A stretch of DNA of 40,000 nucleotides from Candidatus Altimarinota bacterium. GTDB lineage: Bacteria; Patescibacteriota; Gracilibacteria; UBA4473. Positions 1-40,000 of this stretch are shown in pieces. The position numbers were made by a program, and so were the translations under genes. The stretch spans positions 469,090 through 509,089 of the forward strand of contig OY781871.1 in assembly GCA_963677105.1 (NCBI GenBank). The letters are read 5' to 3'. How positions within the stretch are numbered: position 1 is the first letter of the stretch; each line of letters opens with the position of its first letter. The notes beneath the pieces are model-generated. The model was not told the origin of the DNA. It was given only the letters and a program-made list of their open reading frames with translations, and did not search any database.

Positions 1-461
1 TCAAGAAAACTCGCCCAAACAGATTTATTCTGTGCTCGTTGTGGTTCAAGCGGAACAACTACGAAAAATTTCTTTTCCATAATGTCAGAAAACTCTACTA
101 ATTTTTGAATGAAATCGATGTATCCAGACATTTGCTCACGAAGTAAATCGTTTTCAATTTCGTTCTGACGTGTTTTGAGTTTTGAAATATAGGCATCAAT
201 ATCTAGTTTTCGTGACCGTACTTGAATTTGTACTGGAAAATTTAAAGCATTTAAAAATCCTTGATAACTAGAAATAAGTGCACTTTGTTCTGCTTCGGAT
301 TTCAAATTAAAATTTACCGATTGAACTTCTAAAACAGCCCTCAATCCTCCGTTTTTTAACACAAGCGTGTCATCATGTACTTCAGAGAACTGAAGATATC
401 GCTGCGTGGAAACCAGCTGATTTTGAGACCCCTGACGAACGGATGATTTTTGTTTTTTCAT
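1..461 (-). CDS. VirB4/TraC-like type IV secretion ATPase, N-terminal fragment (runs off the window; absent from the supplied ORF track)
   Basis: My own minus-strand translation from the ATG at 461-459 reads MKKQKSSVRQGSQNQLVSTQRYLQFSEVHDDTLVLKNGGLRAVLEVQSVNFNLKSEAEQSALISSYQGFLNALNFPVQIQVRSRKLDIDAYISKLKTRQNEIENDLLREQMSGYIDFIQKLVEFSDIMEKKFFVVVPLEP. It stays open to position 1. As I recall it, this matches the N-terminus of VirB4-like ATPases that follow PrgI in monoderm/CPR loci. The start lies 4 nt after the PrgI-like stop. Confidence 0.6.
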   Translation of the reverse strand, partial: MKKQKSSVRQGSQNQLVSTQRYLQFSEVHDDTLVLKNGGLRAVLEVQSVNFNLKSEAEQSALISSYQGFLNALNFPVQIQVRSRKLDIDAYISKLKTRQNEIENDLLREQMSGYIDFIQKLVEFSDIMEKKFFVVVPLEPQRAQNKSVWASFL

Positions 462-464
462 TTT

Positions 465-914
465 TTATTGGGCTTCTGGAACACCTTCACTATCTAATAA
501 TTTTGCTAACGAGCGAACTTTTTCAGAAGAAAATTCTTCTTGATGCGTATCCATTTCTGGCTGTTTTTTGACTGTTTTCATTGAAAACGGAGTTGTCATT
601 GAAACAAATGGTTCTCCCGCATGTTTCATCCAACGACGACGTGACTGTCGAAAAACAACCTGTTCTATTTGTAATAATACAAACTTAAACAAAGAAATTC
701 CATGAATTTTTAAAAATGCGATTGTTGCAGACAGAGCGGCTGGAATCCAGCACAAAATAATTTCTATTTGATGTAATTCGTATTGCTTTGAAAGAGAATT
801 GGAAAGCGTATATGAAATTCCAAACCCAAGAATTAGAACAATAACTTGACGCAAAGTAAGGAACCAGAGGATCTGGTCTTCTCTTTGCACGTCTTGTGGA
901 ACTTTAAATCTCAT
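465..914 (-). CDS. PrgI-family small membrane protein (type IV secretion-like locus)
   Basis: 149 aa. The N-terminus MRFKVPQDVQREDQILWFLTLRQVIVLILGFGISY and two TM segments are typical of the PrgI family. It sits immediately upstream of the VirB4-like ORF. Confidence 0.55.
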   Translation of the reverse strand: MRFKVPQDVQREDQILWFLTLRQVIVLILGFGISYTLSNSLSKQYELHQIEIILCWIPAALSATIAFLKIHGISLFKFVLLQIEQVVFRQSRRRWMKHAGEPFVSMTTPFSMKTVKKQPEMDTHQEEFSSEKVRSLAKLLDSEGVPEAQ

Positions 915-993
915 CGAATAATTATATCACAATGTTTGAAAAAAAACAACCCTGATGCTACACTCTGAGCGAGTTTTTTGTATCCATAAAATT

Positions 994-2499
994 ATGTGCG
1001 AGGAAAATCATTTGATTGCAGAGCGTCGAGCGAAAATTGCTGAGTGGGAAAAGGCTGGATTTCCAGCGTATGCACAGAAGTTTGATCGCACGCACACTGC
1101 GCAGGAAGCACGAGAATTTTGCGAAGAAACAACGCTCCGAGAAGTTCCTGAGATTGTTGAAAACCCAAATATTCAGGCAAAAATATGTGGTCGAATTATG
1201 AATTTTCGATCAATGGGAAAATTAGCTTTTTTAAAAATACGAGATGTTTCTGGAGATTTTCAAGTTTGTTTGATGAAAAATCTACTGGGAGAAGATTTTA
1301 AAAAGTTTGAAAAATTATTAGATCTGGGTGATTTTTGTGGATTTGAAGGAGAATTTTTTCTCACAAAACACGGAGAGCCAACATTACTTTCAACGGAAGT
1401 AACACCTTTGGCAAAAACATTACGACCACTTCCTGAAAAATTTCACGGACTTGCGAATCGGGAAGGCTGTTATCGTCAAAGATATCTTGATTTGTTAACG
1501 AACGATGAAACGTTTCGTCGATTTCAAATTCGGTCTGAGGTTATCCGATTAATTCGTGAATTTTTACATAAAAAACAGTTTACTGAAGTTGAAACACGAA
1601 CACTTCAAGCTCAAGCTGGAGGCGCTATGGCAAAAGTATTTGAAACACATCATAACGCACTAGATCATGAATTTGTGTTACGAATCTCTCTTGAGCTAGA
1701 ACACAAAATGCTTCTTGCCGGACGATTCGAGCGAGTATTCGAGATTGGAAAATGTTTCCGAAATGAAGGAATCGATCCAAGTCATCTGCAGGAATTTACG
1801 CTTCTTGAATGGTATGCAGCATATGCAGACATTACAGATAATATGAATTGGACTCAGGCGATGATTCAATCAATTATTCCTAAAGTATTGGGAGATTCTA
1901 AATGTATGGTTTTGGATAAAAGCGAAAAAAAGGTAGAAATCGATTGGAACGGAAAATGGCCACGAGTGAAGTTTTCTGATTTACTAAAAAAATACGCCAA
2001 GATTGATATGCAAACTATTTCGCTTAAAGAATTGCGTGAATATGCGATAAAAAAATGTGATTTACCGACCGAAGAAGCAATGAAAATGGGGCGAGGGAAT
2101 CTCCTAGATCACGTGTATAAAAAGACGGCTCGTCCATCGTTAATTCAACCAACATTTGTTGTGGATTGGCCAACCGAATTGAAACCTCTTGCTCGACCAA
2201 ATGACGATGGAACAAGTGATGTATATCAATTGCTTGTCGCTGGATGGGAAATTGTAAATTCTTACGGAGAACTTATTGACCCACGTGTTCAAAGAAAACT
2301 CCTTGAAGATCAATCTGCTGCCAAAAGTGCGGGAGATGAAGAAGCAATGGAAGTGGACGAAGAATTTCTTACTGCAATGGAACATGGCCTTCCACCGATG
2401 ACTGGATTTGGAATGGGAATTGATAGATTTGTTGCGCTCATCACGGGACAACCAAATCTCCGAGATGTAGTTTTACATCCACTTCTTCGTCCCGAATAA
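994..2499 (+). CDS. lysS: Lysine--tRNA ligase, class II
   Basis: N-terminus EENHLIAERRAKIAEWEKAGFPAYAQKFDRTHTAQEA, an OB-fold region and class II motifs (FRNEGID, GFGMGIDR). The start is moved to the internal ATG at 994 to match the conserved LysRS N-terminus. Confidence 0.93.
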   Translation: MCEENHLIAERRAKIAEWEKAGFPAYAQKFDRTHTAQEAREFCEETTLREVPEIVENPNIQAKICGRIMNFRSMGKLAFLKIRDVSGDFQVCLMKNLLGEDFKKFEKLLDLGDFCGFEGEFFLTKHGEPTLLSTEVTPLAKTLRPLPEKFHGLANREGCYRQRYLDLLTNDETFRRFQIRSEVIRLIREFLHKKQFTEVETRTLQAQAGGAMAKVFETHHNALDHEFVLRISLELEHKMLLAGRFERVFEIGKCFRNEGIDPSHLQEFTLLEWYAAYADITDNMNWTQAMIQSIIPKVLGDSKCMVLDKSEKKVEIDWNGKWPRVKFSDLLKKYAKIDMQTISLKELREYAIKKCDLPTEEAMKMGRGNLLDHVYKKTARPSLIQPTFVVDWPTELKPLARPNDDGTSDVYQLLVAGWEIVNSYGELIDPRVQRKLLEDQSAAKSAGDEEAMEVDEEFLTAMEHGLPPMTGFGMGIDRFVALITGQPNLRDVVLHPLLRPE

Positions 2500-2528
2500 A
2501 ATTTTCTACGAAATATATCACTCTTTGT

Positions 2529-2558
2529 TGCAAGGGAAATAAGCTTGCATTTATTTTG
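2529..2558 (+). terminator. Weak rho-independent terminator after lysS
   Basis: Stem TGCAAG (2529-2534) pairs with CTTGCA (2544-2549), with a 9-nt loop, followed by TTTATTTT. Confidence 0.4.
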
Positions 2559-2612
2559 TGAAAGGATTATGAAAAAAAAACCAGCGGAGCGCCCTCTTTT
2601 CCCTTTAACGAC

Positions 2613-3140
2613 ATGGCTTCTCCTATTTCGGCGTCGAAAAATTTTGAATTCGTTGTTCGCAGAACGTTCTGGTTTCCTATGATAAAAATAATTTTGTGGA
2701 ACTTTTTTGTAGAAGGACTGAATCAAATTGTTTTGCTCGGTGGAAAATGGCTCGAAGTACCGCTCCCTGAAACTCGCATCCACATATTTTTTCATCTTAT
2801 GGGACTAATTGGAACTATTTGGATCTTTCTCAACTGGAACGCAATTCGATACACGCTCACAAACACGCAAATTATATTAGATCACGGAATTTTAAATATC
2901 GATCGAAACACATTTTTATTTCGAAATATCGAATGTGTAAAATTACACAAAAGTCTTATCGGACGAATTCTTTCTTTTGGAACCATTGAAATGTATTCTC
3001 CAACACTTCAGGAACATTTGTTTCTGCGAAATGTAGGAAAAGCAAAAAAATATGCAAAACTTATTCAAAAAAGTATTTCTCAACAACAACGTGCTAATGT
3101 TATTTATCCAATGCGGGAGGCGGTCATGAATGCCACGTAA
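2613..3140 (+). CDS. bPH_2 (YdbS/YdbT-like) PH-domain membrane protein
   Basis: Two N-terminal TM segments, then IRYTLTNTQIILDHGILNIDRNTFLFRNIECVKLHKSLIGRILSFGTIEMYSP, the bacterial PH-domain pattern. Confidence 0.6.
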   Translation: MASPISASKNFEFVVRRTFWFPMIKIILWNFFVEGLNQIVLLGGKWLEVPLPETRIHIFFHLMGLIGTIWIFLNWNAIRYTLTNTQIILDHGILNIDRNTFLFRNIECVKLHKSLIGRILSFGTIEMYSPTLQEHLFLRNVGKAKKYAKLIQKSISQQQRANVIYPMREAVMNAT

Positions 3141-3142
3141 AA

Positions 3143-4651
3143 TCAATGCAAAAATGCTCGAGTTCCCGTAAGTACCATCGAAATATTTAATTCATCTGCT
3201 TTTGCGAAAACTTCCTCATCACGAATAGAACCTCCTGGCTGAATAATTGCGGCCACTTTTGCTGCCCCTGCAATTTCAATTCCATCTGCAAATGGGAAAA
3301 ATGCATCACTCGCAATAACGGCTCCTTCTGCTTTTTCTCCTGCATTTTCAATCGCAATTTTCATCGCTTCTACACGAGAAGTTTGTCCTCCGCCTTTCCC
3401 AATCATTGCCCCATCTTTTACTACCACAATTGCATTCGATTTTACTATTTTTACAATTTCCCATGCTGTGAGCATATCTTTTAATTGGTTTTCTGTTGGC
3501 TTATTTTCTCCTACAAATTCAACATTTTTCTCGTCAATCGTATGAATGTCCAAGTCTTGAACAAGCGTTCCTCCTCGAACTCGACGAAGCGCAATATCTT
3601 CTGATTTTTCATGAAAATTTGGTACACGTAATACTCGAAGATTTTTCTTTGTTTTCAAGAGTTTCAGAGCATCATCATCAAAATCTGGTGCAATAACTAC
3701 TTCGTTGAAAAATGAAATAATATTTTCAGCCACAGCTTTACTTACTTTTTTATTAATCGCAATAATTCCCCCAAAAGCAGATGTTTGATCTCCGTTTCCC
3801 CAACTTCGATTCCACGCATCTTCAATCGTTTCTCCTGTTGCCGCACAACACGGAGTTGCGTGTTTTATGATACAAACAAACGGTTTTTCAAAAGAAATTG
3901 CTAACTCAAGCGCTCCAGTTGCGTCCTGATAATTGTTGTACGACATTGGTTTTCCGTTCAGCAATTCTGCATCAACAAGATTTACTCCATTTGAAAATGG
4001 ATCGCGAAGTAATACTGCGGGCTGATGTGGATTTTCTCCATAACGAAGTCCTCCTATGGGTGTTTTTTTTGCGCCTTCTGACCAAAATTTTGCAATCAAT
4101 AAATCGTAATGTGCTGTCATTTCAAATACTTTCGTTGCTAAGTCTTTTCGTGTTTTGAGAGAAATTCCTCCCGCTGTTTTTAATTCCTCAATAATGTTTT
4201 CATAATCCGAAGGATCAACTATCGGTGCACAAAATTCATAATTTTTTGCAGCGGCACGAATCATCGACGGTCCACCAATATCAATTTGTTCTACTTTGTC
4301 TTCAAATGTTTTCTCTGGATCCATGTATGCATTTTTAAATGGATACAAATTCACAATCACAAGATCTACATTGTCGATATTATTCTCCTTGCAAAAGTTC
4401 TGATGTTCTGCGTTATTTCGCAAACTCAAAATTCCACCAAAAATCTGTGGAGTCAGTGTTTTAATTCGTCCTTCAAGCCCTTCTGGGAACCCGGTAAAAT
4501 CCGCCACTTCGATCATATTTTTCACTCCTGCTTCTTTCAGTGCACGAAATGTTCCACCAGTAGAAATAATGCGATAATCGAGCTTTTCTAATTCAAGAGC
4601 AAATTCAGCAATACCTGATTTATCTGAAACGGAAATAAGTGCGTTTTTCAT
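3143..4651 (-). CDS. purH: Bifunctional AICAR transformylase / IMP cyclohydrolase
   Basis: MKNALISVSDKSGIAEFALELEKLDYRIISTGGT (MGS-like domain), and a C-terminus ending AFLH. The start is trimmed to the ATG at 4651 because the 39-aa extension in the track is not PurH-like. Confidence 0.93.
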   Translation of the reverse strand: MKNALISVSDKSGIAEFALELEKLDYRIISTGGTFRALKEAGVKNMIEVADFTGFPEGLEGRIKTLTPQIFGGILSLRNNAEHQNFCKENNIDNVDLVIVNLYPFKNAYMDPEKTFEDKVEQIDIGGPSMIRAAAKNYEFCAPIVDPSDYENIIEELKTAGGISLKTRKDLATKVFEMTAHYDLLIAKFWSEGAKKTPIGGLRYGENPHQPAVLLRDPFSNGVNLVDAELLNGKPMSYNNYQDATGALELAISFEKPFVCIIKHATPCCAATGETIEDAWNRSWGNGDQTSAFGGIIAINKKVSKAVAENIISFFNEVVIAPDFDDDALKLLKTKKNLRVLRVPNFHEKSEDIALRRVRGGTLVQDLDIHTIDEKNVEFVGENKPTENQLKDMLTAWEIVKIVKSNAIVVVKDGAMIGKGGGQTSRVEAMKIAIENAGEKAEGAVIASDAFFPFADGIEIAGAAKVAAIIQPGGSIRDEEVFAKADELNISMVLTGTRAFLH

Positions 4652-4795
4652 AAGAGAAGTTTTATAAATTCGCCGCGAGTGTACTTTTTTTGGCGAACTT
4701 TTCCAGTAAAATTTAAACAACGGAAAAGAGCTCTGTGTGTAAACACCGAGCCCATTTCTTTTAAACAATCAATATCAACCAGTCGAGGGAATTGC

Positions 4796-5287
4796 CTAAC
4801 CGATCTCCTCGAGCAGAATTTCCGTTTCTCGCTGGAGTGATTCCAACGAATCACTTCCGTGCATTCCATTGAGCCCGATGTCCCAATTGAAATACTTCTT
4901 CCCTTGTGCGCGAATTGTGAGAGTTCCCAATGGAAGTCCTAACTTCTCGCACCATTCATCAGGGATTGCACCAGCTTTATCTGGGTTTGTTGCACCCATG
5001 ATAACGCGTAGAACTTTCCATGCAGGGAGTTCGTCCTCTCTTTTTAAGGAAATCAACAATAGATCTGGTGTCATCATATTATCAATGATTTCCTGAAAGA
5101 TTTCCGGAGAAACTTCCTGTTCTTTATGTGCATACCACTTTTTAGCCCCTTCTTCACTAAAAGTGATAGCGGACTCTGTGCTAATTTTGAACTTTCCAAT
5201 CGTCAATAGTTGTTCCTTTACGAACTTCTCTTGCTCAGGATCTCCGGCCGTGTTTTTTTTCAAGATTGTAAAATTTACGTCAGGCAT
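4796..5287 (-). CDS. ndk: Nucleoside-diphosphate kinase-like protein, divergent with an insertion
   Basis: NDK motifs VLRVIMGATNPDKA, GTLTIRAQ and NGMHGSDSLESLQRE (catalytic His context). An SD-like AAAGGGG lies 8 nt upstream of the ATG. Confidence 0.55.
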   Translation of the reverse strand: MPDVNFTILKKNTAGDPEQEKFVKEQLLTIGKFKISTESAITFSEEGAKKWYAHKEQEVSPEIFQEIIDNMMTPDLLLISLKREDELPAWKVLRVIMGATNPDKAGAIPDEWCEKLGLPLGTLTIRAQGKKYFNWDIGLNGMHGSDSLESLQRETEILLEEIG

Positions 5288-5488
5288 TTCTTACCCCTTT
5301 TCTTTCTTTTCTCTGCCAAATTTGGACAGGAAGCTCTCCGCAAATACGAAGAATTTCCTGCCCAATTAAATATTGATTGTTTGAAAGATCAATCGCTTAC
5401 ATGATTCAAAAACATGAATCTATGAAAGACGGCGTACTTTTAACGTAAAATGCAAAAAATGTCAATCAAAGAATTTATATATGAAGAA

Positions 5489-5520
5489 GTCCCAGATAGC
5501 CATTACTGATTATTTGGGAC
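5489..5520 (-). terminator. Hairpin terminator downstream of the 149-aa ORF
   Basis: 10-bp stem GTCCCAGATA (5489-5498) with TATTTGGGAC (5511-5520), one G-U pair, 12-nt loop, 11 nt past the stop. The U-tail on the minus strand is modest. Confidence 0.4.
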
Positions 5521-5531
5521 TTATTTCTTTT

Positions 5532-5981
5532 TTATTCCGATTCTGAAAAAATGAGAAAACACTCTATGTGTTCTTTATTTAGAACTTCTACTTCTCCCTG
5601 TAAAAGCTTCCAACAACTGTCGTTGAAATTCTCGAACCCTTCCTCCCATGAAGAAAGCAAGATTAGTATACAAGGAACCGGCTTCTTAATTGATAATAAT
5701 TCCGGTGGAAATTGATCCTTATTCCCGTGTTCGTTTGGAACCAATTTTATTTTATTAAATCTAAATTCGCCAAAAAATTGGTTTTTTCGAAATTTATCAA
5801 GAAGCACATCAATGTCTGTTTGAGAGACAATGAATAATGTTGCAACTTGACTTTTGATTAATGCTTTTGCCAAAGTATTCCTCCTTTTCTTCCGTTTATT
5901 AATATATTTCGCAATCTGAAATAAAAAAGATCTCGCCAAGATGGAATCAAAAAATTCTTGATCCATTTTAGACGACTGCAT
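5532..5981 (-). CDS. Hypothetical protein (no family recognised)
   Basis: Clean 149-aa ORF with its own promoter-like TTGACA (complement of 6002-6007) and its own hairpin. An alternative start is Met6 at 5966. Confidence 0.45.
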   Translation of the reverse strand: MQSSKMDQEFFDSILARSFLFQIAKYINKRKKRRNTLAKALIKSQVATLFIVSQTDIDVLLDKFRKNQFFGEFRFNKIKLVPNEHGNKDQFPPELLSIKKPVPCILILLSSWEEGFENFNDSCWKLLQGEVEVLNKEHIECFLIFSESE

Positions 5982-6023
5982 TTTTCATGTATCTTAAAAA
6001 ATGTCAACATATCAATTAATCCT

Positions 6024-6050
6024 AAAAAAATCCCCGCGCAAAGCACGGGG
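6024..6050 (-). terminator. Rho-independent terminator of the 224-aa ORF
   Basis: On the minus strand: CCCCG-UGCUUUGCG-CGGGG followed by A and seven U (plus-strand A-run 6024-6030). It lies 6 nt after the stop at 6057. Confidence 0.55.
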
Positions 6051-6056
6051 CGGTAT

Positions 6057-6731
6057 CTAGTTTTTTCCAATAGGTGGATAGTTATATTTCGATTGAATTT
6101 CTGCATTCCAGGAACTCAATTGCTCCATAGAGTGCGGAAACTCTATTCCGTTCATGTCAGAAAAAAGCCCAAAGATTTTCTCTGTGAACCGATCCCTCTC
6201 TATTTCAAGAAAGATTGTCAAAGAACCTCCGTTCTGTGAAAAAATAGTTACTCCTCTCTGGATACCCTTCTTTCGTAGAACTTCGACAAAACCTTCTATC
6301 CCCGCAGCTTCTTTCAGAATAACTGGAAAATAGACGATTTCCGGATTCAGGTCTGGGAACTCGGGACTGTTGCGCATGTATGAATACATATGCGCCCAAT
6401 CTCCAAAACAAATAGGAGCATATATCCCTTCTTTCTTTTCTAAAAAGTTCTGTACTTTTTGATAACGAGACAGGATATTTCCCTCATCTTTCTTTAGACA
6501 AGAAACCCAAACAATGGGGACTCTTCTCCCAGACAATTCTTGAGCAATTCGATTTTTCTCTGGAAACTCTTCTCCAAAAAGATCCTTCCAGAAAGAGGTT
6601 CCTCTGTCTTTGTAACACAATCCTAATTCAAAGGATTTTTCTAGTTCTTTTGTCACTTCCGTTAACATCTCAAGAGATGCCTCTGGACTGATTACAAATG
6701 GAAAGAATTCTTTCCCTTTTCTTGTTTGCAT
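6057..6731 (-). CDS. Hypothetical protein (no family recognised)
   Basis: 224-aa ORF with SD AAAGGAG 7 nt upstream of the ATG, plus its own promoter and terminator. Confidence 0.5.
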   Translation of the reverse strand: MQTRKGKEFFPFVISPEASLEMLTEVTKELEKSFELGLCYKDRGTSFWKDLFGEEFPEKNRIAQELSGRRVPIVWVSCLKKDEGNILSRYQKVQNFLEKKEGIYAPICFGDWAHMYSYMRNSPEFPDLNPEIVYFPVILKEAAGIEGFVEVLRKKGIQRGVTIFSQNGGSLTIFLEIERDRFTEKIFGLFSDMNGIEFPHSMEQLSSWNAEIQSKYNYPPIGKN

Positions 6732-6882
6732 TACTCACTCCTTTTTTTTATTCTACCCAGCATTAGGCAGGAATCTTCTCGCCAAGACAAAAAGGTCTCT
6801 ACCTAATAACCTATTGAAATGAAAAAGATCTCTTACCAACTGTGGATTCAAATATTGTATCTGCTCCAAGTTGGACAAGGGT

Positions 6883-6910
6883 CTTATACTCTTTTTTTGT
6901 AAAATGTCAA
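6883..6910 (-). promoter_or_regulatory. Sigma70-like promoter for the 224-aa ORF
   Basis: On the minus strand: TTGACA (complement of 6905-6910), 16-nt spacer, TATAAG (complement of 6883-6888). Confidence 0.45.
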
Positions 6911-6925
6911 CCTGTATCAGAAACT

Positions 6926-6953
6926 TTGGCAAAAGAATTTCACAGAGTATACT
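6926..6953 (+). promoter_or_regulatory. Promoter of rmuC; predicts a leaderless mRNA
   Basis: TTGGCA (6926-6931), 16-nt spacer, TATACT (6948-6953), then 7 nt to the ATG at 6961. Confidence 0.5.
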
Positions 6954-6960
6954 CCCTAAG

Positions 6961-8013
6961 ATGGACACAACAATGTATATACTCGGTGGGCTTATTTTAG
7001 TGGCAGTGATTACGCTCATTGTACTTCAACTCCGATCACAAGCGACTGAAAATCCTCAGGTTTTGGAAGAATTGAAGCGAGATCGCGAAACACGGTTCCG
7101 AGAAGCAGAAGCATTGAAAAATGAACTTCGTTCAACACGAGAAGATTTACAAAAACAATTTCACCGAGTCAATCAAACGGTTGACACAAAGCTTTCTGAA
7201 AATTCAAAACAGCTCAATAATCGACTCGATAAAAGTTCTCTTGTAATTGGAAATCTTCAAAAAGAACTGGGGAAGATGGGGGAAATCGGAGCAAAGATTG
7301 AAAATCTTGATAAAATTCTTCGTGCCCCAAAAGGACGTGGTTCCCTTGGAGAACAAACTCTGGAAGAACTTCTCAGTACAACTTTTCCTGTAAATATGTG
7401 GGGACGACAAGTAGCTATTGGACGAGTTGGCGTTGTGGATGCTGTTGTAAAAACTTCGAACGGAATGATTCCGATTGATGCAAAATTTCCACTCCCTGCC
7501 TTCGAAGCATTAGTAAATGCAGAAAATGATAAAGACCGTGACGAAGCACAACGCGAGTTTCAAAAAAATGTAAAATCTCGAATTAATGAAGTAGCAAAAT
7601 ATATTCAGCCGAGTGAGGGGACTTTGGATTTCGCAATTATTTTTCTTCCAAACGAAAATATTTATTACGAGGCAGCTATTCGTTCTGTCGATTTGTCGGA
7701 ATATGCACGTACGAAAAAAGTGCTTATTACTGGACCAAATACAATGTTGTATGTGCTTCAAGTTTTGTTGCAAGCATATCAATCTCAACAATTTGCGTCA
7801 AAGGCAAAAGAAGCTCTTGCACAACTTACTGGCGTAAAAAATCAGGCACAGAAACTCGATGAAGCCATTGCTTTGGTAGAAAAACATCTTGGAAATGCTG
7901 GATCCAAGTTGGGAGATGTAAAAAAGGAAAACGAAAAATTACAAACACAAATTGAAAAAGTGACAGAACTCGAGTCTGGACTTGATGCCGAACAAGCACC
8001 TTTATTAAAATAA
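6961..8013 (+). CDS. rmuC: DNA recombination protein RmuC
   Basis: N-terminal TM segment, long coiled coil, then the RmuC core LRAPKGRGSLGEQTLEELL, IPIDAKFPL, DFAIIFLPNENIYYEA. The start is trimmed to 6961. Confidence 0.85.
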   Translation: MDTTMYILGGLILVAVITLIVLQLRSQATENPQVLEELKRDRETRFREAEALKNELRSTREDLQKQFHRVNQTVDTKLSENSKQLNNRLDKSSLVIGNLQKELGKMGEIGAKIENLDKILRAPKGRGSLGEQTLEELLSTTFPVNMWGRQVAIGRVGVVDAVVKTSNGMIPIDAKFPLPAFEALVNAENDKDRDEAQREFQKNVKSRINEVAKYIQPSEGTLDFAIIFLPNENIYYEAAIRSVDLSEYARTKKVLITGPNTMLYVLQVLLQAYQSQQFASKAKEALAQLTGVKNQAQKLDEAIALVEKHLGNAGSKLGDVKKENEKLQTQIEKVTELESGLDAEQAPLLK

Positions 8014-8017
8014 CTAA

Positions 8018-8052
8018 AGTTTGTACTTTACTCTTTGTTATTTGAAATTTGA
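8018..8052. repeat. Heptamer-phased array A (5 units)
   Basis: AGTTTGT ACTTTAC TCTTTGT TATTTGA AATTTGA. It fills the 39-nt gap between the convergent stop codons of rmuC (8011-8013) and the PilX-like gene (8053-8055). Confidence 0.6.
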
Positions 8053-8847
8053 TCAATTCTCTCTGTGCAATAATCCAAAATCAAAAAACGGATTAAGGTT
8101 TTTTTGTCGATACTCAAATTCGATAATTTTTTCTCGCCCAGCGGCTTTCCCAATTGCTCGCACATGTGTTTGTGCTGGTGCCATTTCTCCATTTAATGAC
8201 TTTACTTTTCCTGATATATTACCATTACCAAAATTTGTAAGAGAGATAAAACATAAGTCGTCATCTAAAAATGAACTTAAAAAATCTTGAATATTTTTAT
8301 CAACTGGTAAATCCGTTCCATTGTCCCACCCTCCTATTGATATTTCTGTTATTAGATTTCCACTTGCACGAGCCTGTAGCATTTCTGTTGTGTTCACAAG
8401 AGAATTATTACATTGGATTTTCCACTGTAAATCGCTCACTGTAGCCGGTGGATCAATATTGATTTCAAAGTCTTTAACTAATTTTTGTACCACAAGCATT
8501 TCGTCATTTGTATCAAGCCCTAATTGCCAACGAAGTATTGTTTTGGGCGGAAGGGAAAAGGGAAACTCTGTTTTTGAATTTTCTACAAACACTTCTGTAA
8601 TCGATGCATTCGGAAGAATTGTTTCGATATTTACGTAATTTATTGGCGATGTCTTCAAGGAAAGCAATGATTGTTCAACTCCTGATTCCGCTGCGAAATA
8701 AGCTCTTTCTGCAAGCAATAAATCTGCTGAAAACTGGAGTTCGTCCGAAACAATCTTGGTCAAAGCAAGTGCAAGAGAAATCAACATTCCTGAGATTATC
8801 AGTGTCGGAAGAAGAATCGTTCCATCGTTTTTCACACGAATATTCAT
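8053..8847 (-). CDS. PilX-like minor pilus component (N-terminal TM anchor)
   Basis: MNIRVKNDGTILLPTLIISGMLISLALALTKIV followed by AERAYFAAESGVEQ. It is the last gene of the pseudopilin operon, and its ATG overlaps the upstream stop (ATGA). Confidence 0.5.
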   Translation of the reverse strand: MNIRVKNDGTILLPTLIISGMLISLALALTKIVSDELQFSADLLLAERAYFAAESGVEQSLLSLKTSPINYVNIETILPNASITEVFVENSKTEFPFSLPPKTILRWQLGLDTNDEMLVVQKLVKDFEINIDPPATVSDLQWKIQCNNSLVNTTEMLQARASGNLITEISIGGWDNGTDLPVDKNIQDFLSSFLDDDLCFISLTNFGNGNISGKVKSLNGEMAPAQTHVRAIGKAAGREKIIEFEYRQKNLNPFFDFGLLHREN

Positions 8848-9335
8848 TGGATAATTCGTGAAGAAATAGTGGTACGAATTGGAATTATGATTTTGGGATC
8901 ATCTGATCTCTCGGAAACTTCCATTTCAATTGTTACGCTTGGTTGAAGATGAGATATTTCGGGATTTTGACTAACAGTAAATACTACATCTTGCACCATT
9001 AAATTTGAAGAAAATAAAGGCTCTCCATTCATTTTCAATTCTCCGGGCGTGTCATCAAATTCAAATGTATCTGCACCAATAATCGGTAAAAAATGATGAT
9101 TAATATCAGGATCAAAGTTTAAAAAATGATAATCAACCGATTGTGATCGAATACGATCGGCGACACGAGTCGTTGCAAAATTTATTTCACGCTGAATCTG
9201 ACGAGTAAGATCAAGTTGGTGTTTCATTTTACTGAGCGTCAAGAAACTTCCCATTACTGAAACAAGAATTATTCCGCCCATTGTCATCGCGACAACTAAT
9301 TCTATCAAACTGAACCCGTGTTTTCGCGCGTTCAT
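8844..9335 (-). CDS. Prepilin-type N-terminal cleavage/methylation domain protein (PilW-like minor pilin)
   Basis: MNARKHGFSLIELVVAMTMGGIILVS carries the class III signal peptide motif G-F-S-L-I-E. Confidence 0.75.
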   Translation of the reverse strand: MNARKHGFSLIELVVAMTMGGIILVSVMGSFLTLSKMKHQLDLTRQIQREINFATTRVADRIRSQSVDYHFLNFDPDINHHFLPIIGADTFEFDDTPGELKMNGEPLFSSNLMVQDVVFTVSQNPEISHLQPSVTIEMEVSERSDDPKIIIPIRTTISSRIIQ

Positions 9336-9796
9336 AATTGTTTCCAGTTAGTGAGAATTTCGTTCAGAACTAATCGCTCTGTTCCACTTCGTAATGGCCA
9401 CGAAACTGCACATTTTATCCCAATGGAGCCAGCCACAGAGGCATCCATTTCCATTTTGCGATTAAACTTAGTTGATGTTCCAAGAATTAGAATTAAATTT
9501 TCACCGTCTATCATATCTTGCACTAAGGGAAAAGCTCCTGAACAATTATTTGTAAATGCACAATCCCACGGAAGATGTTTTCTCCATGCAGAATCACGAG
9601 CGTTTCTCGCTAATTCTAAACATTCTTGTGCTAAATATGTAGCAGTAAGACGATTTTGATTTCGTTCTACAGCCGTTGCCGCAGACCAAATAAGAGAAGT
9701 CGCTCCCGCGAGCACAACAGAAAGAATCACGATCGCAATCACTACTTCTATAAGCGCGAATCCTGAACGTTTAATTCCCATTTTGAAATGTTTCAA
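9332..9796 (-). CDS. Prepilin-type minor pilin (PilV-like)
   Basis: KRSGFALIEVVIAIVILSVVLAG. The start is either 9796 or Met6 at 9781. Confidence 0.75.
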   Translation of the reverse strand: MKHFKMGIKRSGFALIEVVIAIVILSVVLAGATSLIWSAATAVERNQNRLTATYLAQECLELARNARDSAWRKHLPWDCAFTNNCSGAFPLVQDMIDGENLILILGTSTKFNRKMEMDASVAGSIGIKCAVSWPLRSGTERLVLNEILTNWKQL

Positions 9797-10220
9797 TTAA
9801 TCCTGAAGCACGATGTATCTCCGTTTTTGTTGAATAATTTTTTCCATTCAGTTCAATTTCTGTTGGAGGGAGAATTCCGTCTAAATCAATGTCTCCATAA
9901 GGCGGAAGAAAGGTTATAAAAAAATCTGAATCAAGAGTAACTCCTCTCTCTAGTTCTTGAAAACGAGAATTTCCTCCTTCGTAAACAATTGATAATTTTC
10001 GACTATTTTCGACTCCTGAAACCGTGACTGTTTCTGGATGAGAACGAGCATAAGAAAAAGCTTGCCCAAGTGTTGTTTCTAGAATTTGCTGAGAATATTT
10101 GAGTCGAGAAGAATCAAAATATTCTGAAAAAATTGGCGCAGATATTGTCGCAAAAAAACCAACCAATGCTATCACAACAATAAGCTCAATGGCCGTGAAA
10201 CCAGCAGAACGATTCTTCAT
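9771..10220 (-). CDS. Prepilin-type minor pilin (GspH/FimT-like)
   Basis: MKNRSAGFTAIELIVVIALVGFFATISAPIF. Confidence 0.75.
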   Translation of the reverse strand: MKNRSAGFTAIELIVVIALVGFFATISAPIFSEYFDSSRLKYSQQILETTLGQAFSYARSHPETVTVSGVENSRKLSIVYEGGNSRFQELERGVTLDSDFFITFLPPYGDIDLDGILPPTEIELNGKNYSTKTEIHRASGLIETFQNGN

Positions 10221-11359
10221 CCTGCAAAAAGTGATTGCATTTGAAAAATTGGTGTCATGATCGCCATCGCGAGAAATACAACAGCAATTCCTACAAATAT
10301 AACAATAATTGGCTCCACTAATTGTGTGAGATTTCTTAATTGAGAATCCACTTCCGCTTCATATTGATCTCCAATTTGAGTAAATACTTCCGACAGAGAT
10401 CCTGTTTTTTCTCCGATTTCTATCATCTCTGCAAGAACTGGATCTAGTATTTCTTGTTCCGCGAACGCCTCATGGAGCAACATTCCATGTATCACATTCC
10501 TTTCAATCGAAAGAATTGCATCTCTTTGGCAAGGAGATCGCAAAATGTCGTACAATACGCGAAGCGATTTCTCCAAAGGAAGTCCTGCTGAAAGCATTGC
10601 TCCCACATTATGCGCTAAATGAACCGTATTTATATTTCGAATAAGAATTCCTATACGTGGCAAGGAATGAATCCATCGATCCCATGTACGACTTCCATTT
10701 TCAGAATGAATCCAATTCTGAAAAATAAGCCATGTAGCAACTGCTAGGACAAATACGAGCCACCAATAATTTTGAAAAAAATCTGATGAGCCAATAAGAA
10801 CCCTCGTTGATATCGGTAATTCTGAACCAAAATCTGCAAACATCGTTTCAAATTTCGGAACGACAAACAGCATTACTACAACAATGGCAAGAACGATTAC
10901 ACAAAATACTATTATCGGATACATCAACGCTGATTTTACTCGTTGATTTAGCTCAATATTTTTCTGCACTTGTTCAGCAATATTGTCTAACACTTCTTCT
11001 AATTGCCCGGAAAGCTCTCCCGAATAAATCATACGAACTTCTGCTCTCGGAAACACTTTTGGATGTTTTGCCATTGCCTGTGACAACGTTGATCCATGGT
11101 GAATTATATCGTGTTCGATAGTGTCCAAAACTCTCTGGAGTCGCAGATTCTGTGTCCGCCGAGACAACATTCTAACTGCATTCGTAATGGGAACTCCTGA
11201 TTTTACCAATAAACGAAGTGAATTAAAAAACAAAGATCGTTCTTTGTTTGTTATTGCGGAATTATTAACCAAAAAATCATTCACCTTTTCAAACAAGGAG
11301 AGACTTGATCGATCAGTTACGCCATAAATGACCTGTTCATGATTTATGTGTCTTTTCAT
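10217..11359 (-). CDS. pilC: Type IV pilus platform protein (GspF/PilC family)
   Basis: 380 aa with two T2SSF repeats and three TM segments. C-terminus VEPIIVIFVGIAVVFLAMAIMTPIFQM. Confidence 0.88.
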   Translation of the reverse strand: MKRHINHEQVIYGVTDRSSLSLFEKVNDFLVNNSAITNKERSLFFNSLRLLVKSGVPITNAVRMLSRRTQNLRLQRVLDTIEHDIIHHGSTLSQAMAKHPKVFPRAEVRMIYSGELSGQLEEVLDNIAEQVQKNIELNQRVKSALMYPIIVFCVIVLAIVVVMLFVVPKFETMFADFGSELPISTRVLIGSSDFFQNYWWLVFVLAVATWLIFQNWIHSENGSRTWDRWIHSLPRIGILIRNINTVHLAHNVGAMLSAGLPLEKSLRVLYDILRSPCQRDAILSIERNVIHGMLLHEAFAEQEILDPVLAEMIEIGEKTGSLSEVFTQIGDQYEAEVDSQLRNLTQLVEPIIVIFVGIAVVFLAMAIMTPIFQMQSLFAG

Positions 11360-11853
11360 CCCTCAATAAAAAAAGCATAAAGTGAAATATTCATTTCTGT
11401 ACGAGGAATTGGCAGCGAGGAATCTGTGATAAAGGAAAGTCCGTTTGTTCCCATAAACCGTGGATTATTTTCTACTTCTTGAAGAAAATTTTGAATTTGT
11501 TTACGACGACCCGATAGTGGAAAACTAATACTGATTTGCTCTGCGTTCACATCCGAATTTTTCCCGATCGAAAAACTCCACGCATCAGGAAGCGTAAAAC
11601 CCGTTTTTTTTGCTATACGATTAACATCGTTGATTAGCTCTATTTGTTCAGGTTCTGTAGGAATTATTTTTCCAGTATCTGCAACCGTCTCTACCTTTTC
11701 TAGCATCGATAATCGCTCAATTTGTGATTGTTTTTGTATAAATAATTGCTTATTTTTAACTTCTCTTTCAATCGCCACCTTCCGAATTGGACCAACTCCA
11801 AATCCTGCCATTAAAACAAGTGCCACCGTAAGAATAATGTTACTTGTCTTCAT
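11356..11853 (-). CDS. PilO-like pilus assembly protein
   Basis: 165 aa with a single N-terminal TM segment, a coiled coil and a C-terminal alpha/beta region. Position is between the PilN-like gene and pilC. Confidence 0.5.
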   Translation of the reverse strand: MKTSNIILTVALVLMAGFGVGPIRKVAIEREVKNKQLFIQKQSQIERLSMLEKVETVADTGKIIPTEPEQIELINDVNRIAKKTGFTLPDAWSFSIGKNSDVNAEQISISFPLSGRRKQIQNFLQEVENNPRFMGTNGLSFITDSSLPIPRTEMNISLYAFFIEG

Positions 11854-12379
11854 TATGGTTTGGGAAAAAATTAAATGTCAATTCTGCCGATTGCTTTGCT
11901 CCTGCTACTGGCGGAGAAAGTATTGAAGTACTAGCAATTCGAATATTACTCACTCGAGAATCTTTTTTTAACGAATCAATAAATACCGATAAACTCTTCC
12001 AGGAAGTCGCTTGGCAAGAAACCGACATCTTCCCTTCCGAAAAATTTACTCTTGAAAAACGCACCGCAGAAGACTCTAAATCTACAATCTGCTCCATAAT
12101 ATTCGACCAATTTGTTCTAAATTTTTCTGCATTCCTTGCTACTTCTTTTTGTCTTTTAACCAATGACTCTGTTCCTGGTGCAAGAGCTTGAAGACGTTTT
12201 TGTGTGTTTTCAATAGAAACTTCAAACCTTTGATTTTCCTTCTCTAATCTCCATGATTTCAATCCATAAAATCCCATTACTACAACAACTATTGCCGCAG
12301 CGAAACTCCAGACGATCCAAAATCGTCGATTAGACTCGTGTTTTTTTTGTATTTGTTCTTGCTCCATGGCACTTTTCAT
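11840..12379 (-). CDS. PilN-like fimbrial assembly protein
   Basis: Short cytoplasmic N-terminus, TM segment FWIVWSFAAAIVVVVMGFYGL, a coiled coil and a ferredoxin-like C-terminus. The start is ambiguous (12379 or 12367). Confidence 0.5.
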   Translation of the reverse strand: MKSAMEQEQIQKKHESNRRFWIVWSFAAAIVVVVMGFYGLKSWRLEKENQRFEVSIENTQKRLQALAPGTESLVKRQKEVARNAEKFRTNWSNIMEQIVDLESSAVRFSRVNFSEGKMSVSCQATSWKSLSVFIDSLKKDSRVSNIRIASTSILSPPVAGAKQSAELTFNFFPNHNEDK

Positions 12380-12425
12380 TGTACGGTCGGCAAGACAATT
12401 TCTCAACTTTTTTTACCCTAAAATA

Positions 12426-13034
12426 ATGCAACTTTGGAGCGCTGATAATGCGGCACTGATAATAACTCGGGCAATTTTATGTCGAGAACCAAAAATTTCT
12501 CTACAAATCTTTCTCGGTGGAGCTTGTCCCAAAGATGCTGTTTCTGTTCCTGATATATGGGAAATAGCTATCGACAGTTTAAAATTGAAATATAAAAGAC
12601 TTGGAGTTGCTTTCGATCAAGCAAATCATGAGGAGAATGAGTTTTTACAAAATGCTTGCAATTTTTCGCTTCCTATCAAATACGAACTCCTTTCTGATTT
12701 CGCAAATCGTCAATTAGCGGACACCGTTGAATTTCGCAGACTTGCAAGAAAATATCTTCGACCCGCAAAACACGCACACTGTGATGCTGTTCTGTTTTTA
12801 TCTGGAACATTGGCTGAAGAATCGTCTCGCAAAATACTTGCAAAAACGCTTGGAACACAGATAAAATCATTTTTATTGACCGACTTTTTACCGAAAAGTT
12901 GGCTTGTCGCAGAAAAGAAACAACATATTGAAATTTTTGCCAATAACAACCTCGAACAGGTGCGAAAAGAGGCGGAAATTTTATTACACAAAAAAATCAC
13001 AAAAGACTGCGTACAACTTCGGAAACAAGATTAA
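12426..13034 (+). CDS. Hypothetical protein; possible degenerate Asp/Glu racemase (MurI-like)
   Basis: NACNFSLP resembles the first racemase motif (ACNTAS). CDAVLFLSGTLAEESSRKIL resembles the second (D.lvLGCTHYP), but with Ser in place of the catalytic Cys. Confidence 0.3.
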   Translation: MQLWSADNAALIITRAILCREPKISLQIFLGGACPKDAVSVPDIWEIAIDSLKLKYKRLGVAFDQANHEENEFLQNACNFSLPIKYELLSDFANRQLADTVEFRRLARKYLRPAKHAHCDAVLFLSGTLAEESSRKILAKTLGTQIKSFLLTDFLPKSWLVAEKKQHIEIFANNNLEQVRKEAEILLHKKITKDCVQLRKQD

Positions 13035-13049
13035 ACCATTGCATAAAAT

Positions 13050-13493
13050 ATGGAAGAAACACTAATCCAGTTGGGATACATAGGACTGTTTACGGCATCT
13101 TTTCTTGCTGCTACGTTGCTGCCGCTTTCTTCTGAAATATTCGTCATATTAATGATTGTTTCAGGACGTAATGCAGTACTTATTTGGTTTGTCGCGTTAA
13201 TGGGAAATTATCTCGGCGCATCAACAAATTATCTTGTCGGAAAATATGGCGATGATTTTATTTTATCTAAATATATCAAATATGGTCCGAAGAAGAAAAA
13301 AGTCGAAGATTTATATAAAAAGTATGGATCTCCACTATTATTATTTTCGTGGTTGCCGGTAATTGGTGATCCATTGTGTCTCATTCCTGGAATCTTTCAT
13401 CTGGATTTTCACATTTTTTCATTCTGGGTAATTCTCGGAAAAGCTATACGTTATTTTGTGGTTATAAAAGCGGTGGAAATTATTGCGTTCTAA
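13050..13493 (+). CDS. YqaA/DedA-family membrane protein
   Basis: LGYIGLFTASFLAATLLPLSSEIFV, NYLVGKYG and LLLFSWLPVIGDPLCLIPG. Confidence 0.7.
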   Translation: MEETLIQLGYIGLFTASFLAATLLPLSSEIFVILMIVSGRNAVLIWFVALMGNYLGASTNYLVGKYGDDFILSKYIKYGPKKKKVEDLYKKYGSPLLLFSWLPVIGDPLCLIPGIFHLDFHIFSFWVILGKAIRYFVVIKAVEIIAF

Positions 13494-13505
13494 CGAAATA
13501 AAGAA

Positions 13506-13534
13506 TTGAAAAAAGTCCGTTATTCTGATATAAT
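13506..13534 (+). promoter_or_regulatory. Strong extended -10 promoter of pilB; predicts a leaderless mRNA
   Basis: TTGAAA (13506-13511), 17-nt spacer, TGaTATAAT (13526-13534), then 6 nt to the ATG at 13541. Confidence 0.65.
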
Positions 13535-13540
13535 CACGCG

Positions 13541-15187
13541 ATGACACAGGACTTAAATGCAACCGAAGCATCTCCTCTTGAACAGGTGAATCGAGAGCTT
13601 GATGATAAAAAAGCGCGTCAACGCGCTGCTTCCTCTGGATTGCCATATGTTGATCTGCGACATTTTGATATTAATATTGATGCGCTTCGTTTGACAAAAA
13701 AAGAAGTCGTGGAGGAGGCTCATGCAATTCCTTTCGATTTATTAGGGAAAAGGGTACGGATTGCTTTTCTAGGAGAAAAATCCGTTGCAGCAGATAATCT
13801 CGCTCATTCTCTTGAAGAACAGGGTTTTGCTGTCGAATGGACAATTTGCTCTATGGCTGGATTAGAACAAGCAATGCGGGAATATGATTCACACATGTTT
13901 GTGCGACATAAAATTGAATTGCGTACTGAATCAAGAGAAACCAAAGAGCAAGAATTAACCGCTCATTTGCAAGATTTCTCAACACTAGAACCCCATCTTA
14001 AAACACTTTCTTCTGGAGAATTACTAAATGAAATTGAACTTCTTGCTGTTTCGTCTCAGGCGTCGGACGTACATTTCCAACCAGGAAGAGATGAAATGGT
14101 TGTACGAGTAAGAATTGATGGTGTATTACATGATGTATTAAAAATTCCGATTAAAATTGCTGAACAACTCGTTACTCGGATAAAATATGAAGCCGGAATG
14201 CGTGCAAATATTACTAATTCTCCACAAGATGGAGCCATTTGTTTCGAAATAAATGGAAGGAAGGTTGATCTTCGTGTTTCTACTCTTCCTACACCAACCG
14301 TTGAATCTGTCGTTTTTCGAATACTGGATTCTTCACAGGGAATTTTAACTTTTTCGGAACTCGGATTTACCCCACATGTTGAGAAAAAAATATTAACTTC
14401 TCTTCAGCGACATAGTGGAATTATACTTGTAACTGGACCAACTGGATCTGGAAAAACAACAACTTTGTATTCTATGTTGGCGGAACTCAACACGCCAGAA
14501 AAAAAATTAGTAACACTTGAAGATCCGATTGAATATCACCTAAATGGAGTATCTCAATCACAAGTTGATGAAAACAGTAACTATACATTTGATTCTGGAT
14601 TCAAATCATTGCTCCGACAAGATCCTGATGTGATTTTAGTGGGAGAGATTCGTACATTAGAAACAGCAAAACTCGCCTTTGAAGCAGCATTAACTGGACA
14701 TACTGTGTTGTCGTCTTTACATTCAAACTCCGCTGTTGGTGCCATTTCCCGTTTGCGGAATCTTGGGGTTAAAGATGTGAATACTGCGCCAACAATTTCT
14801 GCAATATTTGCTCAACGATTGGTCCGTCGAGTCTGTAAAAAATGCTGCAAACAAGAAGTAGCAAAAGACAATGATCGTGTAAACTCTGCAATAGAACGAT
14901 TACAAAAAATTCTTCCCGAACAGAAAATTCCAAACACTGTTTCCGTTGCAGAAGGATGTAAAGATTGTTCTTTCACCGGATATTCAGGACAAATAGCAAT
15001 AAGCGAAACTTTCGTGGTAGACGATATTCTTCGTGAAATGATTTTGAACGGTGTTTTTGAAACAGAAATGCTAGAACATCTACGTAAAAACACAGACTAT
15101 GTTTCTCTTTGGGAAGACGGTGTGTTGAAAGTTTTGGAAGGTATTACCACGTTAGACGAAATTGAACGTGTCGTTGGAATGTCTTAG
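13541..15187 (+). CDS. pilB: Type IV pilus assembly ATPase (GspE/PilB family)
   Basis: T2SSE_N domain, Walker A GPTGSGKTTT, and the tetracysteine cluster CKKCC...CKDCSFTGYSG. Confidence 0.9.
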   Translation: MTQDLNATEASPLEQVNRELDDKKARQRAASSGLPYVDLRHFDINIDALRLTKKEVVEEAHAIPFDLLGKRVRIAFLGEKSVAADNLAHSLEEQGFAVEWTICSMAGLEQAMREYDSHMFVRHKIELRTESRETKEQELTAHLQDFSTLEPHLKTLSSGELLNEIELLAVSSQASDVHFQPGRDEMVVRVRIDGVLHDVLKIPIKIAEQLVTRIKYEAGMRANITNSPQDGAICFEINGRKVDLRVSTLPTPTVESVVFRILDSSQGILTFSELGFTPHVEKKILTSLQRHSGIILVTGPTGSGKTTTLYSMLAELNTPEKKLVTLEDPIEYHLNGVSQSQVDENSNYTFDSGFKSLLRQDPDVILVGEIRTLETAKLAFEAALTGHTVLSSLHSNSAVGAISRLRNLGVKDVNTAPTISAIFAQRLVRRVCKKCCKQEVAKDNDRVNSAIERLQKILPEQKIPNTVSVAEGCKDCSFTGYSGQIAISETFVVDDILREMILNGVFETEMLEHLRKNTDYVSLWEDGVLKVLEGITTLDEIERVVGMS

Positions 15188-15222
15188 TAAAAGTACAAAT
15201 TTCAAAGTACGAACTACAAAAT
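15188..15222. repeat. Heptamer-phased array B (5 units, opposite orientation)
   Basis: TAAAAGT ACAAATT TCAAAGT ACGAACT ACAAAAT, starting at the base after the pilB stop (15185-15187). Confidence 0.6.
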
Positions 15223-15266
15223 CTGAAGGCTTGCTTTTTTCAACTTTTCCCGCAAAATATCTCACG

Positions 15267-16193
15267 ATGATTGGCGTATTTTTATCGACATTGTTTTGGA
15301 ATAACGTATTGAATGCAAAAATCCCCAAAAGCCCACAAATCTCAACACATAAAGTGTGGGAGGCTTCTTCTGTTGTAGAAGAAGAAACAACTCAAAATCA
15401 ACTATTTGATGAACGCCTAATTGATTCATCAAAAAAAATTGCACAACCAATGCCTGAATTTTCGAAGAAAGTTCTCGTCGTAGCGCCTCATCCGGATGAC
15501 GAAATTTTATGTTGTGCAAATACAATAAAAGAGCATCTTCTTTCTGGTGATGACGTTTCTATTGTCGTGATAACAAACGGTGATGGAAAATCTGAAAATA
15601 ATCGCCAAGAATCATTAGATTATGGACGACAACGGCAAAATGAATCTTTGCACGCGGCAAAGAAATTGGGGATTCCTCTGCGGAAAATCTATTTTCTTGG
15701 ATTTCCTGATGGAAACTTGGCTGATATAGAAAGAAGAGGCAGTTCGCGCAGTCAATTTACAAACCTTATGCAAACGATGCGATCAAGTCTTTTCCCCGGA
15801 ACTCCATATACATGGAACGGACTTCAACAATCTCTAAAAAAAGTTCTACAAAAATCTACTCCTGATGTCGTATATCTTCCCGGAGTAGAAGATTTACACG
15901 AAGATCATCGTGTTAGTGCGAATGCAGTTCGTGTTGCCGCAAATACTGTTCATATAGTTCCAATATGGAAAGAATATGTCGTACATTCTAAAAATAAATC
16001 TTGTGTCGAACAATCTGTCGATAAACAAAAACTAGCATTGATTCGTGAATTTAAAACACAACGACACGATAGATATCACTCTGAATTTTTGGAGAAGTTC
16101 GCATCATGTAAAGAAGAGTTTCGAGATTCTGCCAATGTAACAAATACAAAAAATGGTTTGACTTCCGTCAAAATCATACTTAAATCTCAATAA
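15267..16193 (+). CDS. PIG-L/LmbE-family deacetylase with an N-terminal hydrophobic segment
   Basis: VLVVAPHPDDEILCC, VVITNGDG and HEDHR motifs. The start is trimmed to 15267 because the track ORF overlaps the pilB end. Confidence 0.7.
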   Translation: MIGVFLSTLFWNNVLNAKIPKSPQISTHKVWEASSVVEEETTQNQLFDERLIDSSKKIAQPMPEFSKKVLVVAPHPDDEILCCANTIKEHLLSGDDVSIVVITNGDGKSENNRQESLDYGRQRQNESLHAAKKLGIPLRKIYFLGFPDGNLADIERRGSSRSQFTNLMQTMRSSLFPGTPYTWNGLQQSLKKVLQKSTPDVVYLPGVEDLHEDHRVSANAVRVAANTVHIVPIWKEYVVHSKNKSCVEQSVDKQKLALIREFKTQRHDRYHSEFLEKFASCKEEFRDSANVTNTKNGLTSVKIILKSQ

Positions 16194-16390
16194 TTATTAA
16201 TTATACAAAAAATGGCTATGGTTTGGATCGACATAGAGGCAACTTATACACCAGATGATCAAAAGGAAACGAAGACATTCGTACAAGAGCTTTTTGGTTT
16301 ACAAAATCGTCTTTTAGTCGAGGCAGAAAAAAAACGTAAAATAGAACTAGAAACTTTAATCGCCACACGTTTAGAGATAGAAATCTAAAT

Positions 16391-16432
16391 TTTTTGTTCT
16401 TTGAACTTTGTACTTTCTTATTTGTAATCTGA
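16391..16432. repeat. Heptamer-phased array C (6 units)
   Basis: TTTTTGT TCTTTGA ACTTTGT ACTTTCT TATTTGT AATCTGA, ending 2 nt before the ftsE stop (16435-16437). Confidence 0.6.
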
Positions 16433-16434
16433 GC

Positions 16435-17130
16435 TTAAATTATTCCCCGAAAAGCTTTTTCTATTGGACAGGATTTTTCATCGAATAATATTTTCCCCGC
16501 TTCTAGTCGAATTACCCGCGGAGTCAACGCTTTTATTAAAACGGGATCATGTGTTGAAAACAATACAGTTAATCCTTGTGTTAAGTGTAAATGTTGCAAT
16601 AAGTCGGCAATATCCCGAGAATTTTTTGGATCGAGATTTCCCGTAATTTCATCTGCAATTAATATTTTCGGATCATGTACAAGTGAGCGAGCGATCGCAG
16701 TTCGTTGTTTTTCTCCGCCAGACAACTCATGGGGAAATGCGTCCATTCGGTGGCTCAATCCAACTAAGTCGAGAAGTTCCGGAACCTTCTGGGAAATCTT
16801 TTCATCTTCTCCACATACTTCAAGAGCAAAGGAGACGTTATCAAACACCGTTTTCTTTGGTAATAAACGAAAATCCTGAAATGCGACTCCAATTTGTCGA
16901 CGATAATGTTGCATGCTTCCGGAAGTTAGATCAGACAACAAAATATTATCGAGAAAAATATTTCCTTCTGTCGGATGTACTTCTCCCGTCAGGAGACGAA
17001 ACAATGAAGACTTTCCTGCGCCAGAAACCCCCAATACTGCAACCATTTCTTGTGGATGAATCTCAAAGGAAATGTCTCGAAGAACAGACTGATTGCCAAG
17101 GTCGAGCGAAACGTTATCAAATTTCAACAT
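16435..17130 (-). CDS. ftsE: Cell-division ABC ATPase FtsE-like
   Basis: Walker A GVSGAGKSS, signature LSGGEKQR, Walker B ILIADE. Length and N-terminus are FtsE-like. There is no adjacent ftsX. Confidence 0.7.
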   Translation of the reverse strand: MLKFDNVSLDLGNQSVLRDISFEIHPQEMVAVLGVSGAGKSSLFRLLTGEVHPTEGNIFLDNILLSDLTSGSMQHYRRQIGVAFQDFRLLPKKTVFDNVSFALEVCGEDEKISQKVPELLDLVGLSHRMDAFPHELSGGEKQRTAIARSLVHDPKILIADEITGNLDPKNSRDIADLLQHLHLTQGLTVLFSTHDPVLIKALTPRVIRLEAGKILFDEKSCPIEKAFRGII

Positions 17131-17144
17131 TGATTTTTTTTTTC

Positions 17145-17157
17145 ATTCTGACAGAAT
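17145..17157. promoter_or_regulatory. Perfect 6-1-6 palindrome in the 34-nt ftsE / Trx-CcdA divergent region (candidate operator)
   Basis: ATTCTG-A-CAGAAT. Confidence 0.3.
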
Positions 17158-17164
17158 TTCCCTG

Positions 17165-18301
17165 ATGAAAAAAGTTCTCTTATCACTTTTCGGAATATTT
17201 CTCTGTATTAGTAATTCCCAAGCACAAAGAATTCCAACCTTTGAATTGTTTTATGGAGCGGAATGCCCTCATTGTCACGATGAAATTGAATGGCTCGAAA
17301 TTATACAAAAATCACATCCCGATCTTATCATAAATAAATATGAAGTTTGGCATAATGCGGAAAATCGAACACTCTTAGCACAACGAGCAAAAGAATTAAA
17401 TGTTATTCCGAATGGAGTGCCTTTTAATGTGATTGGAAACACGGTAATCTCAGGATTTCAACGAGAAATATTATTGAAAACACTTCATGAAGAATTTGGA
17501 TTTGAAACAGGTGATTCTTGTGGACTGGAAAAAGAGGAGGAAATTTGCACCTCTCCTAAATGGGAAAAATGGCTCAAATCTTCGTGGCCAATCATGGCGC
17601 TTGCGTTGGGACTTACTGATGGATTCAATCCTTGTGCGATGTGGTCACTTTTCGTGTTACTTGGATTTTTACTCGGACTTGAATCAAAAAAGAGACGCTG
17701 GCTTATTGGAGGAGTATTTATTTCCAGTTCGGGAATTTTATACTTCGCGGCATTGTTAACATATCTCCTTGGGTTTGGAGAGGTTTCTGCACTTATGGCA
17801 ACAAGCACTATGGACTGGGTTTTCCGTGGAGTTGGGGTTCTCGCGCTTGCAACGGGAATACAAACTTTATGGGTTGCTCATCGTGCACAGATAGAATGCT
17901 CTGTTCGTGATGCAACAAGTCGAAAAAAATTTTCTGAACGCATGCATTCTGTTCTTGAAAAGAAAAACCTTTGGCTCGTATTATTGGGAGTAATTGGACT
18001 CGCGTTTAGCGTTAATTCTGTTGAGCTACTCTGTTCCTTTGCAATCCCAACTACGTTTACTGCAACGCTTATATCAATGAAGCTTTCAATGTGGCAACAA
18101 CTTTCCGCAATTGGACTCTATGATTTAGCGTATATGTTTGACGATATTCTTGTATTCACGATTGCTATGTGGACGCTCTCTTTAAAAGTTTTCTCGCCAA
18201 AAATCATGCAATGGTCACACGTTATCGGTGGACTTCTTTTGTTAATAATCGGAGGAACACTGGCTATTGATCCTTCTTTTCTGAGTCTCCTTGTAAAATA
18301 A
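17165..18301 (+). CDS. Exported thioredoxin-fold (CPHC) domain fused to a DsbD/CcdA-like membrane domain
   Basis: Signal peptide MKKVLLSLFGIFLCISNSQAQ, then FELFYGAECPHCHDE, then a polytopic region with LTDGFNPCAMWSL and VELLCSFAIP. The start is trimmed to 17165. Confidence 0.6.
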   Translation: MKKVLLSLFGIFLCISNSQAQRIPTFELFYGAECPHCHDEIEWLEIIQKSHPDLIINKYEVWHNAENRTLLAQRAKELNVIPNGVPFNVIGNTVISGFQREILLKTLHEEFGFETGDSCGLEKEEEICTSPKWEKWLKSSWPIMALALGLTDGFNPCAMWSLFVLLGFLLGLESKKRRWLIGGVFISSSGILYFAALLTYLLGFGEVSALMATSTMDWVFRGVGVLALATGIQTLWVAHRAQIECSVRDATSRKKFSERMHSVLEKKNLWLVLLGVIGLAFSVNSVELLCSFAIPTTFTATLISMKLSMWQQLSAIGLYDLAYMFDDILVFTIAMWTLSLKVFSPKIMQWSHVIGGLLLLIIGGTLAIDPSFLSLLVK

Positions 18302-18357
18302 AATTTCGTAAAGAATTCTCTTGCCAATAATTCGCAATCTTGCTAACGTCGCGCTCG

Positions 18358-18786
18358 ATGAGTGATTTTCTATTATCAGTTCAAGCCATATTCGTTGCTC
18401 GTGGATGGCGCGTAACCGCAGGAGTACAAAATGTTGTTCGTATATTAGAACAGTCTCAAATCCCTATTTCTTCTGCAGAAATTTGTGCACAACTCGAAAA
18501 GGAAGGACGACCAATTGATCTCACTACCGTGTATCGAATTCTGGATAGATTAATCTCTATTCACCTTTTGCATTCATTAAATGGAAAATTTATTCGTTGC
18601 TCTGATCCCGAAAATAAAAGTGACTCTCATCACTTTCTGATCTGCGATGATTGTGGAAAAGCTGAAGAGATTTTCCTTGATTATTTTAAGTCAATCGAAC
18701 AACAGCTTCAACGAGAAAAGAAGTTCCAATTGCGAGAAGTTGATATGAATTTTTTGGGACTTTGTTCTCATTGTCGGAAAAATTGA
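18358..18786 (+). CDS. Fur-family metalloregulator (Fur/Zur/PerR)
   Basis: Winged-helix LTTVYRILDRLISIHLLH and metal sites HHFLICDDCGK and CSHC. A putative promoter has TTGCCA (18321-18326), a 17-nt spacer and TAACGT, then 8 nt to the ATG. Confidence 0.8.
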   Translation: MSDFLLSVQAIFVARGWRVTAGVQNVVRILEQSQIPISSAEICAQLEKEGRPIDLTTVYRILDRLISIHLLHSLNGKFIRCSDPENKSDSHHFLICDDCGKAEEIFLDYFKSIEQQLQREKKFQLREVDMNFLGLCSHCRKN

Positions 18787-18952
18787 CAATTCTGGAAAAC
18801 CGCGTAAAATCAGGGCGAAATTGAGTTGTTAATACGATTTTTTCTATATATTTTTTATAAATCACCCCATTCTCAGGAGATTCTTGAGAAAGTGTGTGTG
18901 GATCAATCATAGCGAACTCCGTTTCCCTTGATTTTTTTAAACCAATCTTGAT

Positions 18953-20494
18953 ATGGAAACCTTAACCTTTCTTCTGCCAATCGGAGGATTAGCATTGGGC
19001 TTGGGACTTTCTTGGATGCTCATGCGTCCTCGCACAAAGTCAATCGAGTCTGCTGCTCGCCGAGAAGCAGAACAACTTCGTGGAACCGCTCAAAAAGAAA
19101 GTGAGCGATTATTGCAAGATGCTCGAAAACACGTTGAACAGCTTCGTGCAGACGTACACAGAGAAGACAAGCAAATGCGTGAACGATTAGAAAACGTTCA
19201 AGCAAAAATGGATGAACGTATCGCAAAACGTGAAGCCCAACTTGATGAAAAAATAGAGCGCTCTGAAAGTGCTCGGGAACGATATGAAAACGAAAAACGT
19301 CTACTAGAGGAAAAGCAAGAAGCGCTTGCAAAACAACTTGAGGAGCAGGCAACAGCATTAGAGAAAATTTCTAAACTTTCTCGAATAGAGGCAAAACAGG
19401 AACTTATTAATCGTGTTGAAAGTGAGGTCTCTGACGAATTAGCCGAAACTTTACGACGGAAAGTTGATTTAATGCGAGACTCCGCTGATGAAGAATCATC
19501 CAACATTATTGTACAAGCGTTACAACGATATGCTGCTCCAGTAACAGCTGAAGCAACTGTCAGTGTTCTAAAAATTGAGTCCGATTCATTAAAGGGAAAG
19601 ATTATCGGTCGTGAAGGACGAAACATCAATGCCTTTGAGCAAATGACCGGAGTAGATGTTATCATTGATGATACGCCAGGAACTATTACGATTTCATCGT
19701 TCGATCAATTCCGTCGACACGTAGCAAAAGTAGCCCTCGAGGCATTAATTAAAGATGGACGAATTCATCCATCAAAAATTGAAGAAATGGTACAAAAGGC
19801 GCAGGAACGTTCTGAAAAAATGCTCCAGGAATTGGGACAACAAGCGGCGCAAGAACTGGGGATTGCCAGTTTGCCAACTCAAATATTAAAGCTTATTGGA
19901 CGACTTCGATTCCGTACGTCATACGGACAAAATGTGTTGGCTCACTCTATCGAAGTAGCTTATTTGGCGGAAGCGATTGCAGAACAAATTCCAGGAGCAA
20001 ATCCTGATATTTGTAAAAAGGCTGGACTTGTCCATGATATCGGAAAATCTGTAAGCCATGAAGTAGAAGGAGGACATGCACTTATCGGAATGGAGATTTT
20101 AGAAAAATTCGGAATAGAAAAGGCTGTAATAGTAGCAATGAAGTCTCACCACGAGGACTTTCCTTATGAATCTATTGAGGCTCGTATTTTGCAGGCTGCA
20201 GATGCGATTAGTGCATCACGACCAGGAGCACGAAGAGAAACACTTGAAAAATATATTAAACGACTCAAGGAACTTGAAGCTATTGCTTCAGGATTCGATG
20301 GAATTGAAAAAGTGTTCGCAATTCAAGCAGGACGTGAGGTACGAGTATTTGTAAATGCCGCAAACGTAGATGATTTACAATCAGAAAAACTTTCTTTTGA
20401 AATCGCCCGAAAGATTGAAAAATCGTGTGAATATCCTGGAGAGGTTCGTGTCGCCGTATTCAGAGAAAGCCGCTATGACAGCGTCGCAAAATAG
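18953..20494 (+). CDS. rny: Ribonuclease Y
   Basis: N-terminal TM segment, coiled coil, KH domain (GKIIGREGRNINAFEQMTGVDVIIDD) and HD domain (HSIEVAYLAE...GLVHDIGK). Confidence 0.93.
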   Translation: METLTFLLPIGGLALGLGLSWMLMRPRTKSIESAARREAEQLRGTAQKESERLLQDARKHVEQLRADVHREDKQMRERLENVQAKMDERIAKREAQLDEKIERSESARERYENEKRLLEEKQEALAKQLEEQATALEKISKLSRIEAKQELINRVESEVSDELAETLRRKVDLMRDSADEESSNIIVQALQRYAAPVTAEATVSVLKIESDSLKGKIIGREGRNINAFEQMTGVDVIIDDTPGTITISSFDQFRRHVAKVALEALIKDGRIHPSKIEEMVQKAQERSEKMLQELGQQAAQELGIASLPTQILKLIGRLRFRTSYGQNVLAHSIEVAYLAEAIAEQIPGANPDICKKAGLVHDIGKSVSHEVEGGHALIGMEILEKFGIEKAVIVAMKSHHEDFPYESIEARILQAADAISASRPGARRETLEKYIKRLKELEAIASGFDGIEKVFAIQAGREVRVFVNAANVDDLQSEKLSFEIARKIEKSCEYPGEVRVAVFRESRYDSVAK

Positions 20495-20520
20495 TTTTTG
20501 CAAACAATTTGTAATAATTT

Positions 20521-20550
20521 AAACCTGGGATAAATCCTGGGTTTATTTTT
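20521..20550 (+). terminator. Rho-independent terminator after rny (between convergent rny and trmB)
   Basis: AAACCTGGGA-TAAA-TCCTGGGTTT (10 bp, 2 G-U pairs), then ATTTTTATTT. Confidence 0.6.
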
Positions 20551-21151
20551 ATTTACGCTTAAACATAACGCGCCAAATATCATCTCCCTCTAATAATTTC
20601 TGCTTTTCCCAATGAGTTGGAATCCCATGTATCGATGTATTGAACTTTTCTGTAAATTTATATGACGTCTGCTGTACTTCCTCCAATGTTTCATCAAACA
20701 GGAATTTCTGATCTGTTTGAAAAATAAATCGAACATCAACAGGAAGCCATTTTGAGCATTCTTGCAAGAATTTTGCATTTATAAAACGTCGTTTTTTATG
20801 TTTCTCTTTAAACCATGGATCGGGGAAATTTACAAAAATTTCTTCAATTATTGCCCCTTGATCCAGACACGGTTCTAAAATAGTACGAAAGTTTCGTGCG
20901 GCGTCTCCATCGAAGACGACAACGTTTTCTTTGTCAGAAAATTTCTCAGCAAGTTTTTGAGCCAGTGGTCGACGTATTTCAAAAAGTATAAAATTGTGGT
21001 CTGGAAATTTTTCTATAAGTTCTGCTGCAAACTCTCCTTTACATGCGCCAACGTCTACAAATATTGGACGATCGTTTCCAAATCCGTTGAACGAGTGTTT
21101 AATGAGAATAGAAAGGGGATTTACATGATTTCGAACTCGTTTCTGTGGCAT
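20549..21151 (-). CDS. trmB: tRNA (guanine-N7)-methyltransferase
   Basis: FVDVGACKGEF (SAM-binding motif) and IFVNFPDPWFKEKHKKRR. Confidence 0.88.
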   Translation of the reverse strand: MPQKRVRNHVNPLSILIKHSFNGFGNDRPIFVDVGACKGEFAAELIEKFPDHNFILFEIRRPLAQKLAEKFSDKENVVVFDGDAARNFRTILEPCLDQGAIIEEIFVNFPDPWFKEKHKKRRFINAKFLQECSKWLPVDVRFIFQTDQKFLFDETLEEVQQTSYKFTEKFNTSIHGIPTHWEKQKLLEGDDIWRVMFKRK

Positions 21152-21456
21152 ATTGATTCAGTTCTCAAATATAAAACTACAAATTCCAATTATCTCTTCT
21201 TTTATAGTCACGATAATTTTCTTGTTTCTAGTAAATTTCGCAAGTTTTCAAGAGGCTTCTTAAAATTTTGACAAAACAATCAATCGACAATAATCTTCCT
21301 CTGAAATGATTATTATTTTCAAACAACATCGCGGTTGTCGTCCCACAGGAAAAGGACGGAAAGAAATTTGATAAATAACATCGTGGATTCTTCCACTCTT
21401 TATGCGGAACAGATAGGTTTGTTCCCAACCATTTTTAACTTTTAACTCCCTAAAAA

Positions 21457-22734
21457 ATGAGCTCTCCACAACAAATACCTTTTATTGAAAAACAAGACGC
21501 AGAAATTGCAGCAGCAATTCGCGGTGAAGAAAAACGAGAAAGAGAAGGACTCGAACTTATTCCCTCAGAAAACTATGTATCAAAAGCTGTCCTCGAAGCA
21601 GACGGTTCTGTTTTCACAAATAAATATTCTGAAGGATATCCCGGACGTCGATATTACGGTGGACAAGAATACACAGACATCGTTGAGCGAATCGCAATAG
21701 AACGCGCTTGTAAGCTTTTTAACTGTAAATATGCAAACGTACAACCGCTCTCTGGAGCACCAGCAAACGTAGCGATGTATTTTGCTCTCTGTAAACCTGG
21801 CGATACAATTCTTGGAATGGATCTCGGGCACGGAGGACATTTGACTCACGGACATCCGGTAACACATTTAGCGAAAATTTTTAACTTCGTGCGATACGGG
21901 ATGAAAGATCCTGAAACAGGGGAAATTGATTATGAAGCACTCAGAGAAACGGCTCTTCGGGAAAAACCAAAAATGATTCTCGCTGGATTTTCTGCTTACT
22001 CACGAGAACTTGAGTATGAAAAGTTTGTAGAAATTGCAAAAGAAGTTGGTGCGATTACTGTTGCTGACATGGCACATATTGCAGGACTTATAGCCGGGAA
22101 AGCGGTGAAGAATCCATTTGATTATGGATTTGATGTTATCACGACCACAACTCATAAAACGCTTCGTGGACCACGTGGAGGAATGATTCTGACTCGGGAA
22201 AATGAAGATTACGCAAAAGCAATTAATAAATCTGTCTTCCCTGGATTACAGGGGGGACCTCACATGCATTTAATTGCTGGAAAGGCTGTTGCATTTGGTG
22301 AAGCTTTAAAGCCAGAGTTTCAAGAATATGCACAACAGGTATTGAAAAACGCAAAAGCAATGGAAAAAGTATTCCTCGACGGAGGCGTACGACTTCTTGG
22401 AGGAGGAACCTCTAATCATCTACTCTTGGCTGATGTGTTTGGGTCTCTTGGTGTAACTGGAAAAGATGCACAAATGGCTCTTGATGAGGTTGGAATAACG
22501 CTCAATATGAATTCCATTGCAGATGATCCACGAAAGCCGCTAGATCCTTCTGGAATTCGATTTGGAACACCAGCAGCAACTACACGAGGATTTAAGGAAG
22601 AAGACTGTGCTCAAGTAGCAGAACTTATGCTTGCTGTATTGAACAACATTGAAGACGAGAAAATAAAGAAAAATGTACGCGAAGAAATTAAAGAGCTCTG
22701 TGTTTCTCATCCAATTCCTGAAAGTTTCGTCTAG
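21457..22734 (+). CDS. glyA: Serine hydroxymethyltransferase
   Basis: LIPSENYVS, YSEGYPGRRYYGG and TTTTHKTLRGPRGG (PLP-binding lysine). Confidence 0.95.
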   Translation: MSSPQQIPFIEKQDAEIAAAIRGEEKREREGLELIPSENYVSKAVLEADGSVFTNKYSEGYPGRRYYGGQEYTDIVERIAIERACKLFNCKYANVQPLSGAPANVAMYFALCKPGDTILGMDLGHGGHLTHGHPVTHLAKIFNFVRYGMKDPETGEIDYEALRETALREKPKMILAGFSAYSRELEYEKFVEIAKEVGAITVADMAHIAGLIAGKAVKNPFDYGFDVITTTTHKTLRGPRGGMILTRENEDYAKAINKSVFPGLQGGPHMHLIAGKAVAFGEALKPEFQEYAQQVLKNAKAMEKVFLDGGVRLLGGGTSNHLLLADVFGSLGVTGKDAQMALDEVGITLNMNSIADDPRKPLDPSGIRFGTPAATTRGFKEEDCAQVAELMLAVLNNIEDEKIKKNVREEIKELCVSHPIPESFV

Positions 22735-22757
22735 ACCTCAATACTATTTTATGAAAT

Positions 22758-22790
22758 AAAAAAAACACCCCCGAAGGGGTGTTTTTATTT
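22758..22790. terminator. Bidirectional rho-independent terminator (glyA / giant minus-strand gene)
   Basis: A-run, CACCCC-CGAA-GGGGTG stem-loop (22766-22781), then TTTTTATTT. Confidence 0.85.
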
Positions 22791-22816
22791 TCTTTGTTTC
22801 CTTTCTTATCTTAATC

Positions 22817-25800
22817 TTAGTTACATAATGGTTGTGGCGTAAACATTCCACAAGTTCCGGCAGAAGGAGGCGTAAAGGATCCTGCTGGTAGATAGATTAA
22901 GTGTTTATCGGTCTGTAGGTTCTGCATTCCCGTGAGAGCATTGACTCCTTTCATTACATTCGCATTCCCGTCAACAATTGCAGAAACTTTGTTATTATCA
23001 TTAATTGTACATTCTTCAATTATTACTGGTTTTTCTGTTTCAGAACAATATTTATCAGCAACTATCCCTCCTAAACTACTTGAACAACTCACTTTGCGGG
23101 CCCTATATAACACTGGTGAAGCCAATGAAGCACTCGTCAAGGCTGTTTCAACTGTACTTAATTCAATTCCTGTCGAAGACATAAATCCTCCTCCCGATAC
23201 TCCTACGTCTCGACTTGCAACGGAAGTGGCATGACTAATATCATCAATCAGTGCTACTGCTTCTATCGCAGCAATTTGCTCAAGTCTTTCGTCCACCGTC
23301 ATTGGAGTTCCTTCTACTATATCTATCAATGAAGCCCTTGAAAGAGAACTCGATAATCCTGCTGCAGTTAAAACTTGTTCCTTTTTCTGTGTCAAATTTG
23401 TAACTGCTGCTGCTGCTGACTGTTGAACTGATTTCTCTGCTGCTATTACGTTCGCTACTCGTTGATTATTTCCACAATTTCCCCATTCTCCTACTTCCCA
23501 GTCATATGTAACCTTTGTTAGTGTACAGTCTTCTACGCTCGCTGGACGAGCACTGACCGAACTACTAAGTTTGTCTGTACAGAATGAATCTTCTACCACT
23601 TTCCCTGTATTTATGTGTACACAGTCCACGTCTCGTGTTCGAATAGGGATTTTGTTTTTGGCTACTGAGGAATAGAGTGTTGCACCACTTCTTGCTGAAG
23701 AAGATGTCACTAGATACGCCTCCTTTATTTGTGCTGAAATCTCTTCTATATCTTCCTTCACTTTTAGTGCCGCTTTTTCTAATCCTGTTCTTCTCTTTGA
23801 TAACACTGGAGTAGTTGTACTCACTGCTATATTATTTTTTGCTGTCTCAAGTTTCGTGTATTTTTTCTCGAGTTTTTGCTTCACTATTTCTATAGAAGAA
23901 TCTGCATCAGGTCCACATGGACTCCATTTTCCCAATCTCCATTCATAGTCATCCTCAAGTTCACACTCCATCATAGACACTGGTCTTGATGAACTAAATG
24001 TTGTGAGCTCATTACTGCTTTCACAGAAAGAATCTTCTACGATTTTTTTATCTGAACGCTGACAACTTACGTCTCTGTATTTATATGGCAATCCACCATC
24101 ATTCACTTCTTGGTTCACTATTGATACAGCTTCACTAAAAGTAAGTGTAGATTTTGTTGCATCTGTTATCGTCGTCGTATCAGGACTTCCACTAATCGCT
24201 ATTTTCTCATATTTTCTCGCTTTTTTTGCATTAATTGCCTTTGTATATTTTCGAAATTTAGCATTTACTCGAGCTTGAACACGAGCTGTCTCATCGCTTG
24301 AAGCAGAAATCGAAATCACTGCATCTGACGGACTTGACCAAGATGGCAATGATGAAAAGTTCTCGTTTGCCTGTGCCACGAACTTCGCCCGTGCAGATTC
24401 TAATTTTGCAATCTCTTCATCTGCTGTTTCTTTTTCTTTCTCTCTTCTTGAAACATATAATTTCACGCTTTCTGGTTTTCCTGCACAGTCGCTCCAATCA
24501 CCAGTAATCCATGAATATGTATATTTCACTTCATTGTCATACAATTTACATGTTTGACTCGATTTCGGTCGCTCTGTTCCCGCACAATACACCTCTGATT
24601 GAAGTGATCCAAATTCACTAAGACAAAGTACGCTTCTAAACTGAATTCCTACTGGAACTGAAACAGCTTCCTCCACTGAAATATCACTATCCACTAAAGC
24701 GTTTATTGCAAGCACCACATCTTCTTTCACTTTATTTTTCAATGACACTGCTTTCGTCAAGCTTTCACTGCTGCTAGACAACGTACTTCCAGCTCCTGAA
24801 GTATAATATGTCACCATTTGTTCTGCTGCACGTAACTCTTTTTCTAAGTCCTCTACTTTTTCATTAAGATCAACTTTTTCTGCTCCACACGGTCCCCATC
24901 GTCCTACGCTCCATGTTCCTGGGATGCTTACGAGTGGATCTTCTGCTCCGAAAATGTTTCCTGTTTTCATTGATTGCACTCCCGCTCCGAGCTCGTTCAC
25001 AGCGTAAACAAAGATATCATATTTCTTTCCCGCTTCTGGCTTTGGCGTACCTGTTACGTCCCATGTATATGCTCCTTCTCCTTCTGCTACGTCAAAACAT
25101 GTTGTCCCCAAAGATTCTCCTTGCACACACACTTTGTAGGTACTAATTGTACCGTATCCTTTTTGAGCTTCTGTACTCAAGTCTGTCCAAGTAACTGTAA
25201 ATCCATTTGCTTGAGACTCAATCGCTAAATCTGCTGGTGCCAATGGAATAGTCACAAAATTCAAGTTCAAAAGATTTCCTTCTTTATACAAATCTCCTGT
25301 GAAGTTAATATTTCCTCTTATGTCCAATGCTTCTGTTGGAACGGTTGTCGGAAGAAGGTTTATTCCTACCTTTGATGTTCCCGCTAATGAGTCAGCTAGC
25401 CGAACTGTCGGCGCTGTAACCGAAATTTTTGTGTTCGCCCCTGGTAGCCCTGCCAATGTTGCAATATTAATATCTCCCGTTGAATCATTCTGAATTAATA
25501 TATCTTTATCTAGTCCTCCAGCAATTTTCATGCTTAAGTCTTCGCTTAATGAAGAAATGTCTAACTGCTCACTCTGAGAACTCAATATTATCTTTCCTGA
25601 ATTCCTGCTTAACACCTCTGCTCCATCATCTCCCATTCGAATTGTATTGTTCCCAACATGAAGATCCTCTACCCAAAGATTTCCAAACCATTTATCTGCG
25701 GCCCCAATATTTCGAGTAGAAATAACTCCCGTCGCTCCTGTCATATTTGGCAATATGTCTGAAGTAACATCTGTAAGATCTGCTCCACTTCCACCTGATA

Positions 25801-26179
25801 TATCCGTTCCACAGGTAAATACTCCCGAAGCATCAACTGCCTGAAGTTGTTCTCCTGATGCACATGTCAGAGCCGTAACCCCTGAACCACCTGCCGGCCA
25901 AGCTGTTATACAGTCTGTATTTATACAAAATTCTGGCGCAGTTAATTTTGTAACAGATGTATCATTTAAATCTAATCCTGTAATTTTCCCGCTTCCATCA
26001 ATATCTACTCCTGTAAATACTTCTGTTACCTCGTTTATCGCAGACGTTATATCGTTAAACTCGTACGCAGAAACGGGGTCACTTGCTGATTTTTCTGGAA
26101 AATTGAGGGAACTAATCTGAGCACTCGCGTTGCTCATTATAAGTACCCCGACGAGGCCGAGAAGAAGCGTTTTTTTCAT
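22817..26179 (-). CDS. Giant secreted protein: signal peptide, fibre-like N-terminal region, FN3 domain, four split thrombospondin-type-1-like Cys modules
   Basis: Signal peptide MKKTLLLGLVGVLIMSNASAQ (start trimmed to 26179). FN3-like region at aa 321-415 of the track ORF (nt 24962-25246). Four repeats of Y-x-W-x-x-G-x-W-S/G-x-C-G ... R-x-V-x-C ... C ... (R/K)-P ... C (nt 23009-24916). Confidence 0.8.
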   Translation of the reverse strand: MKKTLLLGLVGVLIMSNASAQISSLNFPEKSASDPVSAYEFNDITSAINEVTEVFTGVDIDGSGKITGLDLNDTSVTKLTAPEFCINTDCITAWPAGGSGVTALTCASGEQLQAVDASGVFTCGTDISGGSGADLTDVTSDILPNMTGATGVISTRNIGAADKWFGNLWVEDLHVGNNTIRMGDDGAEVLSRNSGKIILSSQSEQLDISSLSEDLSMKIAGGLDKDILIQNDSTGDINIATLAGLPGANTKISVTAPTVRLADSLAGTSKVGINLLPTTVPTEALDIRGNINFTGDLYKEGNLLNLNFVTIPLAPADLAIESQANGFTVTWTDLSTEAQKGYGTISTYKVCVQGESLGTTCFDVAEGEGAYTWDVTGTPKPEAGKKYDIFVYAVNELGAGVQSMKTGNIFGAEDPLVSIPGTWSVGRWGPCGAEKVDLNEKVEDLEKELRAAEQMVTYYTSGAGSTLSSSSESLTKAVSLKNKVKEDVVLAINALVDSDISVEEAVSVPVGIQFRSVLCLSEFGSLQSEVYCAGTERPKSSQTCKLYDNEVKYTYSWITGDWSDCAGKPESVKLYVSRREKEKETADEEIAKLESARAKFVAQANENFSSLPSWSSPSDAVISISASSDETARVQARVNAKFRKYTKAINAKKARKYEKIAISGSPDTTTITDATKSTLTFSEAVSIVNQEVNDGGLPYKYRDVSCQRSDKKIVEDSFCESSNELTTFSSSRPVSMMECELEDDYEWRLGKWSPCGPDADSSIEIVKQKLEKKYTKLETAKNNIAVSTTTPVLSKRRTGLEKAALKVKEDIEEISAQIKEAYLVTSSSARSGATLYSSVAKNKIPIRTRDVDCVHINTGKVVEDSFCTDKLSSSVSARPASVEDCTLTKVTYDWEVGEWGNCGNNQRVANVIAAEKSVQQSAAAAVTNLTQKKEQVLTAAGLSSSLSRASLIDIVEGTPMTVDERLEQIAAIEAVALIDDISHATSVASRDVGVSGGGFMSSTGIELSTVETALTSASLASPVLYRARKVSCSSSLGGIVADKYCSETEKPVIIEECTINDNNKVSAIVDGNANVMKGVNALTGMQNLQTDKHLIYLPAGSFTPPSAGTCGMFTPQPLCN

Positions 26180-26196
26180 GTGTGTTTGTGTGAAAA

Positions 26197-26205
26197 ATTG
26201 TATCA
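26197..26205 (-). promoter_or_regulatory. Extended -10 promoter element for the giant minus-strand gene
   Basis: The minus strand reads TGaTACAAT. It is 17 nt upstream of the ATG at 26179, and the short leader is CA-rich (CACACAAACACAC). Confidence 0.4.
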
Positions 26206-26671
26206 ATATCTATTTTTTCACGCATTGAGAAAAAAGCCAAACTTTTTTTGGACGTAAAATTTTCTCTCTCCCCATCAAAATGGGAACTCAGTCCTATTTA
26301 TATTTGACTTTTTTGTGCTTTTAGTCTATTCTACAAGTGTTCCTTGGCTACTTTTACAAAAGATCGTCAAGGATGATCTTTGATATATCAGAATTTAGAA
26401 AAAATAAGCTTTTATCTTTGGTGGCTATAAGCCACTTTTCACACCATTATATCGCTGTTTTTTCCGAATCGAGCAGCTGCTTCATTTCTTCTCCTTTTGT
26501 CATTGTGGACTTGCTCCACAATCCATCTTTAAAAAATTAAATTCAGGATGAAAAGCCGAAAGTGACGCGCCTTCTCGATTCGGAACGGTAGCCTTTCCTC
26601 TACCAATCGCCAAGTCGATGATTCCGTAAGTAAGAAAAAACAAAAAAAATAGAATCCCAAAGGAGGGACCA

Positions 26672-29600
26672 ATGTTTTCTACAAAAAAAGGGATTGTGGT
26701 CATCCTTATAATGACCATCGCTGTTTTGGCTTTCGGCCAGAACATGGAATACGAAAATCATGGAACAATGACTGTTGGCGGAGGATCATATCTTCGTCAT
26801 AATTGGGTACAATTACCCAATGGTGACAACTACGTTCGCTGCACAACCAATGGCGTGTCAACAAATGTTGAGTTATATGCCGGATGGACATTAACGTTTA
26901 ATGGCGTTACAAATCCATGTATGGCGGAAGACGATGGCACAATTTATTGCGCTGTTAGTCAATATGACGCAACCACAATTGGCGGAGTCACATATCCTGA
27001 TCCTCCAAACAATGAATCACGAGTTATTCTCGTGAAAATTAGTTCAAGCGGATCTGTCTTAGATTCATGGATCACTTCTGACCATGGATTTGAGCTGAAG
27101 AATATCGCAACGAATGGCTCCGAGATAGCACTTGTTGGACACGCTGACCCATCATTAGAACACCTCTCCTCCCCAATCGGCGGAGGCGTTGTTCTCATCC
27201 ATGATGGAAACAACTGGGATCCCACGAAGGGTTTCTATATTGAAACCCCTGCTAATGGATTTCGTCCGGTTGTCACCGATGTTCAATTTCTCTCAAATGG
27301 AAATTTGGCCTTAAGTGGGGAATGGACAGGCGGAACACTGTCTTTCGGCGGACTTTCTCGTTCTCCTATCGGAGGAGAGGATATGTTTCGTGGAGAAATT
27401 AGCACCGCTGGTGTTGGTATTTCCGTTGTTAACTCTGGTGGTCTTAGTGGTGATTTCGATAATATCTCTATCACCAATGCAAATGGTGATTATATGATCA
27501 CTGGGCTGTATTGTAGCTCTACATCACTAACTACGTTCTATAACGCAGACGAATCGGTTGGAGGAACTATTGATGTTCATCCTGTTGGCAACTCACATGA
27601 TCAAATGTATTTTGCATTCTATGACGCTTCTGGCGTATTGCAGAATGTAGAGTATGTATACAACTCCAACGAAGATCTACGTAATGTAGACGTCGCTTGT
27701 AGCGACGGATACTTTTACGCCATGATTAGCAATGAAAATGGGGGAACTGTAGTAACTCCAACGGAAAGTCACTCTCAGCTAGCTCCTATAATGCTTAAGT
27801 TTGATTCTGTGGGAACTCCCATATGGTCAAAGCAGTATGAGGGAACCTCTGCTCAATACGGAGAAGAAATTCTCGTGAGCGGAGATATCGTGACCATTTG
27901 TGGTCTTGAGTACGGAACATCCGATCTCGATTTCGATGTCAACAACGTAGTCAATGTGTCCAATACTAGCTATTGGGCTCGTTACTTCGACGGCGTCGTA
28001 GTTGGACCAACCGCAGATTTCGTTGGAACTCCAACCACAATCGTGGAAGGAGAAAGTGTTTCCTTTACGGATTTATCCGGAACTGGAACAAATCCAATCA
28101 CTTCTCGCTACTGGACATTTGGAGACGATGGAACTTCTAGTTCTACTAATCCAACCAATACTTATGATGATCCCGGAATATACACAGTTTCTTTAACTGT
28201 TTCCGACGGCGACCTATCAGACACTGAAACGAAAACTGCGTATATCACTGTGATTGCGCAAACTTTGTCATTAACTCCAACATCAGAAGATGTTACTGCT
28301 GCGGCTGGTTCTACCAGCTTTACAGTTTCATCCAACGGTGGATGGAACGCAGAGGAAGCCTGTGGCTGGGCTACAATCGCCCCCGCCTCCGGAAACGGAA
28401 ATGGAAGCATTGCGGTCAACTATCAGGAAAATACAACAACGGTTAGCCGAAGTTGTGTTGTAACTGTAACAGCTGACAACGGTCTTGAGGAAGTGTTTAC
28501 ACTGACTCAAGCTGGAGCAACTCCTGTGTTGGTTTTTGATCCTACAACAACGAATGTTTCAACTGTTGCTGGGAACGCTGTTTCTGTCTTGAGTACTAAC
28601 GAGGCTTCTGCTTCATTAGTTATCTCAGGATCAGGTGCTGCTGTAAATCCAACAACCGTTGTAACTGGTGACACAAATGTAACGGTTTCATATCCAGCGA
28701 ATCTGGACATGGCAACTCGATCGTTTGTTGTAACCGCCACATCAAGTCCTCACGGACTTGTTGAAACGTTTACCGTTGATCAAACTGGTGTTGATGCGTT
28801 TATCGTATTGACCCCAGATAACGCGAACGTTCCAGCTTCTGCTGGTTCTGTAAACGTTACGATTGATTGCCCGGGCGACCTTGCTTGGACAATTGATGGA
28901 TTGGCTGATTGGATAACCGTTGACGAGTTAACCGGAACAGGACCTCAAGATATCTTGATTTCCTACGAAGAGAATGAAGAAGAAACTCCACGTTCAGACG
29001 ACTTCACTGTCGCTGGATCCGGGGAAACTGCAATGTTTTCTCTGAGTCAAGTAGCAGCAAACGCTCCTTTGAGCGGAACTGCAACTGCGTCTCCAGATGA
29101 AATATCTGTTGGTGCGGAAATTCAGCTGTCAGCCCAGGGAACTGGCGGAACTGGGAATTATTCTTATTCCTGGACCTCTGTTCCTGTTGGTTTTACATCA
29201 ACAGAACAGAGCCCGACAGCCACTCCTGTAATTCATACAACGTACTCTTGCGACATTTTTGATGGCGAAGATGCGTTTGTAGCAGAAGTTGACGTAATTG
29301 TTCATCCACTTCCTGTGGTTGATTTTTACGCCGACGACGTAACTCCAACTGTTGGTCAGGTAGTGCAGTTCACTGCTGACATTACTTTCCCTTCTGGAGC
29401 ACTTGGTGTTTCCACTTACGAATGGGACTTCGATGATCCCACAGGTGAAAATGGCGGATTCTCCAATGAGGAAAATCCAGGCTACGCATTTGCCGAAGAT
29501 GGGAGCCACGACGTGAAGTTGACCATCTGGTTAACGGACGGGACAGTTACTTGGGAACAGAAGATTGATTACATCACTATCACCGTTGGTGTTGATGATG

Positions 29601-29878
29601 AACATGTGACTCCGGTCACAACTTCACTCTCGAACTATCCCAATCCGTTCAACCCAACTACTACAATTCGTCTTCAGGCGAATGCAAACGTGGAATGGAA
29701 ATCCCTTGGCGTTTATAACATCAAGGGACAGTTGGTTAAATCTATAGATGTGGACCGTTTACGCGGAACACAAAACATAGAGATAAAAATGGACGAGAAT
29801 GCTTCTGGGGTATATTTCATGCGTGCTACTACGTATGATGGAAAGAATATGCTTCACAAAATTTCTCTTTTGAAATGA
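26672..29878 (+). CDS. Giant secreted protein: SBBP-like propeller region, 2 PKD domains, 3 BACON-like Ig modules, T9SS-type (type A) C-terminal sorting domain
   Basis: Signal peptide MFSTKKGIVVILIMTIAVLAFGQN and a strong SD AAGGAGG. PKD domains at about 28000-28255 and 29300-29590 (WTFGDDGTSS, YEWDFDD). BACON-like modules at 28261-29050. C-terminal domain at about 29620-29875 (NYPNPFNPTTTIRL...GVYFMRATTYDGKNMLHKISLLK). Confidence 0.8.
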   Translation: MFSTKKGIVVILIMTIAVLAFGQNMEYENHGTMTVGGGSYLRHNWVQLPNGDNYVRCTTNGVSTNVELYAGWTLTFNGVTNPCMAEDDGTIYCAVSQYDATTIGGVTYPDPPNNESRVILVKISSSGSVLDSWITSDHGFELKNIATNGSEIALVGHADPSLEHLSSPIGGGVVLIHDGNNWDPTKGFYIETPANGFRPVVTDVQFLSNGNLALSGEWTGGTLSFGGLSRSPIGGEDMFRGEISTAGVGISVVNSGGLSGDFDNISITNANGDYMITGLYCSSTSLTTFYNADESVGGTIDVHPVGNSHDQMYFAFYDASGVLQNVEYVYNSNEDLRNVDVACSDGYFYAMISNENGGTVVTPTESHSQLAPIMLKFDSVGTPIWSKQYEGTSAQYGEEILVSGDIVTICGLEYGTSDLDFDVNNVVNVSNTSYWARYFDGVVVGPTADFVGTPTTIVEGESVSFTDLSGTGTNPITSRYWTFGDDGTSSSTNPTNTYDDPGIYTVSLTVSDGDLSDTETKTAYITVIAQTLSLTPTSEDVTAAAGSTSFTVSSNGGWNAEEACGWATIAPASGNGNGSIAVNYQENTTTVSRSCVVTVTADNGLEEVFTLTQAGATPVLVFDPTTTNVSTVAGNAVSVLSTNEASASLVISGSGAAVNPTTVVTGDTNVTVSYPANLDMATRSFVVTATSSPHGLVETFTVDQTGVDAFIVLTPDNANVPASAGSVNVTIDCPGDLAWTIDGLADWITVDELTGTGPQDILISYEENEEETPRSDDFTVAGSGETAMFSLSQVAANAPLSGTATASPDEISVGAEIQLSAQGTGGTGNYSYSWTSVPVGFTSTEQSPTATPVIHTTYSCDIFDGEDAFVAEVDVIVHPLPVVDFYADDVTPTVGQVVQFTADITFPSGALGVSTYEWDFDDPTGENGGFSNEENPGYAFAEDGSHDVKLTIWLTDGTVTWEQKIDYITITVGVDDEHVTPVTTSLSNYPNPFNPTTTIRLQANANVEWKSLGVYNIKGQLVKSIDVDRLRGTQNIEIKMDENASGVYFMRATTYDGKNMLHKISLLK

Positions 29879-29952
29879 TAACTTTCTAAATTCTCACCAT
29901 CTCAATTGATATCTTCGGATAAATGTTGAGTAGTGCGAGTATATCAAACATG

Positions 29953-29980
29953 AAGCACCGGATCCGTCCGGTGCTTTTCT
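29953..29980 (+). terminator. Rho-independent terminator of the T9SS-CTD gene
   Basis: AAGCACCGGA-TCCG-TCCGGTGCTT, then TTCTTCG. Confidence 0.75.
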
Positions 29981-30058
29981 TCGTATAAATTTTTATTTAT
30001 GCACTTTCCTTCCGGAAGAAGTTTTGACCGCTTATGTGTTTTTCATATGATAAAAATA

Positions 30059-30457
30059 ATGCGCACAACCCTCGCTAGTCTCTGCATTTTAGGAAAACTC
30101 TCTCTTTTGGGATGTTTTTCTCTTTTCGGAGGACATTGTGGTGTTGCAGAAGCGGCAGAAATTTCTCCTTGCCACCAAGTGGCAACCGAAAAACATGTTG
30201 GAGAGGAAGAACACACTCCTCCATGTGGACAATGTGAAAATTCTGTAAAAACGTGGTCAACGCCCGTTTCTGTTTTTTCTGCTGAAAAGAAAATCTATGT
30301 TCCTGCGACATTTGTTTTCCCACCGTATGCATTTCAAAAGGAACTTCCTTGTAATAAGATCGTACTTAGTCCTGCAAAGCGACCACCCGACGACTTGTTT
30401 ACTCGAACTTTTCAACGCGTTGCCAAGTCGACGCAATGGCGGAGTTCTGAGCACTAA
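30059..30457 (+). CDS. Hypothetical exported Cys/His-containing protein
   Basis: MRTTLASLCILGKLSLLGCFSLFGG is signal-like, followed by SPCHQVATEKHVGEEEHTPPCGQCE. The start choice (30047 or 30059) is uncertain. Confidence 0.4.
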   Translation: MRTTLASLCILGKLSLLGCFSLFGGHCGVAEAAEISPCHQVATEKHVGEEEHTPPCGQCENSVKTWSTPVSVFSAEKKIYVPATFVFPPYAFQKELPCNKIVLSPAKRPPDDLFTRTFQRVAKSTQWRSSEH

Positions 30458-30523
30458 TTTTTAAAAAACGACAACGTAATTTCTGAAAAATGAATTACGA
30501 TATTTCTTTAATTTAATTTTATA

Positions 30524-30778
30524 ATGAAAAAATACTTTATGATTTTCGGTCTTGCCCTCGTCGCAGGAATTGGCATTTTCGCTCTCACAGACAGTCTCGC
30601 TGGAACAGATCTCTTGACGAGCATTATTCCAACAGAAACTTGTGATGACGGAATGTGTGGCAATTCAGACTGTGATTGTCCCAAAAAAATGGATCCATCT
30701 TACGCAGAAGGTTGCCCGATGAAAGCGGCAAAAACAAAAACTGTTGGATGCGGATGTGCGAAAAATTCGCGTTCGTAA
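30524..30778 (+). CDS. Small membrane-anchored or secreted cysteine-rich protein (7 Cys in 40 aa)
   Basis: N-terminal hydrophobic helix, then ETCDDGMCGNSDCDCPKKMDPSYAEGCPMKAAKTKTVGCGCAK. It has its own terminator. Confidence 0.5.
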   Translation: MKKYFMIFGLALVAGIGIFALTDSLAGTDLLTSIIPTETCDDGMCGNSDCDCPKKMDPSYAEGCPMKAAKTKTVGCGCAKNSRS

Positions 30779-30806
30779 GAATAAAATTCAGTTTTTATTG
30801 AAAGAA

Positions 30807-30840
30807 GGGGGAGAAATCCTCTCTCTTTTTTTATTTTTTC
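30807..30840 (+). terminator. Rho-independent terminator
   Basis: GGGGAGA-AATCC-TCTCTCT (7 bp, 2 G-U pairs), followed by TTTTTTATTTTTT. Confidence 0.6.
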
Positions 30841-30864
30841 ATTCCCACATCGCAAGAACGATTA

Positions 30865-31302
30865 CTAGTGGTTCCATTTAAATAGTTCTTTTACTGTCAA
30901 GAGCGCTGCACTGATGGCACTTTTGTCAAAGTTAGGAGAAGACAATTCCTTCTCCATTTGGGAAATAAGATCTTTCAATTTCTGTTGTTCCTCTTCATTA
31001 AATTTTGGAGGAGGCGTGGCAGCTCGATAATAAACCTTCATCATGTCGACCAAATCTTCTAAGAATTCTTGAACTTCTTCTTTGTTATCATAATCGAGCG
31101 TTCTCCAGTCTTCTTTTTCTCTCCCCCCACAAAAGGCATTTACATTTCTTGCAACTCGCCTTATTCCAACTTCCCCCTCTTTCCACTCTTCAAGACGCTT
31201 TTTTATTATTAATCCTGCTTTTTGCCAATATTTTTTATTTGAATGTAATTCAGATTCTTTTGCTGTCCGTCTTGGAATGGGATTCGTTTTTGCAAGTACC
31301 AT
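30865..31302 (-). CDS. Hypothetical protein, translationally coupled to purL
   Basis: 145-aa ORF. Its ATG is 2 nt after the purL stop. Charged and helical; no family recognised. Confidence 0.45.
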   Translation of the reverse strand: MVLAKTNPIPRRTAKESELHSNKKYWQKAGLIIKKRLEEWKEGEVGIRRVARNVNAFCGGREKEDWRTLDYDNKEEVQEFLEDLVDMMKVYYRAATPPPKFNEEEQQKLKDLISQMEKELSSPNFDKSAISAALLTVKELFKWNH

Positions 31303-31304
31303 CT

Positions 31305-34223
31305 TTAAAATTTAGAAAACGTCTCTCGATACGCATCACTCAATTTCTCTACAGAAACTGCATCAAGTCCCGCAATAACTAAGTCATCTCCAGCAACTTC
31401 TCCAATCTCAATCGCTTCTGGGAAAAGTTTTTCAAGCTCCCCAACTTTGTTTGAGGCGACGGAAACAAGGAATCGCGATTTTGATTCAGACCACATTGCT
31501 GTAGATAAATCTTCTGAAATTTTCGATAAATCAACGTGAGCACCAAGCTGTCCTGCTACGCAAGATTTCGCTAATGCTGTCGCCAATCCTCCTTGCCAAA
31601 CGTGTTGAGAAGAAGCGAGCAATCCGCTCTGATGCGCCACAAACATCCGATCGTAACGATCTTTTGATTCTTCTGCATTTAATACCGGAACAATAGAGTC
31701 TTTCAGTTCTTTCATATTACTAAACTCAGAACCTCCAAATTCAGCGCTCGTTTCGCCGATGACAAATATTTTGTCTCCTGCCATTTTCCAATCGATCGTT
31801 TGTACTTTGTTCGCATCTGGAATCACGCTTAATGTTGAAATCAAAAGCGTTGGCGGAACGGAAATTTTTATCTCTTTATCGTTCGCGTCGTATCCGCGGA
31901 AGTCGTTAAACATTGAATCTTTCCCAGAAATATATGGCGTTCCATAAATGGTTGCTACGTCATAACACGCTTTTGCTGTTTCTAAAAGCTGACCAAGTCT
32001 CTCGACTTCATCAGAACTGCACCAACAAAAGTTATCCATAATCGCCATGTGATCTATGTTCGCTCCCGTCGCAACTGCTGACGCAACTGCGTCATCAATC
32101 GTCGCCGCAGCCATTGCATACGGATTCATATTCGTCATCCGTGGGTTCAACGCGTGAGATGTCACAACCGCTTTATTCGAAGTCAAAACTGGACGAACAA
32201 CTGCCGCCGCGCCATTCACTCTCCCTTTTCCTTGAAACGGTTTGACCACGCTTCCACCAAGAACTTCGTGATCATATTGCTGAGAAATCCATTGATTAGA
32301 CGTCACATTCGGTCGTTTCAACATTTCTACGATGTCCGCAGAAGAGGTTTTTATTTCCAGTGTTGCTGGTAATTCATGTTGTTTCCACTCAGCTTTCAGT
32401 TGCTCTCGTGGCCATCCTGTAGCGAGAAAATTGAGGGAAAGATCAAAAATCTTTTTCCCATCCCAGAGAATTTGTCCTCTTCCGCTGTCAGTAAATTTCC
32501 CAAGAACGGTTGCCTCTACTCCGTGTTTTGTAAATATTTTTATAAATGCATCTACTTTCCCCTGCGGAACAGAAAATGTCATTCGCTCTTGAGATTCAGA
32601 AATCCAAATCTGCCACGGCTCAAGATTCGGATATTTCAATGGAACTCTCTCCAAATGAACTTCAAATCCTCCCGCTTCTTCCCCAAGTTCTCCGATTGTT
32701 CCAGAAATTCCTCCTGCTCCACAATCGTGAACCGAGTTGATAAATCCACCTTCGCGCAAATCGTAAATAACTGCGTCTGATAATTTTTTTTGTGTAATCG
32801 GATCTCCGATTTGAACGGCTGTCGCCGGACTTCCTTCATCCAATGCTTCTGAACTAAATGTCGCTCCATGTACTCCATCCATTCCAACACGTCCTCCAAC
32901 GACAACGATTGCGTCGCCCGCTTTCGCTGATTTTTCACTTGAATCGGTTCCGTCTAAATTCCGTGGAATAAGACCGATTGTTCCCGCAAAAACGAGTGGT
33001 TTCCCCGCATATCCATCATCGAAATACGTAAAACCAAGTGGCGTTGGAATTCCTGACTGATTTCCTCCTTCATTCACTCCCTCCACAACTCCATCGAGGA
33101 TTTCTCGCGGTTGAAGAATCGGATTTGATTTCTTTTTTCCGCGATACAAATCGAACGTCTTTCGTGGGTCGGCTGTACAAAATCCATATCGATTAATTAC
33201 TGGTTTCGAACCACGTCCATATCCAATACAATCACGATTTACTCCGACAATTCCTGTCATCGCTCCTCCAAGTGGATCAAGCGCTGATGGAGAATTGTGC
33301 GTTTCCATTTTATCTGAAACAACCCACTCATCATCAAAATCAATTCCTCCAGAATTGTCTGAAAAAACCGAAACACAGAAATCGTCTTTCCCTTTGTTCT
33401 TTCGAATATCTACGGTCGCTTGGCGAATAAATGTTTTGAAAATTCCTTTCTCGTGTTCGTTGATTGGGTTTGCAAAAATGGTGTGTCGACAATGTTCTGA
33501 CCAAGTTTGAGCAATCGATTCCAACTCAATGTCGAACGGGTTTCGTCCTTCTTCACGGAAATAATCTCGAATCGTGTGTAGGTAAAGAAGCGACAAAGCA
33601 AGTGGTCCACGACGTGTTCCATCTGGAGAAAGAATTCCTTTTTTTCCGAGCTCAATAAGTTCTTCGTCTGAAACTTCCAGATTTACTTCCATCGGCGCGG
33701 CTGGTGCGTGCAACTTTACTTCTGGAGCAAAAATATCCATTCCTCCGTCTTTCTGAAATGCTTCGTGTGATTTCACAGAAATTCTTTGGATAAGCGGATT
33801 CGCAAAAAGTCTTCCTATTTGTTGCGCTTGTTTCTCTGAAATGTTTCCAGAAACATAGAGAAGTACGGAACTATAAGCGTTTTCATGTGGCACGTTAAAC
33901 TTTATTCCGAATTTGTTTTCAATAGATTCTACAACTGTCGATCCGACATTATCAGTAACTCCTGGCAAGAACCCGATTTCAATCGCCCAATCAAATTCTC
34001 GAAATATGTCCGGATCATCAATATTAAATGATTCATAAACAGGATTTGTAAGCATTTCGCCAACTTTTTCCTGCTCACTTGGTTCAAATTCTCGAACAAT
34101 TGTGTAAATATTTGTTGTCGCTAATTTGGTTATTTGAAATCCAGCTGCCTGAATTTTCGTTTGGAAACTAACCGCACGATTATCTTGTACGGTGTTCTCG
34201 ATCTCGATGCGAAATGCGTTCAT
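31305..34223 (-). CDS. purL: Phosphoribosylformylglycinamidine synthase, PurS-like N-terminal region fused to PurL (no glutaminase domain)
   Basis: ESIAQTWSEHCRHTIF, HNSPSALDP, and the AIR-synthase-like duplicated core. About 200 aa precede the core as a PurS-like N-terminus. The start is trimmed to 34223. Confidence 0.88.
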   Translation of the reverse strand: MNAFRIEIENTVQDNRAVSFQTKIQAAGFQITKLATTNIYTIVREFEPSEQEKVGEMLTNPVYESFNIDDPDIFREFDWAIEIGFLPGVTDNVGSTVVESIENKFGIKFNVPHENAYSSVLLYVSGNISEKQAQQIGRLFANPLIQRISVKSHEAFQKDGGMDIFAPEVKLHAPAAPMEVNLEVSDEELIELGKKGILSPDGTRRGPLALSLLYLHTIRDYFREEGRNPFDIELESIAQTWSEHCRHTIFANPINEHEKGIFKTFIRQATVDIRKNKGKDDFCVSVFSDNSGGIDFDDEWVVSDKMETHNSPSALDPLGGAMTGIVGVNRDCIGYGRGSKPVINRYGFCTADPRKTFDLYRGKKKSNPILQPREILDGVVEGVNEGGNQSGIPTPLGFTYFDDGYAGKPLVFAGTIGLIPRNLDGTDSSEKSAKAGDAIVVVGGRVGMDGVHGATFSSEALDEGSPATAVQIGDPITQKKLSDAVIYDLREGGFINSVHDCGAGGISGTIGELGEEAGGFEVHLERVPLKYPNLEPWQIWISESQERMTFSVPQGKVDAFIKIFTKHGVEATVLGKFTDSGRGQILWDGKKIFDLSLNFLATGWPREQLKAEWKQHELPATLEIKTSSADIVEMLKRPNVTSNQWISQQYDHEVLGGSVVKPFQGKGRVNGAAAVVRPVLTSNKAVVTSHALNPRMTNMNPYAMAAATIDDAVASAVATGANIDHMAIMDNFCWCSSDEVERLGQLLETAKACYDVATIYGTPYISGKDSMFNDFRGYDANDKEIKISVPPTLLISTLSVIPDANKVQTIDWKMAGDKIFVIGETSAEFGGSEFSNMKELKDSIVPVLNAEESKDRYDRMFVAHQSGLLASSQHVWQGGLATALAKSCVAGQLGAHVDLSKISEDLSTAMWSESKSRFLVSVASNKVGELEKLFPEAIEIGEVAGDDLVIAGLDAVSVEKLSDAYRETFSKF

Positions 34224-34303
34224 AAATTCGTAAAAAATACGCCAATAGTGTAGTGTCTTTCTCTTTTTTAGCAACGAAAATTTCCGTTAATTATAACATT
34301 CCA

Positions 34304-34338
34304 TTTTTGCACTTTGTACTTTGTAATTTGATATTTTA
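34304..34338. repeat. Heptamer-phased array D (5 units)
   Basis: TTTTTGC ACTTTGT ACTTTGT AATTTGA TATTTTA. The last unit overlaps the metG stop (34336-34338). Confidence 0.6.
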
Positions 34339-35805
34339 TCCCTCCTCCGCTCGCTGAAACAAAATCCCTGCTTCCCCGACCCTTTTCTCGTCACCAATCA
34401 TCTTCCACATTTTTGGTGCCGTTTCTGGCAAAAGAATTTCTGACATCTTAGCAATTGTTTTTAGATGAAATAAAAGTCGTGCAAAAACCTGCGTTGCCCC
34501 TTTTGGATCAGTTTTAAATAATTTCCATGGCTCTTTCTCGTTTAGCAGTAAATTTGCTTTACTCGCCTCATAAAACATCTCCTCAATTGCTGAACGCAAA
34601 GATTTGTCCTCCATATATTGATTGAAAAGAACTAAGTCGTTTTGAACATCTTGCTTCTCTCTTACCATAGTTACCCACTCTTCATTTTCGGGATTCATTG
34701 GTGCCCATTCTGGAGTTTGCCCGTCTAAAAATTTATGAATCAAAACGATTACTCTATTAAAAAGATTCCCAATTCCTCCTGCTAATTTCTTGTTATACAA
34801 ATCGTGAAATTGTTCTTGTGAAAAATCTCCATCATTCCCAAATTCAAATAAAGACAACAAACCAATTCTCACAGCGTCATTCCCATATTTTGTGGCAAGA
34901 TCGAGTGGAGAAATCACGTTGCCCAAAGACTTTGACATTTTCTCTCCATCGACCGTGAAAAATCCATGAGCGAATTCTTCTGTTGGCGTTTCAATTCCCG
35001 CAGAAATCAACATCGCTGGCCAAATCACACAATGGAATCGTGTAATATCTTTCCCGAGCAAGTGAAGTGTATTTGACCAAAATTCATCATTGGGACAACC
35101 TGTTCGATAATTAATCAACGCATCAAACCACACATAAATTTTGTGATTTTCGTCCCAAGGAAGAGGAATTCCAAATTCTGCTCCTTCTCGACTAATAGAA
35201 ATGTCTTCGAGTCCTGCTTTTATAAAGGAAATCACTTCGTTACGACGCTTTTCTGGTTCAAGAAGTTTTGGATTCTTCGTGAATAGTTCGAGCAACTGAT
35301 CTTGATATTTCGAAAGTCGGAAAAAATAATTTTCTTCTTCTACCGCTTTCGGTGCTTTTTTGTGATCTGGACAATGTCCATTTTCGTCTAAATCAGAGGG
35401 TTTTAAAAAAGTTTCACATCCAGTGCAATAAAGCCCTTCATATTTTCCTTTGTAGATATCTCCTGCTTCATGAATTTTATTCAGAATTGCATGAACTGTT
35501 TTGTGGTGCCGTTTTTCTGTCGTACGAATAAAATCATCAAACTCAATGCCAATGTTTTTCCACGTATTTTTCCAACGAGCAGACATTGATTCCAAATATG
35601 GAACAATCTCTTCTCCAGCTGCGGCAGCCGCATCGACTGTTTTCTGTGAATTCTCATCTGTTCCGGTAAGAAAAAAGACACTTTCTTTTCCCAACTTCTG
35701 TCGCCAATATCGCGCCAATGTGTCAGCTGCCAGGGTACAATACGCATGTCCAATGTGTGGGACATCGTTTACATAATAGATTGGGGTCGTAATAAATTTT
35801 TTCAT
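34336..35805 (-). CDS. metG: Methionine--tRNA ligase (short form, no C-terminal tRNA-binding domain)
   Basis: PIYYVNDVPHIGHAY (HIGH motif), KMSKS, and the zinc knuckle CTGCETF...HCPDH. Confidence 0.93.
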   Translation of the reverse strand: MKKFITTPIYYVNDVPHIGHAYCTLAADTLARYWRQKLGKESVFFLTGTDENSQKTVDAAAAAGEEIVPYLESMSARWKNTWKNIGIEFDDFIRTTEKRHHKTVHAILNKIHEAGDIYKGKYEGLYCTGCETFLKPSDLDENGHCPDHKKAPKAVEEENYFFRLSKYQDQLLELFTKNPKLLEPEKRRNEVISFIKAGLEDISISREGAEFGIPLPWDENHKIYVWFDALINYRTGCPNDEFWSNTLHLLGKDITRFHCVIWPAMLISAGIETPTEEFAHGFFTVDGEKMSKSLGNVISPLDLATKYGNDAVRIGLLSLFEFGNDGDFSQEQFHDLYNKKLAGGIGNLFNRVIVLIHKFLDGQTPEWAPMNPENEEWVTMVREKQDVQNDLVLFNQYMEDKSLRSAIEEMFYEASKANLLLNEKEPWKLFKTDPKGATQVFARLLFHLKTIAKMSEILLPETAPKMWKMIGDEKRVGEAGILFQRAEEG

Positions 35806-35817
35806 CTACATTTGATA

Positions 35818-35841
35818 TTAAAAATCCGGTCGATGACCGGA
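35818..35841 (-). terminator. Hairpin plus U-tract 14 nt upstream of the metG ATG (attenuator candidate, or distal terminator of the response-regulator gene)
   Basis: The minus strand reads UCCGGUC-AUC-GACCGGA-UUUUUAA. It is 185 nt downstream of the regulator stop (36025). Confidence 0.5.
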
Positions 35842-36024
35842 AAGAGCAACTCATGCGCATCCGACCACTGAATTAACAGAAGAACATCATCATTGGTACT
35901 CGCGCCATGCATTTCATCGCTCGTAGTCTGACTTATACAAAATATCGTGTCAACTTTTTGGCTCGCCATTATTGTGAATTTCTTATAACAAAGAACCTTT
36001 TATGTTTTTGTAATTTGTTCTTTG

Positions 36025-36705
36025 CTATCTCCCCTTTGGGGCGTCAGCGACAAGCATATAGCCATGTCCACGAACGGTTTGTAACATTTTTGCGTCTTTC
36101 TCGAGTTTTGAACGAATTGATCGCATATAAACATCGATTACATTTGATTGCGCGCCGATAATATCGCCCCAAACCTGCTCGCTTAAATCTGTGCGAGAAA
36201 GCACCACATTTTTGTGAGATAAAAATGCAAACAGCAACTGAAATTCTCGTCGAGATAGCGTTAATAGTTTTTGACGCAAACGAACTTCTTTTTTTTCGAT
36301 GTCCATGACGAGCGGTCCACACGCAAGAATATTGTGTTTTTTCTCTAAACGACGACGCATCAATGCTCGAACGCGAGCGATAAATTCTGCGATTGAAAAA
36401 TTCTTAACTAAATAATCATCTGCGCCGATGTCTAGACCTCGCACACGATCTTCAACTCTTCCATATGAGGAAACTATTAAAACTAACGACGTATTTCCTC
36501 CGGCCCTTAGTCTGCGGAGAAGCTCTAATCCTGAAATTCCGGGCAAACCAATATCTAGAACAATTAAGTCGAATTTTTGTTCTCGAGCGACATTGAGCGC
36601 GTCCTCTGCTGTATGAACAACTACGCATTCAAATTTTTCCCCATAGAGCGCTTGCTCAAACAAACGAGCCATGTGTCGATCGTCATCGATAATGAGACAT
36701 CTCAT
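36025..36705 (-). CDS. OmpR-family response regulator (no adjacent kinase)
   Basis: REC domain (DLIVLDIGLPGISG) plus a winged-helix C-terminus (TVRGHGYML). Confidence 0.88.
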   Translation of the reverse strand: MRCLIIDDDRHMARLFEQALYGEKFECVVVHTAEDALNVAREQKFDLIVLDIGLPGISGLELLRRLRAGGNTSLVLIVSSYGRVEDRVRGLDIGADDYLVKNFSIAEFIARVRALMRRRLEKKHNILACGPLVMDIEKKEVRLRQKLLTLSRREFQLLFAFLSHKNVVLSRTDLSEQVWGDIIGAQSNVIDVYMRSIRSKLEKDAKMLQTVRGHGYMLVADAPKGR

Positions 36706-36854
36706 GAAGTTATTATTTTATTTGAATTCTGAATCGTCGCTACAATTGTTAGAATAACACGCATACATTAAATTTTAATGAAGAAATATTATAAAATTAT
36801 AGAAAAGGGGAAAAACTTGCTGATACTTCAAGAAGAAATTATCATTAAAGGAGC

Positions 36855-37406
36855 ATGAAATCACGACCATCGCACTCAAATAAAATTGATCTGGTTCCTC
36901 TTTCACAAAACCTAAGAAAACTTGCCTTTGAGGACAAAGTTGCTCTCGGAGCACACGTCGGAACCGTGATCGCCTGTTTTCTTCCGTGGGTTTCTACCAC
37001 AACTCTCTACGGTCCGACCAATTTTATAAACGCATTCACTGGAGTCTCTTGGCTCATTGGATCGCTCGTGTTCATCCTTTCTCTTTTGGCGACAACTTCG
37101 TTTATTAATGAGTTGTTTGAAAAAAAACTTCCCCATATAAACATTCCCCGTACAACAATTATCGGTGTTGCAAGTATTCAGTCTTTACTGTTGCAACTAT
37201 GTGCTTGGTCTGTTCTTCGTTCTACAGGAAACGCTGATATCGAATTTCGATTTGGACTTGTCGCCTGCGTATTATTGCAAATTGTTGCACTCGTTGCAGC
37301 ATGGCTCCGTGCTCGTTCTTCAAAAAAAGAAGCTGTAAATAAATTTTTTCAGTTGCCAACTCAAGGAAAATCTGGAGAATCAACGACGAACCACAATACA
37401 ATATGA
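36855..37406 (+). CDS. Hypothetical polytopic membrane protein
   Basis: 183 aa with about 4 TM segments. SD AAAGGAG lies upstream. Confidence 0.5.
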   Translation: MKSRPSHSNKIDLVPLSQNLRKLAFEDKVALGAHVGTVIACFLPWVSTTTLYGPTNFINAFTGVSWLIGSLVFILSLLATTSFINELFEKKLPHINIPRTTIIGVASIQSLLLQLCAWSVLRSTGNADIEFRFGLVACVLLQIVALVAAWLRARSSKKEAVNKFFQLPTQGKSGESTTNHNTI

Positions 37407-37747
37407 GCGATTCAGATTCATTCCTTCATGAAGCACAGCAAGCGGGACGCGCCAGTGAAAAAGTAGAAATTAACGACCTTGATTCTGCTATTAATGCTAT
37501 CACGCATATTCTGAATGAAGATGCTGCAGAACAATATCGAAAAACCGAAGAAGATACTTGGCCACGTGCTACAATGACTGTCTATTGTCACGATTGTCGA
37601 ACCATTGTTCCTGCGGGAATCGGGAAAACTCTTCGGGGAAACGCTCGAACTGTTTGTGGAAATTGTCACAGCAAAAAAATATCTATGGGAAGAGAAGATG
37701 CTCTTCGAACCTTTTATCATCTTGAAAAACAAGAAGAAAAGAAATAA
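37403..37747 (+). CDS. Hypothetical zinc-ribbon protein
   Basis: CHDC...(19 aa)...CGNC. There is a 4-nt overlap with the upstream gene. Confidence 0.45.
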   Translation: MSDSDSFLHEAQQAGRASEKVEINDLDSAINAITHILNEDAAEQYRKTEEDTWPRATMTVYCHDCRTIVPAGIGKTLRGNARTVCGNCHSKKISMGREDALRTFYHLEKQEEKK

Positions 37748-37815
37748 TTTCTCAAGAAATACATACACTTTTTTATCGCAATATAAAAGGATTTTTTAGA
37801 TTATTAAAAAAAGTT

Positions 37816-37844
37816 TTGACACAAGTGTATGTTCTGTGTATGCT
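37816..37844 (+). promoter_or_regulatory. lexA promoter with embedded direct repeats
   Basis: TTGACA (37816-37821), 17-nt spacer, TATGCT (37839-37844), then 9 nt to the ATG at 37854. GTGTATG occurs at 37825-37831 and 37836-37842, and GTGTGCA at 37848-37854. Confidence 0.6.
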
Positions 37845-37853
37845 TTCGTGTGC

Positions 37854-38483
37854 ATGGACAAATACACACAATTGTTAACAGTTAAAGAGAGCGAAGCACT
37901 ACATGAAGTAAAACACGCTATTCGTCTCTTTGGAAGATTTCCTTCTGTGCGAGAACTCATGATTGCAATGGGATATCGATCGCCTCGTTCTGCTGCCGTC
38001 TTGTTGGAAAGACTTGAAAAAAAGGGTTTTTTGAGACGCGACAAACTCCAACGTCTTTGTATCGCGCCAGAAACGAAAGAAGACACTTCTTCTGCAGATA
38101 CAGTTGACGTTCCTTTGATTGGGGCTGCTCACTGTGGGACTCCTGACTGGGCAGAACAGAATATTGAAAATTATGTAAAGGTAAGCACTCGTCTTGCTCC
38201 GCGAGACCGACAACACTTTTTTCTACGTGCAGTAGGAGACTCCATGAATGAGGCACAAATAGACCCAGGAGACCTTGTTCTCGTCCGAGCACAAAACACG
38301 GCAAATAATGGTGATCGTGTTGTGGCACTTATTGATGACGAAGCAACTATCAAAGAATTTCAGAAAAGAGGAGACGTTGTCGTTCTGCAACCACGATCCA
38401 ACAATCCTTCTCACCAGCCGATTATTGTTACCGAAGCGCTCCAAATACAAGGCGTTGTCGTAACAGCTATTCCAACATCATAA
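37854..38483 (+). CDS. lexA: LexA repressor
   Basis: N-terminal winged HTH (FPSVRELMIAMGYRSPRSAAVLLERLEKKGFLRR) and S24 peptidase domain (VGDSMNEAQIDPGDLVLV, TIKEF). Confidence 0.88.
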   Translation: MDKYTQLLTVKESEALHEVKHAIRLFGRFPSVRELMIAMGYRSPRSAAVLLERLEKKGFLRRDKLQRLCIAPETKEDTSSADTVDVPLIGAAHCGTPDWAEQNIENYVKVSTRLAPRDRQHFFLRAVGDSMNEAQIDPGDLVLVRAQNTANNGDRVVALIDDEATIKEFQKRGDVVVLQPRSNNPSHQPIIVTEALQIQGVVVTAIPTS

Positions 38484-38733
38484 CATTTTAAAACACACAT
38501 ATACATGCGGCTCTACACACCAATCACCAGAGACATACGAACGGAAAGATCTCCAAAAAACGATCCAATTCTTCCAAAAAGCTTTTATGGGAATCAATAC
38601 GAAATGACGTTTGATGTTCAAGCCGATTCTCATCTCCGTTCTTTATTAAAAAGGGAAAATAAGTCCTCCCTCTGTGAATTCATAAACAGTTAATAGGACA
38701 TCCTACTTTTGTAATTTTTAAAACTCACACACA

Positions 38734-39738
38734 ATGGCAACAACAGATCCCAAAAAGGCGGCACTTCAGGCCGCTCTCACACAAATTGAAAAAAACTTTG
38801 GAAAAGGAGCGGTAATGCGAATGGGAGACCATGATCGACCAAAGATAGAAACCGTTAGTTCTGGTGCAACATCTATCGATATTGCGCTCGGTGGGGGATG
38901 GCCCAAAGGACGTGTTGTAGAAATCTACGGACCAGAAAGTTCAGGAAAAACTACTCTCTGTCTCCATGCCGCAGCTGAATTTCAAAAACAAGGTGGAACT
39001 GTTGCCTTTGTAGACGCAGAACACGCTCTCGATCCATCATATGCTGAAAAGGTTGGCGTTAAAATCGATGACCTTCTTCTTTCTCAGCCCGATTCAGGGG
39101 AACAGGCTCTGGAAATCGTTGAGGCTCTTGTACGATCTGGTGGAGTTGATCTAATTATTGTAGATTCTGTTGCCGCTCTCACGCCAAGGGCTGAAATTGA
39201 AGGTGCTATGGGAGACGCTCAAATGGGACTTCATGCTCGACTGATGAGTCAGGCCCTGAGAAAACTCACTGGAGTGACAAGCAAAACAAACACCACCATA
39301 ATTTTTATAAATCAAATCCGTATGAAGATCGGTGTTATGTTTGGGAACCCCGAGACAACAACGGGAGGAAACGCCTTGAAATTTTATTCGTCGCTCCGAG
39401 TGGAAGTAAGAAAAGGAGGAAAACTGGAGTCGGGAACTGGTGATGAAAAAGAAGCTCACGGAAATGCGATGCGCGTCAAGGTCGTGAAAAATAAGGTCGC
39501 ACCACCTTTCCGCACGGCAACCGTAGACATCATGTTTAATGAAGGAATCTCTAAGCTCTCAGACCTTCTCGAGACAGCTGTGAGATATGAAGTTATTGAA
39601 AAAGCTGGGGCATTTTACTCTTTTAAAGAAATAAAACTTGGGCAAGGAAAACTGAAAGCGATGGATTTCCTAAAGACGAATCCAAAAGTAGCGAAAGAGA
39701 TTGATATGTTATTGCGGAAAAAATTCGAAAAGAAATAA
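38734..39738 (+). CDS. recA: Recombinase RecA
   Basis: [18 protein letters not shown], Walker [38 protein letters not shown]. Confidence 0.97.
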
Positions 39739-39755
39739 AGCTAAATATTCTAAAG

Positions 39756-39786
39756 AATCCCTCGTTTTACCGAGGGATTTTTTATT
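39756..39786 (+). terminator. Rho-independent terminator after recA
   Basis: AATCCCTCG-TTTTAC-CGAGGGATT, then TTTTATTT. Confidence 0.75.
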
Positions 39787-40000
39787 TACTTTTCCCAAAC
39801 AATACGTCCGCCCCTTCTACAAGAAAAACTTTCTCTATTCCTGCGTCAATCATTTTCTCCCAACAGCTTTCACAACACCACCAGTGTCCCCATAAATACA
39901 ATTCTGCTCCTTTGGGATTAGCGCCTCTTCTAAGAACATCTCGAAGGGCCGTTTGTTCCGCATGAAATTTTGGAGAACATCCTGGACAAGACCAATACAT
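39782..40000 (-). CDS. Cytidine/deoxycytidylate deaminase-family protein (dCMP deaminase/ComEB-like), C-terminal part; likely continues beyond the window
   Basis: HAEQTAL zinc motif and CCESC (PCxxC-type) motif. Only 12 aa precede HAE, so the Met at the window edge is probably not the true start. Confidence 0.55.
   Translation of the reverse strand: MYWSCPGCSPKFHAEQTALRDVLRRGANPKGAELYLWGHWWCCESCWEKMIDAGIEKVFLVEGADVLFGKSK

Follow-up and report, generated by a model that had tools for sequence, protein, structure and literature searches.

We analyzed a 40,000-nucleotide stretch of DNA (the window; positions 469,090 to 509,089 of contig OY781871.1) from a Candidatus Altimarinota bacterium. The genome, here called G000, is complete and CPR-like, a single contig of 962,416 bp with 36.4% GC. 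Four arrays of tandem heptamers adjoin stop codons in the window. Two shorter arrays and a promoter-like box accompany them, as follows.

8018..8052, minus strand: site A, candidate solo arm of five units; minus-strand reading TCAAATT TCAAATA ACAAAGA GTAAAGT ACAAACT
15188..15222, plus strand: site B, candidate solo arm of five units; TAAAAGT ACAAATT TCAAAGT ACGAACT ACAAAAT
16391..16432, minus strand: site C, candidate solo arm of six units; minus-strand reading TCAGATT ACAAATA AGAAAGT ACAAAGT TCAAAGA ACAAAAA
21165..21185, plus strand: partial array of three units; TCAAATA TAAAACT ACAAATT
34290..34298, minus strand: extended -10-like box TGTTATAAT, a putative promoter read from sequence
34304..34338, minus strand: site D, candidate solo arm of five units; minus-strand reading TAAAATA TCAAATT ACAAAGT ACAAAGT GCAAAAA
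36005..36025, minus strand: partial array of three units; plus-strand letters TTTTTGT AATTTGT TCTTTGC, adjoining the stop of the gene at 36025-36705 (minus strand)

Site A fills the 39-nt gap between two convergent genes, rmuC (6871-8013, plus strand) and a gene at 8053-8847 (minus strand), and lies 0 nt from the stop of the latter and 4 nt from the rmuC stop. Site B directly follows the TAG of a pilB-like gene (13541-15187), with a PIG-L deacetylase gene downstream. Site C begins 2 nt past the stop of an ftsE-like ABC ATPase gene (16435-17130, minus strand), and its other side is 2 nt past a 58-aa open reading frame (16212-16388, plus strand). At site D, the stop codon of metG (34336-35805, minus strand) is formed by the first three bases of the unit TAAAATA, so that gene and array overlap by 3 nt. 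The -10-like box lies between this array and a purL-like gene (31305-34274, minus strand; AIRS and FGAR-AT domains in Pfam), which places array D between the metG stop and the likely promoter of the next gene.

The letters at all four sites match exactly those reported in the initial annotation, which had described phased heptamer arrays abutting stop codons. The adjacency was confirmed at every site, with distances of 0, 0, and 2 nt for A, B, and C and the stop contained in D, and the gene-sense core AAAGTAC is present in all four arrays. Pfam supports the gene names RmuC, T2SSE (PilB-like), ABC_tran (FtsE-like), and MetRS; the name "PilX-like," given to the gene facing rmuC, has no Pfam support. 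Two degenerate relatives had also been suggested, one of which corresponds to the three-unit partial array at 21165-21185, whereas the other, at 4682-4715, was not supported. The partial array at 36005-36025 was missing from that earlier list. Membership of both partial arrays is tentative because three-unit chains arise by chance, at 26-48 per shuffled genome.

No Rfam family matched within the window. The TTTG strand of the arrays was considered as a promoter, and the arrays are not among the better sigma-70-like matches in the window. Elsewhere in the genome, ordinary terminators consisting of a hairpin and U tract (hairpin+U) are plainly in use.

Arrays across the genome and a PF05635 cassette with matching arms

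Scanning the genome with a position weight matrix (PWM) built from the 21 heptamers of the window returned 105 chains of at least four phased units, compared with 1-2 in third-order Markov shuffles. A motif-free self-similarity scan over periods 4-12 found 27 stretches at period 7, at most three at every other period, and 0 in the control; all 27 were of the CAAA/TTTG type. A chance origin of the arrays is excluded. The array core is (CAAANWW)n, with CAAA invariant every 7 nt and the three spacer positions variable, and the near-invariance of CAAA is partly imposed by the PWM score threshold. The consensus reads T-CAAA-TT A-CAAA-NT A-CAAA-GT A-CAAA-NT W-CAAA. By strict counting, 44, 51, 6, 3, and 1 arrays have 4, 5, 6, 7, and 8 units, respectively; with lenient extension, 20, 55, and 23 arrays have 4, 5, and 6 units. 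The length distribution is thus peaked at five units and is not geometric. About 80 of the 105 arrays are intergenic, though crude open reading frames cover 93% of the genome.

The initial annotation did not recognize the array as a described element. The array is not an orphan, as it matches the arm of a cassette built around a PF05635 gene. G000 has exactly one gene of this S23p/Avd-like four-helix-bundle family (G000:860133-860444, 98 bits), and it lies outside the window in a complete, palindromic cassette (G000:859.9-860.6 kb). This cassette runs from a stop codon through a short GC-rich head (TCGCTNCGCT), five CAAANWW units, the PF05635 gene, and five TTTG-type heptamers to the stop of a gyrB-like gene. 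Its left flank reads TAG-TCGCTAGCG-TT-TCAATGT ACAAATT ACAAAGT GCAAAGT ACAAAAC, and its right flank, GTTTTGT ACTTTGC ACTTTGT ACACTGA TATCTGA, continues into the stop of the convergent gyrB-like gene. An exact inverted repeat of 22 nt is common to both arms.

Besides this single gene-bearing cassette, the genome contains 21 inverted pairs that lack the gene and about 76 solo arms, which include all four window sites. All 21 gene-less pairs are in cassette order, CAAA arm followed by TTTG arm, with gaps of -3 to 75 nt. In several of them the TTTG arm is followed by a mirrored head (agcgaagcga) and then by the stop of the opposing gene; this mirrored far-end head is also found in the cassette of the same-genus genome G002 and is absent from that of G000. 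We estimate a probability of roughly two in three that the four window arrays are solo arms of a genus-specific dispersed repeat, similar to REP sequences or MITEs, of which the PF05635 cassette is the complete form.

We compared G000 with a sample of 31 relatives, 17 of which carry PF05635. TTTG-type arrays were present in six genomes, all six with PF05635. By the period-7 scan, the same-family genome G015, which is PF05635 negative, had 0 arrays in 400 kb, compared with 12 in 347 kb of G002 and 27 in 962 kb of G000. The same-genus genomes G001 and G002 carry an orthologous cassette, with proteins 75-88% identical, in the same gap as in G000, between a sugar-transferase-like gene and the gyrB-like gene. 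Their arms are of the CAAAC type and their dispersed arrays have the same flavor (TTTGTAG/TTTGAAG), while the arms and solo arrays of G000 are both TTTGTAC/TTTGCAC. Around more distant PF05635 genes, the inverted arrays consist of other heptamers (AGTTNNN, AGGTATT, CAATATT, GAACTTN, and TAGAATT), and closely related PF05635 proteins have a heptamer type in common. Because cassette arms in some relatives have 4-9 units, five units is the mode and not a rule. Heptamer type covaries with PF05635 protein lineage, as expected of members of one system, in a sample of few and related genomes that makes the link to the cassette consistent support and not proof.

This covariation bears on another explanation, in which the arrays are a platform for a general single-strand-binding protein, such as a cold-shock protein, with one protein bound per heptamer of T-rich (N)CTTTG(N). 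The consensus of Bacillus subtilis CspB is GTCTTTG, which resembles ACTTTGT, and one CSD protein is encoded in the genome. According to MacGregor (2015, PMC4679880), heptamer repeats are bound by B. subtilis CspB at a ratio of one protein to each heptamer, T-rich sequence being preferred. However, cold-shock proteins are near-universal, whereas the arrays are limited to genomes with a matching PF05635 cassette, and heptamer type changes with the PF05635 lineage and not with the cold-shock protein. Such a platform would also leave the five-unit mode and the geometry of the inverted pairs unexplained, and we regard it as very improbable.

We also examined orthologous gene ends. The gap that holds site A has no array in G002 and G006; it is only a few bases long there, and the stops almost meet. 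Site C has no counterpart after ftsE in G001 and G002, nor does site D after metG in G002, G006, and G003. The pilB end carries an array in G002 (CAAACT) and in G006 (AGAGTT(N), an unrelated heptamer), each being the type particular to that genome, and none in G001 and G003. Conservation at orthologous ends, which the initial annotation had named as a check, thus failed for sites A, C, and D in same-genus genomes (G001 and/or G002), whose proteins there are 71-87% identical. Turnover occurs in the reverse direction as well, as one G002 array and one G001 array, both placed by their flanks, lack a counterpart in G000. Because of this turnover, the arrays behave as insertion/deletion polymorphisms and not as conserved regulatory sites. 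No empty or filled site that could prove insertion or define a target was recovered at strain level: an exact-protein look-up gave no match, a metagenome scan with PilB found no relatives, and a genome-contig scan with MetRS returned distant taxa only, the best at 48% identity (a Saccharibacteria MAG).

Placement at gene ends and strand orientation

The arrays colonize gene 3' ends, often supplying the stop codon of the host gene. An array is present in 31 of 156 convergent gaps, 42 of 585 co-directional gaps, and 7 of 155 divergent (promoter) gaps. In convergent gaps, the 5' end of the CAAA-sense array lies a median of 3 nt from the same-sense stop, while the other end lies a median of 33 nt from the opposing stop. 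This oriented adjoining of stops, by 21 to 2 (p = 7e-5), extends to the whole genome what had been proposed from the four window sites. The median distance from an array to the next start codon is about 80 nt. The genome has almost no spacer DNA, and an inserted array therefore largely creates the gap that holds it.

Two classes of junction were found. In class I, the array starts 0-4 nt past the stop or includes it; among 62 sense arrays, 14 enclose the host stop. In class II, the stop codon is followed by a GC-rich head of 10-13 nt and then by the array. The head has the consensus TCGCTTCGCT and is extended in some copies to a mini-hairpin of 7-9 bp. The stop is TAG in 17 of the 24 head-bearing copies, compared with 20% genome-wide (p = 9e-8).

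Array orientation follows the replication strands. Cumulative GC skew forms a clean V, with a minimum near 510 kb and a maximum near 0 kb. Of the 105 arrays, 82 have their purine-rich CAAA strand on the G-rich strand, which is presumed to be the leading one (p = 6e-9). Among solo arms the count is 52 of 62 (52 to 10), compared with only about 56% of genes on the G-rich strand. Orientation switches at the skew minimum near 510 kb. By gap type, the replication rule holds for solo arms 20 to 3 in convergent gaps and 7 to 0 in divergent gaps. Site B is in the minority orientation, with CAAA on the C-rich (lagging) strand. The polarity was replicated in G002, where 10 of 11 arrays obey the rule and orientation reverses at the sign change in the skew of contig C1. 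Because dnaA, at 193 kb, is far from both skew turning points, we express the rule in terms of skew. The G-rich strand serves as template for lagging-strand synthesis and is exposed as single-stranded DNA at the fork. Mutational skew was considered as a cause and rejected: the polarity is opposite to it, the C-bearing strand being on the G-rich strand, so mutation bias does not explain the polarity.

Among the roles listed in the initial annotation was a hairpin-independent termination or 3'-end signal acting through Rho or another factor. The Rho option is ruled out because Rho is absent: a search with TIGR00767 found none in G000, which is 100% complete, and the same control search was positive in 12 of 14 reference genomes. 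Intrinsic termination by the solo arms was likewise rejected, as sites A-D have no hairpin+U and the solo arms show no structure (mean z -0.43), with an A-rich sense RNA that lacks a U tract.

The arrays could still be a dedicated hairpin-independent terminator or 3'-end protection signal. A factor, possibly a four-helix-bundle pentamer, would bind (CAAANWW)5 RNA immediately past the stop codon and either stop RNA polymerase or block 3' exonucleases, replacing hairpins in a genome that lacks Rho. The concentration of arrays in convergent and co-directional gaps, their adjoining of the same-sense stop, and the independent presence of an array after pilB in three genomes are consistent with such a signal. 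So is the distribution of hairpins. In convergent gaps of at least 30 nt, a hairpin+U was found at 10 of 52 array-bearing gap ends and 80 of 154 others (odds ratio 0.22, p = 4e-5), and in co-directional gaps at 6 of 37 array-bearing and 79 of 271 others. Within the window, a scan placed good hairpin+U terminators at about eight other gene ends and at 0 of 4 array ends, as first noted.

With short gaps included, however, the hairpin depletion weakens to an odds ratio of 0.45 (p = 0.026), as the gap is a product of the array itself. In co-directional gaps, solo arrays agree 25 to 7 with the replication strand but only 20 to 12 with gene sense, and for lagging-strand genes in such gaps antisense arrays outnumber sense arrays 9 to 4. 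All seven divergent-gap arrays obey the replication rule, and sites A, C, and D lack arrays at orthologous same-genus gene ends. The lack of structure in solo arms and their A-rich rather than U-rich sense RNA also speak against it. Stop adjacency and hairpin depletion stand from the original proposal. Orientation that follows replication, arrays in divergent gaps, absence at orthologous ends, and the weakening of the hairpin depletion leave a dedicated termination or 3'-end signal unsupported by these tests, and we consider such a terminator unlikely.

The polarity itself might instead mark the arrays as a polar signal for replication or the chromosome, comparable to KOPS, Chi, or primase sites, that is recognized by a translocase or on the template of the lagging strand. 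Their location in 3' gaps would then arise only because these gaps are the sole free DNA. The strand bias in G000, the orientation switch at the skew minimum, its replication in G002, and its opposition to mutational skew all fit this idea, but the arrays are clustered at gene ends and not evenly spaced. The absence of arrays from 400 kb of the same-family G015 indicates that they are not a general requirement, and they turn over between congeners. Moreover, transposons of the IS200/IS605 type, which move as single strands, have the same kind of strand bias, and the same polarity is expected for elements that insert into single-stranded DNA at the fork. A replication signal is improbable in our judgment, less so than a cold-shock platform but more so than a terminator.

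A candidate protein partner

The 123-aa G000 PF05635 protein matches PDB entry 2RLD, which has five chains, with E = 1e-30, and it is basic, with 20 K+R and 12 D+E. Its homologues include the S23p protein of Xanthomonas, a homopentameric toroid (PMC4990558), and Avd, a pentameric, positively charged barrel (PMC6182149) that is homologous to the S23p/PF05635 family (PMC10053308). From the five-unit mode of the arrays and the pentamers formed by these homologues, we infer that the arrays are probably the binding site of a pentameric PF05635 protein. A protein-binding array was one of the options in the initial annotation, and it is plausible with this protein as the candidate.

On the dispersed-repeat reading, a five-unit array would be the putative binding site of a homopentameric four-helix-bundle protein, with one heptamer per subunit. 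A step that detects single-stranded DNA at the replication fork may underlie the spread or retention of the arms. Placement of the arms at stop codons would reflect ends capped by stop codons, together with selection in a near-spacerless genome, rather than dedicated termination. An effect on the 3' ends of transcripts, if any, would be secondary, and we give even a secondary role of this kind a low probability. More specifically, PF05635 pentamers may be sequence-specific readers of five-heptamer arrays that attach to the lagging-strand template while it is single-stranded and so promote or guard the spread of their own arms. We put this forward tentatively, at well under an even chance.

Several known means of mobilization were considered. 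No reverse transcriptase (PF00078, RVT_1) was found in the genome, and a retroelement origin was rejected on that basis. No recombinase or transposase was linked to the arrays. The genome's single Y1 (IS200-like) gene, at 402962-403348, has another palindrome, AAGTTCGAACTT, on its flanks; the 10-nt core of this palindrome, AGTTCGAACT, has only 9 copies in the genome, 6 of them local. Five Y1 loci were checked and had no heptamer arrays nearby. Given these palindromic flanks and array-free loci, RAYT/IS200 mobilization was also rejected. Across the 31 relatives, PF01797 (Y1) and PF05635 occur together in 14, PF05635 alone in 3, PF01797 alone in 3, and neither in 11 (Fisher p = 0.001), a co-occurrence that is a lead only because relatedness and general mobile-element load can explain it.

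Tandem 7-base intergenic repeats (STRR, TAACTGA) and the four-helix-bundle proteins of "intervening sequences" have both gone decades without an explanation. In this small, complete genome the case is clean, as a single protein gene and a single heptamer type accompany about 105 copies. The genome displays three quantitative regularities: a five-unit mode beside a family of pentamers, stop-capped ends, and an orientation toward replication of about 80% that is repeated in a second genome. If PF05635 pentamers do read the arrays, the pair would be a previously unrecognized selfish system of protein plus repeat. It would account for the orphan intervening-sequence (IVS) protein family and for the intergenic heptamers (STRR, TAACTGA, and others) of many phyla, and in ultra-small genomes without Rho it may be co-opted to mark gene ends. 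For annotation of CPR genomes, the arrays carry a warning: they remodel protein C termini and should not be taken for conserved terminators.

Comparison with known systems

The closest described entities are the S23p-bearing IVS of 23S rRNA and the intergenic heptamer repeats, TAACTGA and STRR. Cyanobacterial STRR sequences are intergenic heptanucleotide tandem repeats. Among the papers searched, none connects PF05635 with dispersed heptamer arrays or describes a replication polarity for them. New here are the genome-wide census, the comparison of the five-unit mode with the pentamer, the consistent (21 to 0) geometry of the inverted pairs, the capping of stops, the turnover at orthologous sites, and the replicated link to the replication strand.

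The S23p IVS of 23S rRNA in Coxiella burnetii, Leptospira, and Xanthomonas (PMC4990558) resembles the G000 cassette in having a gene of the same PF05635 family between terminal inverted repeats. In Coxiella, tandem GACAGAT heptamers lie beside the S23p open reading frame, as heptamers do here, and vary in number between strains, and the published view of the S23p IVS is that of a selfish element (PMC4990558). Unlike these elements, the cassette and all window copies are located between protein-coding genes and not in rRNA, and so are not 23S rRNA IVSs. The arms here also consist wholly of heptamers, and about 100 copies of them lack the gene, being solo arms or empty pairs that are stop-capped and oriented with replication.

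The TAACTGA repeats of Beggiatoaceae, Cyanobacteria, and Bacteroidetes form heptamer sets of 2-6 copies; these sets exceed 100 per genome and are nearly always intergenic (MacGregor 2015, PMC4679880). Like the arrays in G000, they provide stops in all three frames in one orientation and are patchy across taxa (PMC4679880). However, TAACTGA sets lie mostly just upstream of start codons, where a role in translation was proposed (PMC4679880), whereas the arrays in G000 adjoin stops. Neither a link to a four-helix-bundle protein nor a replication polarity was described for TAACTGA (MacGregor 2015, PMC4679880), and both are found here. With 105 arrays, about 80 of them intergenic, G000 has the short, abundant intergenic sets typical of TAACTGA and STRR repeats without the start-codon placement of the BOGUAY pattern.

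REP/BIME-RAYT, Correia, and ERIC sequences are small non-coding repeats of about 100 copies that are found after genes and in convergent gaps and are rare in divergent gaps. The arrays resemble REP/BIME-RAYT systems and MITEs in their roughly 100 copies, in their variation between relatives, and in having one cognate gene flanked by the repeat. In contrast to REP/BIME, the unit is a non-palindromic tandem heptamer array and not a hairpin. The cognate gene encodes a four-helix-bundle protein rather than the HUH transposase of RAYT systems, and the only Y1 gene is flanked by AAGTTCGAACTT, which sets the arrays apart from REP/BIME-RAYT elements proper.

Avd of the diversity-generating retroelements is a homologous four-helix-bundle protein whose pentameric, basic barrel binds nucleic acid (PMC6182149, PMC10053308). 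Unlike Avd systems, the G000 system has no reverse transcriptase and no template or variable repeats, and the partner of its protein appears to be a repeated 7-nt word of DNA or RNA.

Positions of arrays and of the PF05635 cassette across genomes

The 3' end of pilB carries heptamer arrays of different types in different genomes. Whereas the Altimarinota genome (G000) and the same-genus genome G002 have CAAA-type arrays at this end, the region downstream of pilB in the comparison genome G006 (contig C25, locus L111) carries its own heptamer type, AAAGTTN/AGAGTTN, as a double array. The pilB 3' end is thus a site where array types unrelated to one another land repeatedly.

The PF05635 cassette, an S23p/Avd-like gene between inverted heptamer arms, also has a shared position. 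In each of the genus's three genomes it lies in the same gap, with a sugar-transferase-like gene on one side and a gyrB-like gene on the other:

L087, G000
L116, G002, contig C4
L117, G001, contig C188

The orientation of the inner gene in G001 and G002 is opposite to that in G000, a pattern that would be compatible with a flip mediated by the cassette's inverted arms.

Surroundings of arrays C and D and of dnaA

Two features adjoin the window arrays that follow metG (array D) and the ftsE-like gene (array C):

34290-34298, minus strand, extended -10-like box TGTTATAAT, in the stretch from array D to the purL-like gene
16212-16388, plus strand, 58-aa open reading frame, ending 2 nt before array C

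Several other arrays likewise have the next gene 45-120 nt downstream of them, a distance that could accommodate a promoter. The 58-aa open reading frame had no Pfam match. In both G001 and G002 another gene, convergent with ftsE, extends all the way to the ftsE stop. As a separate observation, the rmuC orthologue of G002 (G002:C1:18024-19100, locus L113) contains one in-frame TGA in a tblastn-style match.

Directly 3' of dnaA (G000:192924-194315) is an array preceded by TAG plus the head TCGCTTCGCT, a head being the short GC-rich stretch between stop and array. GC skew in G000 forms a very clean V. Its minimum lies near 510 kb, only slightly beyond window position 40000; in G002, the same switch is seen near 120 kb on the syntenic contig C1. 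The dnaA gene lies approximately 300 kb from either turning point in G000.

The Y1_Tnp gene and its palindrome

G000 has a single Y1_Tnp gene:

G000:402962-403348 (locus L124, 1372-1911), minus strand, IS200/RAYT-like, HUH motif HFHFLL

No heptamer arrays adjoined Y1 loci at the five loci examined. Among 31 relatives, PF01797 and PF05635 co-occur: 14 carry both and 11 lack both, with PF05635 alone in 3 and PF01797 alone in another 3. A 12-bp palindrome, AAGTTCGAACTT, flanks the G000 gene. The palindrome's 10-nt core, AGTTCGAACT, has nine copies in the genome, six of them within 1.3 kb of this IS200/RAYT-like gene.

Follow-up and report, generated by a model that had tools for sequence, protein, structure and literature searches.

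An exported bacterial protein with four thrombospondin-type repeats, each probably interrupted by a nested helical insert

In this study, we analyzed a 40-kb stretch of bacterial DNA (the window), whose minus strand carries an open reading frame (ORF) of 1,129 aa at 22817..26206, with the stop codon inside the span and the length counted from a TTG start. The true start is probably not this listed TTG but the ATG at 26179 (MKK..., 1,120 aa), because an in-frame stop lies just 5′ of the TTG and the 80 nt upstream act like a conserved noncoding leader; the 1,120-aa product is identical to database protein P0001. On its 962-kb contig, the gene is flanked by glyA/trmB on one side and by bacterial surface-protein genes on the other, and the features outside its repeat region are as follows.

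26180..26260, minus strand: upstream leader/promoter element of ~80 nt, conserved with paralogues from Peribacteria (near-identical in the window, L004, and L001)
26117..26179, minus strand: Sec-type signal peptide MKKTLLLGLVGVLIMSNASA followed by Q, aa 10-30 (direct reading and hydropathy scan; conserved in the P0004, P0032, and L004 genes)
25241..26116, minus strand: N-terminal stalk region, aa 31-322 (common to P0004, P0005, and P0032)
24971..25240, minus strand: weak fibronectin type III (FN3)-like segment, aa 323-412 (PF00041, 14.4 bits against a cut-off of 25)
22820..23002, minus strand: C-terminal tail, aa 1069-1129, with a Cys pair at its end, C1119 and C1128 (sequence reading, hydropathy)
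22761..22786, no strand assigned: bidirectional intrinsic terminator common to this gene and the convergent glyA

The core of the upstream element is a TCAAT-N16-ATTGA inverted repeat at 26203-26230, with a CA-rich tract immediately 5′ of the ATG. The element occurs once in the window, and comparison with L004 and L001 found no sequence conservation beyond its ~80 nt. An RNA structure for this leader was unsupported (−1.5 kcal/mol, no covariation), and tRNA and Rfam scans of the window gave no matches. In the protein, the hydropathy scan found the signal peptide to be the sole hydrophobic segment; the tail has no transmembrane or sorting signal, and no cell anchor was found. The terminal P-P...C-G...C pattern of the tail recurs in P0004. 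A tail-fibre or spike identity for the stalk was not supported: the stalk has no match in PHROGs, NCBIfam, or PDB, nor in Pfam; the sole phage trace is a subthreshold Phage_spike match in P0005 (20.8 bits versus 28.2).

Between the FN3-like segment and the tail lie four modules that resemble thrombospondin type 1 repeats (TSRs). The TSR is an elongated, three-stranded fold with stacked layers of Cys, Trp, and Arg (CWR); it is typically contiguous, ~50 to 60 residues long, with a tight turn between strands A and B (CSxTCGxG), and repeats of the thrombospondin/ADAMTS group have six cysteines joined as C1-C5, C2-C6, and C3-C4. In a six-frame scan of the window, the strand A motif W..G.W..C and the strand B/C motif R.V.C-x(8-16)-C-x(8-22)-C each occurred four times, only in this ORF and in strict alternation, against chance expectations of 0.0003 and 0.0025 matches, respectively (20,000 shuffles of the protein). 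Each module consists of an N-half, an insert, and a C-half, always in this order. The rows below give the methods that support each part, including AlphaFold2 (AF2) models and the hidden Markov models (HMMs) described thereafter.

24884..24916, minus strand: module 1 N-half (TSR strand A), TWSVGRWGPCG, aa 431-441 (12.8 bits alone with the independent HMM; AF2 strand, pLDDT ~90)
24641..24883, minus strand: insert 1, aa 442-522, 81 aa, antiparallel hairpin of two helices as predicted by AF2 (aa 447-470 and 479-506)
24542..24640, minus strand: module 1 C-half (TSR strands B and C), FRSVLC...YC...TCKL, aa 523-555 (30.6 bits alone; AF2 pLDDT >90)
24479..24517, minus strand: module 2 N-half, YSWITGDWSDCAG, aa 564-576 (motif, Pfam, independent TSR HMM)
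24080..24478, minus strand: insert 2, aa 577-709, 133 aa, a putative charged helix, then S/T/A-rich and K-rich segments (sequence reading)
23957..24079, minus strand: module 2 C-half, YRDVSC...FC...ECEL, aa 710-750 (motif, Pfam, independent TSR HMM)
23912..23947, minus strand: module 3 N-half, YEWRLGKWSPCG, aa 754-765 (motif, HMMs, AF2 strand)
23639..23911, minus strand: insert 3, aa 766-856, 91 aa, hairpin of two helices and then a low-confidence linker, as predicted by AF2
23519..23638, minus strand: module 3 C-half, TRDVDC...FC...DCTL, aa 857-896 (motif, HMMs, AF2)
23471..23506, minus strand: module 4 N-half, YDWEVGEWGNCG, aa 901-912 (motif, HMMs, AF2)
23102..23470, minus strand: insert 4, aa 913-1035, 123 aa, bundle with about four helices as predicted by AF2
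23003..23101, minus strand: module 4 C-half, ARKVSC...YC...ECTI, aa 1036-1068 (motif, HMMs, AF2)

A preliminary description of this DNA had proposed the split TSRs, and we recovered its ORF and all eight of its quoted half-module peptides in the order it gave. Its insert lengths (82, 134, 92, and 124 aa) were each one residue too long. Its module boundaries are exact at their upper ends, whereas at their lower ends they reach only to the last Cys codon and leave out 6 nt of the peptides it quoted; the exact spans of modules 1 to 4 are 24542-24916, 23957-24517, 23519-23947, and 23003-23506.

Both halves of the modules are homologous to TSRs. The Pfam model TSP1_ADAMTS (PF19030) matched the whole protein in four stretches, comprising the C-halves only, with 35.3 bits against a gathering score of 23.8 (E = 1.4e-8). 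With the inserts deleted, modules 1 to 4 scored 23.1, 19.3, 21.0, and 27.1 bits and spanned model positions 1 to ~51 of 55; module 4 lies above the gathering score, and modules 1 to 3 lie just below it. A second, independent TSR HMM, built solely from 194 unrelated TSR units from outside the family, aligned each insert-deleted module in a single full-length match (41.4, 37.3, 45.4, and 42.1 bits), and it recognized the halves on their own as well, with 12.8 to 16.4 bits for N-halves and 23 to 34 bits for C-halves, compared to a maximum of 7.4 in 100 shuffles. The end-to-end alignment of the joined halves on both models bears out their reading as TSRs. The model named in the preliminary description was the wrong one: PF00090 (TSP_1) matched neither the whole protein nor the insert-deleted modules even at E values up to 10, although it does match canonical bacterial arrays, such as that of the L002 ORF, and it is the ADAMTS-type model that matches here. 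A profile of ten insert-deleted family modules found human THSD7A (8oxr_A, E = 4.2e-13), aligning end to end with its domain d1; d2 was matched in two pieces that flank an extended A-B loop of its own. When 1.84 billion representatives were searched exhaustively with phmmer, the top-scoring stretches paired a C-half, the linker, and the next N-half with ordinary TSR arrays, with E values down to 1e-21.

At the residue level, W..G.W..C of strand A is kept in all four modules and in 10/10 family modules, and R-x-V-x-C of strand B is invariant, with one Arg per strand as in the ADAMTS/THSD7A type; with only this Arg and two Trp per strand A, a CWR stack would be minimal. The distance from C1 to the Arg is 83 to 136 aa in 8 split units, compared to 6 to 13 aa in ~198 other TSR units. 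The modules depart from the six-cysteine, three-disulfide pattern, each having exactly four Cys, without C2 and C6. Among the 198 other TSR units, C2 and C6 occur together in 174 and are jointly missing from 17, with no case of C6 by itself (p = 2e-19); neither is found in any split unit. Compact four-Cys TSRs are themselves recognized by PF19030, with 247.6 bits over 10 repeats or ~25 bits each. The four-Cys state is that of a known compact subtype, also found unsplit in other bacteria, and does not stem from the split; it defines a subtype and is no bar to TSR membership. The notion that TSRs are rare in bacteria holds in part: they are uncommon yet not absent, with canonical arrays in genomes of Pseudobdellovibrionaceae and Phycisphaeraceae. 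Ordinary TSR arrays already occur in bacteria, and the novelty is confined to the nested insert; our literature search found no earlier description of TSRs split by helical hairpins.

The split was found in only three other proteins (P0004, P0005/L001a, and L004b), each with two split modules and an unsplit one, whose C1-to-Arg distance is 8 to 9 aa in P0004 and P0005. Two of these relatives could be placed on contigs; they are paralogous genes arranged in tandem in a Candidatus Peribacteria metagenome-assembled genome (MAG), and both carry the same upstream DNA element. The protein described here shares with its relatives the signal peptide and stalk, at least two split modules with the same insert position, and the upstream element; it differs in having four split modules and no unsplit one, and an FN3-like segment where the relatives have Cys-rich repeats. 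A word-indexed homologue search with the full protein matched only itself and, with the N-terminal half, nothing, not even itself; with the family alignment, it added only P0032, which has the stalk and no TSRs. A viral-contig scan and a BFVD fold search returned no relatives, just generic helical hairpins.

Within this family—four proteins from two or three organisms, so that statistical power is limited—the W- and R-halves are co-conserved and strictly alternate in all homologues, and every W, C, R, and P position in either half is invariant throughout ten modules of four diverged proteins. Identity is 45 to 75% for N-halves, 22 to 55% for C-halves, and 15 to 42% for inserts. Conservation is higher in the flanks than in the inserts, whose lengths are kept per position. 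Insert 2, for instance, has a conserved length (124 to 133 aa) and no conserved sequence (z < 3.2). Insert 1 is orthologous across the family (z = 6.8 to 10.6) and contains the motif M-x-x-Y-Y-x-x-G-x-G (aa 464-473), which is invariant in the family alignment and sits at the predicted hairpin tip; insert 3 resembles the insert 1 type of P0004 (z = 5.1).

Two AF2 models, one of module 1 and one of modules 3 and 4, provide helix predictions for inserts 1, 3, and 4. Their mean pLDDT values are 81.8 and 78.5, with the TSR halves at ~85 to 96; because canonical TSRs were among the aligned input sequences, the models are biased toward this fold. In the two-module model, helices of insert 3 occupy model residues 22-42 and 50-90, with pLDDT <50 at residues 83-101, and those of insert 4 occupy residues 164-198, 207-215, 221-247, and 266-274. 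Foldseek returned the THSD7A TSR didomain as the top PDB match of both models and as the sole high-probability match (probabilities of 1.00 and 0.84, with weak E values of 0.047 and 0.17); the two-module alignment runs across an insert and has 222 columns for a target of 127 residues. Structure prediction gives confident TSR halves flanking helical inserts. As a correction to the preliminary description, inserts 1, 3, and 4 are predicted to be folded helical hairpins or bundles instead of low-complexity loops. The "TSG" of YYTSGAGS in insert 1, aligned by MAFFT with the canonical TCGxG turn, was rejected as a relic of that turn because the predicted hairpin places it at the distal tip, well away from the TSR core.

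Compared to ADAMTS-type TSRs (PF19030), the modules share W-x-x-G-x-W-x-x-C, G-x-Q-x-R-x-V-x-C, V-x-D-x-x-C, and K/R-P...C, and they differ in lacking the CSxTCGxG turn and C2/C6, in their 81- to 133-aa A-B insert, and in their bacterial host; the eukaryotic O-fucosylation site (C-x-x-S/T-C-x-x-G) is likewise absent. The best solved relative, by sequence and by fold, is THSD7A d1/d2 (PDB 8OXR); common features are the W-(K/R)-x-G-P-W motif and "GGIQTR" leading into strand B. The A-B loop of THSD7A d2 is extended and crystallographically disordered (8OXR; bioRxiv 10.1101/2023.05.03.539264). THSD7A nevertheless keeps six Cys, and its extension is shorter than 20 residues and unstructured, in contrast to a helical domain of 80 to 130 aa here. 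The idea that coiled-coil inserts occur in THSD7A TSRs found no support: the 8OXR paper gives only the disordered d2 loop, and reviews name a coiled coil for NELL1 only. The compact four-Cys arrays (P0003, with a pAdhesive_15 domain; P0022; P0030; and one unit of P0014) have the same Cys set, C1, C3, C4, and C5, but their A-B loop has 6 to 7 residues (e.g., CSASGTQVRTVTC) and the domain is contiguous; P0003 is the closest clearly nonfamily match of this subtype in the exhaustive search (E = 1.9e-21). Functional TSR loop insertions have a precedent in properdin, where the insertions in TSR5 and TSR6 both form "stirrups" in contact with the ligand C3b, that of TSR5 being a 6-residue insertion in the A-B loop (PMC6736995). 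These insertions, of 6 and 22 residues, are a loop and a β-hairpin, the larger one in the B-C loop, and neither is a nested helical domain. The insert 1 hairpin itself resembles PKN1 HR1b (4nkg_D/1urf), the hantavirus N coiled coil, and FadA (3etx), with target-normalized TM scores of 0.6 to 0.8 over ~60 to 78 residues; with E >1 and no sequence relationship, this is a likeness of shape, not family membership.

Could the chain be partitioned differently, such that each C-half, linker, and next N-half (~57 aa) form a disulfide domain of their own, with the N-half pairing with the preceding C-half and the inserts serving as spacer domains? The best stretches in the exhaustive search are such contiguous pieces (query positions 94-152 and 430-488), and each also has four Cys. 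However, canonical tandem TSR arrays are equally contiguous, and there the N-half is plainly part of the next repeat. All family members begin with an N-half, end with a C-half, and have equal numbers of both, which would leave two orphan halves, and the chain direction of strand A would presumably be reversed relative to the TSR fold. Given also that the insert-deleted modules align as single, end-to-end TSRs and that the single-module AF2 model gives the N-half as a confident strand, we consider this partition very unlikely. An origin by decay, in which an old TSR array was broken by flexible, S/T/A-rich, possibly glycosylated linkers, so that the halves can no longer come together and what remains is a largely disordered, mucin-like surface polymer, fits the richness of the inserts in S, A, K, E, and T, the low AF2 confidence in parts of them (two-module model residues 83-101 and 254-260), and the lack of detectable pairwise similarity of inserts 2 and 4 to their counterparts. 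It is hard to reconcile with W, C, R, and P residues that never vary in either half, with insert lengths that are conserved per position, with the clear conservation and invariant tip motif of insert 1, and with the mostly helical prediction for inserts 1, 3, and 4 (pLDDT 75 to 89), and we regard it as unlikely.

A chance cysteine pattern, or a fragment of a eukaryotic TSR gene misassembled into a bacterial contig, would be a more trivial explanation. TSRs are overwhelmingly eukaryotic, and the top matches P0002, P0006, and P0009 (with CUB-like C termini) look eukaryotic. Chance is opposed by the expectations of 0.0003 to 0.0025 given above, and contamination is opposed by the bacterial neighbors, signal peptide, and intrinsic terminator, by the tandem relatives with the same upstream element in a Ca. 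Peribacteria MAG, and by the canonical arrays in other bacterial genomes, so that this explanation is effectively refuted.

The reading that we favor, and consider probable, is a Sec-exported, fibrous surface protein with four four-Cys TSRs of the ADAMTS/THSD7A type, each with a nested helical hairpin or bundle where the A-B turn would otherwise be. The layout is a signal peptide, a ~290-aa stalk, a weak FN3-like segment, four tandem TSRs, and a short tail with a Cys pair, in a nonmembrane protein. The insert stands in for the tight turn, with C1 on one side and the G-x-Q-x-R approach to strand B on the other; strand A would re-pair with strands B and C across it, stapled by putative C1-C5 and C3-C4 disulfides. 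If this pairing holds, the TSR cores would line up as a rod stiffened by disulfides, and a helical arm would leave each core at its C-terminal tip. Most probably the protein acts as a fibrous adhesin, with the TSR cores as the base from which helical arms protrude. The arms probably are its ligand-binding or self-association surfaces, since they evolve faster than the cores and arm 1 has an invariant Tyr-Tyr/Gly-x-Gly tip; adhesion, ligand, and oligomeric state are here pure inference. Judged from the relatives, the producing bacterium is probably a Peribacteria-like CPR organism with a small genome, and it would use the protein for attachment to other cells. Tentatively, and with considerable doubt, we speculate further that the TSR acts as a two-disulfide "clasp" under long antiparallel helical arms, making up a bottle-brush adhesin of Peribacteria-like CPR bacteria whose hairpin tips, with Y-Y-x-x-G-x-G on arm 1, recognize host cells. 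This would be the first nested-domain TSR, elaborated in bacteria independently of the eukaryotic TSR superfamily.

If the favored reading is true, a fold of ~55 residues without a hydrophobic core tolerates an A-B loop insertion two to three times its own size, extending TSR plasticity beyond the reported precedents, the 6- and 22-residue insertions of properdin. It would also represent a natural scaffold design, a disulfide-stapled base that displays a helical hairpin. The analysis also brings together bacterial TSRs of three kinds that have seldom been noted, namely canonical, compact four-Cys, and split ones. The split family is very small and its biological reach accordingly narrow. Large, exported proteins rich in cysteine have been reported from Peribacteria, with a proposed function in attachment (PMC4736985), and for this Peribacteria-like CPR group the present work adds a candidate attachment protein with a conserved promoter element.

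The minus-strand ORF of 1129 aa at 22817..26206 in the window contains all eight peptides quoted in the preliminary description, strictly ordered as N-half (strand A in the thrombospondin type 1 repeat, or TSR), insert, and C-half (strands B and C), with four cysteines in each of its four modules. The module coordinates given there were correct except for the low end of each, which was off by 6 nt, and the insert lengths were off by one; the layout is as follows.

Split TSR modules of the ORF (minus strand)
N-half 1, aa 431-441; insert 1, 81 aa; C-half 1, aa 523-555
N-half 2, aa 564-576; insert 2, 133 aa; C-half 2, aa 710-750
N-half 3, aa 754-765; insert 3, 91 aa; C-half 3, aa 857-896
N-half 4, aa 901-912; insert 4, 123 aa; C-half 4, aa 1036-1068

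Across all six frames of the complete window, the pattern W..G.W..C and the pattern R.V.C-x(8-16)-C-x(8-22)-C matched four times each, exclusively within this ORF, compared to chance expectations of 0.0003 and 0.0025 matches, respectively, in 20,000 shuffles of the protein. The preliminary TSR reading is borne out by the ADAMTS-type Pfam model and not by PF00090, which matched at no point in the whole protein or the insert-deleted modules. PF19030 (TSP1_ADAMTS) scored 35.3 bits on the whole protein (E 1.4e-8; gathering score, 23.8), with coverage limited to the C-halves (model positions 16-52); after in silico deletion of the inserts, modules 1 to 4 scored 23.1, 19.3, 21.0, and 27.1 bits and aligned from model position 1 to ∼51 of 55. 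A second HMM, built from 194 TSR units of unrelated search hits and hence independent of Pfam and of the split family, gave 41.4, 37.3, 45.4, and 42.1 bits for these modules, each as one end-to-end alignment, compared to 12.8-16.4 bits for single N-halves, 23.0-33.5 bits for single C-halves, and at most 7.4 bits for shuffled controls (n=100). Moreover, a profile of the ten insert-deleted modules of the family matches human THSD7A (8oxr_A; E 4.2e-13), aligning with domain d1 end to end (30.9 bits) and with d2 in two pieces that flank d2's own extended A-B loop, which the crystal structure shows as disordered (bioRxiv 10.1101/2023.05.03.539264). The HMM scores and the THSD7A match show the two halves to be homologues of strand A and strands B/C, respectively, in TSRs of the ADAMTS/THSD7A type (W-x-x-G-x-W / G-x-Q-x-R-x-V-x-C).

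When aa 425-1075 were compared exhaustively with 1.84 billion representatives by phmmer, just 31 hits had an E of 0.001 or lower, of which 28 are ordinary TSR arrays with 6-13 residues between the first canonical cysteine (C1) and the R; the query stretches that match best comprise a C-half, the linker, and the N-half that follows, as tandem TSRs would be expected to give. Canonical six-cysteine arrays occur in genuine bacterial genomes, so that a TSR in a bacterium, described earlier as rare, is indeed uncommon but not new; the two arrays below may point to an exchange of TSRs by eukaryotes with predatory or planctomycete bacteria.

Canonical six-cysteine TSR arrays in bacteria
L002 5818-7569, array fused to a vWA domain, Pseudobdellovibrionaceae MAG
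L003 5527-7443, eight repeats plus dockerin-like C-terminal repeats, Phycisphaeraceae MAG

The true split-family relatives among the hits are P0004 (786 aa) and P0005 (1078 aa), which share the signal peptide and N-terminal stalk of the query and each carry, besides an unsplit module with a gap of 8-9 aa (WSACSAGVPKTRTRSVRC), two modules that are split by gaps of 108-133 aa. P0005 comes from a Candidatus Peribacteria MAG (L001, CAZGJL010000001.1), where it is followed in tandem by a fourth member, whose complete form (1021 aa) is found in metagenome locus L004. Family identity is 45-75% for N-halves, 22-55% for C-halves, and 15-42% for inserts. Insert 1, which bears an invariant M-x-x-Y-Y-x-x-G-x-G motif, is clearly orthologous across the family (z 6.8-10.6 versus shuffles) and query insert 3 resembles this type (z 5.1), while inserts 2 and 4 have no detectable pairwise similarity to their family counterparts despite conserved lengths.

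Three other explanations have to be weighed against this architecture: that the modules are beads on a string in which each N-half pairs with the preceding C-half, that the protein is a disordered relic, or that the resemblance stems from contamination or chance. Together, these are disfavored because all family members start with an N-half and end with a C-half, alignments of the insert-deleted modules run end to end, the conserved positions do not vary in any of the ten modules, and the genomic context is bacterial. The W and R halves are co-conserved in homologues and the modules do score as TSP1-like, contrary to two of the outcomes that the preliminary description named as refuting it.

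The cysteine pattern places these modules within a subtype. Canonical units among the hits have six cysteines, whereas the query modules lack C2 (in the CSxTCG turn) and C6. Both are present in 174 of 198 unsplit units from the hits and both absent in 17, while 7 have C2 without C6 (for the most part edge cases of the parsing) and none has C6 without C2 (Fisher p 2e-19); both are missing in all eight split units of the family. This paired loss agrees with the C2-C6 disulfide that the paper on the THSD7A structure describes (bioRxiv 10.1101/2023.05.03.539264), with C1-C5 and C3-C4 presumably retained. Compact four-cysteine TSRs, for example, CSASGTQVRTVTC, occur in P0003, P0022, P0030, and one P0014 unit, and PF19030 scores them strongly (247.6 bits across 10 repeats of P0003), so the four-cysteine state is a subtype that existed before the split. 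The split modules look like this subtype with 81-133 aa inserted in its A-B loop of 6-7 residues.

The query has a Sec signal peptide and no further hydrophobic segment. Its N-terminal 420 aa have no match in Pfam (a sub-threshold fn3 aside), NCBIfam, PHROGs, or PDB, and the stalk recurs alone in P0032, a protein without TSRs. A small disulfide-loop motif, T-C-x2-G-x-Q-L-x-x-V-x3-G-x-F-T-C-x-T-D, with a single copy in the query stalk and several copies in P0005 and its L004 counterpart L004a, looks like a unit of the stalk that can be repeated. In the relatives, the stalk is separated from the TSR modules by two or three copies of a ∼45-aa repeat, C..Y.YH.C....L.WFDSC......K.DC..LGGC, whereas the query has an FN3-like segment there; the repeat may correspond to the "Myxococcus cysteine-rich repeat"-like proteins mentioned for Peribacteria (PMC4736985).

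Stalk and cysteine-rich repeats
Query aa 94-135 (nt ∼25802-25927), disulfide-loop motif; repeats in L004 2685-6371
L004 2685-6371 and 7285-10350, P0004 aa ∼200-310, ∼45-aa cysteine-rich repeats

The listed TTG start has an in-frame stop upstream, the 80 nt preceding the ATG at 26179 behave like conserved noncoding DNA, and the true start is probably this ATG (MKKTLLLGL...; 1120 aa, identical to database protein P0001). The ∼80-nt element, unique in the window, is nearly identical between the query and both Peribacteria paralogues, whose proteins are only 22-30% identical, and its conservation ends abruptly upstream. Within it lie the inverted repeat TCAAT-N16-ATTGA and, touching the ATG, a tract rich in CA (CACACAAACACAC), but no obvious Shine-Dalgarno sequence. 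The P0032 gene in L013 has a weaker form of the element in front of it. An RNA structure is unsupported (−1.5 kcal/mol, without covariation), so the element seems more likely to be a promoter or operator that these genes share.

Elements flanking the TSR gene
26180-26260 (core 26203-26230), minus strand, conserved element abutting the ATG
L004 2665-2688 and 7239-7262, L001 3692-3715 and 8266-8289, the element in paralogues
22761-22786, bidirectional intrinsic terminator between the TSR gene and convergent glyA; GC-rich hairpin with an 11-bp stem, T-runs on both strands

Positions 24001-26000, over the 5′ two-thirds of the gene, have a strongly negative GC skew (−0.25) and AT skew (−0.17) because the coding strand is purine-rich (S/T/A/E/K/G-rich protein); a replication feature was rejected as the source. 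The neighbors are housekeeping genes of bacterial type, namely, an aspartyl/lysyl-type tRNA synthetase, purH, rmuC, rny, trmB, glyA, purL, metG, lexA, recA, and a type IV pilus cluster, whose small ORFs may encode pilins and which would bear on attachment between cells if the producer lives as an episymbiont.

Pilus cluster and adjacent gene
8053-15187, type IV pilus/T2SS-like cluster
8844-10220 and 11356-12406, small ORFs of ∼150-190 aa each
10217-11359, T2SSF
13541-15187, T2SSE ATPase
26672-29878, plus strand, 1068-aa PKD/BACON protein with C-terminal Por_Secre_tail (T9SS-type) sorting domain

A T9SS-type tail would not be expected if the producer were a CPR bacterium. A PKD and Por_Secre_tail gene also adjoins the stalk-only P0032 gene in L013 (8643-11540, minus strand), and from this recurring adjacency the two surface proteins may work together.

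The protein is thus exported and has four TSR-homologous modules, each with a nested insert replacing the A-B turn, a structural identity that we consider highly probable. Despite the intervening insert, strand A would pair again with B and C, and the C1-C5 and C3-C4 disulfides would staple the re-paired core. In the TSR fold, the A-B loop sits at the domain's C-terminal tip, beside the following repeat, so the inserts, of which 1, 3, and 4 are predicted to be helical, should project sideways as arms at the interdomain junctions of a rod built from TSRs. Evolution is faster in the arms than in the TSR cores, arm 1 has an invariant aromatic/glycine tip, and a small A-B loop insertion in properdin forms a ligand-contacting "stirrup" (PMC6736995); from these points we tentatively propose, as at best an even call, that the arms are binding or self-association surfaces of an adhesin. 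The relatives in Peribacteria, the small source contig (962 kb), and the genes for purine synthesis and for the pilus would be consistent with a Peribacteria-like CPR bacterium as the producer. Peribacteria have been reported to have large exported cysteine-rich proteins with a proposed role in attachment (PMC4736985). In the literature searches, neither a nested nor a split TSR came up, in line with the earlier claim that none has been described, nor did any TSR reported from CPR bacteria; the closest precedents are properdin, in which insertions of 6 and 22 residues extend the loops, and THSD7A d2, with its extended A-B loop. The split TSR is a new form of an established kind of domain, occurs in a very small family, and is of moderate interest to structural biologists and for the cell-surface biology of CPR bacteria.

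Follow-up and report, generated by a model that had tools for sequence, protein, structure and literature searches.

A type A T9SS sorting domain at the C-terminus of a putative adhesin from a CPR bacterium with no detectable type IX secretion machinery

Introduction

[quoted passage not shown] The published CTD structure, that of RgpB from Porphyromonas gingivalis, is a seven-strand Ig-like sandwich that carries the signal in its last two strands and can dimerize by C-terminal strand swap (PMC4804311). The tail described below belongs to the same domain family. In RgpB, PorU removes the tail and A-LPS replaces it, whereas the genome considered here lacks PorU and the fold of its tail is weakly modelled. 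The T9SS reviews retrieved here place the system in the Bacteroidota or the FCB group only.

The closest FCB cargo comprises PKD-rich, S8-peptidase- or adhesin-like proteins of Zixibacteria, Cloacimonadota and Ignavibacteriota with 'NYPNPFNP...' tails, which have in common with the present tail the motifs YPNP, G-x-Y-F and terminal K-x-x-L-x-K as well as the same overlap with the FlgD_ig and CHU_C profiles. In contrast to this cargo, our protein belongs to a host without SprA, PorV, PorU, GldK/L/M/N and Omp85, and includes a propeller that appears to be specific to its CPR lineage. The LPXTG sortase substrates of monoderms, too, are secreted surface proteins with a C-terminal sorting element, but the protein lacks the LPXTG motif, the C-terminal membrane helix and the charged tail of these substrates.

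Results

Domain architecture of the tail-bearing protein

Within the analyzed window, a stretch of 40,000 nucleotides, the open reading frame 26672-29878 (+) encodes a protein of 1068 amino acids (Table 1); translation and reading of the sequence reproduced exactly the coordinates and the C-terminal sequence given in an initial annotation. Judged by eye and from the translation only, the protein starts with a putative signal peptide, in which a basic n-region precedes a hydrophobic core of 14 residues and a c-region of small residues.

Table 1 Features of the locus (window coordinates).
Feature	Position	Strand	Basis
Divergent neighbour gene, secreted protein with thrombospondin-type repeats	22817..26206	-	Pfam TSP1_ADAMTS
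Promoter-like site: TTGACT, 17-nt spacer, TATTCT	26304..26332	+	consensus scan only, 9/12 matches
Shine-Dalgarno AAGGAGG, 5 nt before ATG	26660..26666	+	sequence reading
Putative Sec-type signal peptide, N-terminal, MFSTKKGIVVILIMTIAVLAFG, then QN	26672..26737	+	judged by eye from translation
Orphan beta-propeller, residues ~45-410	26804..27901	+	AlphaFold model, Foldseek
PKD domain 1, residues 445-527	28004..28252	+	Pfam PKD_4 82 bits, PKD 50.9 bits
BACON domain, residues 532-616	28265..28519	+	Pfam BACON_2 54.2 bits, BACON 49.6 bits
Two more BACON-like Ig modules, residues ~617-795	28520..29056	+	second Pfam BACON stretch, alignment, model
Ig-like module, residues ~796-880	29057..29311	+	all-beta in AlphaFold model, pLDDT 70-82
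PKD domain 2, residues ~881-985	29312..29626	+	second PKD_4 stretch; tblastn PKD matches to 889-984
Por_Secre_tail (T9SS type A CTD), NYPNPFNP subtype, up to stop codon	29627..29875	+	PF18962, TIGR04183
GC-rich hairpin AAGCACCGGATCCGTCCGGTGCTT, then T-rich run TTCTTCG	29953..29976	+	sequence reading

For residues 1-445, no Pfam family was matched at E<=0.1, SBBP (PF06739) included, so that of the SBBP-like propeller repeats proposed in the annotation the propeller stands, as the fold of an AlphaFold model (pTM 0.76, pLDDT 71.5), and the SBBP assignment does not. The best PDB match of this model in Foldseek was the CylK propeller (TM 0.59), followed by a putative neuraminidase from Bacteroides and BamB/WD40 propellers. 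The likeness to CylK (PDB 7FH6/7RON) and the putative neuraminidase BACOVA_03493 (PDB 4IRT) is at the fold level only, with TM values of 0.5-0.6 but 9-16% identity and no Pfam match to SBBP or sialidase. Comparison by BLAST with all non-orthologous hits retrieved revealed nothing outside the CPR orthologues P0004-P0011, which suggests that the propeller, the best conserved portion of the protein among the orthologues, is specific to this CPR lineage. When the model of the whole protein was searched in Foldseek, the matches were generic Ig-array proteins only and gave no clue to function.

Downstream of the propeller, PKD and BACON Ig-like domains scored above the Pfam gathering cut-offs, with PKD_4 and BACON_2/BACON each matching two stretches of the protein. 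Pfam thus accounts for two of three BACON-like modules that had been annotated; the third is deduced from the structural model and from a module of about 90 residues (~601-690) that is additional to the orthologues in their alignment. The region 617-795 is modelled as beta-sandwich strands, at low confidence for residues 617-673. The Ig-like module at 796-880 is kept in the orthologues and has no Pfam name, whereas PKD domain 2 is not orthologous to the matching part of the relatives.

The C-terminus exceeds the curated cut-offs of both PF18962 (37.1 bits against a gathering cut-off of 27, residues 989-1064; 37.7 bits in a second search) and TIGR04183 of NCBIfam (33.6 bits against 23), as expected of the type A T9SS (Por) sorting domain that had been recognized from the sequence. 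The tail envelope spans residues 985-1068, that is, the extreme C-terminus, and the other four tails encoded in the genome occupy the same terminal position. In the AlphaFold model, the stretch from residue 998 to residue 1066 contains six strands, at a pLDDT of only ~40-60. The tail is most similar to the paralogous tails of its own genome (42-43% identity), followed by FCB-type tails (33-40%), the nearest named ones coming from Cloacimonadota and Ignavibacteriota. We detected no recent donor among 20,125 hits, in which the best match beyond its own genome reached 48% identity.

Host genome and search for secretion machinery

The host genome was assembled as a single closed contig, 962,416 bp in length (100% complete, 0.13% contamination). 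The nearest named relatives of its LysS come from Ca. Gracilibacteria, Peregrinibacteria and Peribacteria (54-66% identity), and on sequence grounds the host is a CPR bacterium of the Gracilibacteria/Peregrinibacteria type. In profile searches of this genome, SprA, PorV, PorU, GldK, GldL, GldM and GldN had no match at E<=1, the only sequences matching the PorU profile being the tails themselves, whereas every T9SS family was detected in 2-3 Bacteroidota control genomes, which came from the related-locus search of GTDB genomes. SprA (TIGR04189) was found in 0/12 CPR genomes compared to 3/3 Bacteroidota controls (1996-2791 bits), and SprA, GldK and GldM were also missing from 11 tail-bearing relatives. 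Omp85 (PF01103) was likewise found in 0/12 CPR genomes, as opposed to all three Bacteroidota controls and 7/7 named diderm controls; from this missing Omp85 alone, the host is likely to be a single-membrane bacterium without an outer membrane. LPXTG-type signals occur on two proteins of the genome, in agreement with an envelope of the Gram-positive type, and a regular expression for the sortase motif TLxTC had one match, a motif match alone, in a protein of 704 residues.

The expectation that this host would be unlikely to possess a T9SS is therefore borne out by a CPR genome in which translocon, shuttle, sortase and ring/motor families, as well as Omp85, are all absent while the controls are positive. 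In the absence of the T9SS core and Omp85, outer-membrane export, cleavage of the tail and attachment of the protein to LPS are not expected in this cell. A diderm host with a T9SS so divergent that profiles miss it could be argued from the canonical PorV of a relative, G003, yet that PorV is solitary, with no SprA, PorU or GldK/L/M/N, and this explanation has to contend with seven core families lacking any match at E<=1 and with Omp85 missing from all 12 CPR genomes but detected in every diderm control; we regard it as highly improbable.

The gene belongs to a resident CPR family

The five tail proteins of the genome are dispersed among housekeeping genes around the single contig, and their passengers are unrelated (LRR, dockerin-like, fn3, PKD/BACON and propeller). 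Among the genomes of the family, 10/24 (42%) encode tails. The orthologues are located in independent assemblies: P0009 adjoins a V-ATPase operon 59-91% identical to that of our genome, and homologues of the neighbour gene (40-45% identity) lie next to P0009 and P0005 in related CPR contigs. These orthologues come from metagenome proteins only; GTDB genomes yielded no close relatives of the locus, with matches at the PKD level only, and no full-length orthologue was present in the 40 nearest GTDB species.

The initial annotation had considered an assembly or binning chimera, by which the gene would come from a co-assembled FCB bacterium. This option is effectively excluded because the contig is closed, the five tails are dispersed and orthologues lie on syntenic CPR contigs, and we assign it a practically negligible probability. 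The atypical composition of the gene is the sole point in its favour, set against a single contig of minimal contamination with four further tail genes elsewhere on it, orthologues that, in independent assemblies, border V-ATPase genes of CPR type and the same neighbour gene, and an N-terminal domain for which the hits include no homologue from FCB bacteria.

Composition and mosaic origin

The gene ranks 1/541 in the genome for GC content and has the least typical codon usage, in line with the compositional anomaly noted earlier, for which the counts of 59, 45 and 40 GC per 100 nt proved exact. Within the gene, composition deviates most toward the C-terminus, and the PKD domain 2 segment has the highest GC3 (0.45). 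The orthologues, in contrast to this outlier, resemble their neighbours in composition. The tail of the protein is of a subtype different from that of the orthologues, the paralogues in its own genome being closest. The gene thus reads as a mosaic in which the propeller of the lineage is combined with an FCB-like tail module that, compared to the orthologues, has been swapped for another subtype. As for horizontal acquisition, the PKD, BACON and tail modules and the composition are in its favour, but a simple recent import of the whole gene is not, because the propeller was found only in CPR orthologues and the gene pair with the neighbour is conserved.

Maintenance of the tail and expression signals

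Among the orthologues, dN/dS of the tail is 0.29-0.52 compared to 0.16-0.23 for the rest of the protein, that is, about twofold higher, and the identity of the tail does not exceed that of the passenger domains, so that the tail is not specially constrained. In one orthologue, P0004, the tail is lost. A positional orthologue from the same genus is too diverged for dN/dS estimation (32% identity, compared to 91% for the flanking gene), its tail being slightly better kept (39% vs 30%). Taken across the lineage, the sequences give the appearance of tails being maintained.

The strong Shine-Dalgarno (SD) sequence pointed out in the annotation is indeed present (Table 1). SD sites are scarce across the host genome, whereas each of the five tail genes is preceded by an SD of 5 nt or more, against a background of 30/667 open reading frames (Fisher P ~1e-4; a generous upper bound for the background is 107/667). 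No recurrent partner gene was found beside the five tail genes. Promoter-like sites identified by the consensus scan are fewer than in shuffled sequence, so the site upstream of the gene is a weak candidate that, if used, would leave a 5' UTR some 340 nt long. The hairpin downstream of the gene is likely to be the terminator of a monocistronic unit.

Spread of terminal tails across CPR and DPANN

In the CPR phylum sample, about 5% of the genomes encode tails, and 20/20 tails sampled across the phylum stop 0-1 residue before the stop codon. Tails are also encoded in 15% of the sampled DPANN archaeal genomes, with 15/20 of the tails sampled exactly terminal. PorV was found in 0/401 genomes of the phylum sample. 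The family member G003 has an intact PorV, 53-59% identical to PorV of Bacteroidales and located in the same context on 17 contigs from four source collections, which indicates gene flow from the Bacteroidota. A literature search for T9SS together with Patescibacteria, CPR, Gracilibacteria, Peregrinibacteria, DPANN or epibionts retrieved no paper on the topic. It surfaced only as one entry in a table of a paper on archaea.

Discussion

Annotation pipelines label proteins of this kind 'T9SS type A sorting domain-containing', but in CPR and DPANN such a label is not evidence of type IX secretion. Here, a tag that sits at the exact C-terminus, evolves under purifying selection and has moved between proteins is found in a closed genome that encodes neither the machine nor Omp85. 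The tag would represent either a second, undescribed function or a mark of contact, genetic and perhaps also physical, that links episymbionts with FCB bacteria; if it is a contact marker, it could help to predict the hosts of uncultured CPR lineages.

Given the lack of translocon, shuttle, sortase, motor and Omp85, the tail cannot direct export across an outer membrane here, and given the lack of PorU, the mature protein presumably keeps it. The tail probably has a job here other than T9SS export, and the repurposed C-terminal domain that was among the options of the initial annotation is, in view of its conservation, terminal position and module swapping, the best reading of the sequences. 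With moderate confidence, we lean toward a scenario in which the protein is a Sec-exported, adhesin-like surface mosaic: the propeller of the lineage would have been joined to PKD and BACON Ig modules that form a stalk, and a beta-sandwich that belongs to the type A CTD family, an ancient acquisition from the FCB group, would have been kept as the terminal Ig-like module. The propeller and the Ig stalk would bind a partner cell. The tail would anchor the adhesin at the cell surface or gather it into clusters there, for example through the C-terminal strand swap known for such domains or through binding of glycans of the envelope or of the partner cell; this specific anchoring or clustering mechanism is a tentative proposal, considerably less secure than the scenario as a whole.

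Several observations count against this best explanation, namely, the dN/dS of the tail, about double that of the remaining protein, a tail identity among orthologues no higher than that of the passengers, the loss of the tail in P0004, the low-pLDDT model of the tail and the lack of a recurrent partner gene. The terminal position of the tails, too, could be plain inheritance from donor cargo genes, which likewise counts against it.

The tail might instead be a neutral relic, a stable fold that came along with the FCB PKD/Ig modules and persists without function on a fast-evolving surface protein. The status of the gene as the strongest GC and codon-usage outlier, with its C-terminal part the most extreme, fits such an origin, as do the higher dN/dS of the tail (0.3-0.5 vs 0.16-0.23 elsewhere), the tailless P0004 and the failure to find a partner gene. 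That dN/dS is nevertheless well under 1, and relics would hardly be expected in 10/24 genomes of the family and on five unrelated passengers in the genome studied here, nor with 20/20 sampled CPR tails exactly terminal, nor would a different tail be expected to take the place of a subtype that was lost. Moreover, because the orthologues match their neighbours in composition, the family is old enough that a useless domain would have had time to decay. We therefore consider a relic unlikely, although it deserves more weight than either specific sorting scheme that follows.

A different functional reading is that the CTD is more than a T9SS signal and, in ultra-small episymbionts without an outer membrane (CPR and possibly DPANN), truly serves at the terminus for sorting or docking, recognized either by machinery of these cells that is yet to be discovered or by PorV/PorU of an FCB host; taken as a whole, this prospect also seems unlikely, and each of its two versions is quite improbable. 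In the host-directed version, the CPR cell would live on T9SS-bearing FCB bacteria, and its tagged adhesins would mimic the signal of the host and dock from outside onto its PorV/attachment complex, where PorU may ligate them to LPS, so that the epibiont would be fastened to the host. The tails do retain the full T9SS signature at the exact C-terminus of adhesin-like passengers, their nearest named relatives are from Cloacimonadota and Ignavibacteriota, and the PorV of G003 attests to gene flow from the Bacteroidota, but PorV was found in none of the 401 genomes of the phylum sample, and tails, mostly terminal, recur in 15% of the sampled DPANN genomes. The known DPANN hosts are, to our knowledge, archaea without a T9SS, and we know of no demonstration that PorV or PorU can be engaged from the outside. 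If, alternatively, the tail were a true sorting signal for undiscovered CPR (perhaps also DPANN) machinery that processes or anchors the protein, then the pairing of a signal peptide with an exactly terminal tail (20/20 in CPR, 15/20 in DPANN), the unrelated passengers, the swapping of tail subtypes and the common strong SD of the tail genes would all be accounted for. Our searches revealed no candidate machinery, however, and no gene that recurs beside the five tail genes, and the distribution of the tails is patchy, at 5% of CPR genomes and 42% of the family, where co-variation with a dedicated system would be expected.

Tail-bearing proteins in a patescibacterial genome

[quoted passage not shown] The strong Shine–Dalgarno (SD) sequence described upstream of the ORF is present as well, and the three GC counts reported were exact on recount. 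The ‘SBBP-like propeller’ stands as a fold, the N-terminal domain being a beta-propeller in the AlphaFold model (pTM 0.76, six orthologues as input) with the CylK propeller (TM 0.59) and a Bacteroides putative neuraminidase as the best PDB matches; the designation SBBP is unsupported at the sequence level because no Pfam family matches residues 1–445, even with a threshold of E ≤ 0.1. An additional Ig/BACON-like module, missing in all 8 orthologues, is probably a tandem module duplication.

Features of P0001 and related loci (G000, host genome; G003, genome of the same family; A1, alignment of P0001 with its orthologues)
Feature	Location	Remarks
Tail gene 1	G000:C1 141928-142680	
Tail gene 2 (P0001)	G000:C1 495761-498967 = window 26672-29878 (+)	
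Tail gene 3	G000:C1 623031-624734	
Tail gene 4	G000:C1 769262-771658	
Tail gene 5	G000:C1 792569-793321	
Shine–Dalgarno	5 nt upstream of P0001 ATG	AAGGAGG
Sec signal, typical	P0001 N-terminus	MFSTKKGIVVILIMTIAVLAFG, then QN
PKD	2 stretches in P0001	Pfam
BACON	2 stretches in P0001	Pfam
Extra Ig/BACON-like module	P0001, ~90 residues, about 601-690; window 28472-28741	A1
Por_Secre_tail (PF18962)	P0001 residues 989-1064	Pfam 37.1 bits, gathering cut-off 27
TIGR04183	P0001	NCBIfam 33.6 bits, cut-off 23
GC-rich hairpin and T-rich run	3' of P0001 stop codon	
LPXTG-type proteins	G000:C1:103659-104996 and 189363-190628	Classical sortase signals
PorV of G003	L055:9911-11080 = G003:C3:62961-64058	

The host genome is a closed, single contig of 962,416 bp (36.4% GC, 100% complete, 0.13% contamination). 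The named sequences closest to its LysS (54–66% identity) all come from Candidatus Gracilibacteria, Peregrinibacteria or Peribacteria and therefore, on this sequence kinship, identify the host as a CPR (Patescibacteria) bacterium; the window also contains such ordinary neighbours as PilB, PilC, RNase Y, SHMT, MetG, PurH and PurL. Five tail proteins above the cut-off are encoded in this genome, dispersed at 142, 498, 623, 771 and 793 kb, each amid housekeeping genes, with unrelated, adhesin-like passengers (LRR, dockerin-like, fn3-like and PKD/BACON/propeller). Within the same family, 10 of the 24 other genomes carry tails above the cut-off, and one closed genome has seven tail matches, six of them above it; among other families of the class, tails above the cut-off were found in 1 of 16.

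No full-length orthologue of P0001 was detected among the 40 nearest GTDB species. Eight orthologues from metagenome proteins (P0004–P0011) are 42–44% identical to P0001 across the alignment and 44–51% identical in local BLAST alignments covering 50–66% of the query. The P0009 gene adjoins both a V-ATPase operon that is 59–91% identical to that of the host, in identical order, and a homologue of the divergent thrombospondin-repeat gene (window 22817–26206); a second conserved context is common to P0005, P0006 and P0007. An assembly or binning chimera, one of the options raised initially, is excluded by the five dispersed tails in a closed genome, the tails across the family and the conserved contexts of the orthologues, showing that the P0001 gene is resident in the lineage.

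In the same-genus genome G001, one small tail protein of the host has a positional orthologue (L007:659–1558 versus G000:C1:792509–793321) that is just 32% identical, next to a seryl-tRNA-synthetase-like gene that is 91% identical; tail-bearing surface proteins change very fast within one genus.

Absence of the type IX machinery

Profiles for SprA, PorV, GldK, GldL, GldM and GldN produced no matches in the host genome at E ≤ 1, and the sole matches of the PorU profile were the tails themselves. Because the built-in control genomes lack T9SS, we added Chitinophaga cymbidii, Chryseosolibacter histidini and a Saprospiraceae MAG (reached via PKD hits), among which every T9SS family was recovered with high scores, in 2–3 of the three. 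SprA, GldK and GldM were found in none of the 12 tail-bearing CPR genomes tested, nor was Omp85/BamA, which was detected in 3/3 of these Bacteroidota controls and 7/7 named diderm controls. Thus, with seven T9SS families and Omp85 not found and the controls positive, the host has no type IX system, as had been anticipated from the sequence. Two proteins with LPXTG-type ends (LPQTG or LPSTG ahead of a hydrophobic helix and then a basic tail) fit a Gram-positive-type envelope; a simple motif search identified no sortase gene in this genome.

One component does occur in the family. G003 encodes an intact PorV (signal peptide present; 481 bits, cut-off 250), located between MurJ-RluD and other genes syntenic with the host genome, in a context that recurs across 17 contigs from the JGI, NCBI, Logan and ENA collections. 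Its composition is that of its neighbours and its best matches are PorV of Bacteroidales and Bacteroidia (53–59% identity), which documents gene flow from Bacteroidota into this family; SprA, PorU, GldK/L/M/N and Omp85 were not found in G003.

The class II fructose-bisphosphate aldolases of G003 (L055:11154–12083) and the host (G000:C1:667600–668619) are 88.6% identical at different loci, whereas neighbouring orthologues are just 41–58% identical, suggesting that the gene either was transferred within the family recently or is under unusually strong constraint.

Mosaic origin and composition of the tail genes

The P0001 gene is a mosaic. The propeller, its best conserved part, was found, among the matches retrieved, in these CPR orthologues only, and from about residue 880 on, P0001 is not orthologous to its relatives; P0004 is an orthologue without a tail. 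Tail subtypes have been swapped, with ‘IYPNPTSG...’ in the relatives and ‘NYPNPFNPTTTI...’ in P0001. The latter is closest to the host's own paralogous tails (42–43% identity), followed by Zixibacteria-type tails (33–40%). Searching 1.84 billion representative proteins yielded 20,125 matches, the best named ones from Cloacimonadota and Ignavibacteriota, none above 48% identity. It pointed to no recent donor.

The composition analysis proposed at the outset identified the P0001 gene as a genomic outlier: it ranks first in GC among the 541 ORFs that are 600 nt or longer (44.8% versus a mean of 36.6%, SD 2.6) and has the lowest synonymous-codon typicality in the genome, 3 of the 5 tail genes falling in the bottom 1%. 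Its GC3 is at the 98.7th percentile, peaking in the swapped C-terminal part (0.42–0.45), but the host genome is generally GC-rich at 488–532 kb (for example, GC3 of 0.33 in PurL) and, in relatives, orthologue GC3 is in line with that of the neighbours. An SD of 5 nt or more precedes each of the five tail genes, compared to 30 of 667 background ORFs or, as a generous upper bound, 107 of 667 (at most 16%), with a Fisher P of about 1e-4; a strong SD is not common to all P0001 orthologues. The five tail genes are a distinct class by composition and translation signal.

The most GC-rich genes of the genome are overrepresented at 488–532 kb (window about 19000–40000 and beyond), including PurL, a response regulator and a TPR gene adjoining the V-ATPase operon; this stretch may be an old island or owe its composition to a regional effect.

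Maintenance, spread and possible role of the tail

A relic without function is one rival reading of the tail. In four closely related orthologues, its dN/dS is 0.29–0.52 versus 0.16–0.23 for the remaining protein, that is, the tail is under purifying selection, yet about twofold relaxed, and its identity among orthologues tracks that of the remaining protein. The dS of the tail (last 78 codons; P0005–P0008) is 0.12–0.36, about half that of the remaining gene (0.31–0.79), which hints that the 3' end has undergone recombination or gene conversion, or is constrained at the nucleotide level. Another rival invokes a sorting system, as yet undiscovered, that would recognise the tail. Among 401 genomes sampled evenly across the CPR phylum, 21 encode tails above the cut-off, and PorV was found in none; all 20 fetched CPR tails end 0–1 residue short of the stop codon, an exact terminal position.

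The reading we infer is that P0001 would be exported by Sec and, there being no PorU, keep its tail, which would act as a terminal Ig-like module and retain or cluster the adhesin at the surface. The C-terminal domain of RgpB is an Ig-like sandwich that dimerises via C-terminal strand swap (PMC4804311). Alternatively, the tail might dock on an FCB host, at the T9SS surface complex of that cell. Tails also occur in DPANN archaea (30 of 201 genomes in the phylum of a Woesearchaeota genome; 15 of 20 inspected are terminal, within 0–2 residues of the stop codon, and 5 internal), compared to 8 of 201, mostly marginal partial matches in far larger genomes, in the T9SS-less Chloroflexota. A full-text literature search retrieved no paper that addresses T9SS tails in CPR or DPANN; an entry in one table of a paper on archaea was the sole trace. 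The DPANN tails favour a role that is general and independent of T9SS over mimicry of a host T9SS alone.
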